From: Candidatus Caccoplasma merdavium
GTDB lineage: Bacteria > Bacteroidota > Bacteroidia > Bacteroidales > UBA11471
DNA: 64,000 bases
NCBI GenBank assembly: GCA_018715595.1
Contig: DVLI01000002.1
Span: 6,023 to 70,022 of the forward strand
Reading direction: 5' to 3'
A program made the position numbers and the translations under genes. How positions within the stretch are numbered: the stretch's first letter is position 1; every line of letters begins with the position of its first letter. Shown in pieces: positions 1 to 64,000 of the stretch. Under the pieces are notes generated by a model. That model was not told the DNA's origin, ran no database searches, and saw only the letters and a program-made list of their open reading frames with translations.

Positions 1-38
1 CCGGTGTCTCTTTCTTGTCGGACAATCGAGCCGGTGTC

Positions 39-863
39 TTATTCTGCATTCAACGTGAAACGACGGAATGCTGTTACCGTGAGCTCTTTGTTTTGGGCTT
101 TGAGGTATTGCTCGATGGTGTGTTTGGGGTCTTTTACGAATTCCTGTTGCAGGAGGGTAAATTCTTTGTAGTATTTCTGCAACGAACCTTGTGCGATGCG
201 GTCGATGAGGTTTTCGGGTTTGCCGGCTTCGCGGGCTTTTTCGCGGGCGATTTCGAGTTCTTTCTCGATGATGTGGGCGGGAACCTCTTCGGGACGTACC
301 GAGATGGGGTTCATGGCAGCTACCTGCATGGCCACGTCGCGGGCTACTTGGTAATCGACATCGGCCAAGTTGAATCCTACGATGGTAGCCAGCTTGTTAC
401 CCGGGTGAATGTAGAAGATGGTCGAAGCGGCCGAGAGAGAATCGAAGTAACCGAGTTCCATCTTTTCACCGGTGACACCGCTTTGGTCGGTCACGAGTTC
501 GGCGATGGTGCGGCCGTCGAGTTTGAGGGCTTTGAGAGCTTCGAGGTCGGCGGGTTTGTTTTCGATGGCGGCATCGAGGATTTTTTGGGTGAGGGCAACG
601 AAGTCTTTGTTTTGGGCAACGAAGTCGGTCTCGCATTTCAGGGCCACGATAGCGGCGTAGTCGCCTTTGTTTGCAGCAAGAACGCAGCCTTCGGCGGCTT
701 CGCGGTCTTCACGTTTGGCGGCGATAGCCTGACCTCTTTTGCGAATGATTTCTATGGCACCGTCGAAGTCGTTGTTGGCTTCTTCAAGTGCTTTTTTGCA
801 GTCCATCATACCGGCTCCGGTCATTTTGCGGAGCTTGGTAATATCTGCCATTGTAACAGCCAT
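39..863 (-). CDS. tsf: translation elongation factor Ts
   Basis: ORF 39..932 (-). The N-terminal 'ADITKLRKMTGAGMMDCKKALEEANNDFDGAIEIIRKRG' is typical of EF-Ts. Start trimmed to the ATG at 863 (MAVTMADI). Lies downstream of rpsB, the usual arrangement. Confidence 0.95.
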   Translation of the reverse strand: MAVTMADITKLRKMTGAGMMDCKKALEEANNDFDGAIEIIRKRGQAIAAKREDREAAEGCVLAANKGDYAAIVALKCETDFVAQNKDFVALTQKILDAAIENKPADLEALKALKLDGRTIAELVTDQSGVTGEKMELGYFDSLSAASTIFYIHPGNKLATIVGFNLADVDYQVARDVAMQVAAMNPISVRPEEVPAHIIEKELEIAREKAREAGKPENLIDRIAQGSLQKYYKEFTLLQQEFVKDPKHTIEQYLKAQNKELTVTAFRRFTLNAE

Positions 864-974
864 AATATTTTTCTTTTTAAAGGTTTCTATAAGTAACAAA
901 GAGCAAGTCCCGTAGGTTTTTGCGGGGCTCACTCTTTGCCGGTAGTTGTATGTGTCTGCGGTAGGGCGATGCGA

Positions 975-1823
975 TTATTCTTCGTCTTCGTCCTGCTCTT
1001 TCATTACTTTTGCAGCAACATTGGCGTTGAGGGCCTCGTCGTCTTCGGCTTTGGTGCGTTTGATGCGGGTCTTACGCTCTTTTTTTGCCGGAGCTTCGCC
1101 TTGTGCTTCTGCGGCTTCTGCATCTACTTTCTCGATTTTGCGTTCTTCGAGACCTTCGGCAATGGCACCGCATACGGCGTTGAGGATTACCTCAATCGAT
1201 TTGGTGGCATCGTCGTTGGCGGGAATGACGAAGTCGATGTTCGTGGGGTCGGAGTTGGTGTCGACCATGGCGAATACGGGAATACCCAAGCGGTTGGCTT
1301 CACGCACGGCGATGTGCTCTTTCATCACGTCGACAACGAAGAGGGCCGACGGCAGACGGGTCAGGTCGGCGATGCTGCCGAGGGTTTTTTCGAGTTTGGC
1401 GCGTTGACGGGTTACTTGCAGTTTCTCCCGTTTCGAGAGGTTGTCGAAGGTTCCGTCTTTGATCATTTTGTCGATCGAGGCCATTTTCTTCACCGCCTTG
1501 CGAATGGTGGGGAAGTTGGTGAGCATACCGCCCGGCCAACGCTCGATAACGTAGGGCATGCCTATTTCGGTAGCTTTGGCGGCGAGAACCTCTTTGGCTT
1601 GCTTTTTGGTGGCAACAAAGAGGATTTTTTTGCCCGATTTGGCGATTTGTTTCAATGCAGCAGCTGCTTCATCGATTTTGGCGACCGTCTTGTAGAGGTC
1701 GATGATGTGGATACCGTTGCGCTCCATGAAGATGTAAGGAGCCATAGCCGGGTTCCATTTTCTTTTCAGGTGGCCAAAGTGTACGCCGGCTTCTAATAAT
1801 TGGTCAAATGTTGTAATTGCCAT
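975..1823 (-). CDS. rpsB: 30S ribosomal protein S2
   Basis: 282-aa ORF. 'LLEAGVHFGHLKRKWNPAMAPYIF..RNGIHIIDL' is the conserved S2 N-terminus. Acidic/Lys-rich C-terminal tail. Confidence 0.97.
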   Translation of the reverse strand: MAITTFDQLLEAGVHFGHLKRKWNPAMAPYIFMERNGIHIIDLYKTVAKIDEAAAALKQIAKSGKKILFVATKKQAKEVLAAKATEIGMPYVIERWPGGMLTNFPTIRKAVKKMASIDKMIKDGTFDNLSKREKLQVTRQRAKLEKTLGSIADLTRLPSALFVVDVMKEHIAVREANRLGIPVFAMVDTNSDPTNIDFVIPANDDATKSIEVILNAVCGAIAEGLEERKIEKVDAEAAEAQGEAPAKKERKTRIKRTKAEDDEALNANVAAKVMKEQDEDEE

Positions 1824-1985
1824 TGTTGTTTGTTGTTTGCTTGTTTACTTTCTACTGAATCAATCTCCGGGTAGTCGTTGCCGGCGTCGTCGCCTCGTGT
1901 GCGTGGCACGCCTCTTTGCAGCAGAATCCCGAAAATTTGGATACTAAACGTTGCATACTTGCCGAGGAATAGCTCGCAAATACCA

Positions 1986-2372
1986 TTAACGTTTGCTGAA
2001 CTGGAATCTCTTTCTTGCTTTGGGTTGTCCCGGTTTCTTGCGTTCAACAGTACGCGGGTCGCGAGTCATGAAACCTTCGGCTTTGAGAGCGGGTTTGTCC
2101 TCGGGATTGATTTTCACCAATGCGCGGGCGATAGCCAAGCGGAGAGCTTCGGCTTGGCCTTTGAATCCGCCACCGTCGATGTTCACCTTGATGTCATATT
2201 TCTCGGCGACACCCAGTTTGGTGAGGGGTTGTTTCACGATGTACTGCAGAATGCTCGAAGGGAAATATGCAGCAAGATCTTTGTTGTTGATGGTAATGAC
2301 ACCGGTTCCCGCTTTTACGAATACGCGGGCAACAGCGGCTTTACGTCTTCCTATTGCATTAACTATTTCCAT
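1986..2372 (-). CDS. rpsI: 30S ribosomal protein S9
   Basis: 128-aa ORF with 'GRRKAAVARVFV' and the C-terminal 'RKKPGQPKARKRFQFSKR' S9 signature. Follows rplM. Confidence 0.97.
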   Translation of the reverse strand: MEIVNAIGRRKAAVARVFVKAGTGVITINNKDLAAYFPSSILQYIVKQPLTKLGVAEKYDIKVNIDGGGFKGQAEALRLAIARALVKINPEDKPALKAEGFMTRDPRTVERKKPGQPKARKRFQFSKR

Positions 2373-2377
2373 ACGGC

Positions 2378-2833
2378 TTATTTAAGGGTGTTAATATCTA
2401 TAACTTTGGGTTGTTGTGCTTCGTGCGGGTGTTCGCTGCCGGCATATACATAGAGGTTGCGCAACAACTGGTCGCCCAGACGATTTTTGGGAAGCATACC
2501 TTTTACTACCTTATGGAAGAGGTATTTGGGACCTTTCTTCATGAGGTCGGCCGGTGTATGCAGGTGTTGGCCGCCGGGATAACCCGTGAAACGGATATAG
2601 ATGCGGTCATTCCATTTTTTGCCGGTAAGTTCCACTTTGTCGGCATTGATGATGATGACATTGTCGCCACAATCTACATGCGGAGTGTAGCTGGGTTTGT
2701 ATTTTCCTCTCAGGAGTTTGGCTACCTTGGCGGCGATGCGACCCAAAGATTGGCCGGTGGCATCTACCACAACCCATTCTTTTTGGGCGGTTGCCTTGTT
2801 CACCGAAATGGTTTTGTAACTTAACGTATCCAC
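2378..2833 (-). CDS. rplM: 50S ribosomal protein L13
   Basis: 151-aa ORF with 'KEWVVVDATGQSLGRIAAKVAKLLRGKYKPSYTPHVDCGDNVIIINA', typical of L13. Lies 5 nt upstream of rpsI. Confidence 0.97.
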   Translation of the reverse strand: MDTLSYKTISVNKATAQKEWVVVDATGQSLGRIAAKVAKLLRGKYKPSYTPHVDCGDNVIIINADKVELTGKKWNDRIYIRFTGYPGGQHLHTPADLMKKGPKYLFHKVVKGMLPKNRLGDQLLRNLYVYAGSEHPHEAQQPKVIDINTLK

Positions 2834-2946
2834 TTTGTTAATTCTTTAATTGTTAATTACTTATTGACGCGCTTTCCAACGAAGCCCAGGCCAAAGGGCT
2901 GTCGCTGTTGCCACGTCGGGTTGCTTTTGTGGTAATAATCGGACTG

Positions 2947-2954
2947 CAAAGGTA
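2947..2954 (-). promoter_or_regulatory. Bacteroidota-type -7 box (TACCTTTG) upstream of rplM-rpsI
   Basis: The reverse complement of 'caaaggta' matches TAnnTTTG. It sits ~114 nt upstream of the rplM ATG, which implies a long leader. Confidence 0.4.
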
Positions 2955-3163
2955 CGCTTTTTATCTGTATTCCAAAACATTTCCATCAGATTTTTTTCTT
3001 TTTCTCTTTCCTCTCTTCGCCCCTTGTCCTTTTTCGCGGCTGCGCGACTGTTCTCTCTCTTGGCGTGTGGCAAAGGCCGGCTTTGCACTTTGAGGAATAT
3101 AAATTTGCCCGATTGGCGATATTGTCTTATTTTCGTCCGTGAAGTAAAAGAAGAATACCTACC

Positions 3164-6100
3164 ATGAAATCTCTTGTCTGTGTTTTTTCTCTGGTTTTGC
3201 TCTCCGTGACGGGCTGTCATCTGGTGTCGAAGTCGCCGTCACCCTCCCTGTCGACGATGGCAGGGGCGTTTTCTGTTCCTCCCGACTCGACCCGCACCAA
3301 AGTGTGGTGGTTCCATGGCGAGACCGAGACCACCCGCGAGGGTATCACGGCCGACCTCGAAGCCTTCCGCCGTGCCGGTGTGGGCGGGGTGGTCTACTAC
3401 GACCAGGTGCACAACAAAAAGACGCCCGGGGCACTTCGGGCTCTCTCGCCCGAGTGGTGGGAGATGCTGGTTTTCTCGGCTCGTGAAGCCGAGCGCCTGG
3501 GACTCTCCTTTGAATGCCACGTTTCCAACGGCTATGTCGCCGGCGGGCCTTGGATTACGCCCGAGCTGGGCATGCAGATGTTGTTGGCCACCGACACGTT
3601 GCTCGAAGGCGGCGCTGATATTGAGACGCCGCTACCCCTCCCGGCGTCGTCTTGTTATAAAGATGTGGCCGTATTGGCTTTCCCTGTCCCGGCGGCGTGG
3701 AACGATGACAGCCGGCGGGTTGCCCCCAGGTTGTCGTCGAATATCTCTTCGCTCGACGTGGCCTCTCTTTTTGCCCCGGGGAAGAAGCTGACAAAAATAC
3801 CTTCGCAGGGACCGGGTGAATCGGTCTATGTCACACTCGACTTCGGCCGTCGTTTTACGGCTCGTTCCATTACCTACCAAGTCGCCCCGAGAGGGAAGGC
3901 CACGACCAGTGCCACCAATGTGCCCGGCCCTCCCGGTGAAGTGTTTGTGGGTACCGGCTATCAGGTGCTTCCGCCGCTGGGACAACTCGAAGTCTCCGAC
4001 GACGGAACCCATTACCGCAAGGTGTGTGATTTGGCTCCTATATACAAGGCTCATTCGTCGTGGCGACAGAAAACCGTCGCCTTCCCCGCGGTCACGGCTC
4101 GTTATTTCAGACTCAACCTGCACGACTGGCAGACGCCCGACCGGCCGCAACTCGATATGCAGTTGGGCGACGTGCGCTTGTCTTCGCGGGCGTCGGTCGA
4201 TGACTGGGAAGAGAAAGCCGGACTTTATTCCGAGTATATTGATGGCGATTCCACTCCTTCCTACACGGCGGCCGAGGTCATCGATCCGGCAACCGTGCTC
4301 GACCTCTCGGCTTGCCTGGGTGACGATGGTGTGTTGCGTTGGCAGGCTCCCAAGGGTACTTGGGCCGTGCTGCGTTTTGCCCATGTGCCCACCGACAGCA
4401 AGACGAAACACGGACGTCCCGAACTTCGGGGCTTGGAGTGCGACAAGATGTCGGTGACCGCGGCCGAGTTGCAATGGAAACACTATTTCGGCGCCATTGC
4501 CGACACGTTGGCCCGTCACGGCATTGCCTTGCGGGGTATGGCCATGGACAGCCACGAAGCCGGTTCGCAAAACTGGACGCCCGGTTTCGAGCGGGAATTC
4601 CTGGCTCGTCGCGGGTATGATTTGAAGAGATATTTGCCCGTGATGGCCGGCTATGTCGTGGGGTCGCCGCGGGAGTCCAATGCCGTACTTTACGATGTGC
4701 GCCGCACCATGGCCGACCTTATTGCCGATAATTATTATGCGACGTTCGACCGTCTGTGTCGGGAGCGTGGTCTCGATTTCACGGCCCAGGCCACCGGCAA
4801 CGCCCTTTGCATCGTGGCCGACCCCATACAGGCCAAAGGCCGGGTGTCGAAACCGCAAGGGGAGTTTTGGGCGATTCACCCTGACGGTAATTACGACATC
4901 AAGGAGTGTTCGTCGGCTGCCCATCTCTATGCCAAACCCATTGCTTCGGGCGAAGCCTTCACCGATGCCAAGTTTTCGCACTCCTTGTCCTATATCAAGT
5001 CTTTGGCCGATTATGCCTACTGTTTTGGTATCAATGAGTTTGTTGTTTGCGCTTCGGCCTACCAGCCCTGGCTCGACCGTATTCCCGGCAATACCGGGGG
5101 CGGACGTCATTATTGTCTCCACCGCAACAATTCCTTTTGGCCGTATAGCCGCCCGTTTTGGGATTATCAGGCACGGTGTGCCTACCTCATGCGGCAGGGA
5201 CGGCCGGTTGTCGACTTGGCGGTCTATTTGGGGGAGAATGCCCCGGTGAAAATCCTGACCTATCGCTTGCCCGACATTCCTTCGGGCTATGATTTCGATG
5301 CCTTTACTTCCGATGCCCTCTTTACGCGCATGGCCGTTCGTGACGGTCGGGTGGTGCTGCCCGACGGCATGAGCTATCGCATGGTGGTCTTGCCCCGCAA
5401 TGGGGAACTGACGCTGGCCGCGTTGGAAAAAATCGCTTCTTTCGTCAAAGCCGGAGTCCCGGTCTATGGCTCCCGGCCGATAGCCTCTCCGGCGCAACGC
5501 GACATTCCTTGCCGCCGCGAATATGACTTCTGGGTGAAGACGCTTTGGGGTGAGGAGGATACTCCGCGGGGAAGTCATTCCTATGGCCGCGGAAAGGTTT
5601 ATTGGGGCATGCCTCTGTCCGAAGCCGTGCAGCAAGCCGGCCTCGTGCCCGATGTGGCGATGAGGCGGGGCGACGTGAAGGCCGACAAGCTCTATTTTGC
5701 CCATCGCCGCACCTCCGTTGCCGACATTTATTTTCTCGATAATCACACCGACAGTGGGTGGGTCGATACCTTGACATTCCGCACCCCTTTCCGGCAGGCC
5801 GAGTTGTGGAATCCTGTCGAGGGGCGTTGCTATGCCTTGCCGTTGCTCTCGGCCGATTCCCACACCGTGACGCTCCCTCTGCGCATGGCACCGCGTGAAT
5901 CTTATTTTGTCGTGCTGGCCGACTCGTCGCGCACGTTACCCCCGGTGACTTGGCAAGCGACGCAACGGGAGGAGCCTGTCGCTGGGCCGTGGCAGGTCTA
6001 CTTCGACCCCGAAAAAGGCGGGGCGGGAGAGGTGACGTTCGACGAGCTCGTCGATTGGTCGACGCATGCCGATTCCCGCATTCGGTATTATTCGGGGACG

Positions 6101-6457
6101 GCGGTTTATCGCGGTCGCCTCATGGTGCAGCGTCGCGATGCCGCGGAGAAGGTTTTCTTGCGCTTTTCGTCTCTCGGAGCCGTGGCGCGGGTCATCGTGA
6201 ACGGCCAAGAGGCGGGTATCGTGTGGTGTTCGCCTTGGGAGACCGACCTCACCCCGTTTGTGCGGGAAGGCGACAACGAAATAGAAATCGAGGTGGCCAA
6301 TTCGTTGATGAATCGCATGATAGGCGATGCCGCCCTGCCGGCCGAGGAACGTCTGACCTATGCCTATCCCGAGATTGTCACCCCGGCCGACACCCTGGTC
6401 GCCTCGGGTATCATCGGGCCGGTGTCGTTGCTCTACCGCGGCAAGGAGGGGCAGTGA
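3164..6457 (+). CDS. large secreted glycoside hydrolase lipoprotein, GH106-like (alpha-L-rhamnosidase family / jelly-roll glycosylhydrolase)
   Basis: 1097-aa ORF. Lipoprotein signal 'MKSLVCVFSLVLLSVTGC'. N-terminal 'TKVWWFHGETETTREGITADLEAFRRAGVGGVVYYDQ' and C-terminal jelly-roll 'VNGQEAGIVWCSPWETDLTPFVREGDNEIEIEVANSLMNRMIGD' recall GH106-type enzymes. Family assignment is from memory only. Confidence 0.8.
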   Translation: MKSLVCVFSLVLLSVTGCHLVSKSPSPSLSTMAGAFSVPPDSTRTKVWWFHGETETTREGITADLEAFRRAGVGGVVYYDQVHNKKTPGALRALSPEWWEMLVFSAREAERLGLSFECHVSNGYVAGGPWITPELGMQMLLATDTLLEGGADIETPLPLPASSCYKDVAVLAFPVPAAWNDDSRRVAPRLSSNISSLDVASLFAPGKKLTKIPSQGPGESVYVTLDFGRRFTARSITYQVAPRGKATTSATNVPGPPGEVFVGTGYQVLPPLGQLEVSDDGTHYRKVCDLAPIYKAHSSWRQKTVAFPAVTARYFRLNLHDWQTPDRPQLDMQLGDVRLSSRASVDDWEEKAGLYSEYIDGDSTPSYTAAEVIDPATVLDLSACLGDDGVLRWQAPKGTWAVLRFAHVPTDSKTKHGRPELRGLECDKMSVTAAELQWKHYFGAIADTLARHGIALRGMAMDSHEAGSQNWTPGFEREFLARRGYDLKRYLPVMAGYVVGSPRESNAVLYDVRRTMADLIADNYYATFDRLCRERGLDFTAQATGNALCIVADPIQAKGRVSKPQGEFWAIHPDGNYDIKECSSAAHLYAKPIASGEAFTDAKFSHSLSYIKSLADYAYCFGINEFVVCASAYQPWLDRIPGNTGGGRHYCLHRNNSFWPYSRPFWDYQARCAYLMRQGRPVVDLAVYLGENAPVKILTYRLPDIPSGYDFDAFTSDALFTRMAVRDGRVVLPDGMSYRMVVLPRNGELTLAALEKIASFVKAGVPVYGSRPIASPAQRDIPCRREYDFWVKTLWGEEDTPRGSHSYGRGKVYWGMPLSEAVQQAGLVPDVAMRRGDVKADKLYFAHRRTSVADIYFLDNHTDSGWVDTLTFRTPFRQAELWNPVEGRCYALPLLSADSHTVTLPLRMAPRESYFVVLADSSRTLPPVTWQATQREEPVAGPWQVYFDPEKGGAGEVTFDELVDWSTHADSRIRYYSGTAVYRGRLMVQRRDAAEKVFLRFSSLGAVARVIVNGQEAGIVWCSPWETDLTPFVREGDNEIEIEVANSLMNRMIGDAALPAEERLTYAYPEIVTPADTLVASGIIGPVSLLYRGKEGQ

Positions 6458-6479
6458 AATGCTCTCCTTCCCGAAAAAC

Positions 6480-6511
6480 GACAGGGCAGTCTCTTGCGGG
6501 ACTGCCCTGTC
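6480..6511. terminator. bidirectional hairpin between the convergent GH gene and asnS
   Basis: Perfect 12-bp stem 'gacagggcagtc'/'gactgccctgtc' with an 8-nt loop. Confidence 0.6.
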
Positions 6512-6533
6512 GGGTATAAAGATGTAGCCGTTT

Positions 6534-7940
6534 TTAGAATTCGGCGTTTTTGGGGGTGCGGGGGAACGGTATCACGTCGCGAATGTTGGACATGCCGGTG
6601 ACGAAGAGCATGAGCCGCTCAAATCCCAGTCCGAAACCGGCGTGCGGGCAAGTTCCGTATTTGCGGGTGTCGAGATACCACCACATGTCTTTCATCGGGA
6701 TTTTCAGCTCGTCGATGCGGGCGAGCAGTTTGTCGTAGTTTTCTTCACGCACGCTGCCGCCGATGATTTCGCCTATCTGCGGGAAGAGGACGTCGGTGCC
6801 TTGTACGGTCTTGCCGTCTTCGTTCTGTTTCATGTAGAAGGCTTTTATCTCTTTGGGGTAGTTGATCATGATGACCGGTTTCTTGAAGTGCTCTTCGACG
6901 AGGAAGCGTTCGTGTTCGCTGGCCAGGTCGCAGCCCCAGTAAACGGGGAACTCAAATTTGTGGCCGTTGGCGATGGCCTCTTCGAGTATCTTGATGCCTT
7001 CGGTGTAGGGCAGGTGCACAAACTCGGTCTCGACTACTTTCTGCAAGCGTTCGATGAGACCTTTGTCGAACATGTCGTTGAGGAATTGCAGGTCGTCCTG
7101 GCAATGTTCGAGGGCCCATTTCACGCAATATTTGATAAATTCCTCTTCGAGGGCCATCAGGTCGTCGAGGTCGGCAAAGGCCACTTCGGGTTCGACCATC
7201 CAGAACTCGGCCAAGTGGCGCGGGGTGTTGGAGTTCTCGGCACGGAAGGTGGGGCCAAAGGTGTAGATGGCACCCAGGGCGGTGGCGGCAAGCTCCCCTT
7301 CGAGTTGTCCCGAGACGGTGAGGCTGGCTTGCTTGCCGAAGAAGTCGTCGTCGTAGATGATGGAGCCGTTCTCGTCTTTTTTCAGGTTGTAGAGGTTCTT
7401 GGTGGTTACCTGGAACATCTGTCCGGCACCCTCACAGTCCGAGGCGGTGATGATGGGCGTGTGGAAGTAGACGAACCCTCTCTCGTGGAAGAACGTGTGT
7501 ATGGCGTAGGCCATCTGGTGCCGCATGCGGAAGATGGCGCCAAAGGTGTTGGTGCGGGGACGCAGGTGGGCAATCTCGCGCAGGAACTCCATGGTGTGGC
7601 CTTTCTTTTGCAGCGGATAGGTCTGCGGGTCGGCCGTGCCATATACTTCGAGCGTTTCGGCTTGTACTTCGGCCTCTTGCCCTTTGCCTTGCGACTCGAC
7701 CAAGCGGCCGGTTACGGCGATGCAGGCTCCCGTGGTTACGGGTTTCAAGGTCTCTTCGTCGAATTTTTCAAGGTCTACGACGATTTGCAGGTTCTTTATG
7801 GTGGAGCCGTCGTTCAGGGCGATGAATCCTACTTGTTTGTTTCCGCGACGGGTGCGTACCCAGCCTTTTACCAGCACGGTTGTGCCTATGGGCTTGGTGC
7901 GGAACAGGTCGGCGATGCGAGTGCGTTTAAGCGTTTCCAT
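6534..7940 (-). CDS. asnS: asparagine--tRNA ligase
   Basis: 468-aa ORF. OB-fold N-terminus '[23 protein letters not shown]' plus class II motifs ('[21 protein letters not shown]', '[15 protein letters not shown]'). Confidence 0.95.
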
Positions 7941-7984
7941 ATATCTTATCTTCTTGTTCTTGATTTATATCTTGTTGGTAATTG

Positions 7985-9313
7985 TTATTCGAAAGAACCC
8001 ATTTTCAGGAAATTCACTTCTTGTTGGGTCAGGTAACGCCAGCGTCCGCGGGGCAGGTTTTTCTTGGTGAGGCCGGCGAAATATACGCGGTCGAGTTTCA
8101 CCACGCGGTAGCCCAGCGACTCGAAGATGCGGCGCACGACCCGGTTGCGGCCCGAGTGGATTTCGATGCCTACTTGGTTACGGTCGGTTTCGGTGGCGTA
8201 GCTGATGGCGTCGGCATGTATGGGGCCGTCTTCGAGTTCGATGCCGTCGGCGATGCGTTGCATGTCTTCCTCGGTCACGTCACGGTCGAGCCATACATGG
8301 TAGATTTTCTTTTTCACAAACTTCGGGTGCGTCAGTTTCGAGGCCAGGTCGCCGTCGTTGGTGAGCAGCAGCACGCCGGTGGTGTTGCGGTCGAGGCGGC
8401 CTACGGGATAGATGCGTTCGGTGCAGGCATTGCGCACGATGTCCATGACGGTGAGGCGGCCTTGGGGGTCGTCCGAGGTCGTTACGCAATCTTTGGGCTT
8501 GTTGAGCAACACATAGATTTTGTGCTCGGGCAGCACCACTTTGTCGTTGTGGGTGACGACATCGTTGCGGGTGATTTTCGTTCCCAATTCGGTCACCACT
8601 TCGCCGTTGACTTTGATTTCGCCCTTCTGTATGAACTCATCGGCTTCTCGGCGCGAGCACACGCCCGAGTTGGCCAGGAACTTGTTGAGACGTATCGGCT
8701 CGTTGGGGTCGACCATGCTCTCGTCATAGACGATGCGGCGGGGTATGACCACTCGTTGCTGGCGGTTGTTGCCTCCGCCGTAGGAGCGGCGTTGGTTGCC
8801 GCCATAGGGCTTGTTGTAGCCTCCGCCGCGGTTGTTGAATCCCTGACGGTTGCCTCCTTGTTGGCGGAACGGACGGCTCTCGCCCACGGTGTTGTAGTTG
8901 GGCTCTTCGCCGTTATCGGCGTGCGGGCGGTAGGGGCGGCGGTTGTTATAGTTGTTGCGGTTGTAACCTCCTTGGTAGTTGTCGGGGCGGTTGTAGCCGC
9001 CCTGGCGTTCGCCATAGTTGCGGTTGTAGCCGTAGTCGTTGGTTGCGTAACGGTTGAAGTTGTCCTCGCCGGCGGTATTGTTGTCGGCATTGTAGTTGCG
9101 CTGGTAATGGTTGCCTCCGCCGTAATTGTCGTTCCGGCGGTTGTAGTTGCGGTTATCGTTGTTGTAGGGTCGGCGGTTGTAGTTGTAGTCGTTGTCGTTG
9201 TCGTTGCGACGGGTGTAATTTACCTTTTCGTATTTTTCATTGCCACCTTCGCGGCTGGCTGCCCCTCTTGCCTCTCCGATGCGCGGGCGACGGGGTTTCT
9301 GTCCTTTTTCCAT
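7985..9313 (-). CDS. rluB: RluB/RsuA-family rRNA pseudouridine synthase with a long N-terminal low-complexity arm
   Basis: 442-aa ORF. S4 domain 'IRLNKFLANSGVCSRREADEFIQKGEIKVNGEVV' and catalytic 'YPVGRLDRNTTGVLLLTNDG'. The first ~195 aa are N/Y/R/G repeats. Confidence 0.88.
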   Translation of the reverse strand: MEKGQKPRRPRIGEARGAASREGGNEKYEKVNYTRRNDNDNDYNYNRRPYNNDNRNYNRRNDNYGGGNHYQRNYNADNNTAGEDNFNRYATNDYGYNRNYGERQGGYNRPDNYQGGYNRNNYNNRRPYRPHADNGEEPNYNTVGESRPFRQQGGNRQGFNNRGGGYNKPYGGNQRRSYGGGNNRQQRVVIPRRIVYDESMVDPNEPIRLNKFLANSGVCSRREADEFIQKGEIKVNGEVVTELGTKITRNDVVTHNDKVVLPEHKIYVLLNKPKDCVTTSDDPQGRLTVMDIVRNACTERIYPVGRLDRNTTGVLLLTNDGDLASKLTHPKFVKKKIYHVWLDRDVTEEDMQRIADGIELEDGPIHADAISYATETDRNQVGIEIHSGRNRVVRRIFESLGYRVVKLDRVYFAGLTKKNLPRGRWRYLTQQEVNFLKMGSFE

Positions 9314-9539
9314 AATGAATTTTATTCTCTAAAATAACATCTTCTGTCCTCGCGGACAGTCGTTTGTGTTTAACAATCTTTTGAGTGCAAAGATGCAAAT
9401 ATTTTTTTTAAAACAAGTGCTTTGAGTTGTTTTTCTTTATTTATAACACTTTCAGACGATATTTGTTTTCTAAAACGGCGCTCTTTCTTTGTTAATGGTA
9501 ATTTTCGGGAACGACGCTGTGAATCTGAAAAACCTTTCG

Positions 9540-9547
9540 TACCTTTG
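9540..9547 (+). promoter_or_regulatory. -7 box TACCTTTG upstream of slyD
   Basis: Matches TAnnTTTG, 39 nt before the ATG at 9586. This supports the trimmed slyD start. Confidence 0.45.
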
Positions 9548-9585
9548 CCGCCAATGTCGTGAATTTATTTTTAATATCATTTTAT

Positions 9586-10146
9586 ATGGAAACAATCAAA
9601 CCCGGACAATTTGTCGAATTGACCTATGATCTTTTTGTGGGTTCAGAGAATGAACTGATGGAAAGTGCCACTGCCGAGGCCCCATTTCAATTTGTATTTG
9701 GGGTGGACCAAATGCTTCCCTCGTTCGAATCGCATATCAAGGATTTGAAAGTGGGCGATACTTTCGATTTTGTGATTCCTTGCAACGACGCTTACGGCGA
9801 GCGTGACGAGGAGCATGTCTTGGAACTTGACAAGAAGATGTTCGAGGTCGATGGTAAATTTGATGACGAATATATTTTCCCGGGCAATACCGTTCCTATG
9901 ATGGACGCCAATGGCAACCGCCTCAACGGTTCGGTGCTCGAAGTGAAGGACAATATCGTGGTGATGGATTTCAATCACCCCCTTGCCGGTGAAGACCTGC
10001 ACTTTGTGGGTACCGTCAAGACGGTGCGTCCCGCCACGCCCGAGGAGCTCAACCCCGTTCATTCCTGCGGTTGCGGTTGCGACAGTTGCGGCGGCGGTTG
10101 TGGCGACCATGGCCATGACGGTTGCGAGGGTGGCTGCTGCCATTGA
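9586..10146 (+). CDS. slyD: FKBP-type peptidyl-prolyl isomerase, SlyD-like, with a Cys/His/Gly metal-binding tail
   Basis: ORF 9559..10146 trimmed to 'METIKPGQFVELTYDL'. FKBP/IF-domain pattern 'NHPLAGEDLHFVGTV'. C-terminal 'HSCGCGCDSCGGGCGDHGHDGCEGGCCH'. Confidence 0.88.
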   Translation: METIKPGQFVELTYDLFVGSENELMESATAEAPFQFVFGVDQMLPSFESHIKDLKVGDTFDFVIPCNDAYGERDEEHVLELDKKMFEVDGKFDDEYIFPGNTVPMMDANGNRLNGSVLEVKDNIVVMDFNHPLAGEDLHFVGTVKTVRPATPEELNPVHSCGCGCDSCGGGCGDHGHDGCEGGCCH

Positions 10147-10164
10147 TACCCTTGCTGTTGATGT

Positions 10165-10206
10165 GACAGAGGGGAGAGTCTCGATGGCTCTCCCCTCTGT
10201 CGTTTT
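10165..10206. terminator. hairpin plus T-run between the convergent slyD and gpsA
   Basis: Perfect 14-bp stem 'gacagaggggagag'/'ctctcccctctgtc' followed by 'gtttt'. Confidence 0.6.
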
Positions 10207-10225
10207 GGGTCATGAAGGCAGGTGG

Positions 10226-11224
10226 TTAATGAAGCATCTCGGCCAGTTGCCGCAATTCGTTGGGAATCGATTTGCGTTTGTAGAGAATGTTATACACGGC
10301 ATTCAGAATGGGCATTTCTACCTGCAACTTTTCGTTGATTTCGGTAATGCACTTGGTGCCGTAGTAGCCTTCGGCAATCATCTCCATCTCGGTCTGTGCG
10401 GCCTTTACCGAGTATCCTTTGCCAATCATGGTGCCGAAAAGGAAGTTGCGGCTGAACCGTGAATAGGCTGTTACCAGCAGGTCGCCCAGATAGGCCGGCT
10501 CGCAGATGTTGCGGGGCATGGGGTTGGCCACGTTCACAAACCGTTGGAGTTCCTGAATGGCGTTCGACACCAGTACGGCTTGCAAGTTGTCGCCATACTT
10601 CATGCCGTTGCATATTCCGGCCGCAATGGCATAGACGTTTTTCAGCACGGCGGCATATTCGATGCCTTCGACGTCGGTCGAGGTGGTGGTGCGCATGAAC
10701 GGGGTGCGCAGCAGGTCGGCCGCGATTTGGGCGTTGCGCAGGTCGGGGCATCCGATGGTGAGGTAGGAGAGGCGTTCGAGGGCCACCTCCTCGGCGTGGC
10801 AGGGGCCGCCGATGACAGCCAGGAGATTGCCGGGTACCTTGAAGTTCTTTTTCAGGTAATCGGTAATGATTTGGTTTTCATCGGGTACGATGCCTTTGAT
10901 GGCCGAGATGATGAATTTGTCTTGCAGGGCTTTGCTTTTCAGCTTTTTGAGCTGGGCCTTGATGTAGGGCGACGGTGTGACCAGTATCAGCGTGTCAGAC
11001 TCCTTGACGACATTGTTGATGTCGACAGAGAATCCGATGCGGCTGATTTCGAATTTCACGCTCGACAGGTACATCGGGTTCCTTCCCGAACGGATAAACT
11101 CCTCGATGGTGTTTTCGTTGCGGATATACCAGTTGATGGAGTCGGCATTGCACAAGACAAGTTTTGCAATGGCGGTAGCCCAAGTGCCGCCTCCGATGAT
11201 GGCTACTTTTCCCGGGAGATTCAT
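10226..11224 (-). CDS. gpsA: NAD(P)H-dependent glycerol-3-phosphate dehydrogenase
   Basis: 332-aa ORF. Rossmann motif 'KVAIIGGGTWATAIA' and GpsA-like core ('GPCHAEEVA', 'LKNVYAIAAGI'). Confidence 0.92.
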   Translation of the reverse strand: MNLPGKVAIIGGGTWATAIAKLVLCNADSINWYIRNENTIEEFIRSGRNPMYLSSVKFEISRIGFSVDINNVVKESDTLILVTPSPYIKAQLKKLKSKALQDKFIISAIKGIVPDENQIITDYLKKNFKVPGNLLAVIGGPCHAEEVALERLSYLTIGCPDLRNAQIAADLLRTPFMRTTTSTDVEGIEYAAVLKNVYAIAAGICNGMKYGDNLQAVLVSNAIQELQRFVNVANPMPRNICEPAYLGDLLVTAYSRFSRNFLFGTMIGKGYSVKAAQTEMEMIAEGYYGTKCITEINEKLQVEMPILNAVYNILYKRKSIPNELRQLAEMLH

Positions 11225-11257
11225 CGTTATTCCTCCTCTATTTTGGTTCGTCCTCTT

Positions 11258-12985
11258 CTATCGGGCATTTTCGACCCATGCTTTCACCTCTTCGGGGGTG
11301 GGGTTGGCCAGTTCGAGTTTGAACTTTTTGTTCAGCCCGCACAGGTCTTGTTGAAGTTTGTTGGGGTTGGCTCCCGACAAGGCTTCGAGGGTGAGATACC
11401 CGGCTTTCTGTATGGCCGGAATCCATTCTTTGGGAACGCCGATGCCGATGTATGCGCTTTCGGGGTCTTTCTTCTGGGTTTTCTCGGGACGCATCTGCGG
11501 GAAGAAGAGAACTTCCTGTATGGTCGATTGCCCCGTCATGAGCATGACGAGACGGTCCATGCCGATGCCCATGCCCGATGTGGGGGGCATACCGTATTCG
11601 AGGGCGCGTATGAAATCGTTGTCGATAAACATCGCTTCGTCGTCGCCTTTTTCCGAGAGCCGCAGTTGCTCTTCGAAGCGGTAACGCTGGTCGATGGGGT
11701 CGTTGAGCTCGGAGTAGGCGTTGCACAACTCTTTCCCGTTGACCATCAACTCGAAGCGCTCGGTCAGCTCGGGGTTGTTGCGGTGACGCTTGGTGAGCGG
11801 CGACATCTCGATGGGATAGTCGGTGATGAAGGTGGGTTGAATGAAGTGCCCTTCGCATTTCTCGCCGAAAATCTCGTCGATGAGTTTGCCTTTGCCCATG
11901 GTGTCGTCGATTTCGATGTCGAGACGGTGGCACACGTCGCGCAGCTGCTCTTCGTCCATGCCGGTGATGTCGACCCCGGTAAACTCCTTGATGGCGTCGG
12001 TCATCGTGATGCGTTTATAGGGAGCCTTGAAGTCGATGAGGTTGTCGCCCACCTGCACCTGGGTAGTGCCGTTCACGTCGAGGGCGATTTTTTCGAGCAT
12101 CTGTTCGGTGAAGTTCATCATCCAGTTATAGTCCTTGTAGGAGACGTATATCTCCATGCAGGTGAACTCGGGGTTGTGCGTGCGGTCCATGCCTTCGTTG
12201 CGGAAGTTCTTCGAGAACTCATACACCCCTTCGAATCCGCCCACGATGAGGCGTTTGAGGTAAAGCTCGTCGGCGATGCGCAGGTAGAGCGGTATGTCGA
12301 GCGCGTTGTGGTGGGTGATGAAGGGCCGTGCGGCGGCACCGCCGGGAATCGATTGGAGAATGGGGGTTTCTACCTCCATGTAGCCGCGCGAGTTGAAAAA
12401 TTCGCGCATGGAGTTGTAGACCCGGTTGCGCTTGATGAAAATCTCTTTTACTCCTTCGTTCACGACGAGGTCGACGTAGCGTTGGCGGTAACGCAGTTCG
12501 GGGTCTTCGAAGGCATCGTAGACGACACCGTCTTTTATCTTCACGATGGGCAGCGGGCGTAACGATTTCGACAAGACGGTGAGCTCTTGTGCGTGAATGG
12601 TGATTTCTCCCATTTGGGTGCGGAACACAAAACCTTTGATGCCGATGAAGTCTCCGATGTCGAGCAGCTTTTTGAATACGGTGTTGTAAAGTTCTTTGTC
12701 TTCACCGGGGCAGAGGTCGTCGCGGGAGATGTAGACCTGTATGCGGCCTTTCGAGTCTTTGAGTTCGATAAAGGAGGCCTTGCCCATGATGCGGCGGCTC
12801 ATGATGCGGCCGGCAACCGATACTTCGCGGCGGGGGGCGTCGTCGGAGAATGTTTCTTTGATTTCGTCGGTATAAGCGTTTACGAGGTATTCGGCGGCAG
12901 GATAGGGGTCGATGCCCATCTTGCGCATTTCGTCGAGGCTGTTGCGACGAATGATTTCTTGTTCGCTCAGTTCGAGTATGTTCAT
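11258..12985 (-). CDS. lysS: lysine--tRNA ligase
   Basis: 575-aa ORF. '[17 protein letters not shown]', class II core '[20 protein letters not shown]', '[15 protein letters not shown]'. Has the C-terminal extension seen in Bacteroidota LysS. Confidence 0.96.
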
Positions 12986-13075
12986 TGGTTTCTTAATTTC
13001 TTTCCAGCTCGGGAGATGGGTTTTCTCCCGGGCTGGGTTAATGTATGATTTCTTGGGTGGAACGGCTTCCGGGTG

Positions 13076-16381
<3,306 letters not shown>

Positions 16382-16470
16382 AGTGGTATTACGGTTGTGT
16401 TATTTAGTGCGGTTATATAAAATGGCGCATGTGCCACCCCTCTTTCGAGGCAGGAGGACACAATACGGTG

Positions 16471-16478
16471 CAAAGATA
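16471..16478 (-). promoter_or_regulatory. -7 box TATCTTTG upstream of secA
   Basis: The reverse complement of 'caaagata' matches TAnnTTTG, ~90 nt upstream of the secA ATG. Confidence 0.45.
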
Positions 16479-16585
16479 GTGAAAATGCTTGAATTTCGGG
16501 CTTTTTCTCCCATAAAATAGCTTTAAGGGCGCACTTCCTCTCGCTTGGAGGGTCGAGGGGTGCCGCGGTGGGCGGGAGGGGAGGG

Positions 16586-17761
16586 TCAGAGACGTCCGTT
16601 TTTCTGCTCGATTTTGAGCCATGCGATGCTGCGGACTGCCGGTATGAGCGCCAATGGGATAAAGGCCGGATTGAACTTTTGCGGCAGGAATGGCATCGCC
16701 ACGAGGGTCGCCAACGTGACGAGCAGCAGCAGCGACATGAGCTGCGTCGTGATGCGCTTGCGGGGGGCAAATGCTTCGCACAGGGCAATGACCCACAGCA
16801 GGGGGTGGCACCACAAGACCGAGTAGTTGGGCGATGTGGCCGGGTGTATCGAGATGAAGATAAGGAAAAACAACACGCAGCCGAATAGCCCATAGAGCCC
16901 GAAGATCACATAGTCGGGGGCGCGTATGTGGCGGCCCCGGCCATACTCCCACATCGAGAATACGACGACAAGGGCGAAGAGCAGCGTGAAGACGACGGTG
17001 GGCGTAAACGGCGTCGGGGCGTTCTCGTCGAGAGCGCCTTGGGCACCGGCATAGGTATGGGTCTCTCCGGTCAATAACCGCACCGTACCGTCGCTTTCGA
17101 TGATACGCGCCTCCTCGGCGCAACTGCGGTAAATCGAGGGGAGGAACATTTGTTCCCGAAGGGTGAGGGTGCGGTCGAGCGGAGCTCCCAATGCGAGGTC
17201 GATGCCGAAGGTCAGCCACGGGTGGTTGCGGGTGTGGCGGTGTATGAGCTCCCTGAATGTCGTCGTGGTCGTGTCGCTTGGGTTGTAGGCAATCTGGCCT
17301 GAGATGCAGCGCTCTATTTTGTCGCGCGGACGGGTGGCGCAGTTGTCGAAGAGAAAGTTGTAGCGGTAGATGCGTCGGCCGGGCTCCATGTTCAGGAGCA
17401 ACGTGTCGAGCAGTCGGCCTGCCTCGTCGCCCGAGAGCAGAAGCTCCTGCTCATACACCGTGCTGCCGCGCAGCACATAGCTGTAAACGAAGTCTCTGTA
17501 TCCTGCGGCACCGATGCTGTAATCGGTCTCCCCCTTGGTGAAACGGTAGAAAAAATGGGGGGCGTTGAAGTCGAACACGCCGTAGTGGAAGACAATATCG
17601 TTGCGGCCGTCGCGTATGCGTATGCCGGTGTGGCCGAAAAGCTCATACGACTGGCTTCCCGGTGCGGCCGTGAGGAGCGATACGCGCAGGCTGTCGACCC
17701 GCTCGGCTACGGCGGGAACGCAGAAAATAAGTGACAGCAGGCAAAAGTAAAACTTCCTCAT
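16586..17761 (-). CDS. DUF4105 (Lnb N-terminal periplasmic domain) membrane protein
   Basis: ORF 16586..17866 trimmed to '[19 protein letters not shown]' (signal peptide). '[13 protein letters not shown]...[16 protein letters not shown]' is typical of DUF4105. The C-terminal half is multi-TM. Confidence 0.8.
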
Positions 17762-17947
17762 GGCGTTTTTTCTGATGCGGCAATGCCGGGTTGTCCTTGT
17801 ACGCTTCCCGGCGGCTTGTGTGCATTTTCGGCCGATAAAGGTACGCTTTTTTTCAAAAGTAACCATTGCTATCCCGCTCTTTTTGCATTTGTGCTCGATT
17901 CTGCGAAAAATATTTTCCTATTGTTTGCCGATTTCTGTGAAAATATC

Positions 17948-17955
17948 TAATTTTG
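17948..17955 (+). promoter_or_regulatory. -7 box TAATTTTG upstream of pgi
   Basis: Matches TAnnTTTG, 33 nt before the ATG at 17988. A TTTG lies ~20 nt further upstream. Confidence 0.5.
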
Positions 17956-17987
17956 AGAAAAAGAAAAACACAAGTAATCGAAATACT

Positions 17988-19319
17988 ATGGAAACAATCA
18001 GATTTTCTTACGAAAAAGCCCTTGGTAAGGGGGCTGTTGAGGCTGTGGCCGCAGAAGCTGCCGCCGCACAGGAGACATTGCACGCCGGTAATGGCAAAGG
18101 AAACGACTTCTTGGGGTGGCTCCATCTGCCCTCGTCGATAACCCCGGCTTTCCTCGATGAGGTCGAGGCCGTGGCCGCCTCTCTGCGGGAACGTTGCGAG
18201 GTGGTTGTCGCTATCGGCATCGGCGGCAGCTACCTGGGTGCCAAAATGGTGGTGGAGGCGCTGTCCGACTCATTTGCCCACCTCAAAGCAGCCGGCGGCA
18301 CACAAGTGCTTTTCGCCGGTCAGAACATCGGAGAAGACTACCTTTATGAATTGCAGGAACTTCTTCGCGGCAAACAGTTCGGCCTCATCAACATTTCCAA
18401 GTCGGGAACCACGACCGAACCGGCCATCGCTTTCCGCCTGTTGAAAAAACAACTCGAAGACCAGGTAGGAAAAGCCGAGGCACAAAAACGCATCGTGGCC
18501 GTGACCGACGCTGCCCGGGGTGCCCTGCGCAAACTGGCCGACATGGAAGGTTACAAGACCTTTGTCATTCCCGATAACGTGGGCGGGCGTTTCTCGGTGC
18601 TCACTCCCGTGGGTTTGCTGCCCATAGCCGTGGCCGGTTTCGACATCAAACAACTCGTGGGCGGCGCTGCCGACATGGAAAAAGCCTGCGCCGAAACGGT
18701 ACCTGCCGGGCAAAATCTCGCCTTGCAATATGCTTCGGCCCGCAACGTGCTTTATCGCCAAGGCAAGAAGGTCGAAATTCTGGTCAACTTCAATCCGAAG
18801 CTGCACTTCCTCGCCGAGTGGTGGAAGCAACTCTATGGCGAGAGCGAAGGAAAAGACCACAAGGGTATATTCCCGGCTTCGGTCGATTTTACTACCGACC
18901 TCCATTCGATGGGTCAATGGATTCAAGATGGCGAACGCACGATTTTCGAAACCGTCGTTTCGGTGAAGAATATGAAGCACGAATTGGCGATTCCTGCCGA
19001 TGAGGAGAATCTCGATGGCCTGAATTTCCTGGCCGGGAAGCGCATCGATGCCGTCAATAAGATGGCCGAATTGGGTACGCAGATTGCCCACGTCGACGGC
19101 GGCGTTCCCAACTTGAAGATAGAAATACCCGCCATTACCGAATATTATCTCGGGCAACTTATCTATTTCTTCGAGAAAGCCTGTGGCATTAGCGGCTATA
19201 TGCTGGGTGTCAATCCGTTCGACCAGCCCGGTGTAGAGGCTTACAAGAAGAATATGTTTGCCTTGCTCGATAAACCCGGATACGAAGCCGAGAGCAAAGC
19301 CATCAAGGCTCGCTTGTAA
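17988..19319 (+). CDS. pgi: glucose-6-phosphate isomerase
   Basis: ORF 17760..19319 trimmed to '[13 protein letters not shown]'. '[15 protein letters not shown]', '[11 protein letters not shown]' and '[14 protein letters not shown]' are PGI signatures. Confidence 0.95.
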
Positions 19320-19334
19320 ACCGGACATGATGTA

Positions 19335-19371
19335 AAGCGGCCGCGCTTTTCGGGGCACGGCCGCTTTTTTC
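19335..19371 (+). terminator. rho-independent terminator after pgi
   Basis: Stem 'aaagcggccg'/'cggccgcttt' followed by a T-run. Confidence 0.65.
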
Positions 19372-19422
19372 TAACAACCTTTTTTGACCGAATGACATCG
19401 GGCGACTTTTTAAAAATCTTTT

Positions 19423-19617
19423 ATGGACAGAACGACAAGTATAATTCTCTTTATTGTTTGTGTAATTGCGGTTGTAATGCTCTCTTATTTCGATTTGCGT
19501 TCCGACGTGAATTCCTGGTGGCCTGCTTTGAAAAATTCATGGTTGGGCATTTTATTCTATCTGTCAATTTTGGCGGTTATCCTCCTTTTTGTATGGCTCT
19601 ATTTCTTGGCGAATTGA
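19423..19617 (+). CDS. small hydrophobic 2-TM protein (64 aa), paralog 1
   Basis: ATG start. 'MDRTTSIILFIV...LFVWLYFLAN'. Two predicted TM helices. Visibly lower GC than neighbouring genes. Has a paralog immediately downstream. Confidence 0.55.
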   Translation: MDRTTSIILFIVCVIAVVMLSYFDLRSDVNSWWPALKNSWLGILFYLSILAVILLFVWLYFLAN

Positions 19618-19646
19618 TGACGTGGAAAAATTTTTAACAGATTCTT

Positions 19647-19829
19647 ATGGACAAAACGACAAGTATAATTCTCTTTATCGTCTCTTTGGCTGTTTTTGTG
19701 GCAATCATTTATTATTATGTGTTTTCCGATAAGGAATTCACTCGCTATTTTCTGAAAATGGCTGGTTTGGGAATTATAATTTTGGCGGTTGTCGTCCTTT
19801 TTATATGGCTCTACTTCTTGGCGACTTGA
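19647..19829 (+). CDS. small hydrophobic 2-TM protein (60 aa), paralog 2
   Basis: 'MDKTTSIILFIV...LFIWLYFLAT'. Same N- and C-terminal motifs as the upstream ORF. The first ~36 nt of the two coding regions are nearly identical. Confidence 0.55.
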   Translation: MDKTTSIILFIVSLAVFVAIIYYYVFSDKEFTRYFLKMAGLGIIILAVVVLFIWLYFLAT

Positions 19830-19838
19830 TAAATAAAA

Positions 19839-19866
19839 ACAGGCCGTTATTTTCATAACGACCTGT
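19839..19866. terminator. hairpin between the small-protein genes and the convergent tRNA-Gly
   Basis: 'acaggccgtta'...'taacgacctgt' stem with one mismatch. Confidence 0.4.
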
Positions 19867-19877
19867 CTTGAAAAGCG

Positions 19878-19950
19878 AGCGGCAAACGGGGTTCGAACCC
19901 GCGACCCTCAGCTTGGGAAGCTGATGCTCTACCAACTGAGCTACTGCCGC
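19878..19950 (-). tRNA. tRNA-Gly (anticodon CCC)
   Basis: The reverse complement folds as a cloverleaf: acceptor GCGGCAG/TTGCCGC, anticodon loop TTCCCAA, T-arm GCGGGTTCGAACCCCGT. 73 nt, CCA not encoded. Confidence 0.9.
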
Positions 19951-19976
19951 CTGTTTCCTTGTTGGAAATGCGACAG

Positions 19977-19984
19977 CAAAGTTA
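19977..19984 (-). promoter_or_regulatory. -7 box TAACTTTG upstream of tRNA-Gly
   Basis: The reverse complement of 'caaagtta' matches TAnnTTTG, 26 nt upstream of the tRNA 5' end. Confidence 0.5.
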
Positions 19985-20078
19985 GTACATTTTTCTCTTT
20001 TTGCAACAAAGAATGTGTTTTTTATTTATTCCTGTTGCTTCTGAGGCTGGTTACAGTCGTGCCGCTCTTTGGGGGCGC

Positions 20079-21803
20079 TTATTTCTTTTTCTTCTTTTGC
20101 CCTCTCTGCGTTTTTGTTTTTTTGTCACCATCTCCCAGTTTGTCTATACCGAACATGTCTTCGTAGGCACTGAACGGTGTGCGGGTGTCGTTTGCCTCTG
20201 ACGAAGAGGCTCCCGTCTCCGGCTCTCGGCCTAAATTGCCGTTCCCCGGGGAAAATTCACCATTCGGGTCGCTCTCTCGTGGAATCATTCTGAGGCCGTT
20301 GGGGTCGATGGTTCCGGGATTCTGATAGGGACGGACATAGGTGCCCGGCGCGGCAAGCGGTCCTCGGCGGTAAGTGGCGAAGGGGATTCTTACGGGGGTG
20401 TTATCGATGTGCAGACCCTCATTTTCGATGGCATTGCGGACGATGGGGCTGAGTGTGCTCCTTTCGACTCGTATCGGCCTGTTGAAACGATAATAACCGA
20501 TGTCTGGAATGGAGAGGTTGTCGGGGTGAGCGTTCGTTGTGCCATTTATCATTCCCGATTCGTCGGGAATTTCTCTGAATATTTTTCGCGTACCAGCTTT
20601 GTTCATTGCGTGACCAACTGCGGTGGTTCCCAAGCCGGTCATAGCTCCTATGGCGGCACCTCTCAATGCATTCGAGGCGATCTCTCCGGCCGTGAGGTCG
20701 TCGCCTAAAATGAGATTTTGTCCGATGTCGTTAGATGCCGAGCCGATACCTCCGGCGATTCCTTGCGCGGCGATGTTTTTACCCAAGCGGTTGAAAAAGG
20801 GCTGTGTGGCGCGTATGCCTTTCATGGGGAGGAGCAGAGAAGTCCCGATGTCGACGCCGGCACCCAAAGCCGTTTGGCCGAGGCGCTGTGCCGTGGAAAC
20901 ATCTTCTCCGGTTCTTTCTTCGATAAGGTCGGCCTGCATATTGGTGCGTGCCCAGTTTTGAATAGTCGCATCGCCCGTACCCCCTAAGATGGCAAAGGGT
21001 GCAGTAATCGGATTTCTTGTGGCCGCGGCGGTGATGAGTGTTTTGGGAATTTCCCAGCCGATGCTGCCCACCGTACCCCAGCCTTTGGTCGGCCGGTAGT
21101 TTTTCTGTTCTTCGATGGCTTCGGCCATGCGTTGGATGCCCGTGCCGCCTTGGGCGATGTAGTCGTTGCGCCAGGCTTCGGCCTCTTCGGGGGTAGCGCC
21201 CTTGTAGTATTGCTGTTGCATGGCATACAGTCCGCGTATTTTTTCAGAGTCTTTCAAGATGGCCGCTTCATCTTCGGGGGTTCCTTCGCCGGCTTCGATG
21301 CGGTTCTGACGTTCGGCAATGCCTCGGCGCAACGTTTTTATGGAGCGGTTTATCTCCTGCACGTTGCCCCGGCTCAGTTCGGGATTCTCGTCGAGCGCCT
21401 GCAAGCCGTACCGGATTTCGTCTTCGTAATTTATGTTTTTCAGGAAGCGTCCATAACCGTAGCTGTAATTGTTTTTCCATTGGTCGAACGCTTGCTTGAA
21501 ACCTTCCCCGAATGTCGTAATGGGTTGCGGCTCGGCCGGTACACTGTCCGGTTGGACGTTTTGTGACAAGAGGGCGATGTTGGGGGCTTGCGGGTATTCT
21601 CCGGGTGTGAAATGGTACACGGGATAGGCGATGTAGTCTCGCGGGTCGGTCCAATACTCGGGAATGATATATTCGAGCGTGCTTGCCGGTTCGGGAGTGA
21701 CCACCGACAGATTGTCGGCAGGCATTCCGTAGTGAGAATAGTGGCCCAGCTGTCGTTGCAGTGTACTGTCGATTCGGGCCCAAGGTTTATGTGGATTGCT
21801 CAT
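20079..21803 (-). CDS. hypothetical protein, phage internal-virion/ejection-like (glycine-zipper hydrophobic core, poly-Lys C-terminus)
   Basis: 574-aa ORF, last gene of a tightly spaced three-gene operon. 'GAGVDIGTSLLLP...AAQGIAGGIGSASNDIG...LRGAAIGAMTGLGTTAVGHAM' and C-terminal 'DKKTKTQRGQKKKKK'. No family recognised. Confidence 0.7.
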   Translation of the reverse strand: MSNPHKPWARIDSTLQRQLGHYSHYGMPADNLSVVTPEPASTLEYIIPEYWTDPRDYIAYPVYHFTPGEYPQAPNIALLSQNVQPDSVPAEPQPITTFGEGFKQAFDQWKNNYSYGYGRFLKNINYEDEIRYGLQALDENPELSRGNVQEINRSIKTLRRGIAERQNRIEAGEGTPEDEAAILKDSEKIRGLYAMQQQYYKGATPEEAEAWRNDYIAQGGTGIQRMAEAIEEQKNYRPTKGWGTVGSIGWEIPKTLITAAATRNPITAPFAILGGTGDATIQNWARTNMQADLIEERTGEDVSTAQRLGQTALGAGVDIGTSLLLPMKGIRATQPFFNRLGKNIAAQGIAGGIGSASNDIGQNLILGDDLTAGEIASNALRGAAIGAMTGLGTTAVGHAMNKAGTRKIFREIPDESGMINGTTNAHPDNLSIPDIGYYRFNRPIRVERSTLSPIVRNAIENEGLHIDNTPVRIPFATYRRGPLAAPGTYVRPYQNPGTIDPNGLRMIPRESDPNGEFSPGNGNLGREPETGASSSEANDTRTPFSAYEDMFGIDKLGDGDKKTKTQRGQKKKKK

Positions 21804-21814
21804 GGATAATGGGG

Positions 21815-22282
21815 TTAGATGGGTGAATACATTCTTTCGACCTGTTTCTCGGCCTCTTGCGGGGTCATGCCGCGGGCAATCATCAGGTTGAAAAGGTGGA
21901 ATTTCTGTTGGTCCGACGCATCGCGTGTTGAGCCTGTCGGCTCAACGGGGGTGAGTCGTCGGGGTGGGGGCGTCATTTGTGACGGCAGTCGCCGCAAGAT
22001 ATAGAGAAAGCCCTCTTGTTGCGGATAGTCGCGGTGTGAACGGCAATGTTGCACGATAAGTTCTTCGAGTCGTTGGCCATTGTCGCCCGGCAGTTCGATT
22101 TCATTCTCTTTCCGGGGCCTTTTTGCCAGCAGGGTGAGCGTTTCGCCCAGTTGGTCGAACAGGTTGGCCGGGTTGCTGTTACCGTGCAACTTCGACATGA
22201 GACTGTTGAAAAAGCCTTTTCCGGTTGCCACGCCGTGACGAATGTCGCGTGTCTCGCGGTCGGCATGTTCTGTTTTTTTCAT
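21815..22282 (-). CDS. hypothetical protein (155 aa)
   Basis: ATG start. Gaps of 21 nt and 11 nt to the flanking ORFs on the same strand. No recognisable motif. Confidence 0.55.
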   Translation of the reverse strand: MKKTEHADRETRDIRHGVATGKGFFNSLMSKLHGNSNPANLFDQLGETLTLLAKRPRKENEIELPGDNGQRLEELIVQHCRSHRDYPQQEGFLYILRRLPSQMTPPPRRLTPVEPTGSTRDASDQQKFHLFNLMIARGMTPQEAEKQVERMYSPI

Positions 22283-22303
22283 ATCTCCTCCTTTCTTATG
22301 GGT

Positions 22304-22834
22304 TTAAACTCCTGCTCCCAGTGCGCTGCCGGCACTTCCTACAAGGGCGGAGGCAATTCGTGTGTAATTGTCGAGTGCTTGTGACATGGAGTCGTGTGCC
22401 GCTTGTCGGAACTGGTTGGCTTGTTGCGCCCACAGGTTATATTCCTGGTTGTTGAGGGCCATGGAGTTGTTGATGTAATTGTTGAGCACGTTGCTTTTCC
22501 AGTTCGACATGTTTGCGCCTATCTGGCTGTAAGTGTTGCCCATGAGGGTGGCGGCATTGTTTTGTTGGGCGGCGAGAGCTTCGGGCGTGGAGCCCATGAC
22601 GGCGGCCATGCTGTAATTCATCGCGTTTTGTTGACGCATCTGGTCCTGCATGCTGCGCATCATCGATTGCACGTCCGAGCGGTTCATGTAGTCTCCGTAA
22701 TACTCGCTGTTAAAGAAATTGTCGAGTTGCGCTTGCTGGCTGTTGAGCGTGTTCAGTGCCTGGGTTTGAGCGTTTTCGGCTGCACGTCGGTTACGGGCGT
22801 TGCGGATAATGCCGCTGAGTAAATTGACAATCAT
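22304..22834 (-). CDS. hypothetical Q/N/M/A-rich protein (176 aa) with a Gly/Ala-rich C-terminus
   Basis: First gene of the operon. 'AAQQNNAATLMGNTYSQIGANMSNWKSNVLNNYINNSMALNNQEYNLWAQQANQFRQ' and C-terminal 'ALVGSAGSALGAGV'. The composition resembles phage scaffold or internal proteins, but this is inference. Confidence 0.6.
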   Translation of the reverse strand: MIVNLLSGIIRNARNRRAAENAQTQALNTLNSQQAQLDNFFNSEYYGDYMNRSDVQSMMRSMQDQMRQQNAMNYSMAAVMGSTPEALAAQQNNAATLMGNTYSQIGANMSNWKSNVLNNYINNSMALNNQEYNLWAQQANQFRQAAHDSMSQALDNYTRIASALVGSAGSALGAGV

Positions 22835-22908
22835 AATATCTCTTCATTTTTTTTGAGGTTAATACTGCTTTTTGTAAAGAATCACATCACGCCGCAAATA
22901 TCACCCCG

Positions 22909-22916
22909 TAAATTTG
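22909..22916 (+). promoter_or_regulatory. -7 box TAAATTTG upstream of the small ORF/terminase operon
   Basis: Matches TAnnTTTG, 36 nt before the ATG at 22952. Confidence 0.5.
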
Positions 22917-22951
22917 TGACTCGATGTGATATTTATAAAATCGTAGAAACT

Positions 22952-23200
22952 ATGAAGAAAAACCAATCATTGCCGGACGGAAATCCGGCACACGGACCCC
23001 TCGACCGTCGCGAAGAGATGCTCGAACTTTGCTATAACCGACTGAAAGAATTGATACCCGAATGCACCAGTGAAGTAAATCTGTTGAAGTGCATCGAGAT
23101 TCTCGAAAAACAGGGCCATGCTTCTGCCCAGGCGGAAGGCGAAGCGGCCTTGTCGGTGATTACCGACACGCTCGACCGACTGGCGGCCCTGCGCCGATGA
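22952..23200 (+). CDS. hypothetical helical protein (82 aa); a small-terminase-like role is suggested by position only
   Basis: ORF 22853..23200 trimmed to the ATG 'MKKNQSLPDG'. It ends 2 nt before the terminase-frame ORF opens. Confidence 0.45.
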   Translation: MKKNQSLPDGNPAHGPLDRREEMLELCYNRLKELIPECTSEVNLLKCIEILEKQGHASAQAEGEAALSVITDTLDRLAALRR

Positions 23201-23264
23201 TTTGATAAAAAACACACCCGAGGTCGCCTTTGCCGCTGCATCTTTGCCGATAAAAAAAGGAATC

Positions 23265-25274
23265 ATGAATCTGACCGCAGACGAAATCAATGACATGCTG
23301 GCCGAGAACGACCGTCGCAAGCGTCTCCGTTCGCAGCCTTATCACCCCGAGACGGGCGAAGGGGCTGTCGTGGGCGAACGCATCGTCATGCATCTGCCCG
23401 ACGCACCGATACCGTTGCAGCATATCCCGCGGGAGATGCTCGACGAGGTCGAGCTCGTGCAGGGGCTGCGCCGGTGCGGTTCCATCGCCTCTTTTATCGA
23501 GAAGGAACTGGGACGTTTGCCCTGTACGCATTGGAAAGAAGAGGTGTGGCGGCGTTGGGTGAAGGTGCGTATCCGGTACGATTTCGAGTTTTGGGCCGTG
23601 ATGTTTGTCCGCATCAAGGACAAGATGGGCGATGGCGATGTGCCGTTCCGGCTCAATCTCCCGCAGCGCAAGTTGCTCATGCGGCTCGAATCGCAGCGTC
23701 GTGCCGGGAAACCCGTGCGCCTGATTTTGCTGAAAGCCCGCCAGTGGGGCGGTTCCACGCTCGTGCAGCTCTATATGGCCTGGATACAGCTGGTGCACCG
23801 CAAGAACTGGCACAGTGTGATATGTGCCCACCTCAAAGATGCGGCAGCGCATATAAAAGGAATATACACCAAGTTGCTCGACAATTATCCCGCTTGGCTC
23901 ATGCCCGATGGGGTGGCTCCCCGCTTCCGCCCATACGAGCGTACCGGCAATACTTCGGTCATCGAAGGGTCGGGTAGCCGGGTGACTGTCACCTCGGCCG
24001 AGACCCCCGAGTCGGTGCGGGGGTCCGATGCCGTCATGGCCCATCTTTCCGAGGTCGCTTTTTGGCCCCGCACCCGACTGCGCTCGCCCGAGTCGCTGGT
24101 GCGCGCCATCTGCGGGTCGGTGGCTTTGCTGCCCGACTCGCTCGTGGTCATGGAGAGCACGGCCAACGGCACGGGAAACTATTTCCACCAGGAGTGCGAG
24201 CGCGCCAAGCGGGGCGAGAGCGACAAGGAGTTCTTGTTCGTTCCCTGGTACGACATCGAGATGTATGCCCTGCCGGTCGACGACCCCGCGGCCTTTGCCG
24301 CGTCGCTCGACGACTACGAACGTTCCTTGTGGCAGCGCGGCGCCACCCTCGAAGCGATTGCCTGGTACCGGCAGAAGCGCAAGGAGTATCCCGACCATGC
24401 CGACATGATGGCCGAATACCCTTCCGATGATGTCGAGGCGTTCAATCACAGCGGTGAACGTGTCTTCGACATACGGCAGGTGCAGCGGTTGCGGGAGAAC
24501 TGCCGACCGCCCGACCGGGTGGGCGAACTTTATGGCGCCAAGACCTTCGGCCGGGAATCGCTGCAAGAGCTGCATTTTGTCGATGAGGCGGCCGGGAAGT
24601 TGCAGGTGTGGGCACTGCCCGACGATGCGGCGCGAGTCCGTGACCGTTATGTCGCCGTTGTCGACATCGGTGGCCGGTCGGTCTCGGCCGACTATTCGGT
24701 GATTGTCGTCTTCGACCGCTATTGGCAGATGTATGGCGGGGTGCCCGAGGTCGTCGCACAGTGGCGCGGGCACATCGACCACGACCTGTTGGCCTGGAAA
24801 GCGGCCCAAATCGCCGCATTCTATCAGGAAGCCCTGTTGGTCATCGAGAGCAATACCCTCGAAACCGAACACACCGACGGCGAGCATACCGAGTATATAC
24901 TCGATACCCTCTCCGATGCCTATTCGCACCTCTATGCGCGCACCTCTTCCGAGATGATTCGCTCCTCGGCGCCTTCGCGCTGGGGCTTTCACATGAACCG
25001 TTCGACCAAAACGCTTATCATCAACCATCAGATACAGATGCTGCGCGAGAGCGGCTATGTAGAGCGAGACCTGCTGGCCTGCTACGAGCACGACGTTTTC
25101 GAACGCAAACCCAACGGCAGTTTCGGCGCCATGGACGGCCACCACGACGACATACTCATCACCCGCTGCATCGGCACCTATATCTGTTATACCGAGCCGT
25201 TGCCCGTACCGGTCGGCGATAACCGAAAGAGCCGCCGCCGACCATCACAACCTCTCAGTGAGGCCAGTATGTAG
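23265..25274 (+). CDS. terL: phage terminase large subunit-like protein
   Basis: ORF 23202..25274 opens with TTG; the first ATG is at 23265. P-loop-like 'LLKARQWGGST' (23733..23759), Walker-B-like 'AVMAHLSEVAF' (E at 24051..24053), 'VVMESTANGTGN' coupling motif, then RNase-H-like nuclease signatures 'YVAVVDIGGRS', 'LLVIESNT', 'GHHDDILITR'. Confidence 0.72.
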   Translation: MNLTADEINDMLAENDRRKRLRSQPYHPETGEGAVVGERIVMHLPDAPIPLQHIPREMLDEVELVQGLRRCGSIASFIEKELGRLPCTHWKEEVWRRWVKVRIRYDFEFWAVMFVRIKDKMGDGDVPFRLNLPQRKLLMRLESQRRAGKPVRLILLKARQWGGSTLVQLYMAWIQLVHRKNWHSVICAHLKDAAAHIKGIYTKLLDNYPAWLMPDGVAPRFRPYERTGNTSVIEGSGSRVTVTSAETPESVRGSDAVMAHLSEVAFWPRTRLRSPESLVRAICGSVALLPDSLVVMESTANGTGNYFHQECERAKRGESDKEFLFVPWYDIEMYALPVDDPAAFAASLDDYERSLWQRGATLEAIAWYRQKRKEYPDHADMMAEYPSDDVEAFNHSGERVFDIRQVQRLRENCRPPDRVGELYGAKTFGRESLQELHFVDEAAGKLQVWALPDDAARVRDRYVAVVDIGGRSVSADYSVIVVFDRYWQMYGGVPEVVAQWRGHIDHDLLAWKAAQIAAFYQEALLVIESNTLETEHTDGEHTEYILDTLSDAYSHLYARTSSEMIRSSAPSRWGFHMNRSTKTLIINHQIQMLRESGYVERDLLACYEHDVFERKPNGSFGAMDGHHDDILITRCIGTYICYTEPLPVPVGDNRKSRRRPSQPLSEASM

Positions 25275-25327
25275 AGAAAAATAATAAAATCGGCAGCAAA
25301 AAATTTGGGTTATTGAAAATTAGTGCA

Positions 25328-25335
25328 TAACTTTG
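25328..25335 (+). promoter_or_regulatory. -7 box TAACTTTG upstream of rplU-rpmA, with an ~80-nt leader containing a hairpin (25338..25367)
   Basis: Matches TAnnTTTG. The leader hairpin is 'gctcttat'/'ataagagc'. The box lies only 54 nt after the terminase stop. Confidence 0.5.
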
Positions 25336-25419
25336 CGGCTCTTATTCCGTGACGGGTACATAAGAGCGGTTCACGACGAACGGCCACCCGGCGGAGGTAA
25401 CCTGTAATTATTTAAACAG

Positions 25420-25731
25420 ATGTACGTAATTGTAGAAATCCAAGGACAGCAGTTCAAAGCCGAAGCCGGCAAGAGACTCTATGTTCACCGTTTGGACGCT
25501 GAGCAAGGTGCTGCTGTCGAGTTTGACAAAGTATTGTTGGTCGACAACGACGGAGCCGTAAAAGTTGGTGCTCCCACCGTAGAAGGTGCAAAGGTCGTTT
25601 GCGAAGTCCTCTCTCATCTCAAAGGCGAACGTATCATCGTCTTCAAGAAGAAAAGAAGAAAAGGTTATCGTAAACGCAACGGTCACCGTCAATGCTTTAC
25701 CGAAGTGTTAATTAAAGATATTGTTGCTTAA
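25420..25731 (+). CDS. rplU: 50S ribosomal protein L21
   Basis: 103-aa ORF. '[25 protein letters not shown]...[16 protein letters not shown]' is typical of L21. Confidence 0.96.
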
Positions 25732-25754
25732 ACCACTGATTAAACGAGAAGAAA

Positions 25755-26012
25755 ATGGCACACAAGAAAGGTGTCGGTAGTTCAAAGAACGGCCGCGAAT
25801 CAGAAAGTAAAAGATTAGGTGTGAAAGTCTTTGGCGGACAAGTAGCGAAAGCTGGAAATATCCTCGTGCGTCAGAGAGGTACGGTACACCACCCCGGAGT
25901 AAACGTAGGTATGGGCAAAGACCACACCTTGTTTGCACTCATCGACGGTGTCGTAGTGTTCCGTAAGAAACAAGACAACCGTTCATACGTTTCGGTTGAA
26001 CCCCAAAACTAA
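25755..26012 (+). CDS. rpmA: 50S ribosomal protein L27
   Basis: 85-aa ORF. '[34 protein letters not shown]' is typical of L27. Confidence 0.97.
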
Positions 26013-26070
26013 GAATATTCCTCAGAGGTGACGCTTGTCGTTGCAAACAAGGAACATAGAAAAGTCAAGG

Positions 26071-26109
26071 AAACAGGGTATCGGTTATGCCGATACCCTG
26101 TTTCGTTTT
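26071..26109 (+). terminator. rho-independent terminator after rpmA
   Basis: Stem 'aaacagggtatcgg'/'ccgataccctgttt' followed by 'cgtttt'. Confidence 0.65.
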
Positions 26110-26203
26110 GAGGACTCGCTTTCTTCCCGCAGAGAGGTTCCTCTTTTGACTCTTTTTCACCTCTTTATCGACAATAATAATTTGAGGGTCGCCTCGAAAA
26201 GCG

Positions 26204-26211
26204 TATCTTTG
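26204..26211 (+). promoter_or_regulatory. -7 box TATCTTTG upstream of the phosphatase gene
   Basis: Matches TAnnTTTG, 28 nt before the ATG at 26239. Confidence 0.5.
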
Positions 26212-26238
26212 CGCCCAAATATAAATTCGGTTTAGCCT

Positions 26239-26739
26239 ATGACGATGCATGCCACCCCCGAACGTCCTTGTCGCGTACTTTTTGTCTGCTTGGGCAACAT
26301 CTGCCGTTCCCCGGCCGCCGAAGGCATTATGCGACACATGGTCGAGGAGCGTGGCCTCTCGACCGCGTTTTACATCGACTCGGCCGGTACTTACGGCGGC
26401 CATGCCGGAGAGCTGCCCGATGCCCGCATGCGCAGCCATGCCGCGCGGCGGGGTTATCGTCTCGACCATCGTTCCCGTCCCATAACGGCTGACGACTTCG
26501 ACCGCTTCGATGTCATCATAGGCATGGACGACATGAATATCGAGAACTTGCGCCGTTTGGCACCCGATGCCGACTCCCTGTCGAAGATTCACCGCATGAC
26601 CGACTATGCTCGCCGGTATGGCCACGATTATGTGCCCGACCCCTATTACAGTGGAGCCGATGGTTTTGAGCTGGTGCTCGATTTGCTCGAAGATGCGTGC
26701 GGCGGGCTGATAGATGCCCTTTCGGCCCCCGATGCTTAA
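26239..26739 (+). CDS. low-molecular-weight protein-tyrosine phosphatase
   Basis: 166-aa ORF. P-loop 'VLFVCLGNICRSPAAEG' (CX5R) and downstream 'DPYY' motif. Confidence 0.9.
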   Translation: MTMHATPERPCRVLFVCLGNICRSPAAEGIMRHMVEERGLSTAFYIDSAGTYGGHAGELPDARMRSHAARRGYRLDHRSRPITADDFDRFDVIIGMDDMNIENLRRLAPDADSLSKIHRMTDYARRYGHDYVPDPYYSGADGFELVLDLLEDACGGLIDALSAPDA

Positions 26740-26766
26740 TCGGCAGGAACTTAATTTTTTTTGCTT

Positions 26767-27477
26767 ATGAAGAAATGGATATTTTTGATATGTCTCCTTT
26801 TCTCTTGTGAGAGTTGGATAGCTGCTCGCTCCCACACCGATGGAGATACTTTGACACAGATTTTCCCCGACATCGAGGCGGTGCGACAGGCGGTGCAGAA
26901 TCCCGAGTCGCCCTGTTTCTATCCACGGCTCATTGCCCGGTACATGCAGCGTGATACCACGCTTACCACCGAGGAATACCGTTGCCTCTATCTGGGCTAT
27001 TCGTTCCAAGACGATTATGACCCTTATCGGGTGTCGTCTTACGAAATGTCGCTCGATACCCTTTATCGGCGCAATGACCTCACGGCGGCCGAATGCGAGA
27101 AACTCATTCGATATGCCGGTCAGGTGTTGGCCGACAATCCTTTCGACCTGCGCCGCATGGCCGTCCTGGTCTATGCCAACACGATGCTCGGCAATCACGC
27201 CGAAGTGAATTTCTGGCAGACACGCATTCACCATCTTGTCGATGCCATACTCTCTACCGGAGACGGTCGCACGCCCGAGACAGCCTGGTATGTTATCGAG
27301 CCGGTACATGCCTATGATATACTCAATACGTTAGGTGTCGTTGCCGAAGCCTACGAGTTCGAGCCCCCATGTTACGATTACATTCAGGTTTATGACCTCA
27401 TTGGCAATGCTCGCGGGTTTTACTTCAATGTCAGCCGCATACTCGAAGAGTACCAGCGTAAGTTTGGCACGGAGTGA
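26767..27477 (+). CDS. DUF4919 domain-containing secreted protein
   Basis: ORF 26761..27477 trimmed to the ATG 'MKKWIFLICLLFSC' (signal peptide). Overall similarity to Bacteroidales DUF4919 proteins is from memory. Confidence 0.7.
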   Translation: MKKWIFLICLLFSCESWIAARSHTDGDTLTQIFPDIEAVRQAVQNPESPCFYPRLIARYMQRDTTLTTEEYRCLYLGYSFQDDYDPYRVSSYEMSLDTLYRRNDLTAAECEKLIRYAGQVLADNPFDLRRMAVLVYANTMLGNHAEVNFWQTRIHHLVDAILSTGDGRTPETAWYVIEPVHAYDILNTLGVVAEAYEFEPPCYDYIQVYDLIGNARGFYFNVSRILEEYQRKFGTE

Positions 27478-27497
27478 GCGGCTGAGCTGGAACAAGG

Positions 27498-27537
27498 AAA
27501 TGAAAAAGGAGGGGAAATTTCCCCTCCTTTTTCATTT
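27498..27537. terminator. perfect 40-bp palindrome (20-bp arms) after DUF4919
   Basis: 'aaatgaaaaaggaggggaaa|tttcccctcctttttcattt', followed by 'ttg'. Confidence 0.65.
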
Positions 27538-27619
27538 TTGTATCTTGAATATCGGAAAAATCCGGTTCAGCGGTTTGTCGGGCAATGTTATTTCCAAACC
27601 GTCGGCCGTGCGGGAGAAT

Positions 27620-27793
27620 TTTCGCGTTGCGGAACCATTCGGGTACCTGATAGGACGACAATGACTCCCATGTGGGTCGGAATTGCCCCTGCATCATGGG
27701 CTCATCGTCTTCTGTGACGGGTACTTGATAAGTCTGTGCCGACATGAGTCCGGCGGAGAAAATCAGTGATAAGGAAAAGAGTTTGAGTTTCAT
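27620..27793 (-). pseudogene. 5' fragment of a GH29 alpha-L-fucosidase gene (signal peptide plus ~40 conserved residues, then truncated)
   Basis: 'MKLKLFSLSLIFSAGLMSAQ...FRPTWESLSSYQVPEWFRNAK' matches the GH29 N-terminus. After K58 the expected 'FGIF.HWG' is replaced by unrelated sequence. The ORF stays open to 27431, running through the palindrome. Confidence 0.7.
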
Positions 27794-27822
27794 GGCAGTT
27801 TTTCAGGTATCTCTGTTTTTAA

Positions 27823-27830
27823 CAAAGATA
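27823..27830 (-). promoter_or_regulatory. -7 box TATCTTTG retained upstream of the fucosidase fragment
   Basis: The reverse complement of 'caaagata' matches TAnnTTTG, 30 nt upstream of the ATG at 27793. Confidence 0.45.
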
Positions 27831-27895
27831 GTGATAATAAGAGACAAATAGATATTTGCCGGGAAATTTTCACACGACAATGATGAGCCCCCTTT

Positions 27896-27940
27896 CTCCA
27901 TGACGAGTGGCGGGAAATCTTCCCGCCACTCGTCATGGAG
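27896..27940. terminator. perfect hairpin (21-bp arms, 3-nt loop) just downstream of the portal-like gene
   Basis: 'ctccatgacgagtggcgggaa atc ttcccgccactcgtcatggag'. No clear U-tract. Confidence 0.5.
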
Positions 27941-27961
27941 AGAATTGGACAACAAAGAAAT

Positions 27962-29926
27962 TTATTGTGCCGACAGCAGGGCTTGCAAAAGCGGTTGCTG
28001 TAATGCCTGGGCTCCATTTGAGCCGTTCGGGCTTGTGAGCCCGAGGGCTTGCTGCTTTTGTCTCTCTTCTTTTTCTTTCTCGATGCTTTGCAGCAGACGG
28101 TCGGAGAAGGGGAAGGCTCCGTTTTCGAGCAAGGTTTCGAGGGAGATTTGTCCCATGCGGAAGAGTTGCAGCAAGAACTCGTTCGAGGCCGAACGGAATA
28201 CCGGCGAGGCTGTCGACTCGGTGATGTTGATGTCGACCTCGGCGTGCTGCACTTCGTCGGGCGTGTAAGGTACCTGGCTCTCGTCGACCTTGTCGCCGGC
28301 AATGTCGAGGTAACGTTGGCGGTCGTAGTATTGCTGCACGGTTTTCAGCAGTTTGGTGTCGCGATTTTCCCGGAAACTTTTGAACGACTCGAAGATGTCG
28401 ATGAGGTTGATGCCGGCATTCTGCACCTGTTGCATGTAGAGGTTGGCCGGCGTCCCGGGCGAGGGTGTCTGTCCCTGCATGGCGCCGTGCACGCCCGATA
28501 TGTCGTCGAGCAGTTTCATTTGCAGGTTGAGCAGTTCGTATGCGCCCACGTTGGTGGCGTTCACGGCAACTTGCTGCGGCAGGGCTTCGCCCGGCTTGGG
28601 CTTGAAGAGAATCACCCCGTTGTAGCGGGTCCACTCTTCGGCGATGTCTTCGATGGTCATGCCATCGGGAATTTGGTTCTCGGGGAAGAGAAGTACCCCT
28701 TTGGCGCTCGACCCCATGATGAAGTCGACCAGGGTGATGAGGCGGTTGATGTAGCGTTGCTGGTCGATGACATCTTCGACAAATGAGTGTATCTCCCCGT
28801 CGATGAGCGGGTAGAGTTTGAAAGCATAAGGGTGTTCGCCGTGCCAGTAGGGCGTTTCTCCCTCGGCCAGTACCTCCCCGAAGGGGGTGAAGAAGCGGTA
28901 GTACCAGAATTGGTCGACAAACCATTCGGTATCGATGAGGGGTACATCTTCCCGTGCGATGCCTCTGCTGCGGGCCTCGTTGATGCGCCGGCGGTTTTCC
29001 TCGGCGATTTCGTCGGCACGGGCGACCTCTTCCTTGTAATAGCTTCCCGAGAGCCGGTCGTGGCACCTGAGCCGTTCCCGGCTTTCGAGACGCCACACCT
29101 CGATGATGCGGCACAGGTGCGTGTCGGCGGGCATGAAAAAGTCGATGTTGTCGAGTCGTTCGCTCGACAGGTTCTCGTAGTTTTCCCTGATGTGGCTCTC
29201 GGTGGCGTTGCCGTACATTTCGCGCAACTCTTCTCCGCGTTTGCGTGAGCCGTGGGCAAAGTGCGTGAGCACTTGGGCGACAGGCACGTCGTGCAGTTCG
29301 CCGATGAGGGTGCAATCCCAGTGTCGCGGGTCTTCGATGTTGTTGAAGAAGATGCGATTGGGATTTACCTCGTCGATCCACACATCGGTTTTGTCGTGCC
29401 GTTTCCCGTACCCTATTTTATGGAAGCAGCTTCCCGAGATGAGGAACTCTTCGAGCGAGCGTCCGTCGATTTCCCACAGGTGGTTGTGTTGGTGCACATA
29501 TTGCAGGGCCGCGCTCAGGACCTCGCTCAGCGGCTGGTCTTTCCGGTTGCGGGCGATGCACACCGGTTGGGTCTGTACCGAACGGAACTGGCCCACGACA
29601 TTTTTTACCAGTTTGCGTATCAGGTTGTTTTTCAGCGGGACTTTCCCTTGCTCTTTCAAGTATTGCTCTTCGCTCAGGGTGCGTCCGTCGGGCAGGTCGA
29701 TGTTGTCGCCCCATTGGTTGCCGAAGGTGTAATTGCGGCTGCGGGTGCGGGTATGGCGGTAACGGTCGAGGTTGTCCCAGGCGCGTTTGGCTTGCCACAA
29801 GACTTCGAGGTCGGTCTCGTCGGGCTCTTTTTTCCCTTGTGTATCGACCGAGGCGATGCTTTTCCCGGGCTGCTGTTGCGGCATCAGGTTCCGGTTGTTG
29901 AAAATGCGATAATTGGTTTCTTTCAT
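27962..29926 (-). CDS. phage portal-like protein
   Basis: ORF 27962..30091 trimmed to the ATG 'MKETNYRIF'. The layout is portal-like: N-terminal 'AKRAWDNLDRYRHTRTRSRNYTFGNQWGD', stem/tunnel region 'VEDVIDQQRYINRLITLVDFIMGSSAKGVLLFPENQIPDG' and 'NVGAYELLNLQMKLLDDISGVHGAMQGQ', and a helical acidic/Q-rich C-terminus. Confidence 0.7.
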   Translation of the reverse strand: MKETNYRIFNNRNLMPQQQPGKSIASVDTQGKKEPDETDLEVLWQAKRAWDNLDRYRHTRTRSRNYTFGNQWGDNIDLPDGRTLSEEQYLKEQGKVPLKNNLIRKLVKNVVGQFRSVQTQPVCIARNRKDQPLSEVLSAALQYVHQHNHLWEIDGRSLEEFLISGSCFHKIGYGKRHDKTDVWIDEVNPNRIFFNNIEDPRHWDCTLIGELHDVPVAQVLTHFAHGSRKRGEELREMYGNATESHIRENYENLSSERLDNIDFFMPADTHLCRIIEVWRLESRERLRCHDRLSGSYYKEEVARADEIAEENRRRINEARSRGIAREDVPLIDTEWFVDQFWYYRFFTPFGEVLAEGETPYWHGEHPYAFKLYPLIDGEIHSFVEDVIDQQRYINRLITLVDFIMGSSAKGVLLFPENQIPDGMTIEDIAEEWTRYNGVILFKPKPGEALPQQVAVNATNVGAYELLNLQMKLLDDISGVHGAMQGQTPSPGTPANLYMQQVQNAGINLIDIFESFKSFRENRDTKLLKTVQQYYDRQRYLDIAGDKVDESQVPYTPDEVQHAEVDINITESTASPVFRSASNEFLLQLFRMGQISLETLLENGAFPFSDRLLQSIEKEKEERQKQQALGLTSPNGSNGAQALQQPLLQALLSAQ

Positions 29927-30086
29927 AAAAATATAAAATTGGTTTGACGTGGAGCGGCCGGGCCGCAATGATTTTTCACGGGACAAATAAAGCGATGAAT
30001 TTTCCCCGCGGCATGTGAAGTTTATAAAAAGCGTCCGCCTGCGACCGATTTGATAAATTCCCCACGGAGCCCCTTGGCTCGTGGCA

Positions 30087-30094
30087 TACATTTG
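30087..30094 (+). promoter_or_regulatory. -7 box TACATTTG upstream of the 867-aa gene
   Basis: Matches TAnnTTTG, 35 nt before the ATG at 30129. Confidence 0.5.
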
Positions 30095-30128
30095 TTGCTG
30101 TCATAACCAACTTTTAAATTACGAAAAT

Positions 30129-32732
30129 ATGCAAGACCAAAAACGATTACAGATAACCGGTATGTCGGCTCTTTTGCCGCCGGCAATTTCAACCGACGGG
30201 GAGTGCAGTCATGTTGTCAATCTCCGTTGCCGCGATGGCGTGTGGTCTCCAGTCGGCACGCCGGCCTGTTGCTACACGCCGACCGATGCGTCGCATCGCC
30301 TTGTCTTCGTCCATGTGAACGAGGCTTACAAGCACTATTTTACCTACGACGGTACGACTCTCTTTTATGAAGCAGAGGAGACCGATGGCGCGATTGTGCC
30401 CCTGAAAAGCCCTTCGGGTTTTCAAATCTCCGGATTGGAGCGCATCGAGGCGGTGGGAAATGCCATGGTTGTCTTCACCGATAAGGAGATGCAATACCTT
30501 TTCTATGTCGACGGCACCTATCGCTTTCTCGGAGAGCGCCCCGATTTTCCCGAGATTACATTTACCCTGAAAGAGAAGACCTCCCGCTCGGAATTTTGGA
30601 ACGACTATGTGCTGGTCTCCTCTTCTACGCCCGATGCAAACTTTATCCTCTCCGACAACGATAAGTTGCGGTTCACCTCCTTGGTTTACGGTACATACAG
30701 CCGGGCCAAGAGTGCGTTGCTCGACGATGGATACCTTTCTTTCCCGTTTATGGTGCGCTATGCCCTGCGGCTTTATGACGACAGCTATATCTATCCCTCG
30801 CCCCCTGTGCTGATGTGTGGTTCCGATGTTTTGCCTTTCGATAATAACTTGGCTTCGATGTGCAAGGTCGATGATAAGAAGGTGGTGCAACTCTATCACA
30901 ACCCCTTCACCCTCTCGGGAGAGAAGGTCTATTACACCGTGAACAAGGCCAATCTCGAAGCGTGGAGCGATGTGATAAAGGGGGTTGATGTCTTTTTCTC
31001 CCGGGAGTTGCCCGTAGTGAAAGATGCTACCATCGAGTCATATTACCTCGTTCAGGAGCCTGACGGAAATGGAGACCCGGTGCCGGTCATGCGGTTTGCG
31101 ATGCCTTTGCTTCCGGACGATGAACAACGGGAGCAGATTGTGAACGAGTCGCTCTTTTATAAAGTGGCCTCGTTCGACATAGAAGAGTTGACGGCCGACC
31201 CCGAGACGTCGGCTCCGTTGACCTATACCTGCTCGCTCTCGAACCTTGTGCAGCAGCGCAATCTCCCGCTCGACAACTTCTCACTGCATACCCTTCGGGC
31301 CAAGGAGTCGTGTGTTTACAATGGACGCCTTCACTTGGGGAATGTGACGACCCGCTTTTTCGATGGGTATCCGCTTTCACTTTTCTCGACGGAACAAGAG
31401 AATTATCGAGGAAGTACACCTACATCTCATTCCATGCAGGGCTTTATGCGGATAACACTGAAAGGAACGACAGGGCAGAGCCAGATGTTTGTCCCTTTCG
31501 AGCCTGGTACATATCGACTCACACCTTATCTTTCCTATCCCGACAGTCGGGCTGTGAGAATTGAGATTTTGGGCTTTAATCAATCGGGATCTCCCCGTTA
31601 TTATGGCCGATTTCCACTGAAAGCCGCACCCAACGAAAACATGGCATATTATCTCAATCCCGAATTTTCTCCCATACAACTGACCTTGGACTTTTCTTCA
31701 ATGGACGGGTCATTTCAACCTGAGGTAAAAAATCCCGAAGAGCACATTCCCGGCAAGTTGCGGGTATCGGCCGTGTATAATCCGTTTACCTTCCCCCAGA
31801 CCCTCACCTATACGCTCTCCTCGGGGGCGATTCTCGGCATGGCGGCGGCAACGGCAGCCCTCTCGCAAGGACAGTATGGCGAGTTCCCCCTTTATGTCTT
31901 TACCAGCGATGGCATATGGGCTTTGCGGCAGGGCAGCGGCGAGGTGTTGTATGCCAGCCAGTCGCCGGTGAATCGCGAAGTGGCCCTTTCGCCCCGACAC
32001 ATCATCTCGGTCGATGATGCCGTGCTCTATCTCTCCGACCAGGGATTGATGGCCTTGCTCGGTTCCGATTCGGAACTCTTGTCGCGACCCTTCGACGGGA
32101 CTCCCGATACCCTGCCGGGGCCGGCTCTTTCGGTGCTCGATGCAATGGAGCCGGTGATGACGTCGGCCGTCGACAATACGCCCTTCCGCACGTTTGTGGA
32201 GAATGCCGAGATAGGATATAATTACATCGAGAAGGAGTTGCTTTTCCTGTCGCCGGGCTATTCCTATATGTGGGTGTTCGATTTGTTGTCGGCGCAATGG
32301 ACGCGGCGCAGTGCCTCGTATGTCTCGTTTTATTCGCTTTATCCGACATTGTTGGCCGTCGATGATGAGTCGCGGGTGTATGACCTGTGCGATGAGCAGG
32401 CGGCCAATAGGGTGGAGGTGGCGCTTGTGACACGGGCCATCAAGCTGTTGCCCGATGTGGAGAAACGGATACCCCGGTGGGCCTTGCGTTGCAGCGACGA
32501 TAACGCCTCGCTCGCCTTTTCGCTTTGGGCCTCGAACCGCGCCGATGAGGGATATGGAGCCATTTTCAGGGCACGAGCCGAAGGGGCTATCCCCGGCCGC
32601 GTTTCCTTGCGTACCATAGCTCCGCCATATAAATATCATCGGCTTTCGCTCTCGGGCGTGGTCTCTTCTCGGTTCCATCTCGATGCCGTCGATGTGGTGT
32701 ACGAGCCGGTGTATTCATCGAAGCTCATATAA
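30129..32732 (+). CDS. large hypothetical beta-rich protein (867 aa), possible podovirus tail-tube/adaptor-type structural protein
   Basis: ORF 30081..32732 trimmed to the ATG 'MQDQKRLQITG'. Propeller-like repeats ('VFTSDGIWALRQG', 'LYLSDQGLMALLG', 'YMWVFDLLSAQW'). No catalytic motif recognised. The function is inferred from position next to the portal gene. Confidence 0.6.
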   Translation: MQDQKRLQITGMSALLPPAISTDGECSHVVNLRCRDGVWSPVGTPACCYTPTDASHRLVFVHVNEAYKHYFTYDGTTLFYEAEETDGAIVPLKSPSGFQISGLERIEAVGNAMVVFTDKEMQYLFYVDGTYRFLGERPDFPEITFTLKEKTSRSEFWNDYVLVSSSTPDANFILSDNDKLRFTSLVYGTYSRAKSALLDDGYLSFPFMVRYALRLYDDSYIYPSPPVLMCGSDVLPFDNNLASMCKVDDKKVVQLYHNPFTLSGEKVYYTVNKANLEAWSDVIKGVDVFFSRELPVVKDATIESYYLVQEPDGNGDPVPVMRFAMPLLPDDEQREQIVNESLFYKVASFDIEELTADPETSAPLTYTCSLSNLVQQRNLPLDNFSLHTLRAKESCVYNGRLHLGNVTTRFFDGYPLSLFSTEQENYRGSTPTSHSMQGFMRITLKGTTGQSQMFVPFEPGTYRLTPYLSYPDSRAVRIEILGFNQSGSPRYYGRFPLKAAPNENMAYYLNPEFSPIQLTLDFSSMDGSFQPEVKNPEEHIPGKLRVSAVYNPFTFPQTLTYTLSSGAILGMAAATAALSQGQYGEFPLYVFTSDGIWALRQGSGEVLYASQSPVNREVALSPRHIISVDDAVLYLSDQGLMALLGSDSELLSRPFDGTPDTLPGPALSVLDAMEPVMTSAVDNTPFRTFVENAEIGYNYIEKELLFLSPGYSYMWVFDLLSAQWTRRSASYVSFYSLYPTLLAVDDESRVYDLCDEQAANRVEVALVTRAIKLLPDVEKRIPRWALRCSDDNASLAFSLWASNRADEGYGAIFRARAEGAIPGRVSLRTIAPPYKYHRLSLSGVVSSRFHLDAVDVVYEPVYSSKLI

Positions 32733-32733
32733 A

Positions 32734-32773
32734 AGTCCCCCTCGCCGCACACTCCTGTGCGGCGAGGGGGACT
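32734..32773. terminator. perfect bidirectional hairpin (18-bp arms) shared by the 867-aa gene and sufS
   Basis: 'agtccccctcgccgcaca ctcc tgtgcggcgagggggact'. Confidence 0.65.
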
Positions 32774-32793
32774 CGATGAGAAATTGTCGCAGG

Positions 32794-34011
32794 TCAGAAC
32801 ATTTGTGCCACCCGCTTTACGGCGGCGACAAAAGCCTCGCACTCTTCGATGGTGTTGTAGAGGGCAAAAGAGGCGCGCAGCGTGCCTACGATGCCAAAGC
32901 GTTCCATGAGCGGTTGGGCGCAATGGTGACCCGAACGCAGGGCAAATCCCAGCTTGTCGAGCAGCATGCCCATGTCGTAGGGGTGAATGTCGCGGACGAG
33001 AAACGAGATGACGCCGCATTTCTGAGGGGCGGTCCCGTAAATGCGTATGCCGTCGATTTCTTCCAGCAGCCGGCGGGTGGTATATTGCAGCAGCTCCTGT
33101 TCGTGGGCGGCGATGTTTTCTATGCCGATGCGGTCGATGTAGTCGAGGGCACTGGCAAAGGCCATCGTACCGATGTAATCGGGTGTCCCTGCCTCGAACT
33201 TGAACGGCAGCTCGTTGAAGGTCGTCTTCTCGAAGGTCACATGCCCTATCATCTCGCCGCCACCTTGATAAGGGGGTATGGCATTGAGCCATTTCTCTTT
33301 GCCGTAGAGGACGCCGATGCCCGTGGGCCCATACATTTTATGAGCCGAGAGCACATAGAAGTCGACGTCGAGTGCCTGCACGTCGACCCGGTGGTGCAGG
33401 GCGCCTTGTGCGCCGTCGATGAGCACCGGTACCTGGTGGCGGTGGGCCATGTCGATAATCTCCTTGATGGGATTGACCGTTCCCAGGACATTCGACACAT
33501 GGGTGATGGAGACCAGTCGGGTCTTTTCGTTGAAAGCCGAGGCAAGCGCCTCCATGTCGAGCACGCCCCGGTCGTCGATGGGTATGACGCGCAAGGCAAT
33601 CTTCCGCTCGCTTTGCAGCAGTTGCCACGGCACGATGTTGGCGTGGTGTTCCATCTCCGAGATGATGACTTCGTCGCCGTCGTGGAGGAATGCCTCTCCG
33701 AAGGAGTGCGCCACGAGATTGATCGACTCGGTCGTGCCGCGGGTGAAGATAATCTCTTTTTCGCTGGCGGCGTTGAGGAATTGTTGTACGCGTCGGCGCG
33801 CATGTTCATGACCGTCGGTGGCTTCTTGGCTCAGGCGGTGCACGCCGCGGTGCACGTTGGCATTGATGCGGGTGTAGCCGTCGGTGATGGTCTCGATGAC
33901 GCAGCGCGGTTTCTGGGAGGTGGCGGCATTGTCGAGGTAGACCAGCGGCTTGCCGTAGACTTCACGCGCAAGAATGGGAAAGTCTTCTCTTATTTTGTCG
34001 ATGTCGAGCAT
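32794..34011 (-). CDS. sufS: cysteine desulfurase SufS
   Basis: ORF 32794..34140 trimmed to 'MLDIDKIREDFPILAREVYGKPLVYLDNAATSQKP'. PLP lysine context 'SAHKMYGPTGIGVLYG' and catalytic 'RSGHHCAQP'. Confidence 0.94.
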   Translation of the reverse strand: MLDIDKIREDFPILAREVYGKPLVYLDNAATSQKPRCVIETITDGYTRINANVHRGVHRLSQEATDGHEHARRRVQQFLNAASEKEIIFTRGTTESINLVAHSFGEAFLHDGDEVIISEMEHHANIVPWQLLQSERKIALRVIPIDDRGVLDMEALASAFNEKTRLVSITHVSNVLGTVNPIKEIIDMAHRHQVPVLIDGAQGALHHRVDVQALDVDFYVLSAHKMYGPTGIGVLYGKEKWLNAIPPYQGGGEMIGHVTFEKTTFNELPFKFEAGTPDYIGTMAFASALDYIDRIGIENIAAHEQELLQYTTRRLLEEIDGIRIYGTAPQKCGVISFLVRDIHPYDMGMLLDKLGFALRSGHHCAQPLMERFGIVGTLRASFALYNTIEECEAFVAAVKRVAQMF

Positions 34012-34027
34012 GATATGTCTCCTTCCT

Positions 34028-35365
34028 TTATTGGCAGATGCGGCAGCCGGCACATTTGTCGAGGGTGCCTCTGAACCGGCGTTCGACCATCTTGTGCAAC
34101 CTCTCCCGCAGGCTTTCGATGCGCACCTTCTCGATGACATCGTGTGTGAAGGCCACCATGAGCAACATGCGGGCTTCGGCTTCGGGTATTCCTCGCGAAC
34201 GCATGTAGAAAAGGGCGTTCGTGTCGAGTTGCCCGGTCGTTGCGCCGTGGCTGCACTTCACGTCGTCGGCATAGATTTCGAGTTGCGGTTGGGTATAGAT
34301 GTGAGCCTCCTTGGTGGTGCAGAGGTTGCGGTTGGTCTGTATGGCTGAGGTCTTTTGGGCGCCCTGTCGCACGAGAATGCGGCCGTTGAATACCCCTGTG
34401 GCCGAGTCTTCGAGTACATACTTGAAGAGCTCGTCGCTGGTGCAGTGGGCGGCTTTGTGGTCGATGAAGGTGAAGTTGTCGACGGCCTGACGCTTGTCGG
34501 CCACCGCCATGCCGTAGAGATGCGTCTCGGCGCCTTCGCCTTCGAGCGTGATGGTGAAGTTGTTGCGCGTGTAGCCGTTGTGCAGGGTGATGCCGTTGAC
34601 CAGCACGTTCGATGAGCGTTCTTGGCGTATGAACGTCGATGCGACGCGATGGGTGTTGAGGGTCGACTCTTCGAGGTCGTAGTAGTCGAACTTGGCGTCG
34701 GGACCTACAAAAATCTCATTGACAGCCGAGGTCAGGAAATGCCCTTTGTCGAGCGTGTGGTCACATGCGAGCAGATGGGCCTGTGCCCCCTCTTCGAGCA
34801 CGATGAGCATGCGCAGGTTGGCCATGAAGTCGTGCGAGCCGTGGGTGAGGTGTACGATTTGCAGCGGCTCTTCGATTTTTACATGACGGGGCACATAGAG
34901 AAAGAATCCGTCTTGCACGAGGGCCGTGTTGAGTGCCACGGTGCCGTCTTTCCCGGTGCCGGCCAGGCGGCCGTAGTAGCGGTCGACCAAGTCGGGGTAG
35001 CGGGTGGCTGCTTCGCAGAGGCTGCAAGCCAATACGCCCTCGGGCAGGGGCTTGGTGTTGTTGCCCGAGAATATGTCGCCGACGAAGAAGTAGGGCTGGC
35101 TTTCGAGGTCGGGAACGGCACATCGGAAACTCTCTTTTATTGTGGCTTGCGGGGCGATGCGTGCCAAGTTGAGCCCGTAGTCGGGCGCATAGAAGGCTTC
35201 GATGTCGGTGTGCAGGAACTCCTCTTGCCGCTTGTGGGGCAAACCCAGCCGTTCGAAGTCGCGCATGGCGGCATCGCGTCGGCTGTTCAACACGGCAGCC
35301 GAGTGGCGGTCGATGAGTTCCCGGTGCTGGCGGTAGAGGTCGATATATTGTTGTGCGGCATTCAT
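34028..35365 (-). CDS. sufD: Fe-S cluster assembly protein SufD
   Basis: 445-aa ORF between sufC and sufS. 'DVKCSHGATTGQLDTNALFYMRSRGI' is the SufB/D signature. Confidence 0.9.
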   Translation of the reverse strand: MNAAQQYIDLYRQHRELIDRHSAAVLNSRRDAAMRDFERLGLPHKRQEEFLHTDIEAFYAPDYGLNLARIAPQATIKESFRCAVPDLESQPYFFVGDIFSGNNTKPLPEGVLACSLCEAATRYPDLVDRYYGRLAGTGKDGTVALNTALVQDGFFLYVPRHVKIEEPLQIVHLTHGSHDFMANLRMLIVLEEGAQAHLLACDHTLDKGHFLTSAVNEIFVGPDAKFDYYDLEESTLNTHRVASTFIRQERSSNVLVNGITLHNGYTRNNFTITLEGEGAETHLYGMAVADKRQAVDNFTFIDHKAAHCTSDELFKYVLEDSATGVFNGRILVRQGAQKTSAIQTNRNLCTTKEAHIYTQPQLEIYADDVKCSHGATTGQLDTNALFYMRSRGIPEAEARMLLMVAFTHDVIEKVRIESLRERLHKMVERRFRGTLDKCAGCRICQ

Positions 35366-35377
35366 AGGTGAAAGTTT

Positions 35378-36130
35378 TTAAGCGTCAACCTCTTTTTTTA
35401 TCCAGTCGTAGCCCTTCTCTTCGAGTTCGAGCGCCAACTCGGGGCCGCCCGATTTGACGATGCGGCCCTTGTAGAGTACATGCACGAAGTCGGGGGCGAT
35501 GTAGTCGAGCAGCCGCTGGTAATGGGTGATGACGATGGTGGCGTTTTGGTCCGATTTCAGTTGGTTGACCCCTTGCGATACGATGCGCAGGGCGTCGATG
35601 TCGAGGCCGCTGTCGGTCTCGTCGAGAATCGACAGCCGGGGTTGCAACATGGCCATCTGGAATATCTCGTTCCGTTTTTTCTCTCCGCCCGAGAATCCTT
35701 CATTGACCGAGCGGCTGGCCAGTTTGTTGTCGAGCTCGACAATGGCGCGTTTTTCGCGCATCATTTTCAGGAAATCGGTGGCCGACAGAGGTTCTTCGCC
35801 CCAGTATTTGCGTTTGGCATTGATGGCGGCACGCATGAAATTGACCATGCTGACTCCCGGTATCTCCACCGGGTATTGGAAACTGAGGAAGAGCCCTTCG
35901 TGGGCGCGGTCTTCGGGTGAGAGCGACAGCAGGTCTTTCCCGCAAAATTCGACACTTCCCTCGGTGACTTCAAAAGCCGGATTCCCGGTGAGTACCGACG
36001 ACAGCGTGCTTTTTCCCGAACCGTTGGGCCCCATGATGGCGTGCACCTCTCCTTGTTTTACCGTCAGGTCGATGCCTTTCAATATCTCTTTGCCGTTGAT
36101 GCTGGCGTGCAGATTTTTTATGGTGAGCAT
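35378..36130 (-). CDS. sufC: Fe-S cluster assembly ATPase SufC
   Basis: 250-aa ORF. Walker A 'GPNGSGKST', ABC signature 'FSGGEKKRNEI', Walker B 'LSILDETDSGLD'. Confidence 0.96.
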   Translation of the reverse strand: MLTIKNLHASINGKEILKGIDLTVKQGEVHAIMGPNGSGKSTLSSVLTGNPAFEVTEGSVEFCGKDLLSLSPEDRAHEGLFLSFQYPVEIPGVSMVNFMRAAINAKRKYWGEEPLSATDFLKMMREKRAIVELDNKLASRSVNEGFSGGEKKRNEIFQMAMLQPRLSILDETDSGLDIDALRIVSQGVNQLKSDQNATIVITHYQRLLDYIAPDFVHVLYKGRIVKSGGPELALELEEKGYDWIKKEVDA

Positions 36131-36181
36131 ATGTCAGTATTTTTTTATTCTTTCCTTGTGCCCGGGCGAGACGCCGGCCTC

Positions 36182-37690
<1,509 letters not shown>

Positions 37691-37729
37691 TGTCGGGTAC
37701 ATGACGCAGTTGGGGCGATAGGCCCCGGT

Positions 37730-38287
37730 TTAAGGTAAGAACGACGGAAGGTCGTCTTTGTTTATTTCCGGCAGGGAGATTTGTATGTCGGGCAATTCGA
37801 CCCGTTCTTTCGACCAGTCGATGACCACGGGAGCCACCTTCATGACCATTTGGCTCAGTCGGGCTTCCTGAGGGATTTGAGGTACGACCTGCTTGTCTCC
37901 CTGCGATAATATGGTATAGAGGTTGAGCAGCGCGCTGATGACAAGCAGGTATTTGAAGAAGCAGAAAATGCAGCCGGCGATGCGGTCGAACCACCCCAGG
38001 TGCAGCATGAGAAGCGTCTTTTTGAGCAGCCGCGCCAACAGGTTGCACCCGAAGAGCAACACCAGGAATGAGATGAGATAGGCCAGCTGGTGGGTGATGC
38101 GCGGGCCGGCGAAGTCGAACTGGTTGAGCAGGTTCTCGAACAGGGGCGCGAAGAGGTTGGCAAACAAGATGGCCACAATCAGCCCGCCAAGTGCTCCCAG
38201 TTGTTGCACGATGCCTTTGTGGTACCCGTGCACCAAACCGTATGCAAGAATGGCGCCAACGATAATATCTATGAATTCTACGTTCAT
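37730..38287 (-). CDS. cvpA: CvpA family membrane protein
   Basis: 185-aa ORF. 'IDIIVGAILAYGLVHGYHKGIVQQLGALGGLIVA' is typical of CvpA. Four predicted TM segments. Confidence 0.85.
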   Translation of the reverse strand: MNVEFIDIIVGAILAYGLVHGYHKGIVQQLGALGGLIVAILFANLFAPLFENLLNQFDFAGPRITHQLAYLISFLVLLFGCNLLARLLKKTLLMLHLGWFDRIAGCIFCFFKYLLVISALLNLYTILSQGDKQVVPQIPQEARLSQMVMKVAPVVIDWSKERVELPDIQISLPEINKDDLPSFLP

Positions 38288-38357
38288 CGTTGTTCTTTCG
38301 GGAAAAGGAGATAAGGCGGCCCGTGCGGTGTCGCAGAAGCCGCCTTATCGGGTTTTG

Positions 38358-41231
38358 TCAGAGTGTCTTTTTAACCTCTACTTCTTCGTAGGCTTCGATA
38401 AGGTCGCCTACCTTTATGTCGTTGTAGTTGGCGATATTGAGACCGCACTCATAGCCTGAGGCAACTTCTTTCACGTCGTCCTTGAAGCGTTTGAGTGAGC
38501 CGAGCTCGCCGGTGTATATGACGATGCCGTCGCGTATGAGGCGCACCTTGTTGGTGCGTTTTATCTTGCCTTCTTTCACGATACCGCCGGCAACGGTACC
38601 CACTTTTGAGATGTGGAAGGTCTCGCGCACTTCGACCGTGGCGGTCACTTCTTCCTTGATTTCGGGTGAGAGCATGCCTTCCATGGCGGCTTTTACCTCC
38701 TCGATGGCGTCGTAGATAATCGAGTAGAGACGTATGTCGACGCCCTCTTTCTCGGCCAGTTTGCGGGCGGCCATGGAGGGGCGCACTTGGAAGCCGACGA
38801 TGATGGCGTTGGAGGCGGCAGCCAGGGTGACGTCCGATTCGGAGATTTGGCCTACGGCTTTGTGCAGGACGTTGACTTGTATCTCCTCGGTCGACAACTT
38901 GATGAGCGAGTCGCTGAGGGCTTCGATGGAACCGTCGACGTCGCCTTTCACGATGATGTTCAACTCCTGGAAGTTGCCGATGGCGATGCGGCGTCCGATG
39001 TCGTCGAGGGTGAGCAGCTTGTGGGTGCGCAGACCCTGTTCGCGTTGCAACTGTTCGCGTTTGGTGGCAATCTCGCGGGCTTCTTGCTCGCTTTCCAATA
39101 CCTTGAACTGGTCACCGGCCGTGGGGGCGCCGTTCAATCCCAAGATGAGCACAGGTGCCGAAGGCCCGGCCTCCTTGATGCGGGCGTTACGTTCGTTGAA
39201 CATCGCTTTGACGCGGCCAAACTGGGTGCCGGCCAATACGACGTCGCCCGTGTGCAGGGTTCCGTTTTCGACCAGTACCGTGGCTACATATCCGCGGCCG
39301 CGGTCGAGGGCCGATTCGATAATCGAACCTGTGGCCCGGCGGTTGGGGTTGGCTTTCAAGTCGAGCATTTCGGCTTCGAGCAGCACCTTCTCCATCAGTT
39401 CCTTCACGCCGGTTCCTTTCTTGGCCGAGATGTCCTGCGACTGGTATTTTCCGCCCCACTCTTCGACCAGGTAGTTCATGTTGGCCAGCTCCTCCTTGAT
39501 TTTGTCGGGGTTGGCGTTTGGCTTGTCTATCTTGTTGATGGCAAAGACGATAGGTACGCCCGCGGCCGAGGCGTGGTTGATGGCTTCGACCGTTTGGGGC
39601 ATGACGTTGTCGTCGGCAGCCACGATGATGATGGCGATGTCGGTGACTTTGGCACCGCGGGCACGCATGGCGGTGAAGGCTTCGTGACCCGGCGTGTCGA
39701 GGAAGGTGATGCGACGGCCGTCATCGAGAACGACGTTGTAGGCGCCGATGTGCTGGGTGATGCCTCCTGCTTCACCCGCGATGACGTTGGCGTTGCGTAT
39801 GTAGTCGAGGAGCGAGGTCTTTCCGTGGTCGACGTGACCCATGACGGTCACGATGGGCGGACGCTGCGTGAGGTCTTCTTCGCGGTCGGCCTCTTCTTCC
39901 ATGGCTTCGGCCACTTCGGCGCTCACATATTCGGTTTTGAACCCGAATTCTTCGGCCACGATGTTGATGGTCTCGGCGTCGAGGCGCTGGTTGATCGATA
40001 CCATGATACCGAGGCTCATGCAGGTGGCGATGACATTGTTTACCGGCACGTTCATGAGACTGGCCAGGTCATTGGCCGTCACAAACTCGGTGAGTTTCAG
40101 GATATGGCTTTCTTCCATCTCCCGTTCGGCCGCCTCTTGGGCTTTGGTCGAGAAGGCTTCCCGTTTCTCTTTCCGCCATTTGGCGCTTTTCTTTTGACCT
40201 TTGGCGGTGAGGCGGGCGAGGGTCTCTTTGATTTGTTTTTGCACGTCTTCTTCGTTGACTTCGGCTTTTATGGGCTTTTTCAACTTCGAGGGCTGTTGCT
40301 GTTTGCCGTTGTTGTGGCGGTCGCTGCTGTAAGAGTTGTCGATATTGTGTTCGATGTCGATGCGCTCTTTCTTGATGCGTTTGCGTTTTTTGCGTTCCCC
40401 GTCGTTTTCGGTATTGTCGTTTGGTGGCGTGGCCGGGCGCTTGTTGTTGTCGACGCGCTGTTTTTCTTTGGCTTCACGCTCCTTGCGTTTCTCTTCTTTG
40501 CTTTTTTTCTTCGGACGGGTCTGTTGGTTGATGGCCGATAGGTCGATTTTGCCGACGACGTTGATACCCGGCGTCTTGACCGTGCTCAACTTGAATATAT
40601 TGTCGCCTTTCTCGGCAGGAGCGGCCTCTTTGGTTTCTTCCGACGCTTCTGCTGCGGCTTCTTGCTGCGTTACTTCGTTTGGGCCTTCAACCTCTTCGGT
40701 CGTGGTTTCTGCCTCGGGCTCATCGTCTTCTTCGTCGTAGCTCTCTTCTTCATCGTTCCAGGTGTCGTCTTCTTCGGCATCGGTTTCTTCCGGTGCGGGT
40801 TCCGATGTTTCGGTCGGGGCTTCAACAGGAGACTCTACGGTAACTTCCGGCTCTTCGACCTCAGGTTCCTCTACGGGTTGCGCTTTGGGCTCTTCGGCCT
40901 TCTTGTGCAAGCTGTCCAAGTCGATTTTGCCGACGGCTTTGATGTGGGGTTTGAGCGATTCGTCGATAATTGTCTCGATTTCCTGAGGCTCGTTGTTACT
41001 CTCTTCCTGTGCGGCTTTTTTCTCTTTTTGCCGTTCCTGGCTGATGCGTTCCGACTCGATTTTCAGGTTTTTGTCGGAGCTGAATTCTTTGACGAGCAAT
41101 TCATATTGCTCGTCGGTGATTTTGGTGTTCGGGGTCAGTTCGATCTCGAAACCTTTCTTTCGCAGGAACGCGGCTACCGTCTGTATGCCTACGTTTAAGT
41201 CTCTTGTTACTTTATTTAACCTTATCGACAT
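38358..41231 (-). CDS. infB: translation initiation factor IF-2
   Basis: 957-aa ORF. GTPase '[16 protein letters not shown]', '[10 protein letters not shown]', 'NKIDK'. Charged low-complexity N-terminal region. Confidence 0.98.
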
Positions 41232-41339
41232 AGTTCCATTTTAACGTTGATGAATCTGGTTGGCCACTTTTCTTTTCCTCTTGTGGCTGCGAGAGCATAG
41301 AACCCGAGCTTTTCGGCTCGATGGGCGGAAACCGGAGGG

Positions 41340-42608
41340 TTATGCCTCCTCGTCGGTTTCGTCAAATTCCGCTTTCAGAATTTTGATGACTTCATCGACC
41401 GTGTCTTCTTCGAGGTCGGCGCCTTCGATGAGCTCCTCACGGCTCTTGGCCAATACGCTCTTGGCGGTGGCGCAGCCGATGCTTTTCAGGGCTTCGATGA
41501 CCCATTCGTCGATTTCGTCTTTGAATTCATCGAGGTAGATGTCTTCTTCTTCGCCCTCGTCGATGTCGCGGTACACGTCGATGGTGTAGCCGGTGAGCAT
41601 GCTGGCGAGTTTGATGTTGAGGCCGCCTTTTCCGATGGCGAGCGATACCTCTTCGGGTTTGAGGAACACCTCGGCCTTTTTCTCCTCTTCGTTGAGGCGT
41701 ATCGAGGATATTTTGGCGGGGTTCAAGGCTCGTTGTATGAAGAGCGACGTGTTGGTCGTGTAGTTGATGACGTCGATGTTCTCGTTGCGCAACTCTCTCA
41801 CGATGCCGTGTATGCGCGACCCTTTCACACCTACGCAGGCGCCTACCGGGTCGATGCGTTCGTCATACGATTCGACGGCGATTTTTGCCCGTTCGCCGGG
41901 AATGCGGGCCACCTTGTGTATGGTGATGAGGCCGTCGTGTATCTCGGGCACTTCGAGCTCGAAGAGTCGGTGCAGGAAATTTTCCGAGGTGCGCGACACG
42001 ATGATTTTGGGGTTGTTGTTCTTGTTGTCGACCTGCAAGATGACGGCGCGGGCGGTTTCACCCTTGCGGTAGAAGTCGCCGGGAATCTGCTCGGTCTTGG
42101 GAAGAATGAGCTCGTTGCCCTCGTCGTCGATGAGGAGCATCTCCTTTTTCCATATTTGATATACTTCGGCGCTGACGAGCTGGCCGATTTTGTCTTTGTA
42201 TTGGTTGTAAATGGCGTCTTTTTGGAGTTCCAGAATCTTCGATGCGAGAGTCTGGCGCAGGTTCAGAATGGCACGGCGGCCGAATTTCTCGAAGAATACC
42301 TCGTCGGTCACCTCTTCGCCCACTTCATAGTCGGCGTCGATTTTCTTCGCTTCCGACAGGGAGATTTGCAGGTTGGGGTCTTCGACCTTGTCGTCTTCGA
42401 CCACTTCGCGGTTGCGCCATATCTCGAAGTCGCCTTTGTCGGGGTTGACGATGATGTCGAAGTTTTCGTCGGTACCGAACATCTTTGCTAACACGTTGCG
42501 GAAAGACTCTTCCAACACGCTGATCATGGTGGTACGGTCGATGTTTTTCAGTTCCTTGAATTCGGCGAAGGTGTCGACCATGCTGATTGTTTCCTCTTTC
42601 TTGGCCAT
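41340..42608 (-). CDS. nusA: transcription termination/antitermination factor NusA
   Basis: 422-aa ORF with S1 and KH motifs ('DPVGACVGVKGSRI', 'SLAIGKGGLNIKLAS'). Confidence 0.97.
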   Translation of the reverse strand: MAKKEETISMVDTFAEFKELKNIDRTTMISVLEESFRNVLAKMFGTDENFDIIVNPDKGDFEIWRNREVVEDDKVEDPNLQISLSEAKKIDADYEVGEEVTDEVFFEKFGRRAILNLRQTLASKILELQKDAIYNQYKDKIGQLVSAEVYQIWKKEMLLIDDEGNELILPKTEQIPGDFYRKGETARAVILQVDNKNNNPKIIVSRTSENFLHRLFELEVPEIHDGLITIHKVARIPGERAKIAVESYDERIDPVGACVGVKGSRIHGIVRELRNENIDVINYTTNTSLFIQRALNPAKISSIRLNEEEKKAEVFLKPEEVSLAIGKGGLNIKLASMLTGYTIDVYRDIDEGEEEDIYLDEFKDEIDEWVIEALKSIGCATAKSVLAKSREELIEGADLEEDTVDEVIKILKAEFDETDEEA

Positions 42609-42609
42609 T

Positions 42610-43077
42610 TTATTTGAATCTGATTAGGTATTTTGTATATTTAATTTCGTTGTAGGGGAAAGTCAAATCTTCTTCGACTTCGATTTTGCGCTTGGCGCCT
42701 TCGGGTTTCACCTTCTTGGTGACGGTGACGACAAAGCCCGTTTCGTCGGCGGCTTTGAGCACGCCGTTGAGTTTCTGCCCGGCGCGGGTGAGCACCTCGA
42801 CTTCATTGCCGATGTTTTTTTTGTACTGCCGCACGACTTTGAACGGCGAGGTTATGCCGGCCGAGCCGACTTCAAGTTCATAATCTTCGACATCTCGGTC
42901 GAGACGGCTTTCGATGAAGCGGTGCAATGCGGTGCAGCGGTCTATGTCCACGCCTTCGTCGTTGTCGACTTCGACCACGATGCGGTTGTCGGGGGAGACG
43001 GTGATGTCGACGATGAACAGGTCGGTTGCCGCAATGCCCTCTTTCACGATTTCTTCTACAATCTGGGTGTCTATCAT
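42610..43077 (-). CDS. rimP: ribosome maturation factor RimP
   Basis: 155-aa ORF immediately upstream of nusA (1-nt gap). RimP-like 'YELEVGSAGITSPFK'. Confidence 0.9.
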   Translation of the reverse strand: MIDTQIVEEIVKEGIAATDLFIVDITVSPDNRIVVEVDNDEGVDIDRCTALHRFIESRLDRDVEDYELEVGSAGITSPFKVVRQYKKNIGNEVEVLTRAGQKLNGVLKAADETGFVVTVTKKVKPEGAKRKIEVEEDLTFPYNEIKYTKYLIRFK

Positions 43078-43100
43078 ATCACAAGGTTATCGGCCGGTTC

Positions 43101-43132
43101 AGAATAAAACGAGGGGACAAACTTGTCCCCTC
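43101..43132 (-). promoter_or_regulatory. terminator-like hairpin plus U-tract inside the rimP-nusA-infB leader (candidate attenuator)
   Basis: 9-bp GC-rich stem 'gaggggaca'/'tgtcccctc', followed on the minus strand by 'gttttatt'. Lies between the -7 box (43156..43163) and the rimP ATG (43077). Confidence 0.45.
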
Positions 43133-43155
43133 TCTTACGCGGCTCATTTACGAGG

Positions 43156-43163
43156 CAAATATA
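43156..43163 (-). promoter_or_regulatory. -7 box TATATTTG upstream of rimP-nusA-infB
   Basis: The reverse complement of 'caaatata' matches TAnnTTTG, ~79 nt upstream of the rimP ATG. Confidence 0.45.
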
Positions 43164-43263
43164 GTCATTTCCTTCGGTGTGCGCAAACCTTCCTCTCTTA
43201 TTTTGTACGCGAAAGAGGTTTTTGATATGAATATTTATTGTTTTTTAACAATATACCCTTCCT

Positions 43264-43977
43264 TCATTGCCCGGTCGGGAAGGGAAACTGGCGTAGTTCT
43301 TTTCTCAATATCAACTCGTTTCCGTTGCAATAGCAATTGCATATTTCATGGAATCGCGCGTTGTGGCTCATCTCGCTCAGATGGGCGAGCTCGTGCAGAA
43401 TGACGTAGTCGATGAGTCGGTCGGGCAGGTACATGAGGTGGTAGGAGAGGGTGATGCGGCGGTCGCTGCGACACGCGCCCAGGCGTCGGACTCCTCGCCC
43501 GATGATTACGCCGTTGTAGCGGTTGCCCGTTTGGCGGGCCCACTGTTCGAGCCGTTGGGGCAGGAAGTTCTCGGCGGCTTTTTTGAGGTGCCGGTGTATT
43601 TCCCGCGCGATGGCCTTCTGCATGAGGGGCGTGCGCCAGTCGATGCCCGCAGGCACCATGATGAGCACCCTCCCGGGGAGTTGCCGGCTGCATACGTTCG
43701 TATATGTGCCGTTCGATATTTCGATGGTGAAAGTGCGGGTGGGGATCATGTCGCCCGGACTTAAAAGTGATTGTCTTTTTCGGCGCATGAGCTTGCGCAG
43801 GACGTCACGTTTTTCGTCGATGATTTTGAGCACCGCCTCCCGGCGGGTGTGCGGCGGAACGGTAACCGACAGGCTGTCGTTCCGGGCCCTGAAAATGAGG
43901 TGCCGCGCTGTGGCGCGTTCGCGCAGGGTGATGAGTCCGAACTCGGGGTCGGTAATGGTGTTGGTGGAAGATTTCAT
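43264..43977 (-). CDS. YgjP-like (DUF45/M48-type) metallopeptidase
   Basis: ORF 43264..44100 trimmed to 'MKSSTNTITDPEFG'. HExxH zinc motif 'ILHELAHLSEMSHNARFH'. Confidence 0.8.
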   Translation of the reverse strand: MKSSTNTITDPEFGLITLRERATARHLIFRARNDSLSVTVPPHTRREAVLKIIDEKRDVLRKLMRRKRQSLLSPGDMIPTRTFTIEISNGTYTNVCSRQLPGRVLIMVPAGIDWRTPLMQKAIAREIHRHLKKAAENFLPQRLEQWARQTGNRYNGVIIGRGVRRLGACRSDRRITLSYHLMYLPDRLIDYVILHELAHLSEMSHNARFHEICNCYCNGNELILRKELRQFPFPTGQ

Positions 43978-43982
43978 GTCGG

Positions 43983-43990
43983 CAAAGTTA
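43983..43990 (-). promoter_or_regulatory. -7 box TAACTTTG only 5 nt upstream of the YgjP-like ATG (near-leaderless transcript?)
   Basis: The reverse complement of 'caaagtta' matches TAnnTTTG. The ATG is at 43975..43977. Confidence 0.35.
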
Positions 43991-44207
43991 TGCAAATGTC
44001 GGGAAAGATGTTGTGCACGATGCCGTCTCTTTTCAGAAGTCGTTACAAAGGCAATTCCCCATGGAGAAATCGTTCGCCCTGTTGCCGCGCACTCTCTCAT
44101 GGGTGCCTCTTTTACCGGAAGTCGCGGCGGTTTACGGCGACGGCTGTTTCCCCTGTGTGCGGGTCCGATTGCCGCAAAAACATGGTGCTCGTCGTCCCTG
44201 ACTTACC

Positions 44208-44528
44208 TTACCGGCAGAGTATGGAGAGGAGTTTCGCGAGGTAGGAGAGGTGGTTGGCTTCGATGTAACGGTCATCTCCCGGGTCGGCCAGTGAGATGAG
44301 ATAGCTGGCAAATTGAAGGCGGGTTTCGAGCTCTTCGATGTTTCCGAATACCTCATAGGGGTCGACCGATGTGATTTCCAGGATTTCGGGGTAGAAGTCG
44401 TATTTTTTGCAGACGTTCTCGATGAGGTTGTGTTTGTCTTTGTTGCATGAGGGGCGATTTCCCGAAAGTATAATCATGGCTTGCAAAAGAGCGGCCAATT
44501 CTCTTTTGTTGGGTCTTTTGTTTATCAT
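44208..44528 (-). CDS. hypothetical small protein (106 aa)
   Basis: ATG 'MINKRPNKRELAALLQAMII' inside the longer track ORF 44208..44798. Has its own -7 box. No family recognised. Confidence 0.5.
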   Translation of the reverse strand: MINKRPNKRELAALLQAMIILSGNRPSCNKDKHNLIENVCKKYDFYPEILEITSVDPYEVFGNIEELETRLQFASYLISLADPGDDRYIEANHLSYLAKLLSILCR

Positions 44529-44551
44529 ACAAATAATTTTGGCTTGTATGA

Positions 44552-44559
44552 CAAAAGTA
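44552..44559 (-). promoter_or_regulatory. -7 box TACTTTTG upstream of the 106-aa ORF
   Basis: The reverse complement of 'caaaagta' matches TAnnTTTG, 24 nt upstream of the ATG at 44528. Confidence 0.45.
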
Positions 44560-44689
44560 GTAAAATTTGTATCGTTTTTGCCTTTTTTAGGGAGATAATG
44601 TATGATTTGTTTAGTTAATAAAACTAAATTAATAGTTTCCCGGGAATTGGAGGCGAAGGTCGAAAGGCGGGGACGGGGCGGAGACGCGT

Positions 44690-45559
44690 TTATCCGTTGC
44701 TTCTCAAATCGACCCCCCACATGAGTTTCTTGCGCAGCGTGTCGGTAAAGAGGTGTTTGTCGCGTTTGATGATGCGTATGGGGAAAGGGGCCTTGCACAG
44801 GGTGATGCTTTCGCCCGAATATTTCTCTTCGGAGCGGCCGTCGAGGCTCACCAGGAAATGGCGGTTGCGACCTTCGGCCACGAGCGTTATCTCGGCATTG
44901 TCGCCAATGACCAGTGGCCGCACGTTGAGGCTGTGCGGTGCCACGGGGGTGATGATGAAGTTGGCCGCGTTGGGGGCGACGATGGGGCCGCCCACGCTCA
45001 GGGAGTAACCCGTCGAGCCGGTAGGGGTGGCGACCAGCAGACCGTCGGCCTGGTAGGTGTTCAGGAACGAGCCGTCGAGATAGGCGTGTATGGTAATCAT
45101 CGAAGAGGTGTCGAGTTTGAGCACGGCCACCTCATTCAGGGCATAGGGCCACGCGGCGTGGCTGCCGTCGGAGACGTGCAGCAGGGCTCTCTCTTCGATG
45201 TGATAGCGCCCTTCCATGATTTCGTCGATGGCCTGTGCCATCTCGCTGCATTGTACGTCGGCCAGGAAACCCATGCGGCCGAGGTTGATGCCGAGAATGG
45301 GGATTCCCTTGTCACCGATGCGCTCGGCCGTTTTCAGGAACGTGCCGTCCCCGCCGAGGCTCAGGGCGATGTCGGCTTCGAAATCATTTCCCGAGAGAAC
45401 CGCGGCTCCCGGTTCTGTTATGCCCATGTCGTGCATGATTCTGAGAAATTCCCGGTCGATGAGCAGTTGGGGGGCGTATTTTTTCAGAGAAGAAAACAGG
45501 GTGTTGATTTCTTCTTTTTTGTCTGTGGCGTAGGATTTTCCGAAAATGACGATTCTCAT
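44690..45559 (-). CDS. nadK: NAD kinase
   Basis: ORF 44690..45703 trimmed to 'MRIVIFGKSY'. 'ALSLGGDGTFL', 'INLGRMGFL' and 'ATPTGSTGYSLSVGGPIV' are NAD kinase motifs. Confidence 0.93.
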   Translation of the reverse strand: MRIVIFGKSYATDKKEEINTLFSSLKKYAPQLLIDREFLRIMHDMGITEPGAAVLSGNDFEADIALSLGGDGTFLKTAERIGDKGIPILGINLGRMGFLADVQCSEMAQAIDEIMEGRYHIEERALLHVSDGSHAAWPYALNEVAVLKLDTSSMITIHAYLDGSFLNTYQADGLLVATPTGSTGYSLSVGGPIVAPNAANFIITPVAPHSLNVRPLVIGDNAEITLVAEGRNRHFLVSLDGRSEEKYSGESITLCKAPFPIRIIKRDKHLFTDTLRKKLMWGVDLRSNG

Positions 45560-45741
45560 GGGAGCGGTGCTGGTCGTTTGGGAGTGGAAATTTTGTGAAA
45601 TATGCTGCAAATGTGGAATAGTTTTTTTCAAAATTGAACAAAAGCTATTACTTTTGCGAGTAATATTCGTGTACAAAAGTAAGAAAAAAAACAGTACCCG
45701 CATATCGAAATCCGAAAAACGGAATAACTCCTAATGTTATT

Positions 45742-46455
45742 ATGACACAACTCAGCGTAAATGTAAACAAAGTCGCCACCTTGCGCAATGCCCGTGGCGG
45801 GCAAGTCCCCGATGTGTTGAAGGTCGCTCTCGATTGCGAACAGTTCGGCGCGCAAGGCATTACCGTGCACCCGCGCCCCGACGAACGCCATATCCGTTAT
45901 GCCGACGTCTATGCCTTGCGCCCGGCCCTGCACACCGAATTCAACATCGAAGGCAATCCCATCGGCAAGTTTGTCGACCTCGTCTTGCAGGTAAAACCGG
46001 CCCAGGTGACCATGGTCCCCGATGCGGTCGATGCCATTACCTCCAATGCGGGGTGGGACACGCGTCGGAATTTCGATTTCCTCAGTGAGACGGTCGACCG
46101 TTTCAACCATGCCGGCATACGCACCTCGATATTCGTCGATGCCGACCTCGAAATGATTGAGTGGGCCGCCAAGACGGGAACCGACCGCGTAGAGCTCTAC
46201 ACCGAGCCCTATGCTTCGGGCTATGCCGCCGACCGGGAAAAGGCCGTCGCCCCCTTTGTCGAAGCCGCCAAGTTGGCTCACAAGTTGGGCATGGGAGTAA
46301 ATGCCGGTCACGACCTCAGCCTCGAAAACCTGCGCTATTTCCACGAGCAGGTTCCTTATGTCGATGAGGTGTCGATAGGCCATGCCTTGATATGCGACGC
46401 CCTCTATTATGGCCTCGAAGAGACGATTCGTCGCTATTTGGATTGCTTGAAATAA
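45742..46455 (+). CDS. pdxJ: pyridoxine 5'-phosphate synthase
   Basis: 237-aa ORF. '[17 protein letters not shown]', '[13 protein letters not shown]', 'NAGHDL'. Confidence 0.95.
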
Positions 46456-46492
46456 ATCTCATACGATAATTCTTTACACAAAAAAACTTGCC

Positions 46493-47206
46493 ATGACACT
46501 TTTGTTATCTCTTTTGGCTCAAACCAACATGGTGGAACCCGTGCAGGCTGCGGCCCTCGAAGCCCAAACCGCCGTGCCGCCGCTCAACTTGTGGTCGCTT
46601 TCGCTCAAAGGCGGTTTCATCATGATACCAATCGTTTTGCTTTCCCTGGTGACGATTTATATCTTCGTCGAGCGGTGGCTTGTCTTGCGCGATGCCGCCC
46701 GTCAGGACGACACCTTCATGCAACGCATCAAAGACTACATACATGCCGGTGACATCGACTCGGCGCTGAACCTTTGCAAGAAAAACCCCACTCCGGTCGC
46801 CCGCCTTATCGAGAAGGGTATCACCCGTCTGGGTCGTCCCATGAACGACGTGTTGGTCGCCATCGAAAATGTGGGAAATATCGAAGTGGCCAAGCTCGAA
46901 CGCCGCTTTACCTGGATAGCCACCACCGCCGCCGGCGCTCCCATGCTCGGCTTCCTCGGCACGGTAACCGGTATGGTCAATGCCTTTTACAGCATGGCGG
47001 CCGCCGGTGAAGCCGCCGACATCACCACGTTGTCGAGCGGTATCTACGAAGCCCTCGTCACGACGGTGGCCGGATTGGTCGTGGGTATCATCGCCATGTT
47101 TGCCTACAATTACCTGGTTTCCCGGGTCAATACGGTTGTCAACCAGCTCGAAGCCAGTACCATGGAGTTTATGGATTTGCTCAACGAACCCGCCAACAAG
47201 AAATAA
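46493..47206 (+). CDS. exbB: MotA/TolQ/ExbB proton-channel protein
   Basis: 237-aa ORF. 'LGFLGTVTGMVNAF' and 'GIYEALVTTVAGLVVGI' are typical ExbB/TolQ helices. Confidence 0.9.
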   Translation: MTLLLSLLAQTNMVEPVQAAALEAQTAVPPLNLWSLSLKGGFIMIPIVLLSLVTIYIFVERWLVLRDAARQDDTFMQRIKDYIHAGDIDSALNLCKKNPTPVARLIEKGITRLGRPMNDVLVAIENVGNIEVAKLERRFTWIATTAAGAPMLGFLGTVTGMVNAFYSMAAAGEAADITTLSSGIYEALVTTVAGLVVGIIAMFAYNYLVSRVNTVVNQLEASTMEFMDLLNEPANKK

Positions 47207-47221
47207 GAGAGGAGGATTGCC

Positions 47222-47635
47222 ATGGCTCTTAAACGCAAAAACCGCATCGAAGCTACATTCAGCATGGCATCGATGACCGATGTGATTTTCCTCCTGCTCA
47301 TATTCTTTATGGTCACCTCGACCTTTGTGTTCCCCAACGCCATCAAGGTAAACCTGCCGCAGAGCAAGCAGGAGATGAGCGTGAAACCCTTGGCGCGTGT
47401 CACGATTGATGCTTCGCTCAACTATTATGTCTCGGTGGGGAAGTCCAAAGCCGTGAAGGTGGCTTATGAAGAACTGGCGGCCTATTTGATTGAAGCGCGC
47501 AATCAGGACCCCGAAATGTATTTCGCCCTTTATGCCGACGAGAGTGTGCCCTACCGCGAAATCATGAAAGTGCTCAATGTCGCCAGCGACAACCAGTTGC
47601 GCATGGTATTGGCTACCCAACCCGTGAAAGAGTAA
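47222..47635 (+). CDS. exbD: ExbD/TolR biopolymer transport protein
   Basis: 137-aa ORF. 'SMTDVIFLLLIFFMVTSTF' TM helix plus a periplasmic domain. Confidence 0.9.
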   Translation: MALKRKNRIEATFSMASMTDVIFLLLIFFMVTSTFVFPNAIKVNLPQSKQEMSVKPLARVTIDASLNYYVSVGKSKAVKVAYEELAAYLIEARNQDPEMYFALYADESVPYREIMKVLNVASDNQLRMVLATQPVKE

Positions 47636-47645
47636 AAGACAAGAC

Positions 47646-48401
47646 GTGGAAGAAAAAAAGAAAAATCGGTTGATTGCCTCCGCGGTGACGATAGCAGTGC
47701 ATGTGGCCATCTTGCTGTTGCTGCTTTTCTATACCCTGTCGGCTCCGGAGATTCGCGAAGACGACGGCAGCGGCATCGTGTTGCAACTCGGCGTTATCGA
47801 TGCCGAAGCCGGGACCTTTACGCCGATGGCGGCCGCACCTCCGCCCCAACCCGTCGATGCCGAGCCGGTTGTTACGCAGGACATCGAAGAGACGGTCTCG
47901 CTCGATGAGGAGAAACCCGAGCCCGAGGTGGCTCCCGACCTCTCGGAGAAGAAGGCCGAGCCGCAACCCGAGCCCGAGACTTCGCCCATCGATGACCTTT
48001 GGGCCGATGCCCTCAGCAAGGGAAAAACGGCCGACAGCATAGCCGCGAACGACCAAAAGAAAGGCTCGCCCCAAGGCAATGCGGCCGCGGGAGCCACGGT
48101 CGGTTCGCCCGGTTATGGCGATTACGATTTGGGCGGCCGCGGACTCGTGGGGCGTTTGCCCAAGCCCGAATATTCAGGCACCAACGACGAGGGAACCATT
48201 GTCGTGGAAGTGCTTGTCGCTCCCGACGGCCGCGTCGTGCAGGCCAATGTCACCCCCTCGGGCAGCAAGGGGACTGCCGCTTCCAATGCCACTTTGCGCA
48301 GCCGCGCCGAAGCCGCTGCCCGTCGCGCCGTCTTTGAACGCAAGGCATCGGGCAATGAAAACCAGTGGGGAAGCATTACCTATTATTTCAAACAGAACTG
48401 A
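47646..48401 (+). CDS. tonB: energy transducer TonB
   Basis: 251-aa ORF with a GTG start and no nearby in-frame ATG. N-terminal TM, Pro/Glu-rich spacer, and C-terminal 'GTIVVEVLVAPDGRVVQANV' TonB_C pattern. Confidence 0.85.
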   Translation: MEEKKKNRLIASAVTIAVHVAILLLLLFYTLSAPEIREDDGSGIVLQLGVIDAEAGTFTPMAAAPPPQPVDAEPVVTQDIEETVSLDEEKPEPEVAPDLSEKKAEPQPEPETSPIDDLWADALSKGKTADSIAANDQKKGSPQGNAAAGATVGSPGYGDYDLGGRGLVGRLPKPEYSGTNDEGTIVVEVLVAPDGRVVQANVTPSGSKGTAASNATLRSRAEAAARRAVFERKASGNENQWGSITYYFKQN

Positions 48402-48488
48402 TTCTTTCCTTGAAAACGGTCGGCCGGCATGCGTTTCGACGCCTGTCGCCCGTCTTGAAAAGCAATCCGATGGGACTTGAATGATGCG

Positions 48489-49964
48489 ATGAACAACGGA
48501 ATCATTTTACTTGTCATATTAGCCGCCTACTTTGCCGTACTGTTGCTTATCGGCCGTTTCTCGGGTGGAAAATCCGATGACAACAACAATTTCTTCTTGG
48601 CCGGTAAATCCTCTCCGTGGTGGCTGGTGGCCATCGGCATGATAGGAACCTCCATCTCGGGGGTGACCTTCATTTCGGTGCCCGGAATGCCGCTCACCAT
48701 CGATATGACCTATATGCAGACGGTCTTGGGCTTTCTCGTCGGATATATCATTATCGCCCGCGTTTTGCTCCCGCTCTACTACCGCCTCGAACTCACATCG
48801 ATTTACACCTATCTCGAACGCCGTTTCGGAATCCGTTCATACAAGACCGGCGCCGCTTTTTTCTTCATCTCCAAGATTATCGGGGCTGCTGCCCGCCTGT
48901 ACCTCGTCGTCATGATTTTGCAGCACATCGTGCTGGCCGATTGGCATATTCCCTTTTGGCTCACGGCGTTGGTTGTCGTGCTCCTGATATGGCTCTATTC
49001 CCATCGCAGCGGCATGCGCACGATTGTGCGCACCGATGCGTTGCAGACGCTCTTCATGATAGGAGCCCTGTTGCTCATTCTTGTCCAGCTTATGACGCGC
49101 ATGCACCTCGGTGCGGGCGATGTTGTCGATACGGTGCGCAACAGCGGTCTCGAACGCATCTTTGTCTTCGACGACTGGCACACGAAGCAGAATTTCTTCA
49201 AGCAGTTTTTCAGCGGGATATTCATTACCATAGTCATGTCGGGGCTCGACCAGGACATCATGCAGAAAAATCTCTCGATACGCACGTTGCGCGAAGCGCA
49301 GAAGAACATGTATATCTATGGCACCGCCTTTGTGCCGGTCAATTTGCTCTTCCTGGTATTGGGCATTTTGCTGGTCGCTTTTGCCGGGGAGCAGGGAATC
49401 GCTCTCCCCGAAAAGACCGACGAACTGTTGCCGATGATGGCGACCGACCATCTCGGTTTCGGGGTGTTGCTCCTGTTTAGCGTGGGTATCGTGGCGGCCG
49501 CTTTTTCGAGCGCCGACTCGGCATTGACGGCACTCACGACTTCGTTTTGTGTCGATATGCTGGGCGTGAATCGTCGCCCGGCCGATGAGGCCGTGACCAT
49601 TCGCAAACGGGCCCATATCGCTATTTCGCTGCTCTTTTTTGCTATCATGTGCGTTATCGAGGCGCTCAACGATACCAGCGTCATCGACGCCATCTATACG
49701 ATTGCCGGATATACCTACGGGCCGTTGCTGGGCCTTTTCGTATATGGCCTCTTTATGAAAGGCTCTCCGCGCGACCGTTATATTCCCTGGGTGGCTCTTG
49801 CCTCACCCATATTGTGCTATCTTTTGCAACGGTGGCTTGCCGCCGCCTGTGGTTATTACATGGGCTATGAATTGTTGATGTTGAACGGCTTGATAACCTT
49901 TGTCGGATTGATGCTTTTGGCTGTCGGCCGACCCGTTGCGCCTTATTTCATGAATAAACGATGA
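48489..49964 (+). CDS. sodium:solute symporter family transporter (MurT-like by context)
   Basis: ORF 48477..49964 (TTG) trimmed to the ATG 'MNNGIILLVILAAYF'. Multi-TM SSS pattern 'GTSISGVTFISVPG'. First gene of the MurNAc-recycling cluster. Confidence 0.85.
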   Translation: MNNGIILLVILAAYFAVLLLIGRFSGGKSDDNNNFFLAGKSSPWWLVAIGMIGTSISGVTFISVPGMPLTIDMTYMQTVLGFLVGYIIIARVLLPLYYRLELTSIYTYLERRFGIRSYKTGAAFFFISKIIGAAARLYLVVMILQHIVLADWHIPFWLTALVVVLLIWLYSHRSGMRTIVRTDALQTLFMIGALLLILVQLMTRMHLGAGDVVDTVRNSGLERIFVFDDWHTKQNFFKQFFSGIFITIVMSGLDQDIMQKNLSIRTLREAQKNMYIYGTAFVPVNLLFLVLGILLVAFAGEQGIALPEKTDELLPMMATDHLGFGVLLLFSVGIVAAAFSSADSALTALTTSFCVDMLGVNRRPADEAVTIRKRAHIAISLLFFAIMCVIEALNDTSVIDAIYTIAGYTYGPLLGLFVYGLFMKGSPRDRYIPWVALASPILCYLLQRWLAAACGYYMGYELLMLNGLITFVGLMLLAVGRPVAPYFMNKR

Positions 49965-51274
49965 TAAAAGAAGAACCTCATATCACGGTCGGTATTCAGC
50001 ACGACACGACGTTGAATTTCCGTCTGCACGATACCTTCGCGACACCGGAGGGTCGGACCTTCCCCGCGGGAGAATATCAGGCCCGATTGTCCTCCGACGG
50101 GAAAAACCTTTGTCTGGGCGATGACAGTTTCGACACGCTCACGCTGCTTCCGGCCGCTCCCGATGCCCTGTTTGACCTGCCCCAGGTGACCATCGGGGTC
50201 GAGTTCCATTGGCAGCGGCAGGAGTGCCAGACGTTCGGCGGGATTTTGCGTCTTGTGGTCGATGGGGGAGAAATCCATGCCATCAACGAAGTGCCCCTCG
50301 AAACTTACCTGACCAGTGTCATCTCCTCGGAAATGAATGCGACCTCGTCGCTCGAATTGTTGAAAGCGCATGCCGTCATCTCACGCAGTTGGCTGTTGGC
50401 CCAGTTGCCCCGTCTCATCGGTCGCCGTCAGGCGGCTCGCCGGTCGCGCGGGAAAATCGACTCTCCCGGCGAGATAGTCCGCTGGTACGACCGTGGCGAC
50501 CATACCCTTTTCGATGTCTGTGCCGATGACCATTGCCAGCGTTATCAGGGGCTGACGCGTGTGGCCACTCCGCAGGTGGTCGAGGCGGTGGCCTCGACGC
50601 GTGGAGAGGTGTTGTGCTATGCGGGCGAGGTGTGCGATGCCCGTTTCTCGAAATGCTGCGGCGGTGTGACCGAACGTTTTGAAAATTGCTGGGGCAATGA
50701 GCCGCATGATTATCTCCGGCCGGTCTATGACGCTCCCGGCGGCCATCGCTCGGCCGACCTCACCATCGAGAGCGAGGCTCGTCGTTTCATCGCCACCCGT
50801 CCCGATGTTTTTTGCAATACCCGTGATGCCGCCATTCTCTCGCAGGTGCTCAACAGTTACGACCGCGAAACCCCCGATTTCTTCCGCTGGCAGGTGCGCT
50901 ATTCCGTGGCGGAACTCTCGTCGCTGGTAGCCCGCCGCTCGGGTATCGACTTCGGGACCATACTCGCGCTCGAACCTGTCGAGCGGGGACCTTCGGCACG
51001 CATCGTGCGCCTGCGTATCATCGGCACACGTCGCGAAATGATTGTCGGGAAGGAACTCTACATACGCCGCATCTTGTCGCCCACGCACTTGTATAGCTCG
51101 GCTTTCGTGGTGCGGCGCGAAGGCGATGATTTTGTTTTCGACGGAGCCGGTTGGGGGCATGGCGTGGGTCTTTGCCAAATCGGCGCCGCCGTGATGGCCC
51201 ATCGCGGATATGATTACCGCACGATACTTCGCCATTATTATCCCGGAACCTCTCTCGATGTGTATTATCACTGA
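49961..51274 (+). CDS. SpoIID/LytB domain protein (amidase enhancer-like)
   Basis: 437-aa ORF with an ATGA overlap onto the upstream stop. 'LKAHAVISRSW', 'DVCADDHCQRYQG', 'GHGVGLCQIGAAVMA'. Confidence 0.85.
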   Translation: MIKEEPHITVGIQHDTTLNFRLHDTFATPEGRTFPAGEYQARLSSDGKNLCLGDDSFDTLTLLPAAPDALFDLPQVTIGVEFHWQRQECQTFGGILRLVVDGGEIHAINEVPLETYLTSVISSEMNATSSLELLKAHAVISRSWLLAQLPRLIGRRQAARRSRGKIDSPGEIVRWYDRGDHTLFDVCADDHCQRYQGLTRVATPQVVEAVASTRGEVLCYAGEVCDARFSKCCGGVTERFENCWGNEPHDYLRPVYDAPGGHRSADLTIESEARRFIATRPDVFCNTRDAAILSQVLNSYDRETPDFFRWQVRYSVAELSSLVARRSGIDFGTILALEPVERGPSARIVRLRIIGTRREMIVGKELYIRRILSPTHLYSSAFVVRREGDDFVFDGAGWGHGVGLCQIGAAVMAHRGYDYRTILRHYYPGTSLDVYYH

Positions 51275-51344
51275 TTTCTTGCCGGAGAAACAGTGAAGTT
51301 TCTAAAAAAATCATTACCTTGCGCAAGATAACAAGAGACCGATT

Positions 51345-52193
51345 ATGATATTGATCGCCGATAGCGGGTCGACCAAGACCGAATGGTCGCTGGTGGGAAG
51401 AAACGGGGTGGAACGCACGTTCCGCACTGCGGGTATCAATCCCTATCTCCTCGGCGAAGATGAGGTGCGTCGTATCCTTACCCGTGAAGTCCTTGTCGAG
51501 TTGCCCATCGAGCGCATCACCGAGGTCTATTTCTATGGAGCCGGTTGCGTGGGGCGTCCTGCCGAGACGCTGTGCGTGCAACTGCATCGGGTCATCGGCC
51601 CCGAGACGGTCGAGGTGAACAGCGATTTGCTGGCGGCGGCCCGCGCCCTTTGCGGCGATGCGCCGGGCATTGTGGCCATTCTCGGAACCGGGTCGAACTC
51701 GGGATACTATGATGGCCGTGACATTACCCGGCGAGTCCCGTCCCTGGGCTTCCTCCTCGGCGATGAGGGGAGTGGCAGTGACTTGGGAAAACACTTGCTG
51801 GCCGATGCCCTGAAAGGGCTGTTGCCCGAGCCGCTTGCTCGGCAGTTTTTCGATTGTTACCCGCTTACGCAGGAAGAAGTGCTCGACGCCGTTTACCGGC
51901 GCCCCATGCCCAACCGGTATATGGCCCGTTTTTCTCCCTTCATTCACGAGCACCTCGACGACCCCTATCTCCATCGGCTGGTCTCCACACGGTTTGAAGC
52001 CTTTTTCCGCCGCAATATCCTTGCATATCCCAGTCAGGGCTGTCCCGTGCACCTGGTCGGGTCGGTCGCGTACCATTATGCCGACTTGTTGCGGGAGGTC
52101 GCCCGTTCGCTGTCGATAGAGGTCGGTACGATACTTTCCTCTCCTGGTAAGGCATTGGCTCAATATCATGCCGGGCGAATCTCGGAACAATAG
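51345..52193 (+). CDS. BadF/BadG/BcrA/BcrD-type sugar kinase (MurNAc/GlcNAc kinase, MurK-like)
   Basis: 282-aa ORF. 'ILIADSGSTKTEWSLV', 'GTGSNSGYYDG', 'GFLLGDEGSG'. Immediately upstream of murQ. Confidence 0.85.
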   Translation: MILIADSGSTKTEWSLVGRNGVERTFRTAGINPYLLGEDEVRRILTREVLVELPIERITEVYFYGAGCVGRPAETLCVQLHRVIGPETVEVNSDLLAAARALCGDAPGIVAILGTGSNSGYYDGRDITRRVPSLGFLLGDEGSGSDLGKHLLADALKGLLPEPLARQFFDCYPLTQEEVLDAVYRRPMPNRYMARFSPFIHEHLDDPYLHRLVSTRFEAFFRRNILAYPSQGCPVHLVGSVAYHYADLLREVARSLSIEVGTILSSPGKALAQYHAGRISEQ

Positions 52194-52195
52194 AC

Positions 52196-53029
52196 ATGGA
52201 AAAATTTCAGAAACTCACCGAATATCCCTCGCTCTACCATCATCTCGAAGAGAAATCGGTAGAGAAGATACTTACCGAAATCAACACCGAAGACCATAAG
52301 ATAGCCGATGCCGTGGCACTGGCCATACCGCAAATCACCCGGCTGGTCGAACAACTCCTGCCCCGTATGCGCGAGGGCGGAAGGCTTTTCTATCTCGGTG
52401 CCGGGACCAGCGGCCGCCTGGGCGTGCTCGATGCTTCGGAGATACCACCCACTTACGGAATGCCTCCCGGCCGGGTCATCGGGCTCATTGCCGGAGGTGA
52501 CATCGCTTTGCGACGTTCGGTCGAGTCGGCCGAAGACATCGAAAGCAAAGGCTGGGAAGAGTTGCAGTCGCATGGGATAACCCCGCTCGACACGGTCGTG
52601 GGCATCGCCGCATCGGGAACGACCCCCTATGTGATTGGGGCATTGCGCCGTTGCCGGGAAGCCGGCATTCTCACGGCGTCGATAACCTGCAACCCCGGAG
52701 CCCCGGTATCGCAAGTGGCCGAGATACCCATCGAGGTCATCACCGGCCCCGAATATGTGACGGGAAGCACCCGCATGAAAGCCGGTACGGCGCAGAAACT
52801 GGTCCTCAACATGATTTCCACCTCGACGATGATTGGGCTGGGGCGTGTCGAAGACAATCGCATGGTGCACATGCAACTGACCAATCAGAAACTGATAGAC
52901 CGCGGCTCCCGCATGATTGCCGAGTCGACGGGACTTCCTTATGACAAAGCCCGTGAATTGCTGCTGCTCTACGGCTCGGTGAGCCGCGCCGTGCAGGTGT
53001 ATAGGGAAAATCATTCGTCCGAAAAATAA
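52196..53029 (+). CDS. murQ: N-acetylmuramic acid 6-phosphate etherase
   Basis: 277-aa ORF. SIS domain '[21 protein letters not shown]', '[11 protein letters not shown]', '[13 protein letters not shown]'. Confidence 0.93.
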
Positions 53030-53036
53030 AACCGCC

Positions 53037-54503
53037 ATGAAGAGTCGCCCGATACGTTGTTTCCTCTCGTTTACCTCCGAAGAGGCGTTGCGTCCTGCTG
53101 TGGACGCGCTTTCGGCTTCGCCCGAAGTGGAGTCGATATTCTTGCTTGCAGCCGACGGCACCGCCGCTCTGCCCGGTTGCACGACCCTCTCCGGCGGATT
53201 CCCTTTTTCTACGTCCGTGTTGCGGCGCATGGCTCGTGAAGCGGGCGACGGGTATGTGCTGTTGGCATTGCCCGGGAAAGCGTTTGTGCCGAAACCCGAC
53301 CTTTGTTCCCGCCTGTTGGCTGTGGCTGCCGATACGGCGGCGCCGTTTGTTTACGCCGACTCGTGGAGCTTGTGCGGAGATACCTGCCACCCCCTGCCTC
53401 GCATCGACTGCCATGAAGGTTCGTTGCGCGACGATTTCGATTTTGGCCCGCTACTTTTCCTGCGGGCGGCCGATTTTGCCTCCGTCGTTTCGGAGATGGA
53501 CGACGATTACCGGTATGCCGCCCTTTATGACCTCCGCCTGCGCCTTTCGCGGCGAGGCCGGCTGTTCCATTTGCGCGAGCGGCTTTACACCGAAAGTGCC
53601 GTTGCCGTGGCTTGCGGCGAACGGCAGTTCGATTATGTCGACCCCCGGAATCGGGCGGTGCAGGTCGAGATGGAGGCCGTCTGCACCCGGCATCTGCGGG
53701 CCATCGGCGCCTACCTGCCGCCTGTGACGCGCACGGTGGAGGGTGAAGATGCCGCTTTCCCCGTCGATGTGTCGGTGGTCATTCCCGTTTACAACCGGGT
53801 GCGTTCCATTGCCGATGCCGTGGCTTCGGCGGCCGGACAGGAGGGCGATTTTACCTATAATATCATCGTGGTCGATAATCATTCGACCGATGGGACGACC
53901 GAGTTGCTGCATTCGATGGCTGTCGCCGATTCCCGCCTGCTGCATCTGGTACCCGAAAATCGGCAGTTGGGTATCGGTGGGTGTTGGAATTATGCCGTGA
54001 ATCACCCCGCCTGCGGGCGCCATGTCGTGCAGCTCGACAGCGATGACCTCTATAAGGACGCGCATGTATTGCGTCGTATCCTCGACACGTTCCGCCGCGA
54101 GAAGTGTGCCATGGTGATAGGAAGCTATGAACTTACCGACTGGCACTTGCGCCCGCTGCCCCCCGGCCTTATCGACCACCGGGAGTGGAGCGATGAGAAC
54201 GGCCCCAACAACGCTTTGCGCATCAACGGATTGGGTGCTCCGCGTGCCTTCTATACCCCCTTGTTGCGTCGCTATCCTTTCCCCGATGTAAGTTACGGCG
54301 AGGACTATGCCGTGGGGTTGCGCCTTTCGCGCGAATACCGCATCGGACGCATTTATGAGTCGCTCTACCTGTGTCGCCGCTGGGAGGGAAACTCCGACGC
54401 GGCGCTCGACATCGAGCAAATCAACCGGAACAACGCCTATAAAGATAGTTTGCGGGCCATGGAAGTGGCCGCCCGTCGACAGTTGCACCATGGAGACCGA
54501 TAG
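53037..54503 (+). CDS. family 2 glycosyltransferase with a ~230-aa N-terminal domain of unknown function
   Basis: 488-aa ORF. The GT2 core '[24 protein letters not shown]...[12 protein letters not shown]...LDSDD' starts near residue 240. Confidence 0.8.
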
Positions 54504-55452
54504 TTTGCGCTTGTTGGCCGATGAGGCCGAGACCTTGTTTGAGACCCAGTTGCGGGAGTGGCCGTTTGTCGCAGCCGGTTACGAGGCGTTGCGGCATTTG
54601 CAGGAACGCTCTTTCGAGGTTGGCGGCGTACCCGTGCGGGTGCAGTGGAATCCGGCGCGTATCCGTTCCACCGCTTCCAAGGTCGATGCCCGTTCCGTTG
54701 CCGGGAGGCCGTGTTTCTTGTGTGATGCCCATCGCCCTGTCGAGCAACTTTCTCTGCCGGTCGGGGGGCGATACAAGTTGCTGGTCAATCCCTATCCGAT
54801 ATTTCCCCGCCATTTTACGTTGCCGGCCTGCGACCACACCCCGCAGTTGCTGGCCGGACGTTTCGGCGACCTGTTGCAACTGGCTTCGGAGATGCCCCGG
54901 TATGTCGTCTTCTACAACGGCCCGCGTTGTGGCGCTTCGGCTCCCGACCACATGCACTTTCAGGCCGGGAACCGCGGTTTTGTACCCATCGAGTCGCAAT
55001 GGGAGCAACTGGTGAAAGACCAAGGTGAGAGCGAACGGTGGGGAGGAGGCATTCTCTATTCGTGGCTTACCCGTTGGCCGGCGGCGATGTTGGTCTTTGA
55101 AGGAGAGGACTTCGACGCCATGCAATCGTTCTGGCACGAGATTGAAACCCTCTTGCCCGTTCCGGCCGGGCACCCTGAGCTGCCCGTCAACCTGCTTTGT
55201 GCCTTTTCCGAGGGCCGATGGCGTTGCTGGGCGGTGTTGCGTACCCGTCACCGTCCCGCCCAGTATGGCGGCGAAGGGGCGGGGAGTCGTCTCATCAGTC
55301 CCGGGGCGGTCGATATGGCGGGGGTCGTCATTACGCCCCGGAAACAGGATTTCGATGCCCTCACCCCCGACGAGATGTCCGATATTCTCGGCCAGGTGGC
55401 TGACCCGGAATGGTTGCACGCCTGTTTGAAACATTTGAAAAAAACGAAGTGA
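54490..55452 (+). CDS. DUF4922 / HIT-like (GDP-hexose phosphorylase-type) protein
   Basis: ORF 54307..55452 trimmed to 'METDSLRLL', overlapping the GT2 stop by 14 nt. '[10 protein letters not shown]' (HxHxQ at 54949..54963) resembles the GalT/HIT-branch nucleotidyl-transfer motif. Confidence 0.7.
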
Positions 55453-56744
55453 TGAAATCAGTTCCCGCCCTTTCCCGTTCGCCGTGGTCGTGGGTGCCCA
55501 CCCTCTATTTGGCCGAAGGCATTCCCTATGTGGCCGTCATGTCGATAGCCGTGATCATGTATGACCGCATGGGTATTTCCCACACCGATATTGCCTTCTA
55601 CACGGCCTGGCTTTACCTGCCTTGGGTCATCAAGCCGTTGTGGAGCCCCTTTGTCGATATATTGCACACCCGGCGTTGGTGGATAGTCGCCATGCAATTC
55701 CTTGTCGGTGCGGCGATGGCCGGCGTGGCGCTTACGTTGCCGGCGCCCTTTTTCTTTCGGGCGACGTTGGCTTTCTTCTGGCTCATGGCGTTCAGTTCGG
55801 CCACCCACGACATCGCCGCCGACGGATTCTATATGTTGGCTCTCGACACGCACCAGCAGTCATTTTTCGTGGGTATACGCAGTACCTTTTACCGCATTGC
55901 CATGATTGCGGGGCAAGGATTACTGGTGATGTTGGCCGGCCTGTTCGAAGTTTACACCCGGGTTGAGGTGGCTTGGCTCTTGACCTTCGGCATCATGGCC
56001 TTGCTTTTCTTCGTGTTTGCGTTCTATCATCTCTTTCTCCTGCCGCGTCCGCAGGCCGACAAGGCTTCTGCGGTAGCCGCCGATATATGGCGTGAATTGG
56101 GGGAGACGTTCCGTTCCTTTTTCCGCAAGCCGGGTATCGGGGTGGCTCTGCTCTTCCTGTTGACCTATCGGCTGGCCGAGGCCCAGTTGGTGAAAATGTC
56201 GTCCCTCTTCTTGCTCGATGCGAGACCCGACGGAGGTCTGGCTTTGACGACGGGGCAGGTGGGTTTTGTCTACGGTACGGTGGGGGTGATAGCACTTACC
56301 GTCGGGGGACTCATTGGCGGGTGGGTGGTATCCCGTTATGGCTTGCGCCGCTGTTTGTGGCCCATGGCGTTGATGCTTACGCTGCCCAATCTCGTCTACG
56401 TCTATCTGTCGCTGCTGCAACCCGATTCCCTCGTGGTTGTCAATGCCTGTGTGGCCGTAGAGCAGCTGGGTTACGGTTTTGGTTTTACGGCCTACATGCT
56501 CTATATGATTTCCTTCTCCGAGGGGGCGCATGCCACCGCCCATTATGCGTTGTGCACGGCATTCATGGCGTTGGGTATGATGTTGCCCGGCATGGTGGCC
56601 GGCTGGATTGCCGATTGGGTGGGATATACCTTCTTTTTTGTGTGGATTATGATTTGTACGCTTCCCGTTTTTGTTCTTTTGCCGTTTCTGAAAATTCCGG
56701 AAAATTTCGGCTTGAAATCTCCCGGAAACAAGTCTGAAAAATAA
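55452..56744 (+). CDS. ampG: AmpG-family muropeptide MFS permease
   Basis: ORF 55410..56744 trimmed to '[26 protein letters not shown]', with a 1-nt overlap onto the upstream TGA. 'AWLYLPWVIKPLWSPFVD' is typical of AmpG. Confidence 0.85.
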   Translation: MKSVPALSRSPWSWVPTLYLAEGIPYVAVMSIAVIMYDRMGISHTDIAFYTAWLYLPWVIKPLWSPFVDILHTRRWWIVAMQFLVGAAMAGVALTLPAPFFFRATLAFFWLMAFSSATHDIAADGFYMLALDTHQQSFFVGIRSTFYRIAMIAGQGLLVMLAGLFEVYTRVEVAWLLTFGIMALLFFVFAFYHLFLLPRPQADKASAVAADIWRELGETFRSFFRKPGIGVALLFLLTYRLAEAQLVKMSSLFLLDARPDGGLALTTGQVGFVYGTVGVIALTVGGLIGGWVVSRYGLRRCLWPMALMLTLPNLVYVYLSLLQPDSLVVVNACVAVEQLGYGFGFTAYMLYMISFSEGAHATAHYALCTAFMALGMMLPGMVAGWIADWVGYTFFFVWIMICTLPVFVLLPFLKIPENFGLKSPGNKSEK

Positions 56745-56882
56745 TCCGTTTGTCGCTTACCCGAAAAAATATCGCACCTCGTGTCGAACAACAGGCTGCG
56801 GTTGTGTGATATACATTATACAATGCATATAATATACGACAAGAACGAGTGTGGGCTTACCCCAAAAGCAGACTGTTATTGA

Positions 56883-57386
56883 ATGGAAAAAGAAAGAATG
56901 GCCGAGTATTTGGTCGGCAGTCGTGCCGAAATGCTTCGGTGGGCTTACCGGTTGACTCGGAACTGTGACGATGCGCAAGATTTGTTGCAGTCGACTCTGT
57001 TGTGTGCGCTCAAATCGGCGCAGATGTATACCGATGAAACCAACCTGTCGGGCTGGCTTTATGCAATTATGCGGAATGTGTTTTTCAATATGATCCGTCG
57101 TGAAGGCCGTTGCTGTTATATGAGCAAGGACGACATCGAGAGTCTGATGTCGTTTGTGGAGTCCTCCCCCGATAATTCGACCGAGACGACTCTTTTTCTC
57201 AACGATATACGTCGGGCCGTCGATACGCTCGACCAACCCTTCAAGATACCTATGGCTCTCTACCTCTCGGGGTATAAGTATCAGGAAATTGCCGAGAAGA
57301 TGGGTATCCCGTTGGGCACCGTCAAGAGCCGCATTCATGCCAGTCGCGTGCAGTTGCAGGTGACGTTGAAGGATTTTCGGAAATAA
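56883..57386 (+). CDS. ECF-type RNA polymerase sigma-70 family factor
   Basis: 167-aa ORF. Region 2 'DAQDLLQSTLLCAL...LSGWLYAIMRNVFFNMIRR' and region 4 'YQEIAEKMGIPLGTVKSRIHASR'. No adjacent anti-sigma gene seen. Confidence 0.85.
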   Translation: MEKERMAEYLVGSRAEMLRWAYRLTRNCDDAQDLLQSTLLCALKSAQMYTDETNLSGWLYAIMRNVFFNMIRREGRCCYMSKDDIESLMSFVESSPDNSTETTLFLNDIRRAVDTLDQPFKIPMALYLSGYKYQEIAEKMGIPLGTVKSRIHASRVQLQVTLKDFRK

Positions 57387-57415
57387 ATCGGGGGAGGGGA
57401 GGGAAGAAACTTTCC

Positions 57416-57500
57416 TTTTCCCCTGCCGCTTTTCCCTTGCCCCGTTGCTCGAATGAAGGCATCTTTCCCGTCGCTTTCCTCTGCGCCGTTGTTCGAATGC
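57416..57500 (+). repeat. two imperfect ~40-bp direct repeats in a pyrimidine-rich spacer
   Basis: Core 'ccgttgctcgaatg' (57443..57456) and 'ccgttgttcgaatg' (57487..57500), each preceded by 'ttt(t)ccc..gc' tracts. A G-rich/C-rich mirror precedes them at 57391..57424. Confidence 0.4.
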
Positions 57501-57594
57501 GATCCTTTTTCCCTGCCTTGAAAAATTTCTTTTTGCAGCAAAAGAATCCGGTAAAAATGATTATTTTCGCCGTCGTAAAAATTTATGCTTGACG

Positions 57595-58878
57595 ATGGAT
57601 ATAAAATCCTTATATAGCCTGTTCAAGTCGCACCGTAGCGTGACGACCGATAGTCGGAATTGCCCTCCCGGCGCATTGTTTTTTGCTTTGCGTGGCGATA
57701 CCTTCGACGGTAACCGTTTTGCCGCCGCTGCGTTGGAGGCCGGTTGTTCCTATGCCGTGGTCGACGACCCCTCGGTTGTCGCCGGCAACCGTTATATCCT
57801 GGTCGACAATGTATTGCAGACTTTGCAAGCCTTGGCTCGATGCCATCGCCGCGAGTGGGGACGCACCGTGGTGGGTGTCACCGGCACCAATGGGAAGACC
57901 ACGACCAAGGAGTTGATGGCCGCATCGCTCTCCCGTCGGTTCAAGGTGCTTGCCACCGAGGGAAATCTCAACAATTCCATCGGTGTGCCGCTCACCTTGT
58001 TGCGGCTCGATGACACCTGCGAGATGGCCGTCATCGAAATGGGCGCCAGTCACCCCGGCGACATTGCCGAGTTGGTCGACATAGCCGAGCCCGATTTCGG
58101 ATTGATTACCAACGTGGGAAAAGCCCACTTGCAGGGATTCAGCTCTTTCGAGGGGGTCGTTGCCACCAAATGCGAACTTTATGATTTCTTGCGGCGTCAC
58201 GGCGGGAAAGTCTTTTTGCATCACGAAGACGCAATCTTGTCGCAGCGGGCCGCCGGCCTTGTGGCTGCCGAGTACGGTACCACGCCGGGTCTGTCGGTTT
58301 CGGGTTGCCTCACCGGTTGTTCGCCCTGCCTCTCATTCTCGTTCACGACCCAAGGCGAGACCTATGCCGTCGATACGCAGCTCATTGGCAGTTATAACCT
58401 CCCCAATGCTCTGGCCGCTGCCGCTGTCGCGGCCTATTTCGGGGTCGCTCCGGCCGACATAGCCCGGGCGCTTTCCGAATATGAGCCCCGCAACCGCCGT
58501 TCGCAACTGGTGCGCACCGCCCGCAATACCCTCATTGTCGATGCCTATAATGCCAACCCCACCAGCATGGGAGCCGCACTCGACAATTTCCTGACCGCGG
58601 ATTTCCCCGCCAAGACGGTCATCTTGGGCGATATGGGCGAATTGGGTGCCGACAGTGAGTCGGAACATCGCCGCATCGTCGAGTGGCTTGGTCAGCAACC
58701 CTCGCTCGATGTCATCTTGGTCGGAAGTGAATTCTCGAAAGCGGCCGGCACGATGACCTCTTTTGCCGATACCGATGCCCTGGTCGAGTTTCTCAAAGCC
58801 AACCCCATTGCGGATCGGACCCTCCTTATCAAAGGTTCCCGTTTTATGAAACTCGAAAGATGCATAGAATATTTGTAA
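57595..58878 (+). CDS. murF: UDP-N-acetylmuramoyl-tripeptide--D-alanyl-D-alanine ligase
   Basis: ORF 57589..58878 (TTG) trimmed to the ATG 'MDIKSLYSLF'. 'TTDSRNCPPGALFFALRGDTFDGNRF', 'VTGTNGKTTTKE', 'DAYNANPTSM'. Confidence 0.93.
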   Translation: MDIKSLYSLFKSHRSVTTDSRNCPPGALFFALRGDTFDGNRFAAAALEAGCSYAVVDDPSVVAGNRYILVDNVLQTLQALARCHRREWGRTVVGVTGTNGKTTTKELMAASLSRRFKVLATEGNLNNSIGVPLTLLRLDDTCEMAVIEMGASHPGDIAELVDIAEPDFGLITNVGKAHLQGFSSFEGVVATKCELYDFLRRHGGKVFLHHEDAILSQRAAGLVAAEYGTTPGLSVSGCLTGCSPCLSFSFTTQGETYAVDTQLIGSYNLPNALAAAAVAAYFGVAPADIARALSEYEPRNRRSQLVRTARNTLIVDAYNANPTSMGAALDNFLTADFPAKTVILGDMGELGADSESEHRRIVEWLGQQPSLDVILVGSEFSKAAGTMTSFADTDALVEFLKANPIADRTLLIKGSRFMKLERCIEYL

Positions 58879-58910
58879 TGTGAAAATCCGTTCAAAAAAC
58901 CTTCATACCC

Positions 58911-60095
58911 ATGAATATGTATAATCCCGTTTTTGCCTCCGAGGCCCTTGCCCGGAAAGAAAAGATTCAAGCCGCTTTGCGTCGTCTGCCGGCCGACGCT
59001 TTGCTTCTTGCCGACAATGCCAATCTCTACTACACGTCGAGTCGGGTATTCTGTGGCTATACCTATGTCCCGGCCGAAGGCGACATGATCTATTTCGTGC
59101 GTCGCCCCGTGGGGCTCGCCGGCGACAATGTCGTCTACATACGCAAGCCCGAGCAGATAATCGAAGAGATGCAGAAACGGGGACTCCCGCTTCCGCAAAC
59201 CTTGCTTGTCGAGGGCGATTCCCTCTCTTATAACGAATACACCCGCTTGGCGTCGGCCTTTCCCTCCTCGCGCATATTGCCGGGCGGAACAGCATTGATT
59301 CGCCAGGTGCGGGCGGTGAAGACACCGTTCGAAATCGGCATGATTCGGCAGTCGGCCGCTTCGCACGACATGCTCTATCGTCACATTCCCAAACTCTATA
59401 CCCCCGGTATGACCGATTTGGAATTCTCGATCGAAATCGAGCGTGCCGCGCGTCAGCATGGCTCGTTGGGCATATTCCGCATTTTCGGGCGGAGCATGGA
59501 GATATTCATGGGCAATGTCCTGGCAGGCGAAAATGCCGACACCCCCACCCCCTACGATTTTGCCATGGGAGGCGCTGGCCTCGACGATTCGCTGCCCATA
59601 GGCTGCAACGGTACGACCATACACCCCGGTCAGACGGTCATGGTCGATGTGAATGGTAATTTCACCGGTTATATGACCGACCTTTCCCGGGTCTACTCCT
59701 TGGGTGAGATACCCGAAAAAGCCCGTCATGCACATGCCGTCTCTCTCGAAATCGAACAGGCCGTCATGTCGATGGCGCGACCGGGAGTCGCTGCGTCGGA
59801 GCTTTACGACAAAGCCTTGGCGATAGCCCGTGACCGGAAGGTCGAAGACTATTTTATGGGACATCGTCAAAAAGCCGGATTCGTCGGTCACGGTGTGGGC
59901 ATCGAAATCAATGAGCAGCCCGTGCTTGCCCCACGTTCCCGCGACGTGCTCGAAGCCGGTATGGTATTCGCTCTCGAACCCAAGTTCGTCATTCCCGGAG
60001 TGGGCCCTGTCGGCATCGAAAACACATTCTTGGTCACCGACGATGGCGTGGAGCGCCTCACCAATTGTGAAGAAGAAATTCGTTCGCTCGATTGA
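58911..60095 (+). CDS. M24 family metallopeptidase (Xaa-Pro aminopeptidase-like)
   Basis: 394-aa ORF. Pita-bread motifs 'VMVDVNGNFTGYMTDLSR', 'HGVGIEINEQP', 'FALEPKF', 'IENTFLVT'. Confidence 0.88.
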   Translation: MNMYNPVFASEALARKEKIQAALRRLPADALLLADNANLYYTSSRVFCGYTYVPAEGDMIYFVRRPVGLAGDNVVYIRKPEQIIEEMQKRGLPLPQTLLVEGDSLSYNEYTRLASAFPSSRILPGGTALIRQVRAVKTPFEIGMIRQSAASHDMLYRHIPKLYTPGMTDLEFSIEIERAARQHGSLGIFRIFGRSMEIFMGNVLAGENADTPTPYDFAMGGAGLDDSLPIGCNGTTIHPGQTVMVDVNGNFTGYMTDLSRVYSLGEIPEKARHAHAVSLEIEQAVMSMARPGVAASELYDKALAIARDRKVEDYFMGHRQKAGFVGHGVGIEINEQPVLAPRSRDVLEAGMVFALEPKFVIPGVGPVGIENTFLVTDDGVERLTNCEEEIRSLD

Positions 60096-60219
60096 TGGCT
60101 TGCTTGTATTGTGGCACACCTAAAATCTCCTATTCCGCGCATATCCCCGGCGGGATAGGAGATTCATCGAAAAATATGAAAAAATAGGCCAAAGCTATTG
60201 CGGAGAAAAAATAAATCAC

Positions 60220-60227
60220 TATCTTTG
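60220..60227 (+). promoter_or_regulatory. -7 box TATCTTTG upstream of tRNA-Asp
   Basis: Matches TAnnTTTG, 52 nt upstream of the tRNA 5' end. Confidence 0.45.
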
Positions 60228-60278
60228 CACCGCAATTCGGCAGAGAGCCGGGTGGCCAAGAAAAGAATACTTCAAAAA

Positions 60279-60355
60279 GGTGCGGTAGTTCAGCTGGTTA
60301 GAATACATGCCTGTCACGCATGGGGTCGCGGGTTCGAGTCCCGTCCGCACCGCCA
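60279..60355 (+). tRNA. tRNA-Asp (anticodon GUC), CCA encoded
   Basis: GGTGCGGTAGTTCAGCTGGTTAGAATACATGCCTGTCACGCATGGGGTCGCGGGTTCGAGTCCCGTCCGCACCGCCA. Close to the canonical bacterial tRNA-Asp, with anticodon loop CTGTCAC. Confidence 0.95.
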
Positions 60356-60567
60356 GAAAAGCCTCGATAATCTTCGGGGCTTTTTTATGTATATACTTGA
60401 AATGTCTTGCTTTGCGCGACCTGCGACCGGGGGATATAAGAGTTGCGGTCGCTTGTGCCGGAATCGCAAGTTCGTGTCCTTCCGCGTCGTTTGAAATTTG
60501 TTGGAAAGTTCCCGGACATTGGTCCCGGAACTTTTTTATGCCCGAGTTTTGAGAACCTGCAAGGTTT

Positions 60568-60611
60568 CATTCCCGGCATGAGTATAAATCCCATGCCGGG
60601 AATGTTTTTTT
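60568..60611 (+). terminator. perfect 13-bp hairpin plus T7 run (orphan terminator-like element)
   Basis: 'cattcccggcatg agtataaatcc catgccgggaatg ttttttt'. Confidence 0.55.
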
Positions 60612-60776
60612 AATCATTGGTTTATAAATAAATAGTACGGGTAATGCTCCTGTTGACATCGGTGCCCATTGACAGAATCGGTGAGATGTGATTATTCGTC
60701 ACAAAAATGAAATAACTGTTACGGATCGGGGTCGATGAATTAATACTCTTGTCATACCCTTGAAACAGCATGACGA

Positions 60777-60784
60777 TACTTTTG
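60777..60784 (+). promoter_or_regulatory. -7 box TACTTTTG upstream of the SusC-like gene
   Basis: Matches TAnnTTTG, 21 nt before the ATG at 60805. Confidence 0.5.
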
Positions 60785-60804
60785 CCGTACCAAAATATAG
60801 GATT

Positions 60805-63800
60805 ATGTTGTTTACGTTAAAAAGAAAATTTATTTTCCTGTTCAGCTTGGCGGCGATAACAGCCCAAGCACAGACCGTAATCAATGGCAAGGTTGTCGAT
60901 AGGAACAACGAACCGTTGGTGGGCGTGAATGTTTCGGTGAAAGGCTCTGCAACGGCGACCATGACCGATGCCGATGGAACATTCACGCTGTCGAGCAAGA
61001 TTGGCCTTGGAACTGCCGATAAGGTGGTGTTCAGTCTCTTGGGCTATGATCCCGATACGGTATCTTACAGCCCCCGGAAAACCAATTGGGTTGTCGTGTT
61101 GTCCGAGAAAAATGTTGTTCTCGACGATGTCGTGGTGACGGCATTGGGTATAAAACGCAACGAAGTCGGATTGGGATATTCCACCACGAAACTTGAAGCC
61201 GGCGAAATCACACGTTCCATATCGGCCAACTGGTCGCAGGCATTGGTGGGAAAAGTAGCCGGATTGAACGTCAATACATCTGCGGGTCCGCTGGGTTCCA
61301 CGCGTATTTCTTTACGGGGAGATGTTTCATTGAACCAGGGTGGCAACAACGCTTTGATTGTTGTCGATGGTGTCCCGATGAGTGCCCCCATGGTAAATAC
61401 CGGTAATGCGCAAGCGGCTTCGGGTGAAGGTTCGATAGACTTCGGTAATGGATTCTCCGACCTGAATCCCGAAGATATCGAGAGCGTGCAAGTGCTCAAA
61501 GGGGCCAGTGCTACGGCATTGTACGGTTCCCGTGCGGCGAACGGCGTGATAATGGTAACGACCAAAAACGGTAGCGAGCAGGACGACAGGCTCGGTGTTT
61601 CCTTCTCGTCAAACACGAGTATGGAAAATGTGATGATGTGGCCCGATTATCAGTATGAATTCGGGCAGGGGCAGTCGACGAACATCGGCCTCGAAGGTTC
61701 GATTTATGAAGGCCAGCATTACTATTCTTATGGCGATTTTCCCGACGGAACGGTGAGTGGAACGAGCGGGACGAGTAGTGCGTTTGGCCCGCGTCTCGAC
61801 AGCGGATTGTCATTTTACCAGTATGATCCCGAAACACAAGCTCGCGGTGAGAGTCCTACACCTTGGAGGTCATACAAGAATAACCGCAAGGACCTGTTTC
61901 GAGAGGGTTTTACGACGACCAACTCGCTTTCTTTGTCGGGTAAGAATGACCGCGGTTCGGTGAGGGCTTCGGTAACCCACATGAAGAACAACTGGATTCT
62001 TCCCAATACCGGGTTCCAACGCCTCACGGCGACGATTTCTGGGCAGCAACAGATTTCACGCCTGCTGAGTATCAATTACCGGACAAGTTACACCTGGCGC
62101 AAGAGCGACAATCTCCCCACCGTGGGTTATAGTGGTAACGCCATATCTTATTTCCTGGCCTTCCAAAACCCCAGTGTCGACTTGGACTGGTATCGCGACA
62201 TGTGGGTGCGGGGACAGGAGAATGTCACTCAACTGCAACCGTTCAGTAAAAACATTCAGAATCCCTATGTGATACTTTACGAGGCTTTGAACCCCACCGA
62301 AAAACATGCTACGGTGTCGATGTTGTCGGCAAACTTGAAATTGAGCAGCCACTTCGATTTTATGGTGCGTTCGGCTTTGCAACTCGAAAACGATTTGCGC
62401 GAACAGCACCGTCCGGTAAGCGACGTGGTTTTTCCCGATGGATATTTCCGAAAACAGAATGTGTTCAGTTATGAACTCAACAATGATGTCTTGCTGACTT
62501 ATCACAACAGCTTTTTCAATGGAATCACCCTCAATGCCGCTGTCGGTGGAAATATGATGGTGTCGAAACTCGACATGCTGTCGAATGCCGCCAACGGCCT
62601 GATTACTCCGGGTGTTTACAAATTGGCAAATGCTGTTTCGGCCATCGAGTATGACCAGCGGCTTCTCAACAAGCAGGTGAACAGCGTCTATTTCACGGCA
62701 AACATCTCCTATGCCAACAAAATTTTCTTCGATGTGTCGGGACGTAACGACTGGTCGTCGACCCTGCCCAAGAAAAACAATTCATTCTTCTATCCGTCGG
62801 TTTCGATGAGTACGTTGATGAATGAGTGGTTTGAGATGCCCGACGAGATAAATCTCGTGAAGTTGCGCCTCTCCTGGGCCCAGGTGGGTAATGATACCGA
62901 CCCCTACAAGACGTCGCAATATTATGCCACTACAAACTTTCCCGGTTCGGTAAAACTCCCCACGACATTGTTCAATACCGATTTCAAACCCGAAATATCG
63001 ACCAACTATGAGGCCGGTGTCGATTTCAGGGTATTCAACAACCGTCTCGGTGTCGATTTTGCGTACTATTATAACCGCACCAAGAACCAAATCATCGATG
63101 CGCCGATGGACCCGACGACCGGTTACAGCAAGGCTACCATAAATTCGGGTACGGTGCAGAACATGGGTTATGAAATTGAAGTGGAGGCTGTCCCTGTCTT
63201 GACGAGAGATTTCAGTTGGACGTTACGTTTCAACTGGGCGAAAAACAACAATAAGATATTGTCGCTTTCTGAGACGGCCGACGAGAACCAGTTGATACAG
63301 AAAATTGCGCAAGCCTCTATCATAGGCCGTGTGGGCGGTAGTGTGGGCGATATCTGGGGATATAAGTTCAAACGTGCGCCCGACGGGCAAATAATCATTG
63401 ACGAGACGGGTATACCCGTGTTGACCGATGAGATAGAATATGTCGCCAACGCCTATCCTGCATGGAAAGCCGGATTGTATAACGAGTTCAAGTATAAAAA
63501 TTTCACACTTGGAATTTTGATTGACGGGCAATTAGGCGGAAACATATATTCTACCACGGCCCTCCGAATGGGCATCCAGGGCAAGAGCGAAGCCACGTTG
63601 AACGGACGGTTGCCCGGTACCCCTCTTTACATCGCGGCCGATGACCCCCGCATAGCAGGCTCCGATTTCCATCAGATAGGTGGTATGTATGTAATCGCCC
63701 CCGGTGTGGTGGAGAATCCCGATGGCACGTTCAGTCCCAATACCAAACCCGTTACCGCGCAGGTATATTATGGGCAGTATTATGCCGCTGAGAATGTCGA

Positions 63801-64000
63801 AAGCAATACCTACGATGCTTCATTTTTGAAAATCAGAGAGGTGCGCCTTGAATATGCATTTACGAAACACCAGTTGCGCAAAACCCCGTTCAGCAGCTTG
63901 TCCATCGCCTTGTATGGAAGGAACCTCTTCTGTTTTACCGATTTCCCGGTATTCGACCCCGAAATCGCAGCCTTGAACGGCGGGAACATCGTGCCCGGTA
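60805..64000 (+). CDS. SusC/RagA-family TonB-dependent outer-membrane transporter (3' end outside the window)
   Basis: Not in the ORF track because it has no stop in the window. My translation: 'MLFTLKRKFIFLFSLAAITAQAQTVINGKVVDRNNEPLVGVNVSVKG', 'DDVVVTALGIKRNEVGLGYSTTKL', and plug 'DIESVQVLKGASATALYGSRAANGVIMVTTKNG'. The frame is maintained to 'YGRNLFCFTDFPVFDPEIAALNGG' at the window end. Confidence 0.9.
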   Translation, partial: MLFTLKRKFIFLFSLAAITAQAQTVINGKVVDRNNEPLVGVNVSVKGSATATMTDADGTFTLSSKIGLGTADKVVFSLLGYDPDTVSYSPRKTNWVVVLSEKNVVLDDVVVTALGIKRNEVGLGYSTTKLEAGEITRSISANWSQALVGKVAGLNVNTSAGPLGSTRISLRGDVSLNQGGNNALIVVDGVPMSAPMVNTGNAQAASGEGSIDFGNGFSDLNPEDIESVQVLKGASATALYGSRAANGVIMVTTKNGSEQDDRLGVSFSSNTSMENVMMWPDYQYEFGQGQSTNIGLEGSIYEGQHYYSYGDFPDGTVSGTSGTSSAFGPRLDSGLSFYQYDPETQARGESPTPWRSYKNNRKDLFREGFTTTNSLSLSGKNDRGSVRASVTHMKNNWILPNTGFQRLTATISGQQQISRLLSINYRTSYTWRKSDNLPTVGYSGNAISYFLAFQNPSVDLDWYRDMWVRGQENVTQLQPFSKNIQNPYVILYEALNPTEKHATVSMLSANLKLSSHFDFMVRSALQLENDLREQHRPVSDVVFPDGYFRKQNVFSYELNNDVLLTYHNSFFNGITLNAAVGGNMMVSKLDMLSNAANGLITPGVYKLANAVSAIEYDQRLLNKQVNSVYFTANISYANKIFFDVSGRNDWSSTLPKKNNSFFYPSVSMSTLMNEWFEMPDEINLVKLRLSWAQVGNDTDPYKTSQYYATTNFPGSVKLPTTLFNTDFKPEISTNYEAGVDFRVFNNRLGVDFAYYYNRTKNQIIDAPMDPTTGYSKATINSGTVQNMGYEIEVEAVPVLTRDFSWTLRFNWAKNNNKILSLSETADENQLIQKIAQASIIGRVGGSVGDIWGYKFKRAPDGQIIIDETGIPVLTDEIEYVANAYPAWKAGLYNEFKYKNFTLGILIDGQLGGNIYSTTALRMGIQGKSEATLNGRLPGTPLYIAADDPRIAGSDFHQIGGMYVIAPGVVENPDGTFSPNTKPVTAQVYYGQYYAAENVESNTYDASFLKIREVRLEYAFTKHQLRKTPFSSLSIALYGRNLFCFTDFPVFDPEIAALNGGNIVPG

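Follow-up and report, generated by a model that had tools for sequence, protein, structure and literature searches.

Among described systems, RcGTA of Rhodobacter capsulatus and the other alphaproteobacterial GTAs are phage-derived, chromosomal, vertically inherited and kept by purifying selection. They lack integration and replication genes, occupy several loci, and have a small protein upstream of the large terminase (TerL) that is without a recognisable DNA-binding domain (PMC12946183). The locus analysed here resembles them in all these respects. It differs in its apparently independent origin, which points to a Bacteroides phage with a P22-type portal and SU10-type capsid rather than an HK97-like siphovirus, and in its phylum, Bacteroidota. 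It is also far more dispersed, down to single genes, and no capsid gene was located in its lineage. A second likeness is found in FpGTA of Faecalibacterium prausnitzii, likewise a candidate domesticated element of a dominant gut commensal (PMC12946183, Nat Commun 2026). FpGTA occupies one 10.5 kb operon in Bacillota, with TerS-like, TerL, portal, scaffold and capsid genes, for which podovirus-like morphology is reported together with particle and long-read packaging data (PMC12946183). In contrast, the present element is spread over multiple loci in Bacteroidales, is not homologous to FpGTA as far as compared, and has emerged from comparative genomics only. It should be noted that Bacteroidales display very high horizontal gene transfer, usually credited to conjugative elements (PMC12946183), and that Muribaculaceae account for ~19% of bacterial DNA in virus-like particles of the mouse gut (preprint 10.64898/2026.07.08.737213). 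The preliminary description knew of no described system with such a layout, and the literature searched agrees: it contains no description of this multi-locus system, nor of phage BF1-TP2.

Phages related to the locus are BF1-TP2, BKO1-TP3 and BS-TP4 (PQ571263, PQ571269, PQ571277) and their IMG/VR relatives, which share with it the portal, B867 (gp33), Q176 (gp70) and part of G574 (gp68). TerL is shared as well, at 44-46% identity, and its closeness to the portal gene in the locus mirrors the phage genomes. However, BF1-TP2-like phages, at 64-68 kb, also encode an integrase, a repressor and replication functions; next to TerL they have capsid, scaffold and adaptor genes, and they possess a rhomboid protease and an endolysin as well. 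None of these is present here, and their giant polyvalent proteins of 2,400-3,600 aa are represented by what would be a 574-aa remnant, G574. Capsid-forming PICIs and other satellites are also partial head and packaging gene sets that need functions encoded elsewhere. Satellites are nevertheless mobile and strain-variable, with integrase, replication genes and helper-induced excision, whereas the present element does not move, keeps its synteny with core genes and is old.

The window is the whole stretch of 64,000 nucleotides from Candidatus Caccoplasma merdavium that was analysed. Our preferred reading, with a probability of about 0.5, is that its two blocks of phage-type genes are two loci of a multi-locus, GTA-like, phage-derived element fixed in the chromosome. 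The features are as follows.

20079-21803, minus strand: G574, intact ORF of 574 codons, rich in glycine and ending in a poly-Lys tail, closing the Q176-S155-G574 operon
21815-22282, minus strand: S155, intact ORF of 155 codons, small mid-operon protein at the position corresponding to phage gp69
22304-22834, minus strand: Q176, intact ORF of 176 codons, Q/N-rich small protein, homolog of phage gp70
22835-22951, no strand assigned: Q176/p82 divergent promoter region, from sequence inspection
22952-23200, plus strand: p82, intact ORF of 82 codons, small helical acidic protein directly upstream of TerL
23265-25274, plus strand: TerL, intact ORF of 669 aa, large terminase with ATPase and RNase-H-like nuclease domains and conserved catalytic motifs
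27962-29926, minus strand: portal, intact ORF of 654 aa, full-length P22-type portal protein
29927-30128, no strand assigned: portal/B867 divergent promoter region, from sequence inspection
30129-32732, plus strand: B867, intact ORF of 867 aa, large protein, homolog of BF1-TP2 gp33
32735-32772, no strand assigned: B867/sufS hairpin, 17-bp and perfect, between convergent genes

Coordinates and lengths of the seven uninterrupted ORFs listed in the preliminary description were reproduced exactly, and all seven are intact. They are arranged in the order G574-S155-Q176/p82-TerL-rplU-rpmA-PTP-DUF4919-portal/B867-sufS, where the names of the core genes between the blocks, like the label “truncated fucosidase”, were read from translations. 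The tRNA-Gly said to lie at the outer flank of block A is present, at a distance of 129 nt. Phage homologs were found for five of the seven proteins (TerL, portal, B867, Q176 and G574; the exceptions are S155 and p82), and the homologs of these five genes sit in temperate Bacteroides phages of ~65 kb such as BF1-TP2. The phage-type content proposed earlier was verified for TerL and portal by profile and fold searches.

TerL matches PHROG 2 with E 1.1e-18. When its profile is aligned to T4 gp17, the Walker A, Walker B and nuclease HDD motifs line up (ARQWGGST with SRQLGKT, MAHLSE with MIYIDE, and HDD with HDD), and the motif residues are invariant across 19 homologs. The Walker A motif is without the usual GK[ST] lysine, a trait that is family-wide and extends to the viral members. 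For the AlphaFold model of TerL (pLDDT 73), the top PDB matches found by Foldseek are large terminases only, with T4 gp17 at E 1.6e-19 and TerL of T7, HK97 and Sf6 also matched. The alignment agrees with the ATPase-then-nuclease order of motifs reported before, and TerL can be assigned to the two-domain T4 gp17-like large terminases (ASCE ATPase plus RNase-H-like nuclease). The portal assignment, also made before, is upheld by a full-length match to Pfam PF16510 P22_portal (E 1.6e-37) of 129.8 bits against a gathering cut-off of 26.1, which spans positions 5-579 of the 594 in the profile, and by a match to PHROG 156 at E 1.7e-71. BARVI_04680 of Barnesiella viscericola is 62% identical to the window portal.

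Regarding the remaining proteins, the three-gene operon is as it had been outlined: Q176 is Q/N-rich, S155 is small, and G574 is glycine-rich with its poly-Lys tail. The Q176 family profile hits BF1-TP2 gp70 at E 5e-22 and, at ~4e-31, the gene that follows TerL in IMG/VR phages L081-L086, with no hhalign signal to phage c6, the small protein upstream of TerL in phages. The phage operon encoding the giant virion protein begins with gp70. G574 matches PHROG 342 (internal virion protein) at E 7e-5, and its family profile matches giant phage virion proteins, including residues 2323-2449 of BF1-TP2 gp68 with an hhalign probability of 94%; by these profile matches it appears to be a small relative of the giant “polyvalent” protein, internal to the virion or ejected from it, that BF1-TP2-like phages encode. 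Matches of G574 to prions in the PDB profile search were rejected as an artefact of its glycine-rich low-complexity stretch. S155 is conserved in L001-L004, L008, L009, L012 and L022, gave no Pfam or PHROG match, and showed no hhalign signal to gp69 or to c61, the small gene occupying the S155 position in Barnesiella loci. The protein p82 is kept directly upstream of TerL in ~20 type-C loci, and always so in the lineage of the window; type-C denotes the capsid-less loci of Barnesiella, Coprobacter and Caccoplasma. It matched neither Pfam nor PHROG, and since hhalign gave no homology to phage c6, c11 and c12, it is a candidate small terminase by position only. B867 matches PHROG 32516 at E 1.6e-72, a “tail appendage” family weakly, and, through its family profile, BF1-TP2 gp33 at E 1.6e-78. 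In Muribaculaceae it forms part of a fused operon with TerL, the two genes adjoining or overlapping in ~25 loci. The protein probably belongs to the virion or is associated with packaging. The single-sequence AlphaFold model of B867 (pLDDT 33) was unusable for fold assignment, and PDB profile searches with B867 and G574 gave nothing meaningful.

The preliminary description left a choice between a scrambled prophage remnant that had not yet acquired stop codons and a retained, domesticated module; comparison with relatives, whose taxon names are as in the MAG records, favours the latter. The terminase-rplU-rpmA...portal arrangement, for which a synteny comparison had been proposed, is kept across species and genera. 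The full order from G574 to sufS is conserved in L001-L003 and partly in L007 and L011, and the layout holds across Caccoplasma and Coprobacter species, with synteny of rplU/rpmA and suf and TerLs 75-92% identical. The flanking genes of the relatives are housekeeping genes. A recent prophage remnant that was scrambled and is decaying neutrally would fit the missing integrase, capsid and lysis genes nearby, the tRNA-Gly 129 nt away, and the two disrupted TerLs (L011 and L072) among 54 capsid-less chromosomal loci from different species. It is extremely unlikely on the evidence that follows. All seven genes have dN/dS of 0.04-0.31, with dS saturated (>1) in most comparisons. Values far below 1 were obtained for TerL (0.04-0.11), portal (0.06-0.16), B867 (0.07-0.16), Q176 (0.06-0.13) and p82 (0.06-0.15), while G574 (0.23-0.28) and S155 (0.24-0.31) evolve faster. 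TerL, portal and B867, together 0.04-0.16, resemble the host genes nearby (PTP, DUF4919 and sufD, 0.06-0.12). Codon usage of TerL (r=0.89) and portal (r=0.92) matches that of the host, the smaller genes less well. TerL is intact in 52/54 loci, and in a neighbour-joining tree the chromosomal TerLs form one clade in 38/40 bootstraps, apart from all viral TerLs. Neither an empty site nor a complete prophage at this position was seen among the relatives; with terminase and portal folds supported and dN/dS well below 1, every outcome that the preliminary description had set down as contrary to its proposal failed to appear. The tRNA-Gly is adjacent only in the window and in L003, the one close relative whose locus covers the tRNA-Gly side. 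It was therefore rejected as a general feature, and with it the idea of an ancestral integration site. The remnant interpretation is rejected on synteny, selection, codon usage, intact TerLs and monophyly. As judged from synteny, monophyly and the codon usage of TerL and portal, the genes appear to be phage-derived packaging genes fixed in the chromosome and vertically inherited, and the dN/dS values, with dS partly saturated, and the 52/54 intact TerLs indicate that all seven are kept by purifying selection.

An active mobile element carrying packaging genes, either a PICI-type satellite or an integrative island, was also considered. Packaging genes without a capsid gene and a block adjoining a tRNA gene are features that it would explain, yet it is hardly credible, given that no integrase, excisionase, replication or repressor gene was found, that the genes hold the same position relative to housekeeping genes in several species, that core genes split the blocks, and that IMG/VR holds no such element above 53% TerL identity (viral TerLs in 80 contigs are at most 53% identical to that of the window). 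Without an integrase or replication module and with a position fixed across species, the window does not appear to be a PICI or cf-PICI-type satellite. Nor does it look like a BF1-TP2-like prophage: there is no contiguous phage genome and no MCP-c5 (capsid, scaffold) by c6-TerL, an arrangement that the complete members of the BF1-TP2 group all keep.

The earlier statement that no capsid, scaffold, integrase or replication gene is recognisable was borne out. Profiles of MCP, c5, c4, c10 and c6 (capsid, scaffold, adaptor and small-protein families) gave no match in the 64 kb window at E<=10. In BLAST of all ORFs of type-A loci, which are complete temperate phage loci and include integrase and replication genes where present, only Q176, TerL, portal and B867 matched the window. 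Genes for integration, replication and lysogeny control were recognised neither in or beside the blocks nor in related loci, and capsid, scaffold, adaptor and c6 are absent at E<=10 from ~27 loci (~0.5 Mb) of the window's lineage. The first pass of the MCP homolog search gave close phage relatives only. A representative-protein search with cluster and context look-ups located chromosomal MCPs only in a sister lineage (Muribaculaceae and allies), the others being true phages, and the best 80 loci of a metagenome scan for capsid are all of the sister type. All placeable chromosomal capsid genes belong to the sister lineage. There, a module of mini-scaffold, capsid, adaptor, portal and c6 lies in a housekeeping context, sometimes in compact clusters such as ftsQAZ/B867-c5'-MCP-c4-portal-c6, where c5' is a shortened scaffold remnant. 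In L040 and L045 an endolysin gene separates B867 from TerL, and a PHROG scan of unrecognised module neighbours in Barnesiella and Muribaculaceae matched only endolysin. No sister-lineage locus showed the ejection-protein operon. The evidence supports a common origin of the sister capsid-adaptor-portal module and the window genes, and the two lineages may keep different gene subsets. Of the full particle gene set, the window and ~27 loci of its lineage are without capsid, adaptor and scaffold, and the sister lineage has them. This supports the earlier proposal of a retained module whose capsid is encoded elsewhere or not at all.

In real phages the capsid gene always adjoins TerL, as it does in all 80 IMG/VR viral contigs. 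No capsid gene lies beside TerL in the 54 chromosomal loci, so deletion rather than relocation is possible. This, the lack of capsid genes in the ~27 loci and the confinement of placeable ones to the sister lineage speak against the preferred reading. That capsid, scaffold and adaptor are truly lost in Barnesiella, Coprobacter and Caccoplasma, leaving a capsid-less machine of motor, portal, B867 and ejection proteins, is a tentative and rather doubtful proposition. If true, the retained set has been under strong purifying selection and seemingly co-regulated since before the genera diverged. The machine would then either commandeer the capsids of infecting relatives, so that infections end in transfer of host DNA or in sabotage of the phage, or translocate DNA with no capsid at all, and host and phage would stand in a relationship of a new kind. 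A related explanation is a helper-dependent module that takes over procapsids and tails of infecting BF1-TP2-like phages and diverts packaging to host DNA, sabotages the phage, or both, like an immobile domesticated satellite. The absence of capsid, adaptor and scaffold from the window and type-C loci is what it predicts, and the retained set corresponds exactly to the unique vertex, motor and internal proteins. The type-C portal, moreover, is full length and ~50% identical to phage portals, in contrast with the shortened, divergent portal of the sister lineage, and complete phages related to the element are found in Muribaculaceae and widely across Bacteroidales. We nevertheless consider it unlikely: the capsid absence was observed over the window and ~27 loci only, a capsid gene is retained in the sister lineage, and purifying selection at the family level would need a steady supply of compatible helpers. 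No precedent is known for a non-mobile satellite, which also counts against it.

Under the preferred reading of a multi-locus GTA-like element, the system probably builds GTA-like particles. By gene content, it appears to go back to a temperate phage akin to BF1-TP2, ~65 kb in size, whose portal was of P22 type and whose capsid was of SU10 type, and comparative evidence indicates vertical inheritance in several Bacteroidales families, namely the Caccoplasma/Coprobacter/Barnesiella group and Muribaculaceae with allies. The genes are scattered among housekeeping genes, and nothing remains of the phage genes for integration, replication and regulation. The products of the loci would cooperate in trans, forming the unique vertex of the particle and its packaging machinery. 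In this scheme p82 and TerL would pump DNA via the portal ring into a capsid that may be borrowed or have its shell gene at a third locus; B867 would be a virion or neck component, and Q176, S155 and G574 would be internal proteins ejected to carry DNA into the recipient. With the genes dispersed and no phage genome left, any packaged DNA would be host DNA. Barnesiellaceae, Coprobacter and Muribaculaceae are abundant gut commensals, in which a vertically inherited, selected packaging system would be the first GTA-like element in Bacteroidota. The genes would offer a genetic handle for testing capsid-mediated transfer of host DNA in these Bacteroidales; in annotation, such genes can be miscalled as prophage fragments.

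The degree of dispersal is clearest in Barnesiella, where single genes of the system lie alone among housekeeping genes. In the chromosome of Barnesiella viscericola DSM 18177 the portal is solitary, with the Q176/G574 operon 4 kb off, and TerL is solitary in a 3.16 Mb genome. Dispersal to single genes suggests that a domesticated phage machine can outlive total loss of operon structure. Such persistence of lone genes, and selection on genes with no recognisable capsid gene nearby, would also fit a co-opted function without particles, for example an anti-phage decoy or abortive infection system made from structural proteins, or an envelope machine in which TerL, portal and ejection proteins translocate DNA. 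This appears quite improbable, as the catalytic residues of TerL, the virion proteins and a promoter element shared by both blocks fit an assembled machine better than a decoy, and capsid, adaptor and endolysin genes persist in the sister lineage.

This shared element is a 17-nt motif with 2 copies in the window against 0.08 expected, located only in the two divergent promoter regions: ATGTGATATTTATAAAA at 22924-22940 in the Q176/p82 region and ATGTGAAGTTTATAAAA at 30013-30029 in the portal/B867 region. In both intergenic regions it lies ~30 nt from a conserved [G/A]CAAATA block. In the Q176/p82 region it is found at the same place in relatives, where alignment of 10 orthologous regions reveals conserved blocks; in the portal/B867 region it recurs in L001-L003, L007 and L165. 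An element common to both blocks suggests their co-regulation, which favours a multi-locus GTA-like element. The Q176/p82 region also contains the inverted repeat ATCACATC...GATGTGAT. The TAnnTTTG boxes noted before both plus-strand units were found 34-35 nt ahead of the ATGs, as TAAATTTG at 22909-22916 in the Q176/p82 region and TACATTTG at 30087-30094 in the portal/B867 region. The rplU box, too, is where it had been placed, at 25328, 54 nt past the TerL stop with no plus-strand terminator between. A terminator consensus scan missed the B867/sufS hairpin because it has no T-run; the hairpin, found as previously described, likely acts as a terminator shared by the two convergent genes.

Seven phage-type ORFs are located in two blocks of the window, between which stand the core genes rplU, rpmA, PTP and DUF4919. 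Their coordinates and lengths were reproduced as the preliminary description had given them, with no internal stops, and no other recognisable phage-derived gene was found in the 64 kb.

20079-21803, minus strand, 574-codon ORF of block A (G574)
21815-22282, minus strand, 155-codon ORF of block A (S155)
22304-22834, minus strand, 176-codon ORF of block A (Q176)
22952-23200, plus strand, 82-codon ORF of block A (p82)
23265-25274, plus strand, large terminase of block A (TerL)
27962-29926, minus strand, portal protein of block B
30129-32732, plus strand, 867-codon ORF of block B (B867)

The proposed portal is a full-length P22-type protein (PF16510, E 1.6e-37; PHROG 156, E 1.7e-71), and the large-terminase identity suggested for the 669-aa protein was borne out by PHROG 2 (1.1e-18), profile alignment and fold search. 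When a profile of the window TerL and 18 homologs was aligned with T4 gp17, ARQWGGST corresponded to the Walker A SRQLGKT, MAHLSE to the Walker B/catalytic MIYIDE and HDD to the nuclease HDD, the motif residues being invariant across the 19 sequences. The top of a PDB search with the AlphaFold model (mean pLDDT 73) was occupied by large terminases only, T4 gp17 being the best match (1.6e-19), followed by T7, HK97 and Sf6; comparison with isolated nuclease domains in the PDB gave a TM of 0.77. For B867 the match is to an uncharacterised family, PHROG 32516 (1.6e-72); G574 matches an internal-virion-protein family weakly (7e-5), and relatives of S155 and p82 outside the window's own lineage were not detected by Pfam, PHROG or hhalign.

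TerL belongs to a very large family (more than 7,800 database clusters). At least 592 TerL loci were obtained when one genome per species was scanned, and clustering of all ORFs in the best 80 of these distinguished three contexts: complete temperate phages (type A), a sister lineage (type B) and the window's own lineage (type C). The type A layout is c4-c10-MCP-c5 / c6-c11-TerL-c12 / portal-giant protein, in which the major capsid protein (MCP) is of the SU10 type (PF17236), c4 is an SU10-type adaptor, c5 the scaffold, c6 a small protein, c11 a rhomboid protease, and ‘polyvalent protein’ domains are found in the giant protein (2,400-3,600 aa). Isolated representatives are the Bacteroides phages BF1-TP2, BKO1-TP3 and BS-TP4, the TerLs of which are 44-46% identical to that of the window; in GenBank PQ571263 (L161:20118-22145) the BF1-TP2 large terminase is labelled ‘tail spike protein’, as it is in the other two. 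BF1-TP2 (68 kb) possesses an integrase, a repressor, replication genes and an endolysin. Its gp33 is the counterpart of B867 (E 1.6e-78), and its gp70, the counterpart of Q176, is the first gene of a gp70-gp69-gp68 operon ending in a 3,633-aa giant protein, part of which is aligned by the G574 family (hhalign, 94%). Because of these two correspondences, the minus-strand operon of block A is read as a miniature of the phage operon for internal/ejection proteins. Among 80 IMG/VR viral contigs with this TerL family, with TerL identities to the window of at most 53%, the capsid gene adjoins TerL in all, wherever the contig extends that far.

In a TerL tree of 160 sequences, built by neighbour-joining only with 40 bootstrap replicates, all capsid-less chromosomal TerLs fell into one clade (38/40), divided into the type B and type C subclades (each 40/40). 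By the taxon labels of the record titles, type C comprises Barnesiella, Coprobacter and Caccoplasma together with some ruminant MAGs, with the layout G574-(S155)-Q176 / p82-TerL, while type B comprises Muribaculaceae and allies, where B867 adjoins TerL and often overlaps it. The chromosomal TerLs are flanked by ordinary housekeeping genes that differ from lineage to lineage, for example polyprenyl synthase, NMN transporter, ferritin, EPSP synthase, seryl-tRNA synthetase and PrmC. In Barnesiella viscericola DSM 18177, for which the chromosome is complete, a lone portal (62% identity to the window's) lies between a ferritin gene and an outer-membrane beta-barrel gene adjoining miaA, with a Q176-like/166-aa/G574-like operon 4 kb away. 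Another complete genome (3.16 Mb) has a lone TerL, flanked by a DpnII restriction-modification system on one side and a TonB-dependent receptor on the other. Since the genes are kept intact as singletons, they must act in trans and be useful. Certain neighbours recur. A relA - 7TM-HD receptor pair lies directly downstream of MCP-adaptor-portal-c6 in six loci of one lineage (L176, L221, L222, L245, L247, L253) and upstream of the lone TerL in Barnesiella-type genomes, directly so in L016 and with a three-gene DpnII restriction-modification cassette interposed in L167; ferritin, which adjoins the B. viscericola portal, adjoins TerL in L017-L020 and L044. Such neighbours may reflect a single ancestral locus that rearrangement has split up.

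Within the window's lineage, the whole order G574-S155-Q176 / p82-TerL-rplU-rpmA-PTP-DUF4919-portal / B867-sufS is kept in three other species (L001-L003), the TerLs of which are 89-92% identical to that of the window. A Coprobacter MAG (TerL 78%) has the same order from TerL on, and parts of it are retained in further relatives, Coprobacter tertius showing sufBCDS - B867 / portal. The coding sequences are constrained, as listed below.

Pairwise dN/dS (Nei-Gojobori; dS saturated in most pairs)
TerL: 0.04-0.11
Portal: 0.06-0.16
B867: 0.07-0.16
Q176: 0.06-0.13
p82: 0.06-0.15
S155: 0.24-0.31
G574: 0.23-0.28
Host neighbours PTP, DUF4919 and sufD: 0.06-0.12

In the closest pair (window and L001, dS about 0.6-0.8), dN/dS was 0.069 for TerL and 0.059 for sufS. 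The dN of TerL (0.05-0.07) runs in step with those of pgi and sufS, as expected under co-divergence with the host, and in codon usage and GC3 TerL (r = 0.89) and portal (r = 0.92) are indistinguishable from housekeeping genes. Furthermore, TerL is full-length and intact in 52 of 54 capsid-less chromosomal loci, each from a different species. The preliminary description had left a choice between a decaying, scrambled prophage remnant and a retained packaging module; synteny across species, low dN/dS, host-like codon usage of TerL and portal and the 52 intact TerLs speak against the former, and a remnant or a mobile satellite, taken together, is considered very improbable. It is highly probable that the genes represent a phage-derived system that is vertically inherited and selectively maintained, whatever its mechanism. 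In the two exceptions (L011:9935-11934 and L072:9971-11857) TerL is disrupted by an in-frame stop or frameshift, which could reflect genuine loss or faulty assembly; in L011 an 801-codon ORF is inserted between p82 and TerL.

Several smaller features of gene order were also observed. In rabbit-gut MAGs (L004-L006:11999-13147) an opposite-strand 378-aa gene lies between TerL and rplU, the order past rpmA is unlike that of the window, and no portal was found within reach. The DUF4919 gene (26761-27477, plus strand) encodes a predicted lipoprotein. In the window lineage its place is between TerL and portal, in one Muribaculaceae MAG (L072:12545-13402) it directly follows B867-TerL, and none of the phage loci carries it; it may be left over from the original insertion site or may be a partner of the system that has gone unrecognised. 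A minus-strand ORF of 120 codons (27431-27793) has a signal peptide, reads like the start of a GH29 alpha-L-fucosidase and is cut short between DUF4919 and the portal stop; tblastn found no homolog at the same position in any related locus.

The smaller features previously pointed out are present: TAnnTTTG boxes precede the start codons of p82 and B867 by 34-35 nt, the rplU box is found 54 nt past the TerL stop with no plus-strand terminator found between them, a perfect 17-bp hairpin separates B867 and sufS, and tRNA-Gly adjoins block A. When the two divergent intergenic regions were aligned across relatives, strongly conserved blocks emerged. The element ATGTGAnnTTTATAAAA occurs in both (22924-22940 and 30013-30029), each time with a conserved [G/A]CAAATA block about 30 nt away, the presumptive -7 box of the minus-strand unit. 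When up to 2 mismatches were allowed, the element was found nowhere else in the 64 kb (0.08 expected), which shows exclusivity only, as the motif was derived from these two sites. Across related loci totalling about 1 Mb, the majority of matches lie in precisely the two intergenic regions concerned, as is the case in Caccoplasma, in the rabbit MAGs and in Coprobacter; on this pattern the two blocks look co-regulated. In the Q176/p82 region, an inverted repeat ATCACATC...GATGTGAT (22881-22930) brackets the p82 -7 box, and in L008 and L009 both arms have changed together (AACATC...GRTGTT) with complementarity kept, a pattern suggestive of an operator or of a hairpin in the 5' leader.

All inference here is drawn from comparative genomics, mostly of metagenome-assembled genomes. 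The seven products would be parts of one machine, in which p82 and TerL would form the packaging motor on the portal ring, Q176, S155 and G574 would be packed inside the head as internal proteins and, on ejection, would lead DNA into a recipient cell, and B867, in operon with TerL in Muribaculaceae, would be a virion or packaging-associated component. Because the genes are scattered and the phage genome is gone, any packaged DNA would have to be host DNA, which would amount to the behaviour of a gene transfer agent (GTA). We give this GTA-like reading, with the capsid gene elsewhere in the genome, a probability of about 0.5; a co-opted function in which no particles are made is judged improbable. 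Three of the features that define GTAs and viriforms are found here at the level of the genes, namely fixation in the chromosome, loss of the autonomy genes and purifying selection, and the system would probably work like one of them. The defining features of a BF1-TP2-group prophage and of a phage satellite were also looked for and were absent, and both assignments were rejected. The nearest published gut analogue is FpGTA of Faecalibacterium, a single operon in another phylum (PMC12946183), whereas the genes here are dispersed and belong to Bacteroidota. The literature searched contained no account of such an element in Bacteroidales, and the system is rated, on its genes, as an independently derived, putatively podophage-type and extremely dispersed GTA-like element.

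Capsid, scaffold, adaptor and c6 genes were found neither in the window nor in any type C locus, even at E<=10 with profiles of both phage and chromosomal copies. The window lineage's capsid gene is either at a locus beyond those reached or lost. A truly capsid-less, helper-dependent module that uses the capsids of infecting BF1-TP2-like phages is less likely than the GTA-like reading, and there is an appreciable chance that the window's lineage is something stranger, namely a maintained packaging and ejection machine without a capsid. The capsid profile recovered 757 relatives among 1.84 billion representative proteins, including a subgroup of host-context capsid proteins that are shortened to about 400-490 aa. 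In Paramuribaculum and other Muribaculaceae these belong to a module, mini-scaffold - MCP - adaptor - short portal - c6, with DprA, nucleoside phosphorylases, RND efflux genes, TrmD, PolA, Era/Der, SerRS or relA as neighbours; in cultured Muribaculum intestinale it lies on contigs of up to 2.2 Mb. A metagenome scan with the module proteins revealed compact clusters on many long contigs, either as B867-TerL-MCP-(adaptor)-portal or as ftsQ-ftsA-ftsZ / B867 - mini-scaffold - MCP - adaptor - portal - c6 / polysaccharide genes / TerL. As the TerLs and portals of these clusters are all type B, the sister lineage has a set of head and neck genes fixed in its chromosome, GTA-like in content. In some type B loci a phage endolysin lies between B867 and TerL.

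The chromosomal MCP of M. intestinale (P0503, P0624-P0637) is 407 aa in many assemblies and is annotated as 297, 271 or 345 aa or split into 210+195 aa in others, the 297-aa form being the commonest (197 contigs); strain-level decay, different start calls or frameshifts could account for the variants. One metagenome contig of 3 kb (L260:406-2331) carries a short capsid gene of the chromosomal type (427 aa) and, adjoining it in divergent orientation, an ECF sigma-70 family gene, whose product could regulate the system. Finally, the MCP module of Paramuribaculum (L168-L170) is preceded, about 3 kb upstream, by dprA, the gene for the DNA-processing protein used in natural transformation, a proximity that may be coincidental.
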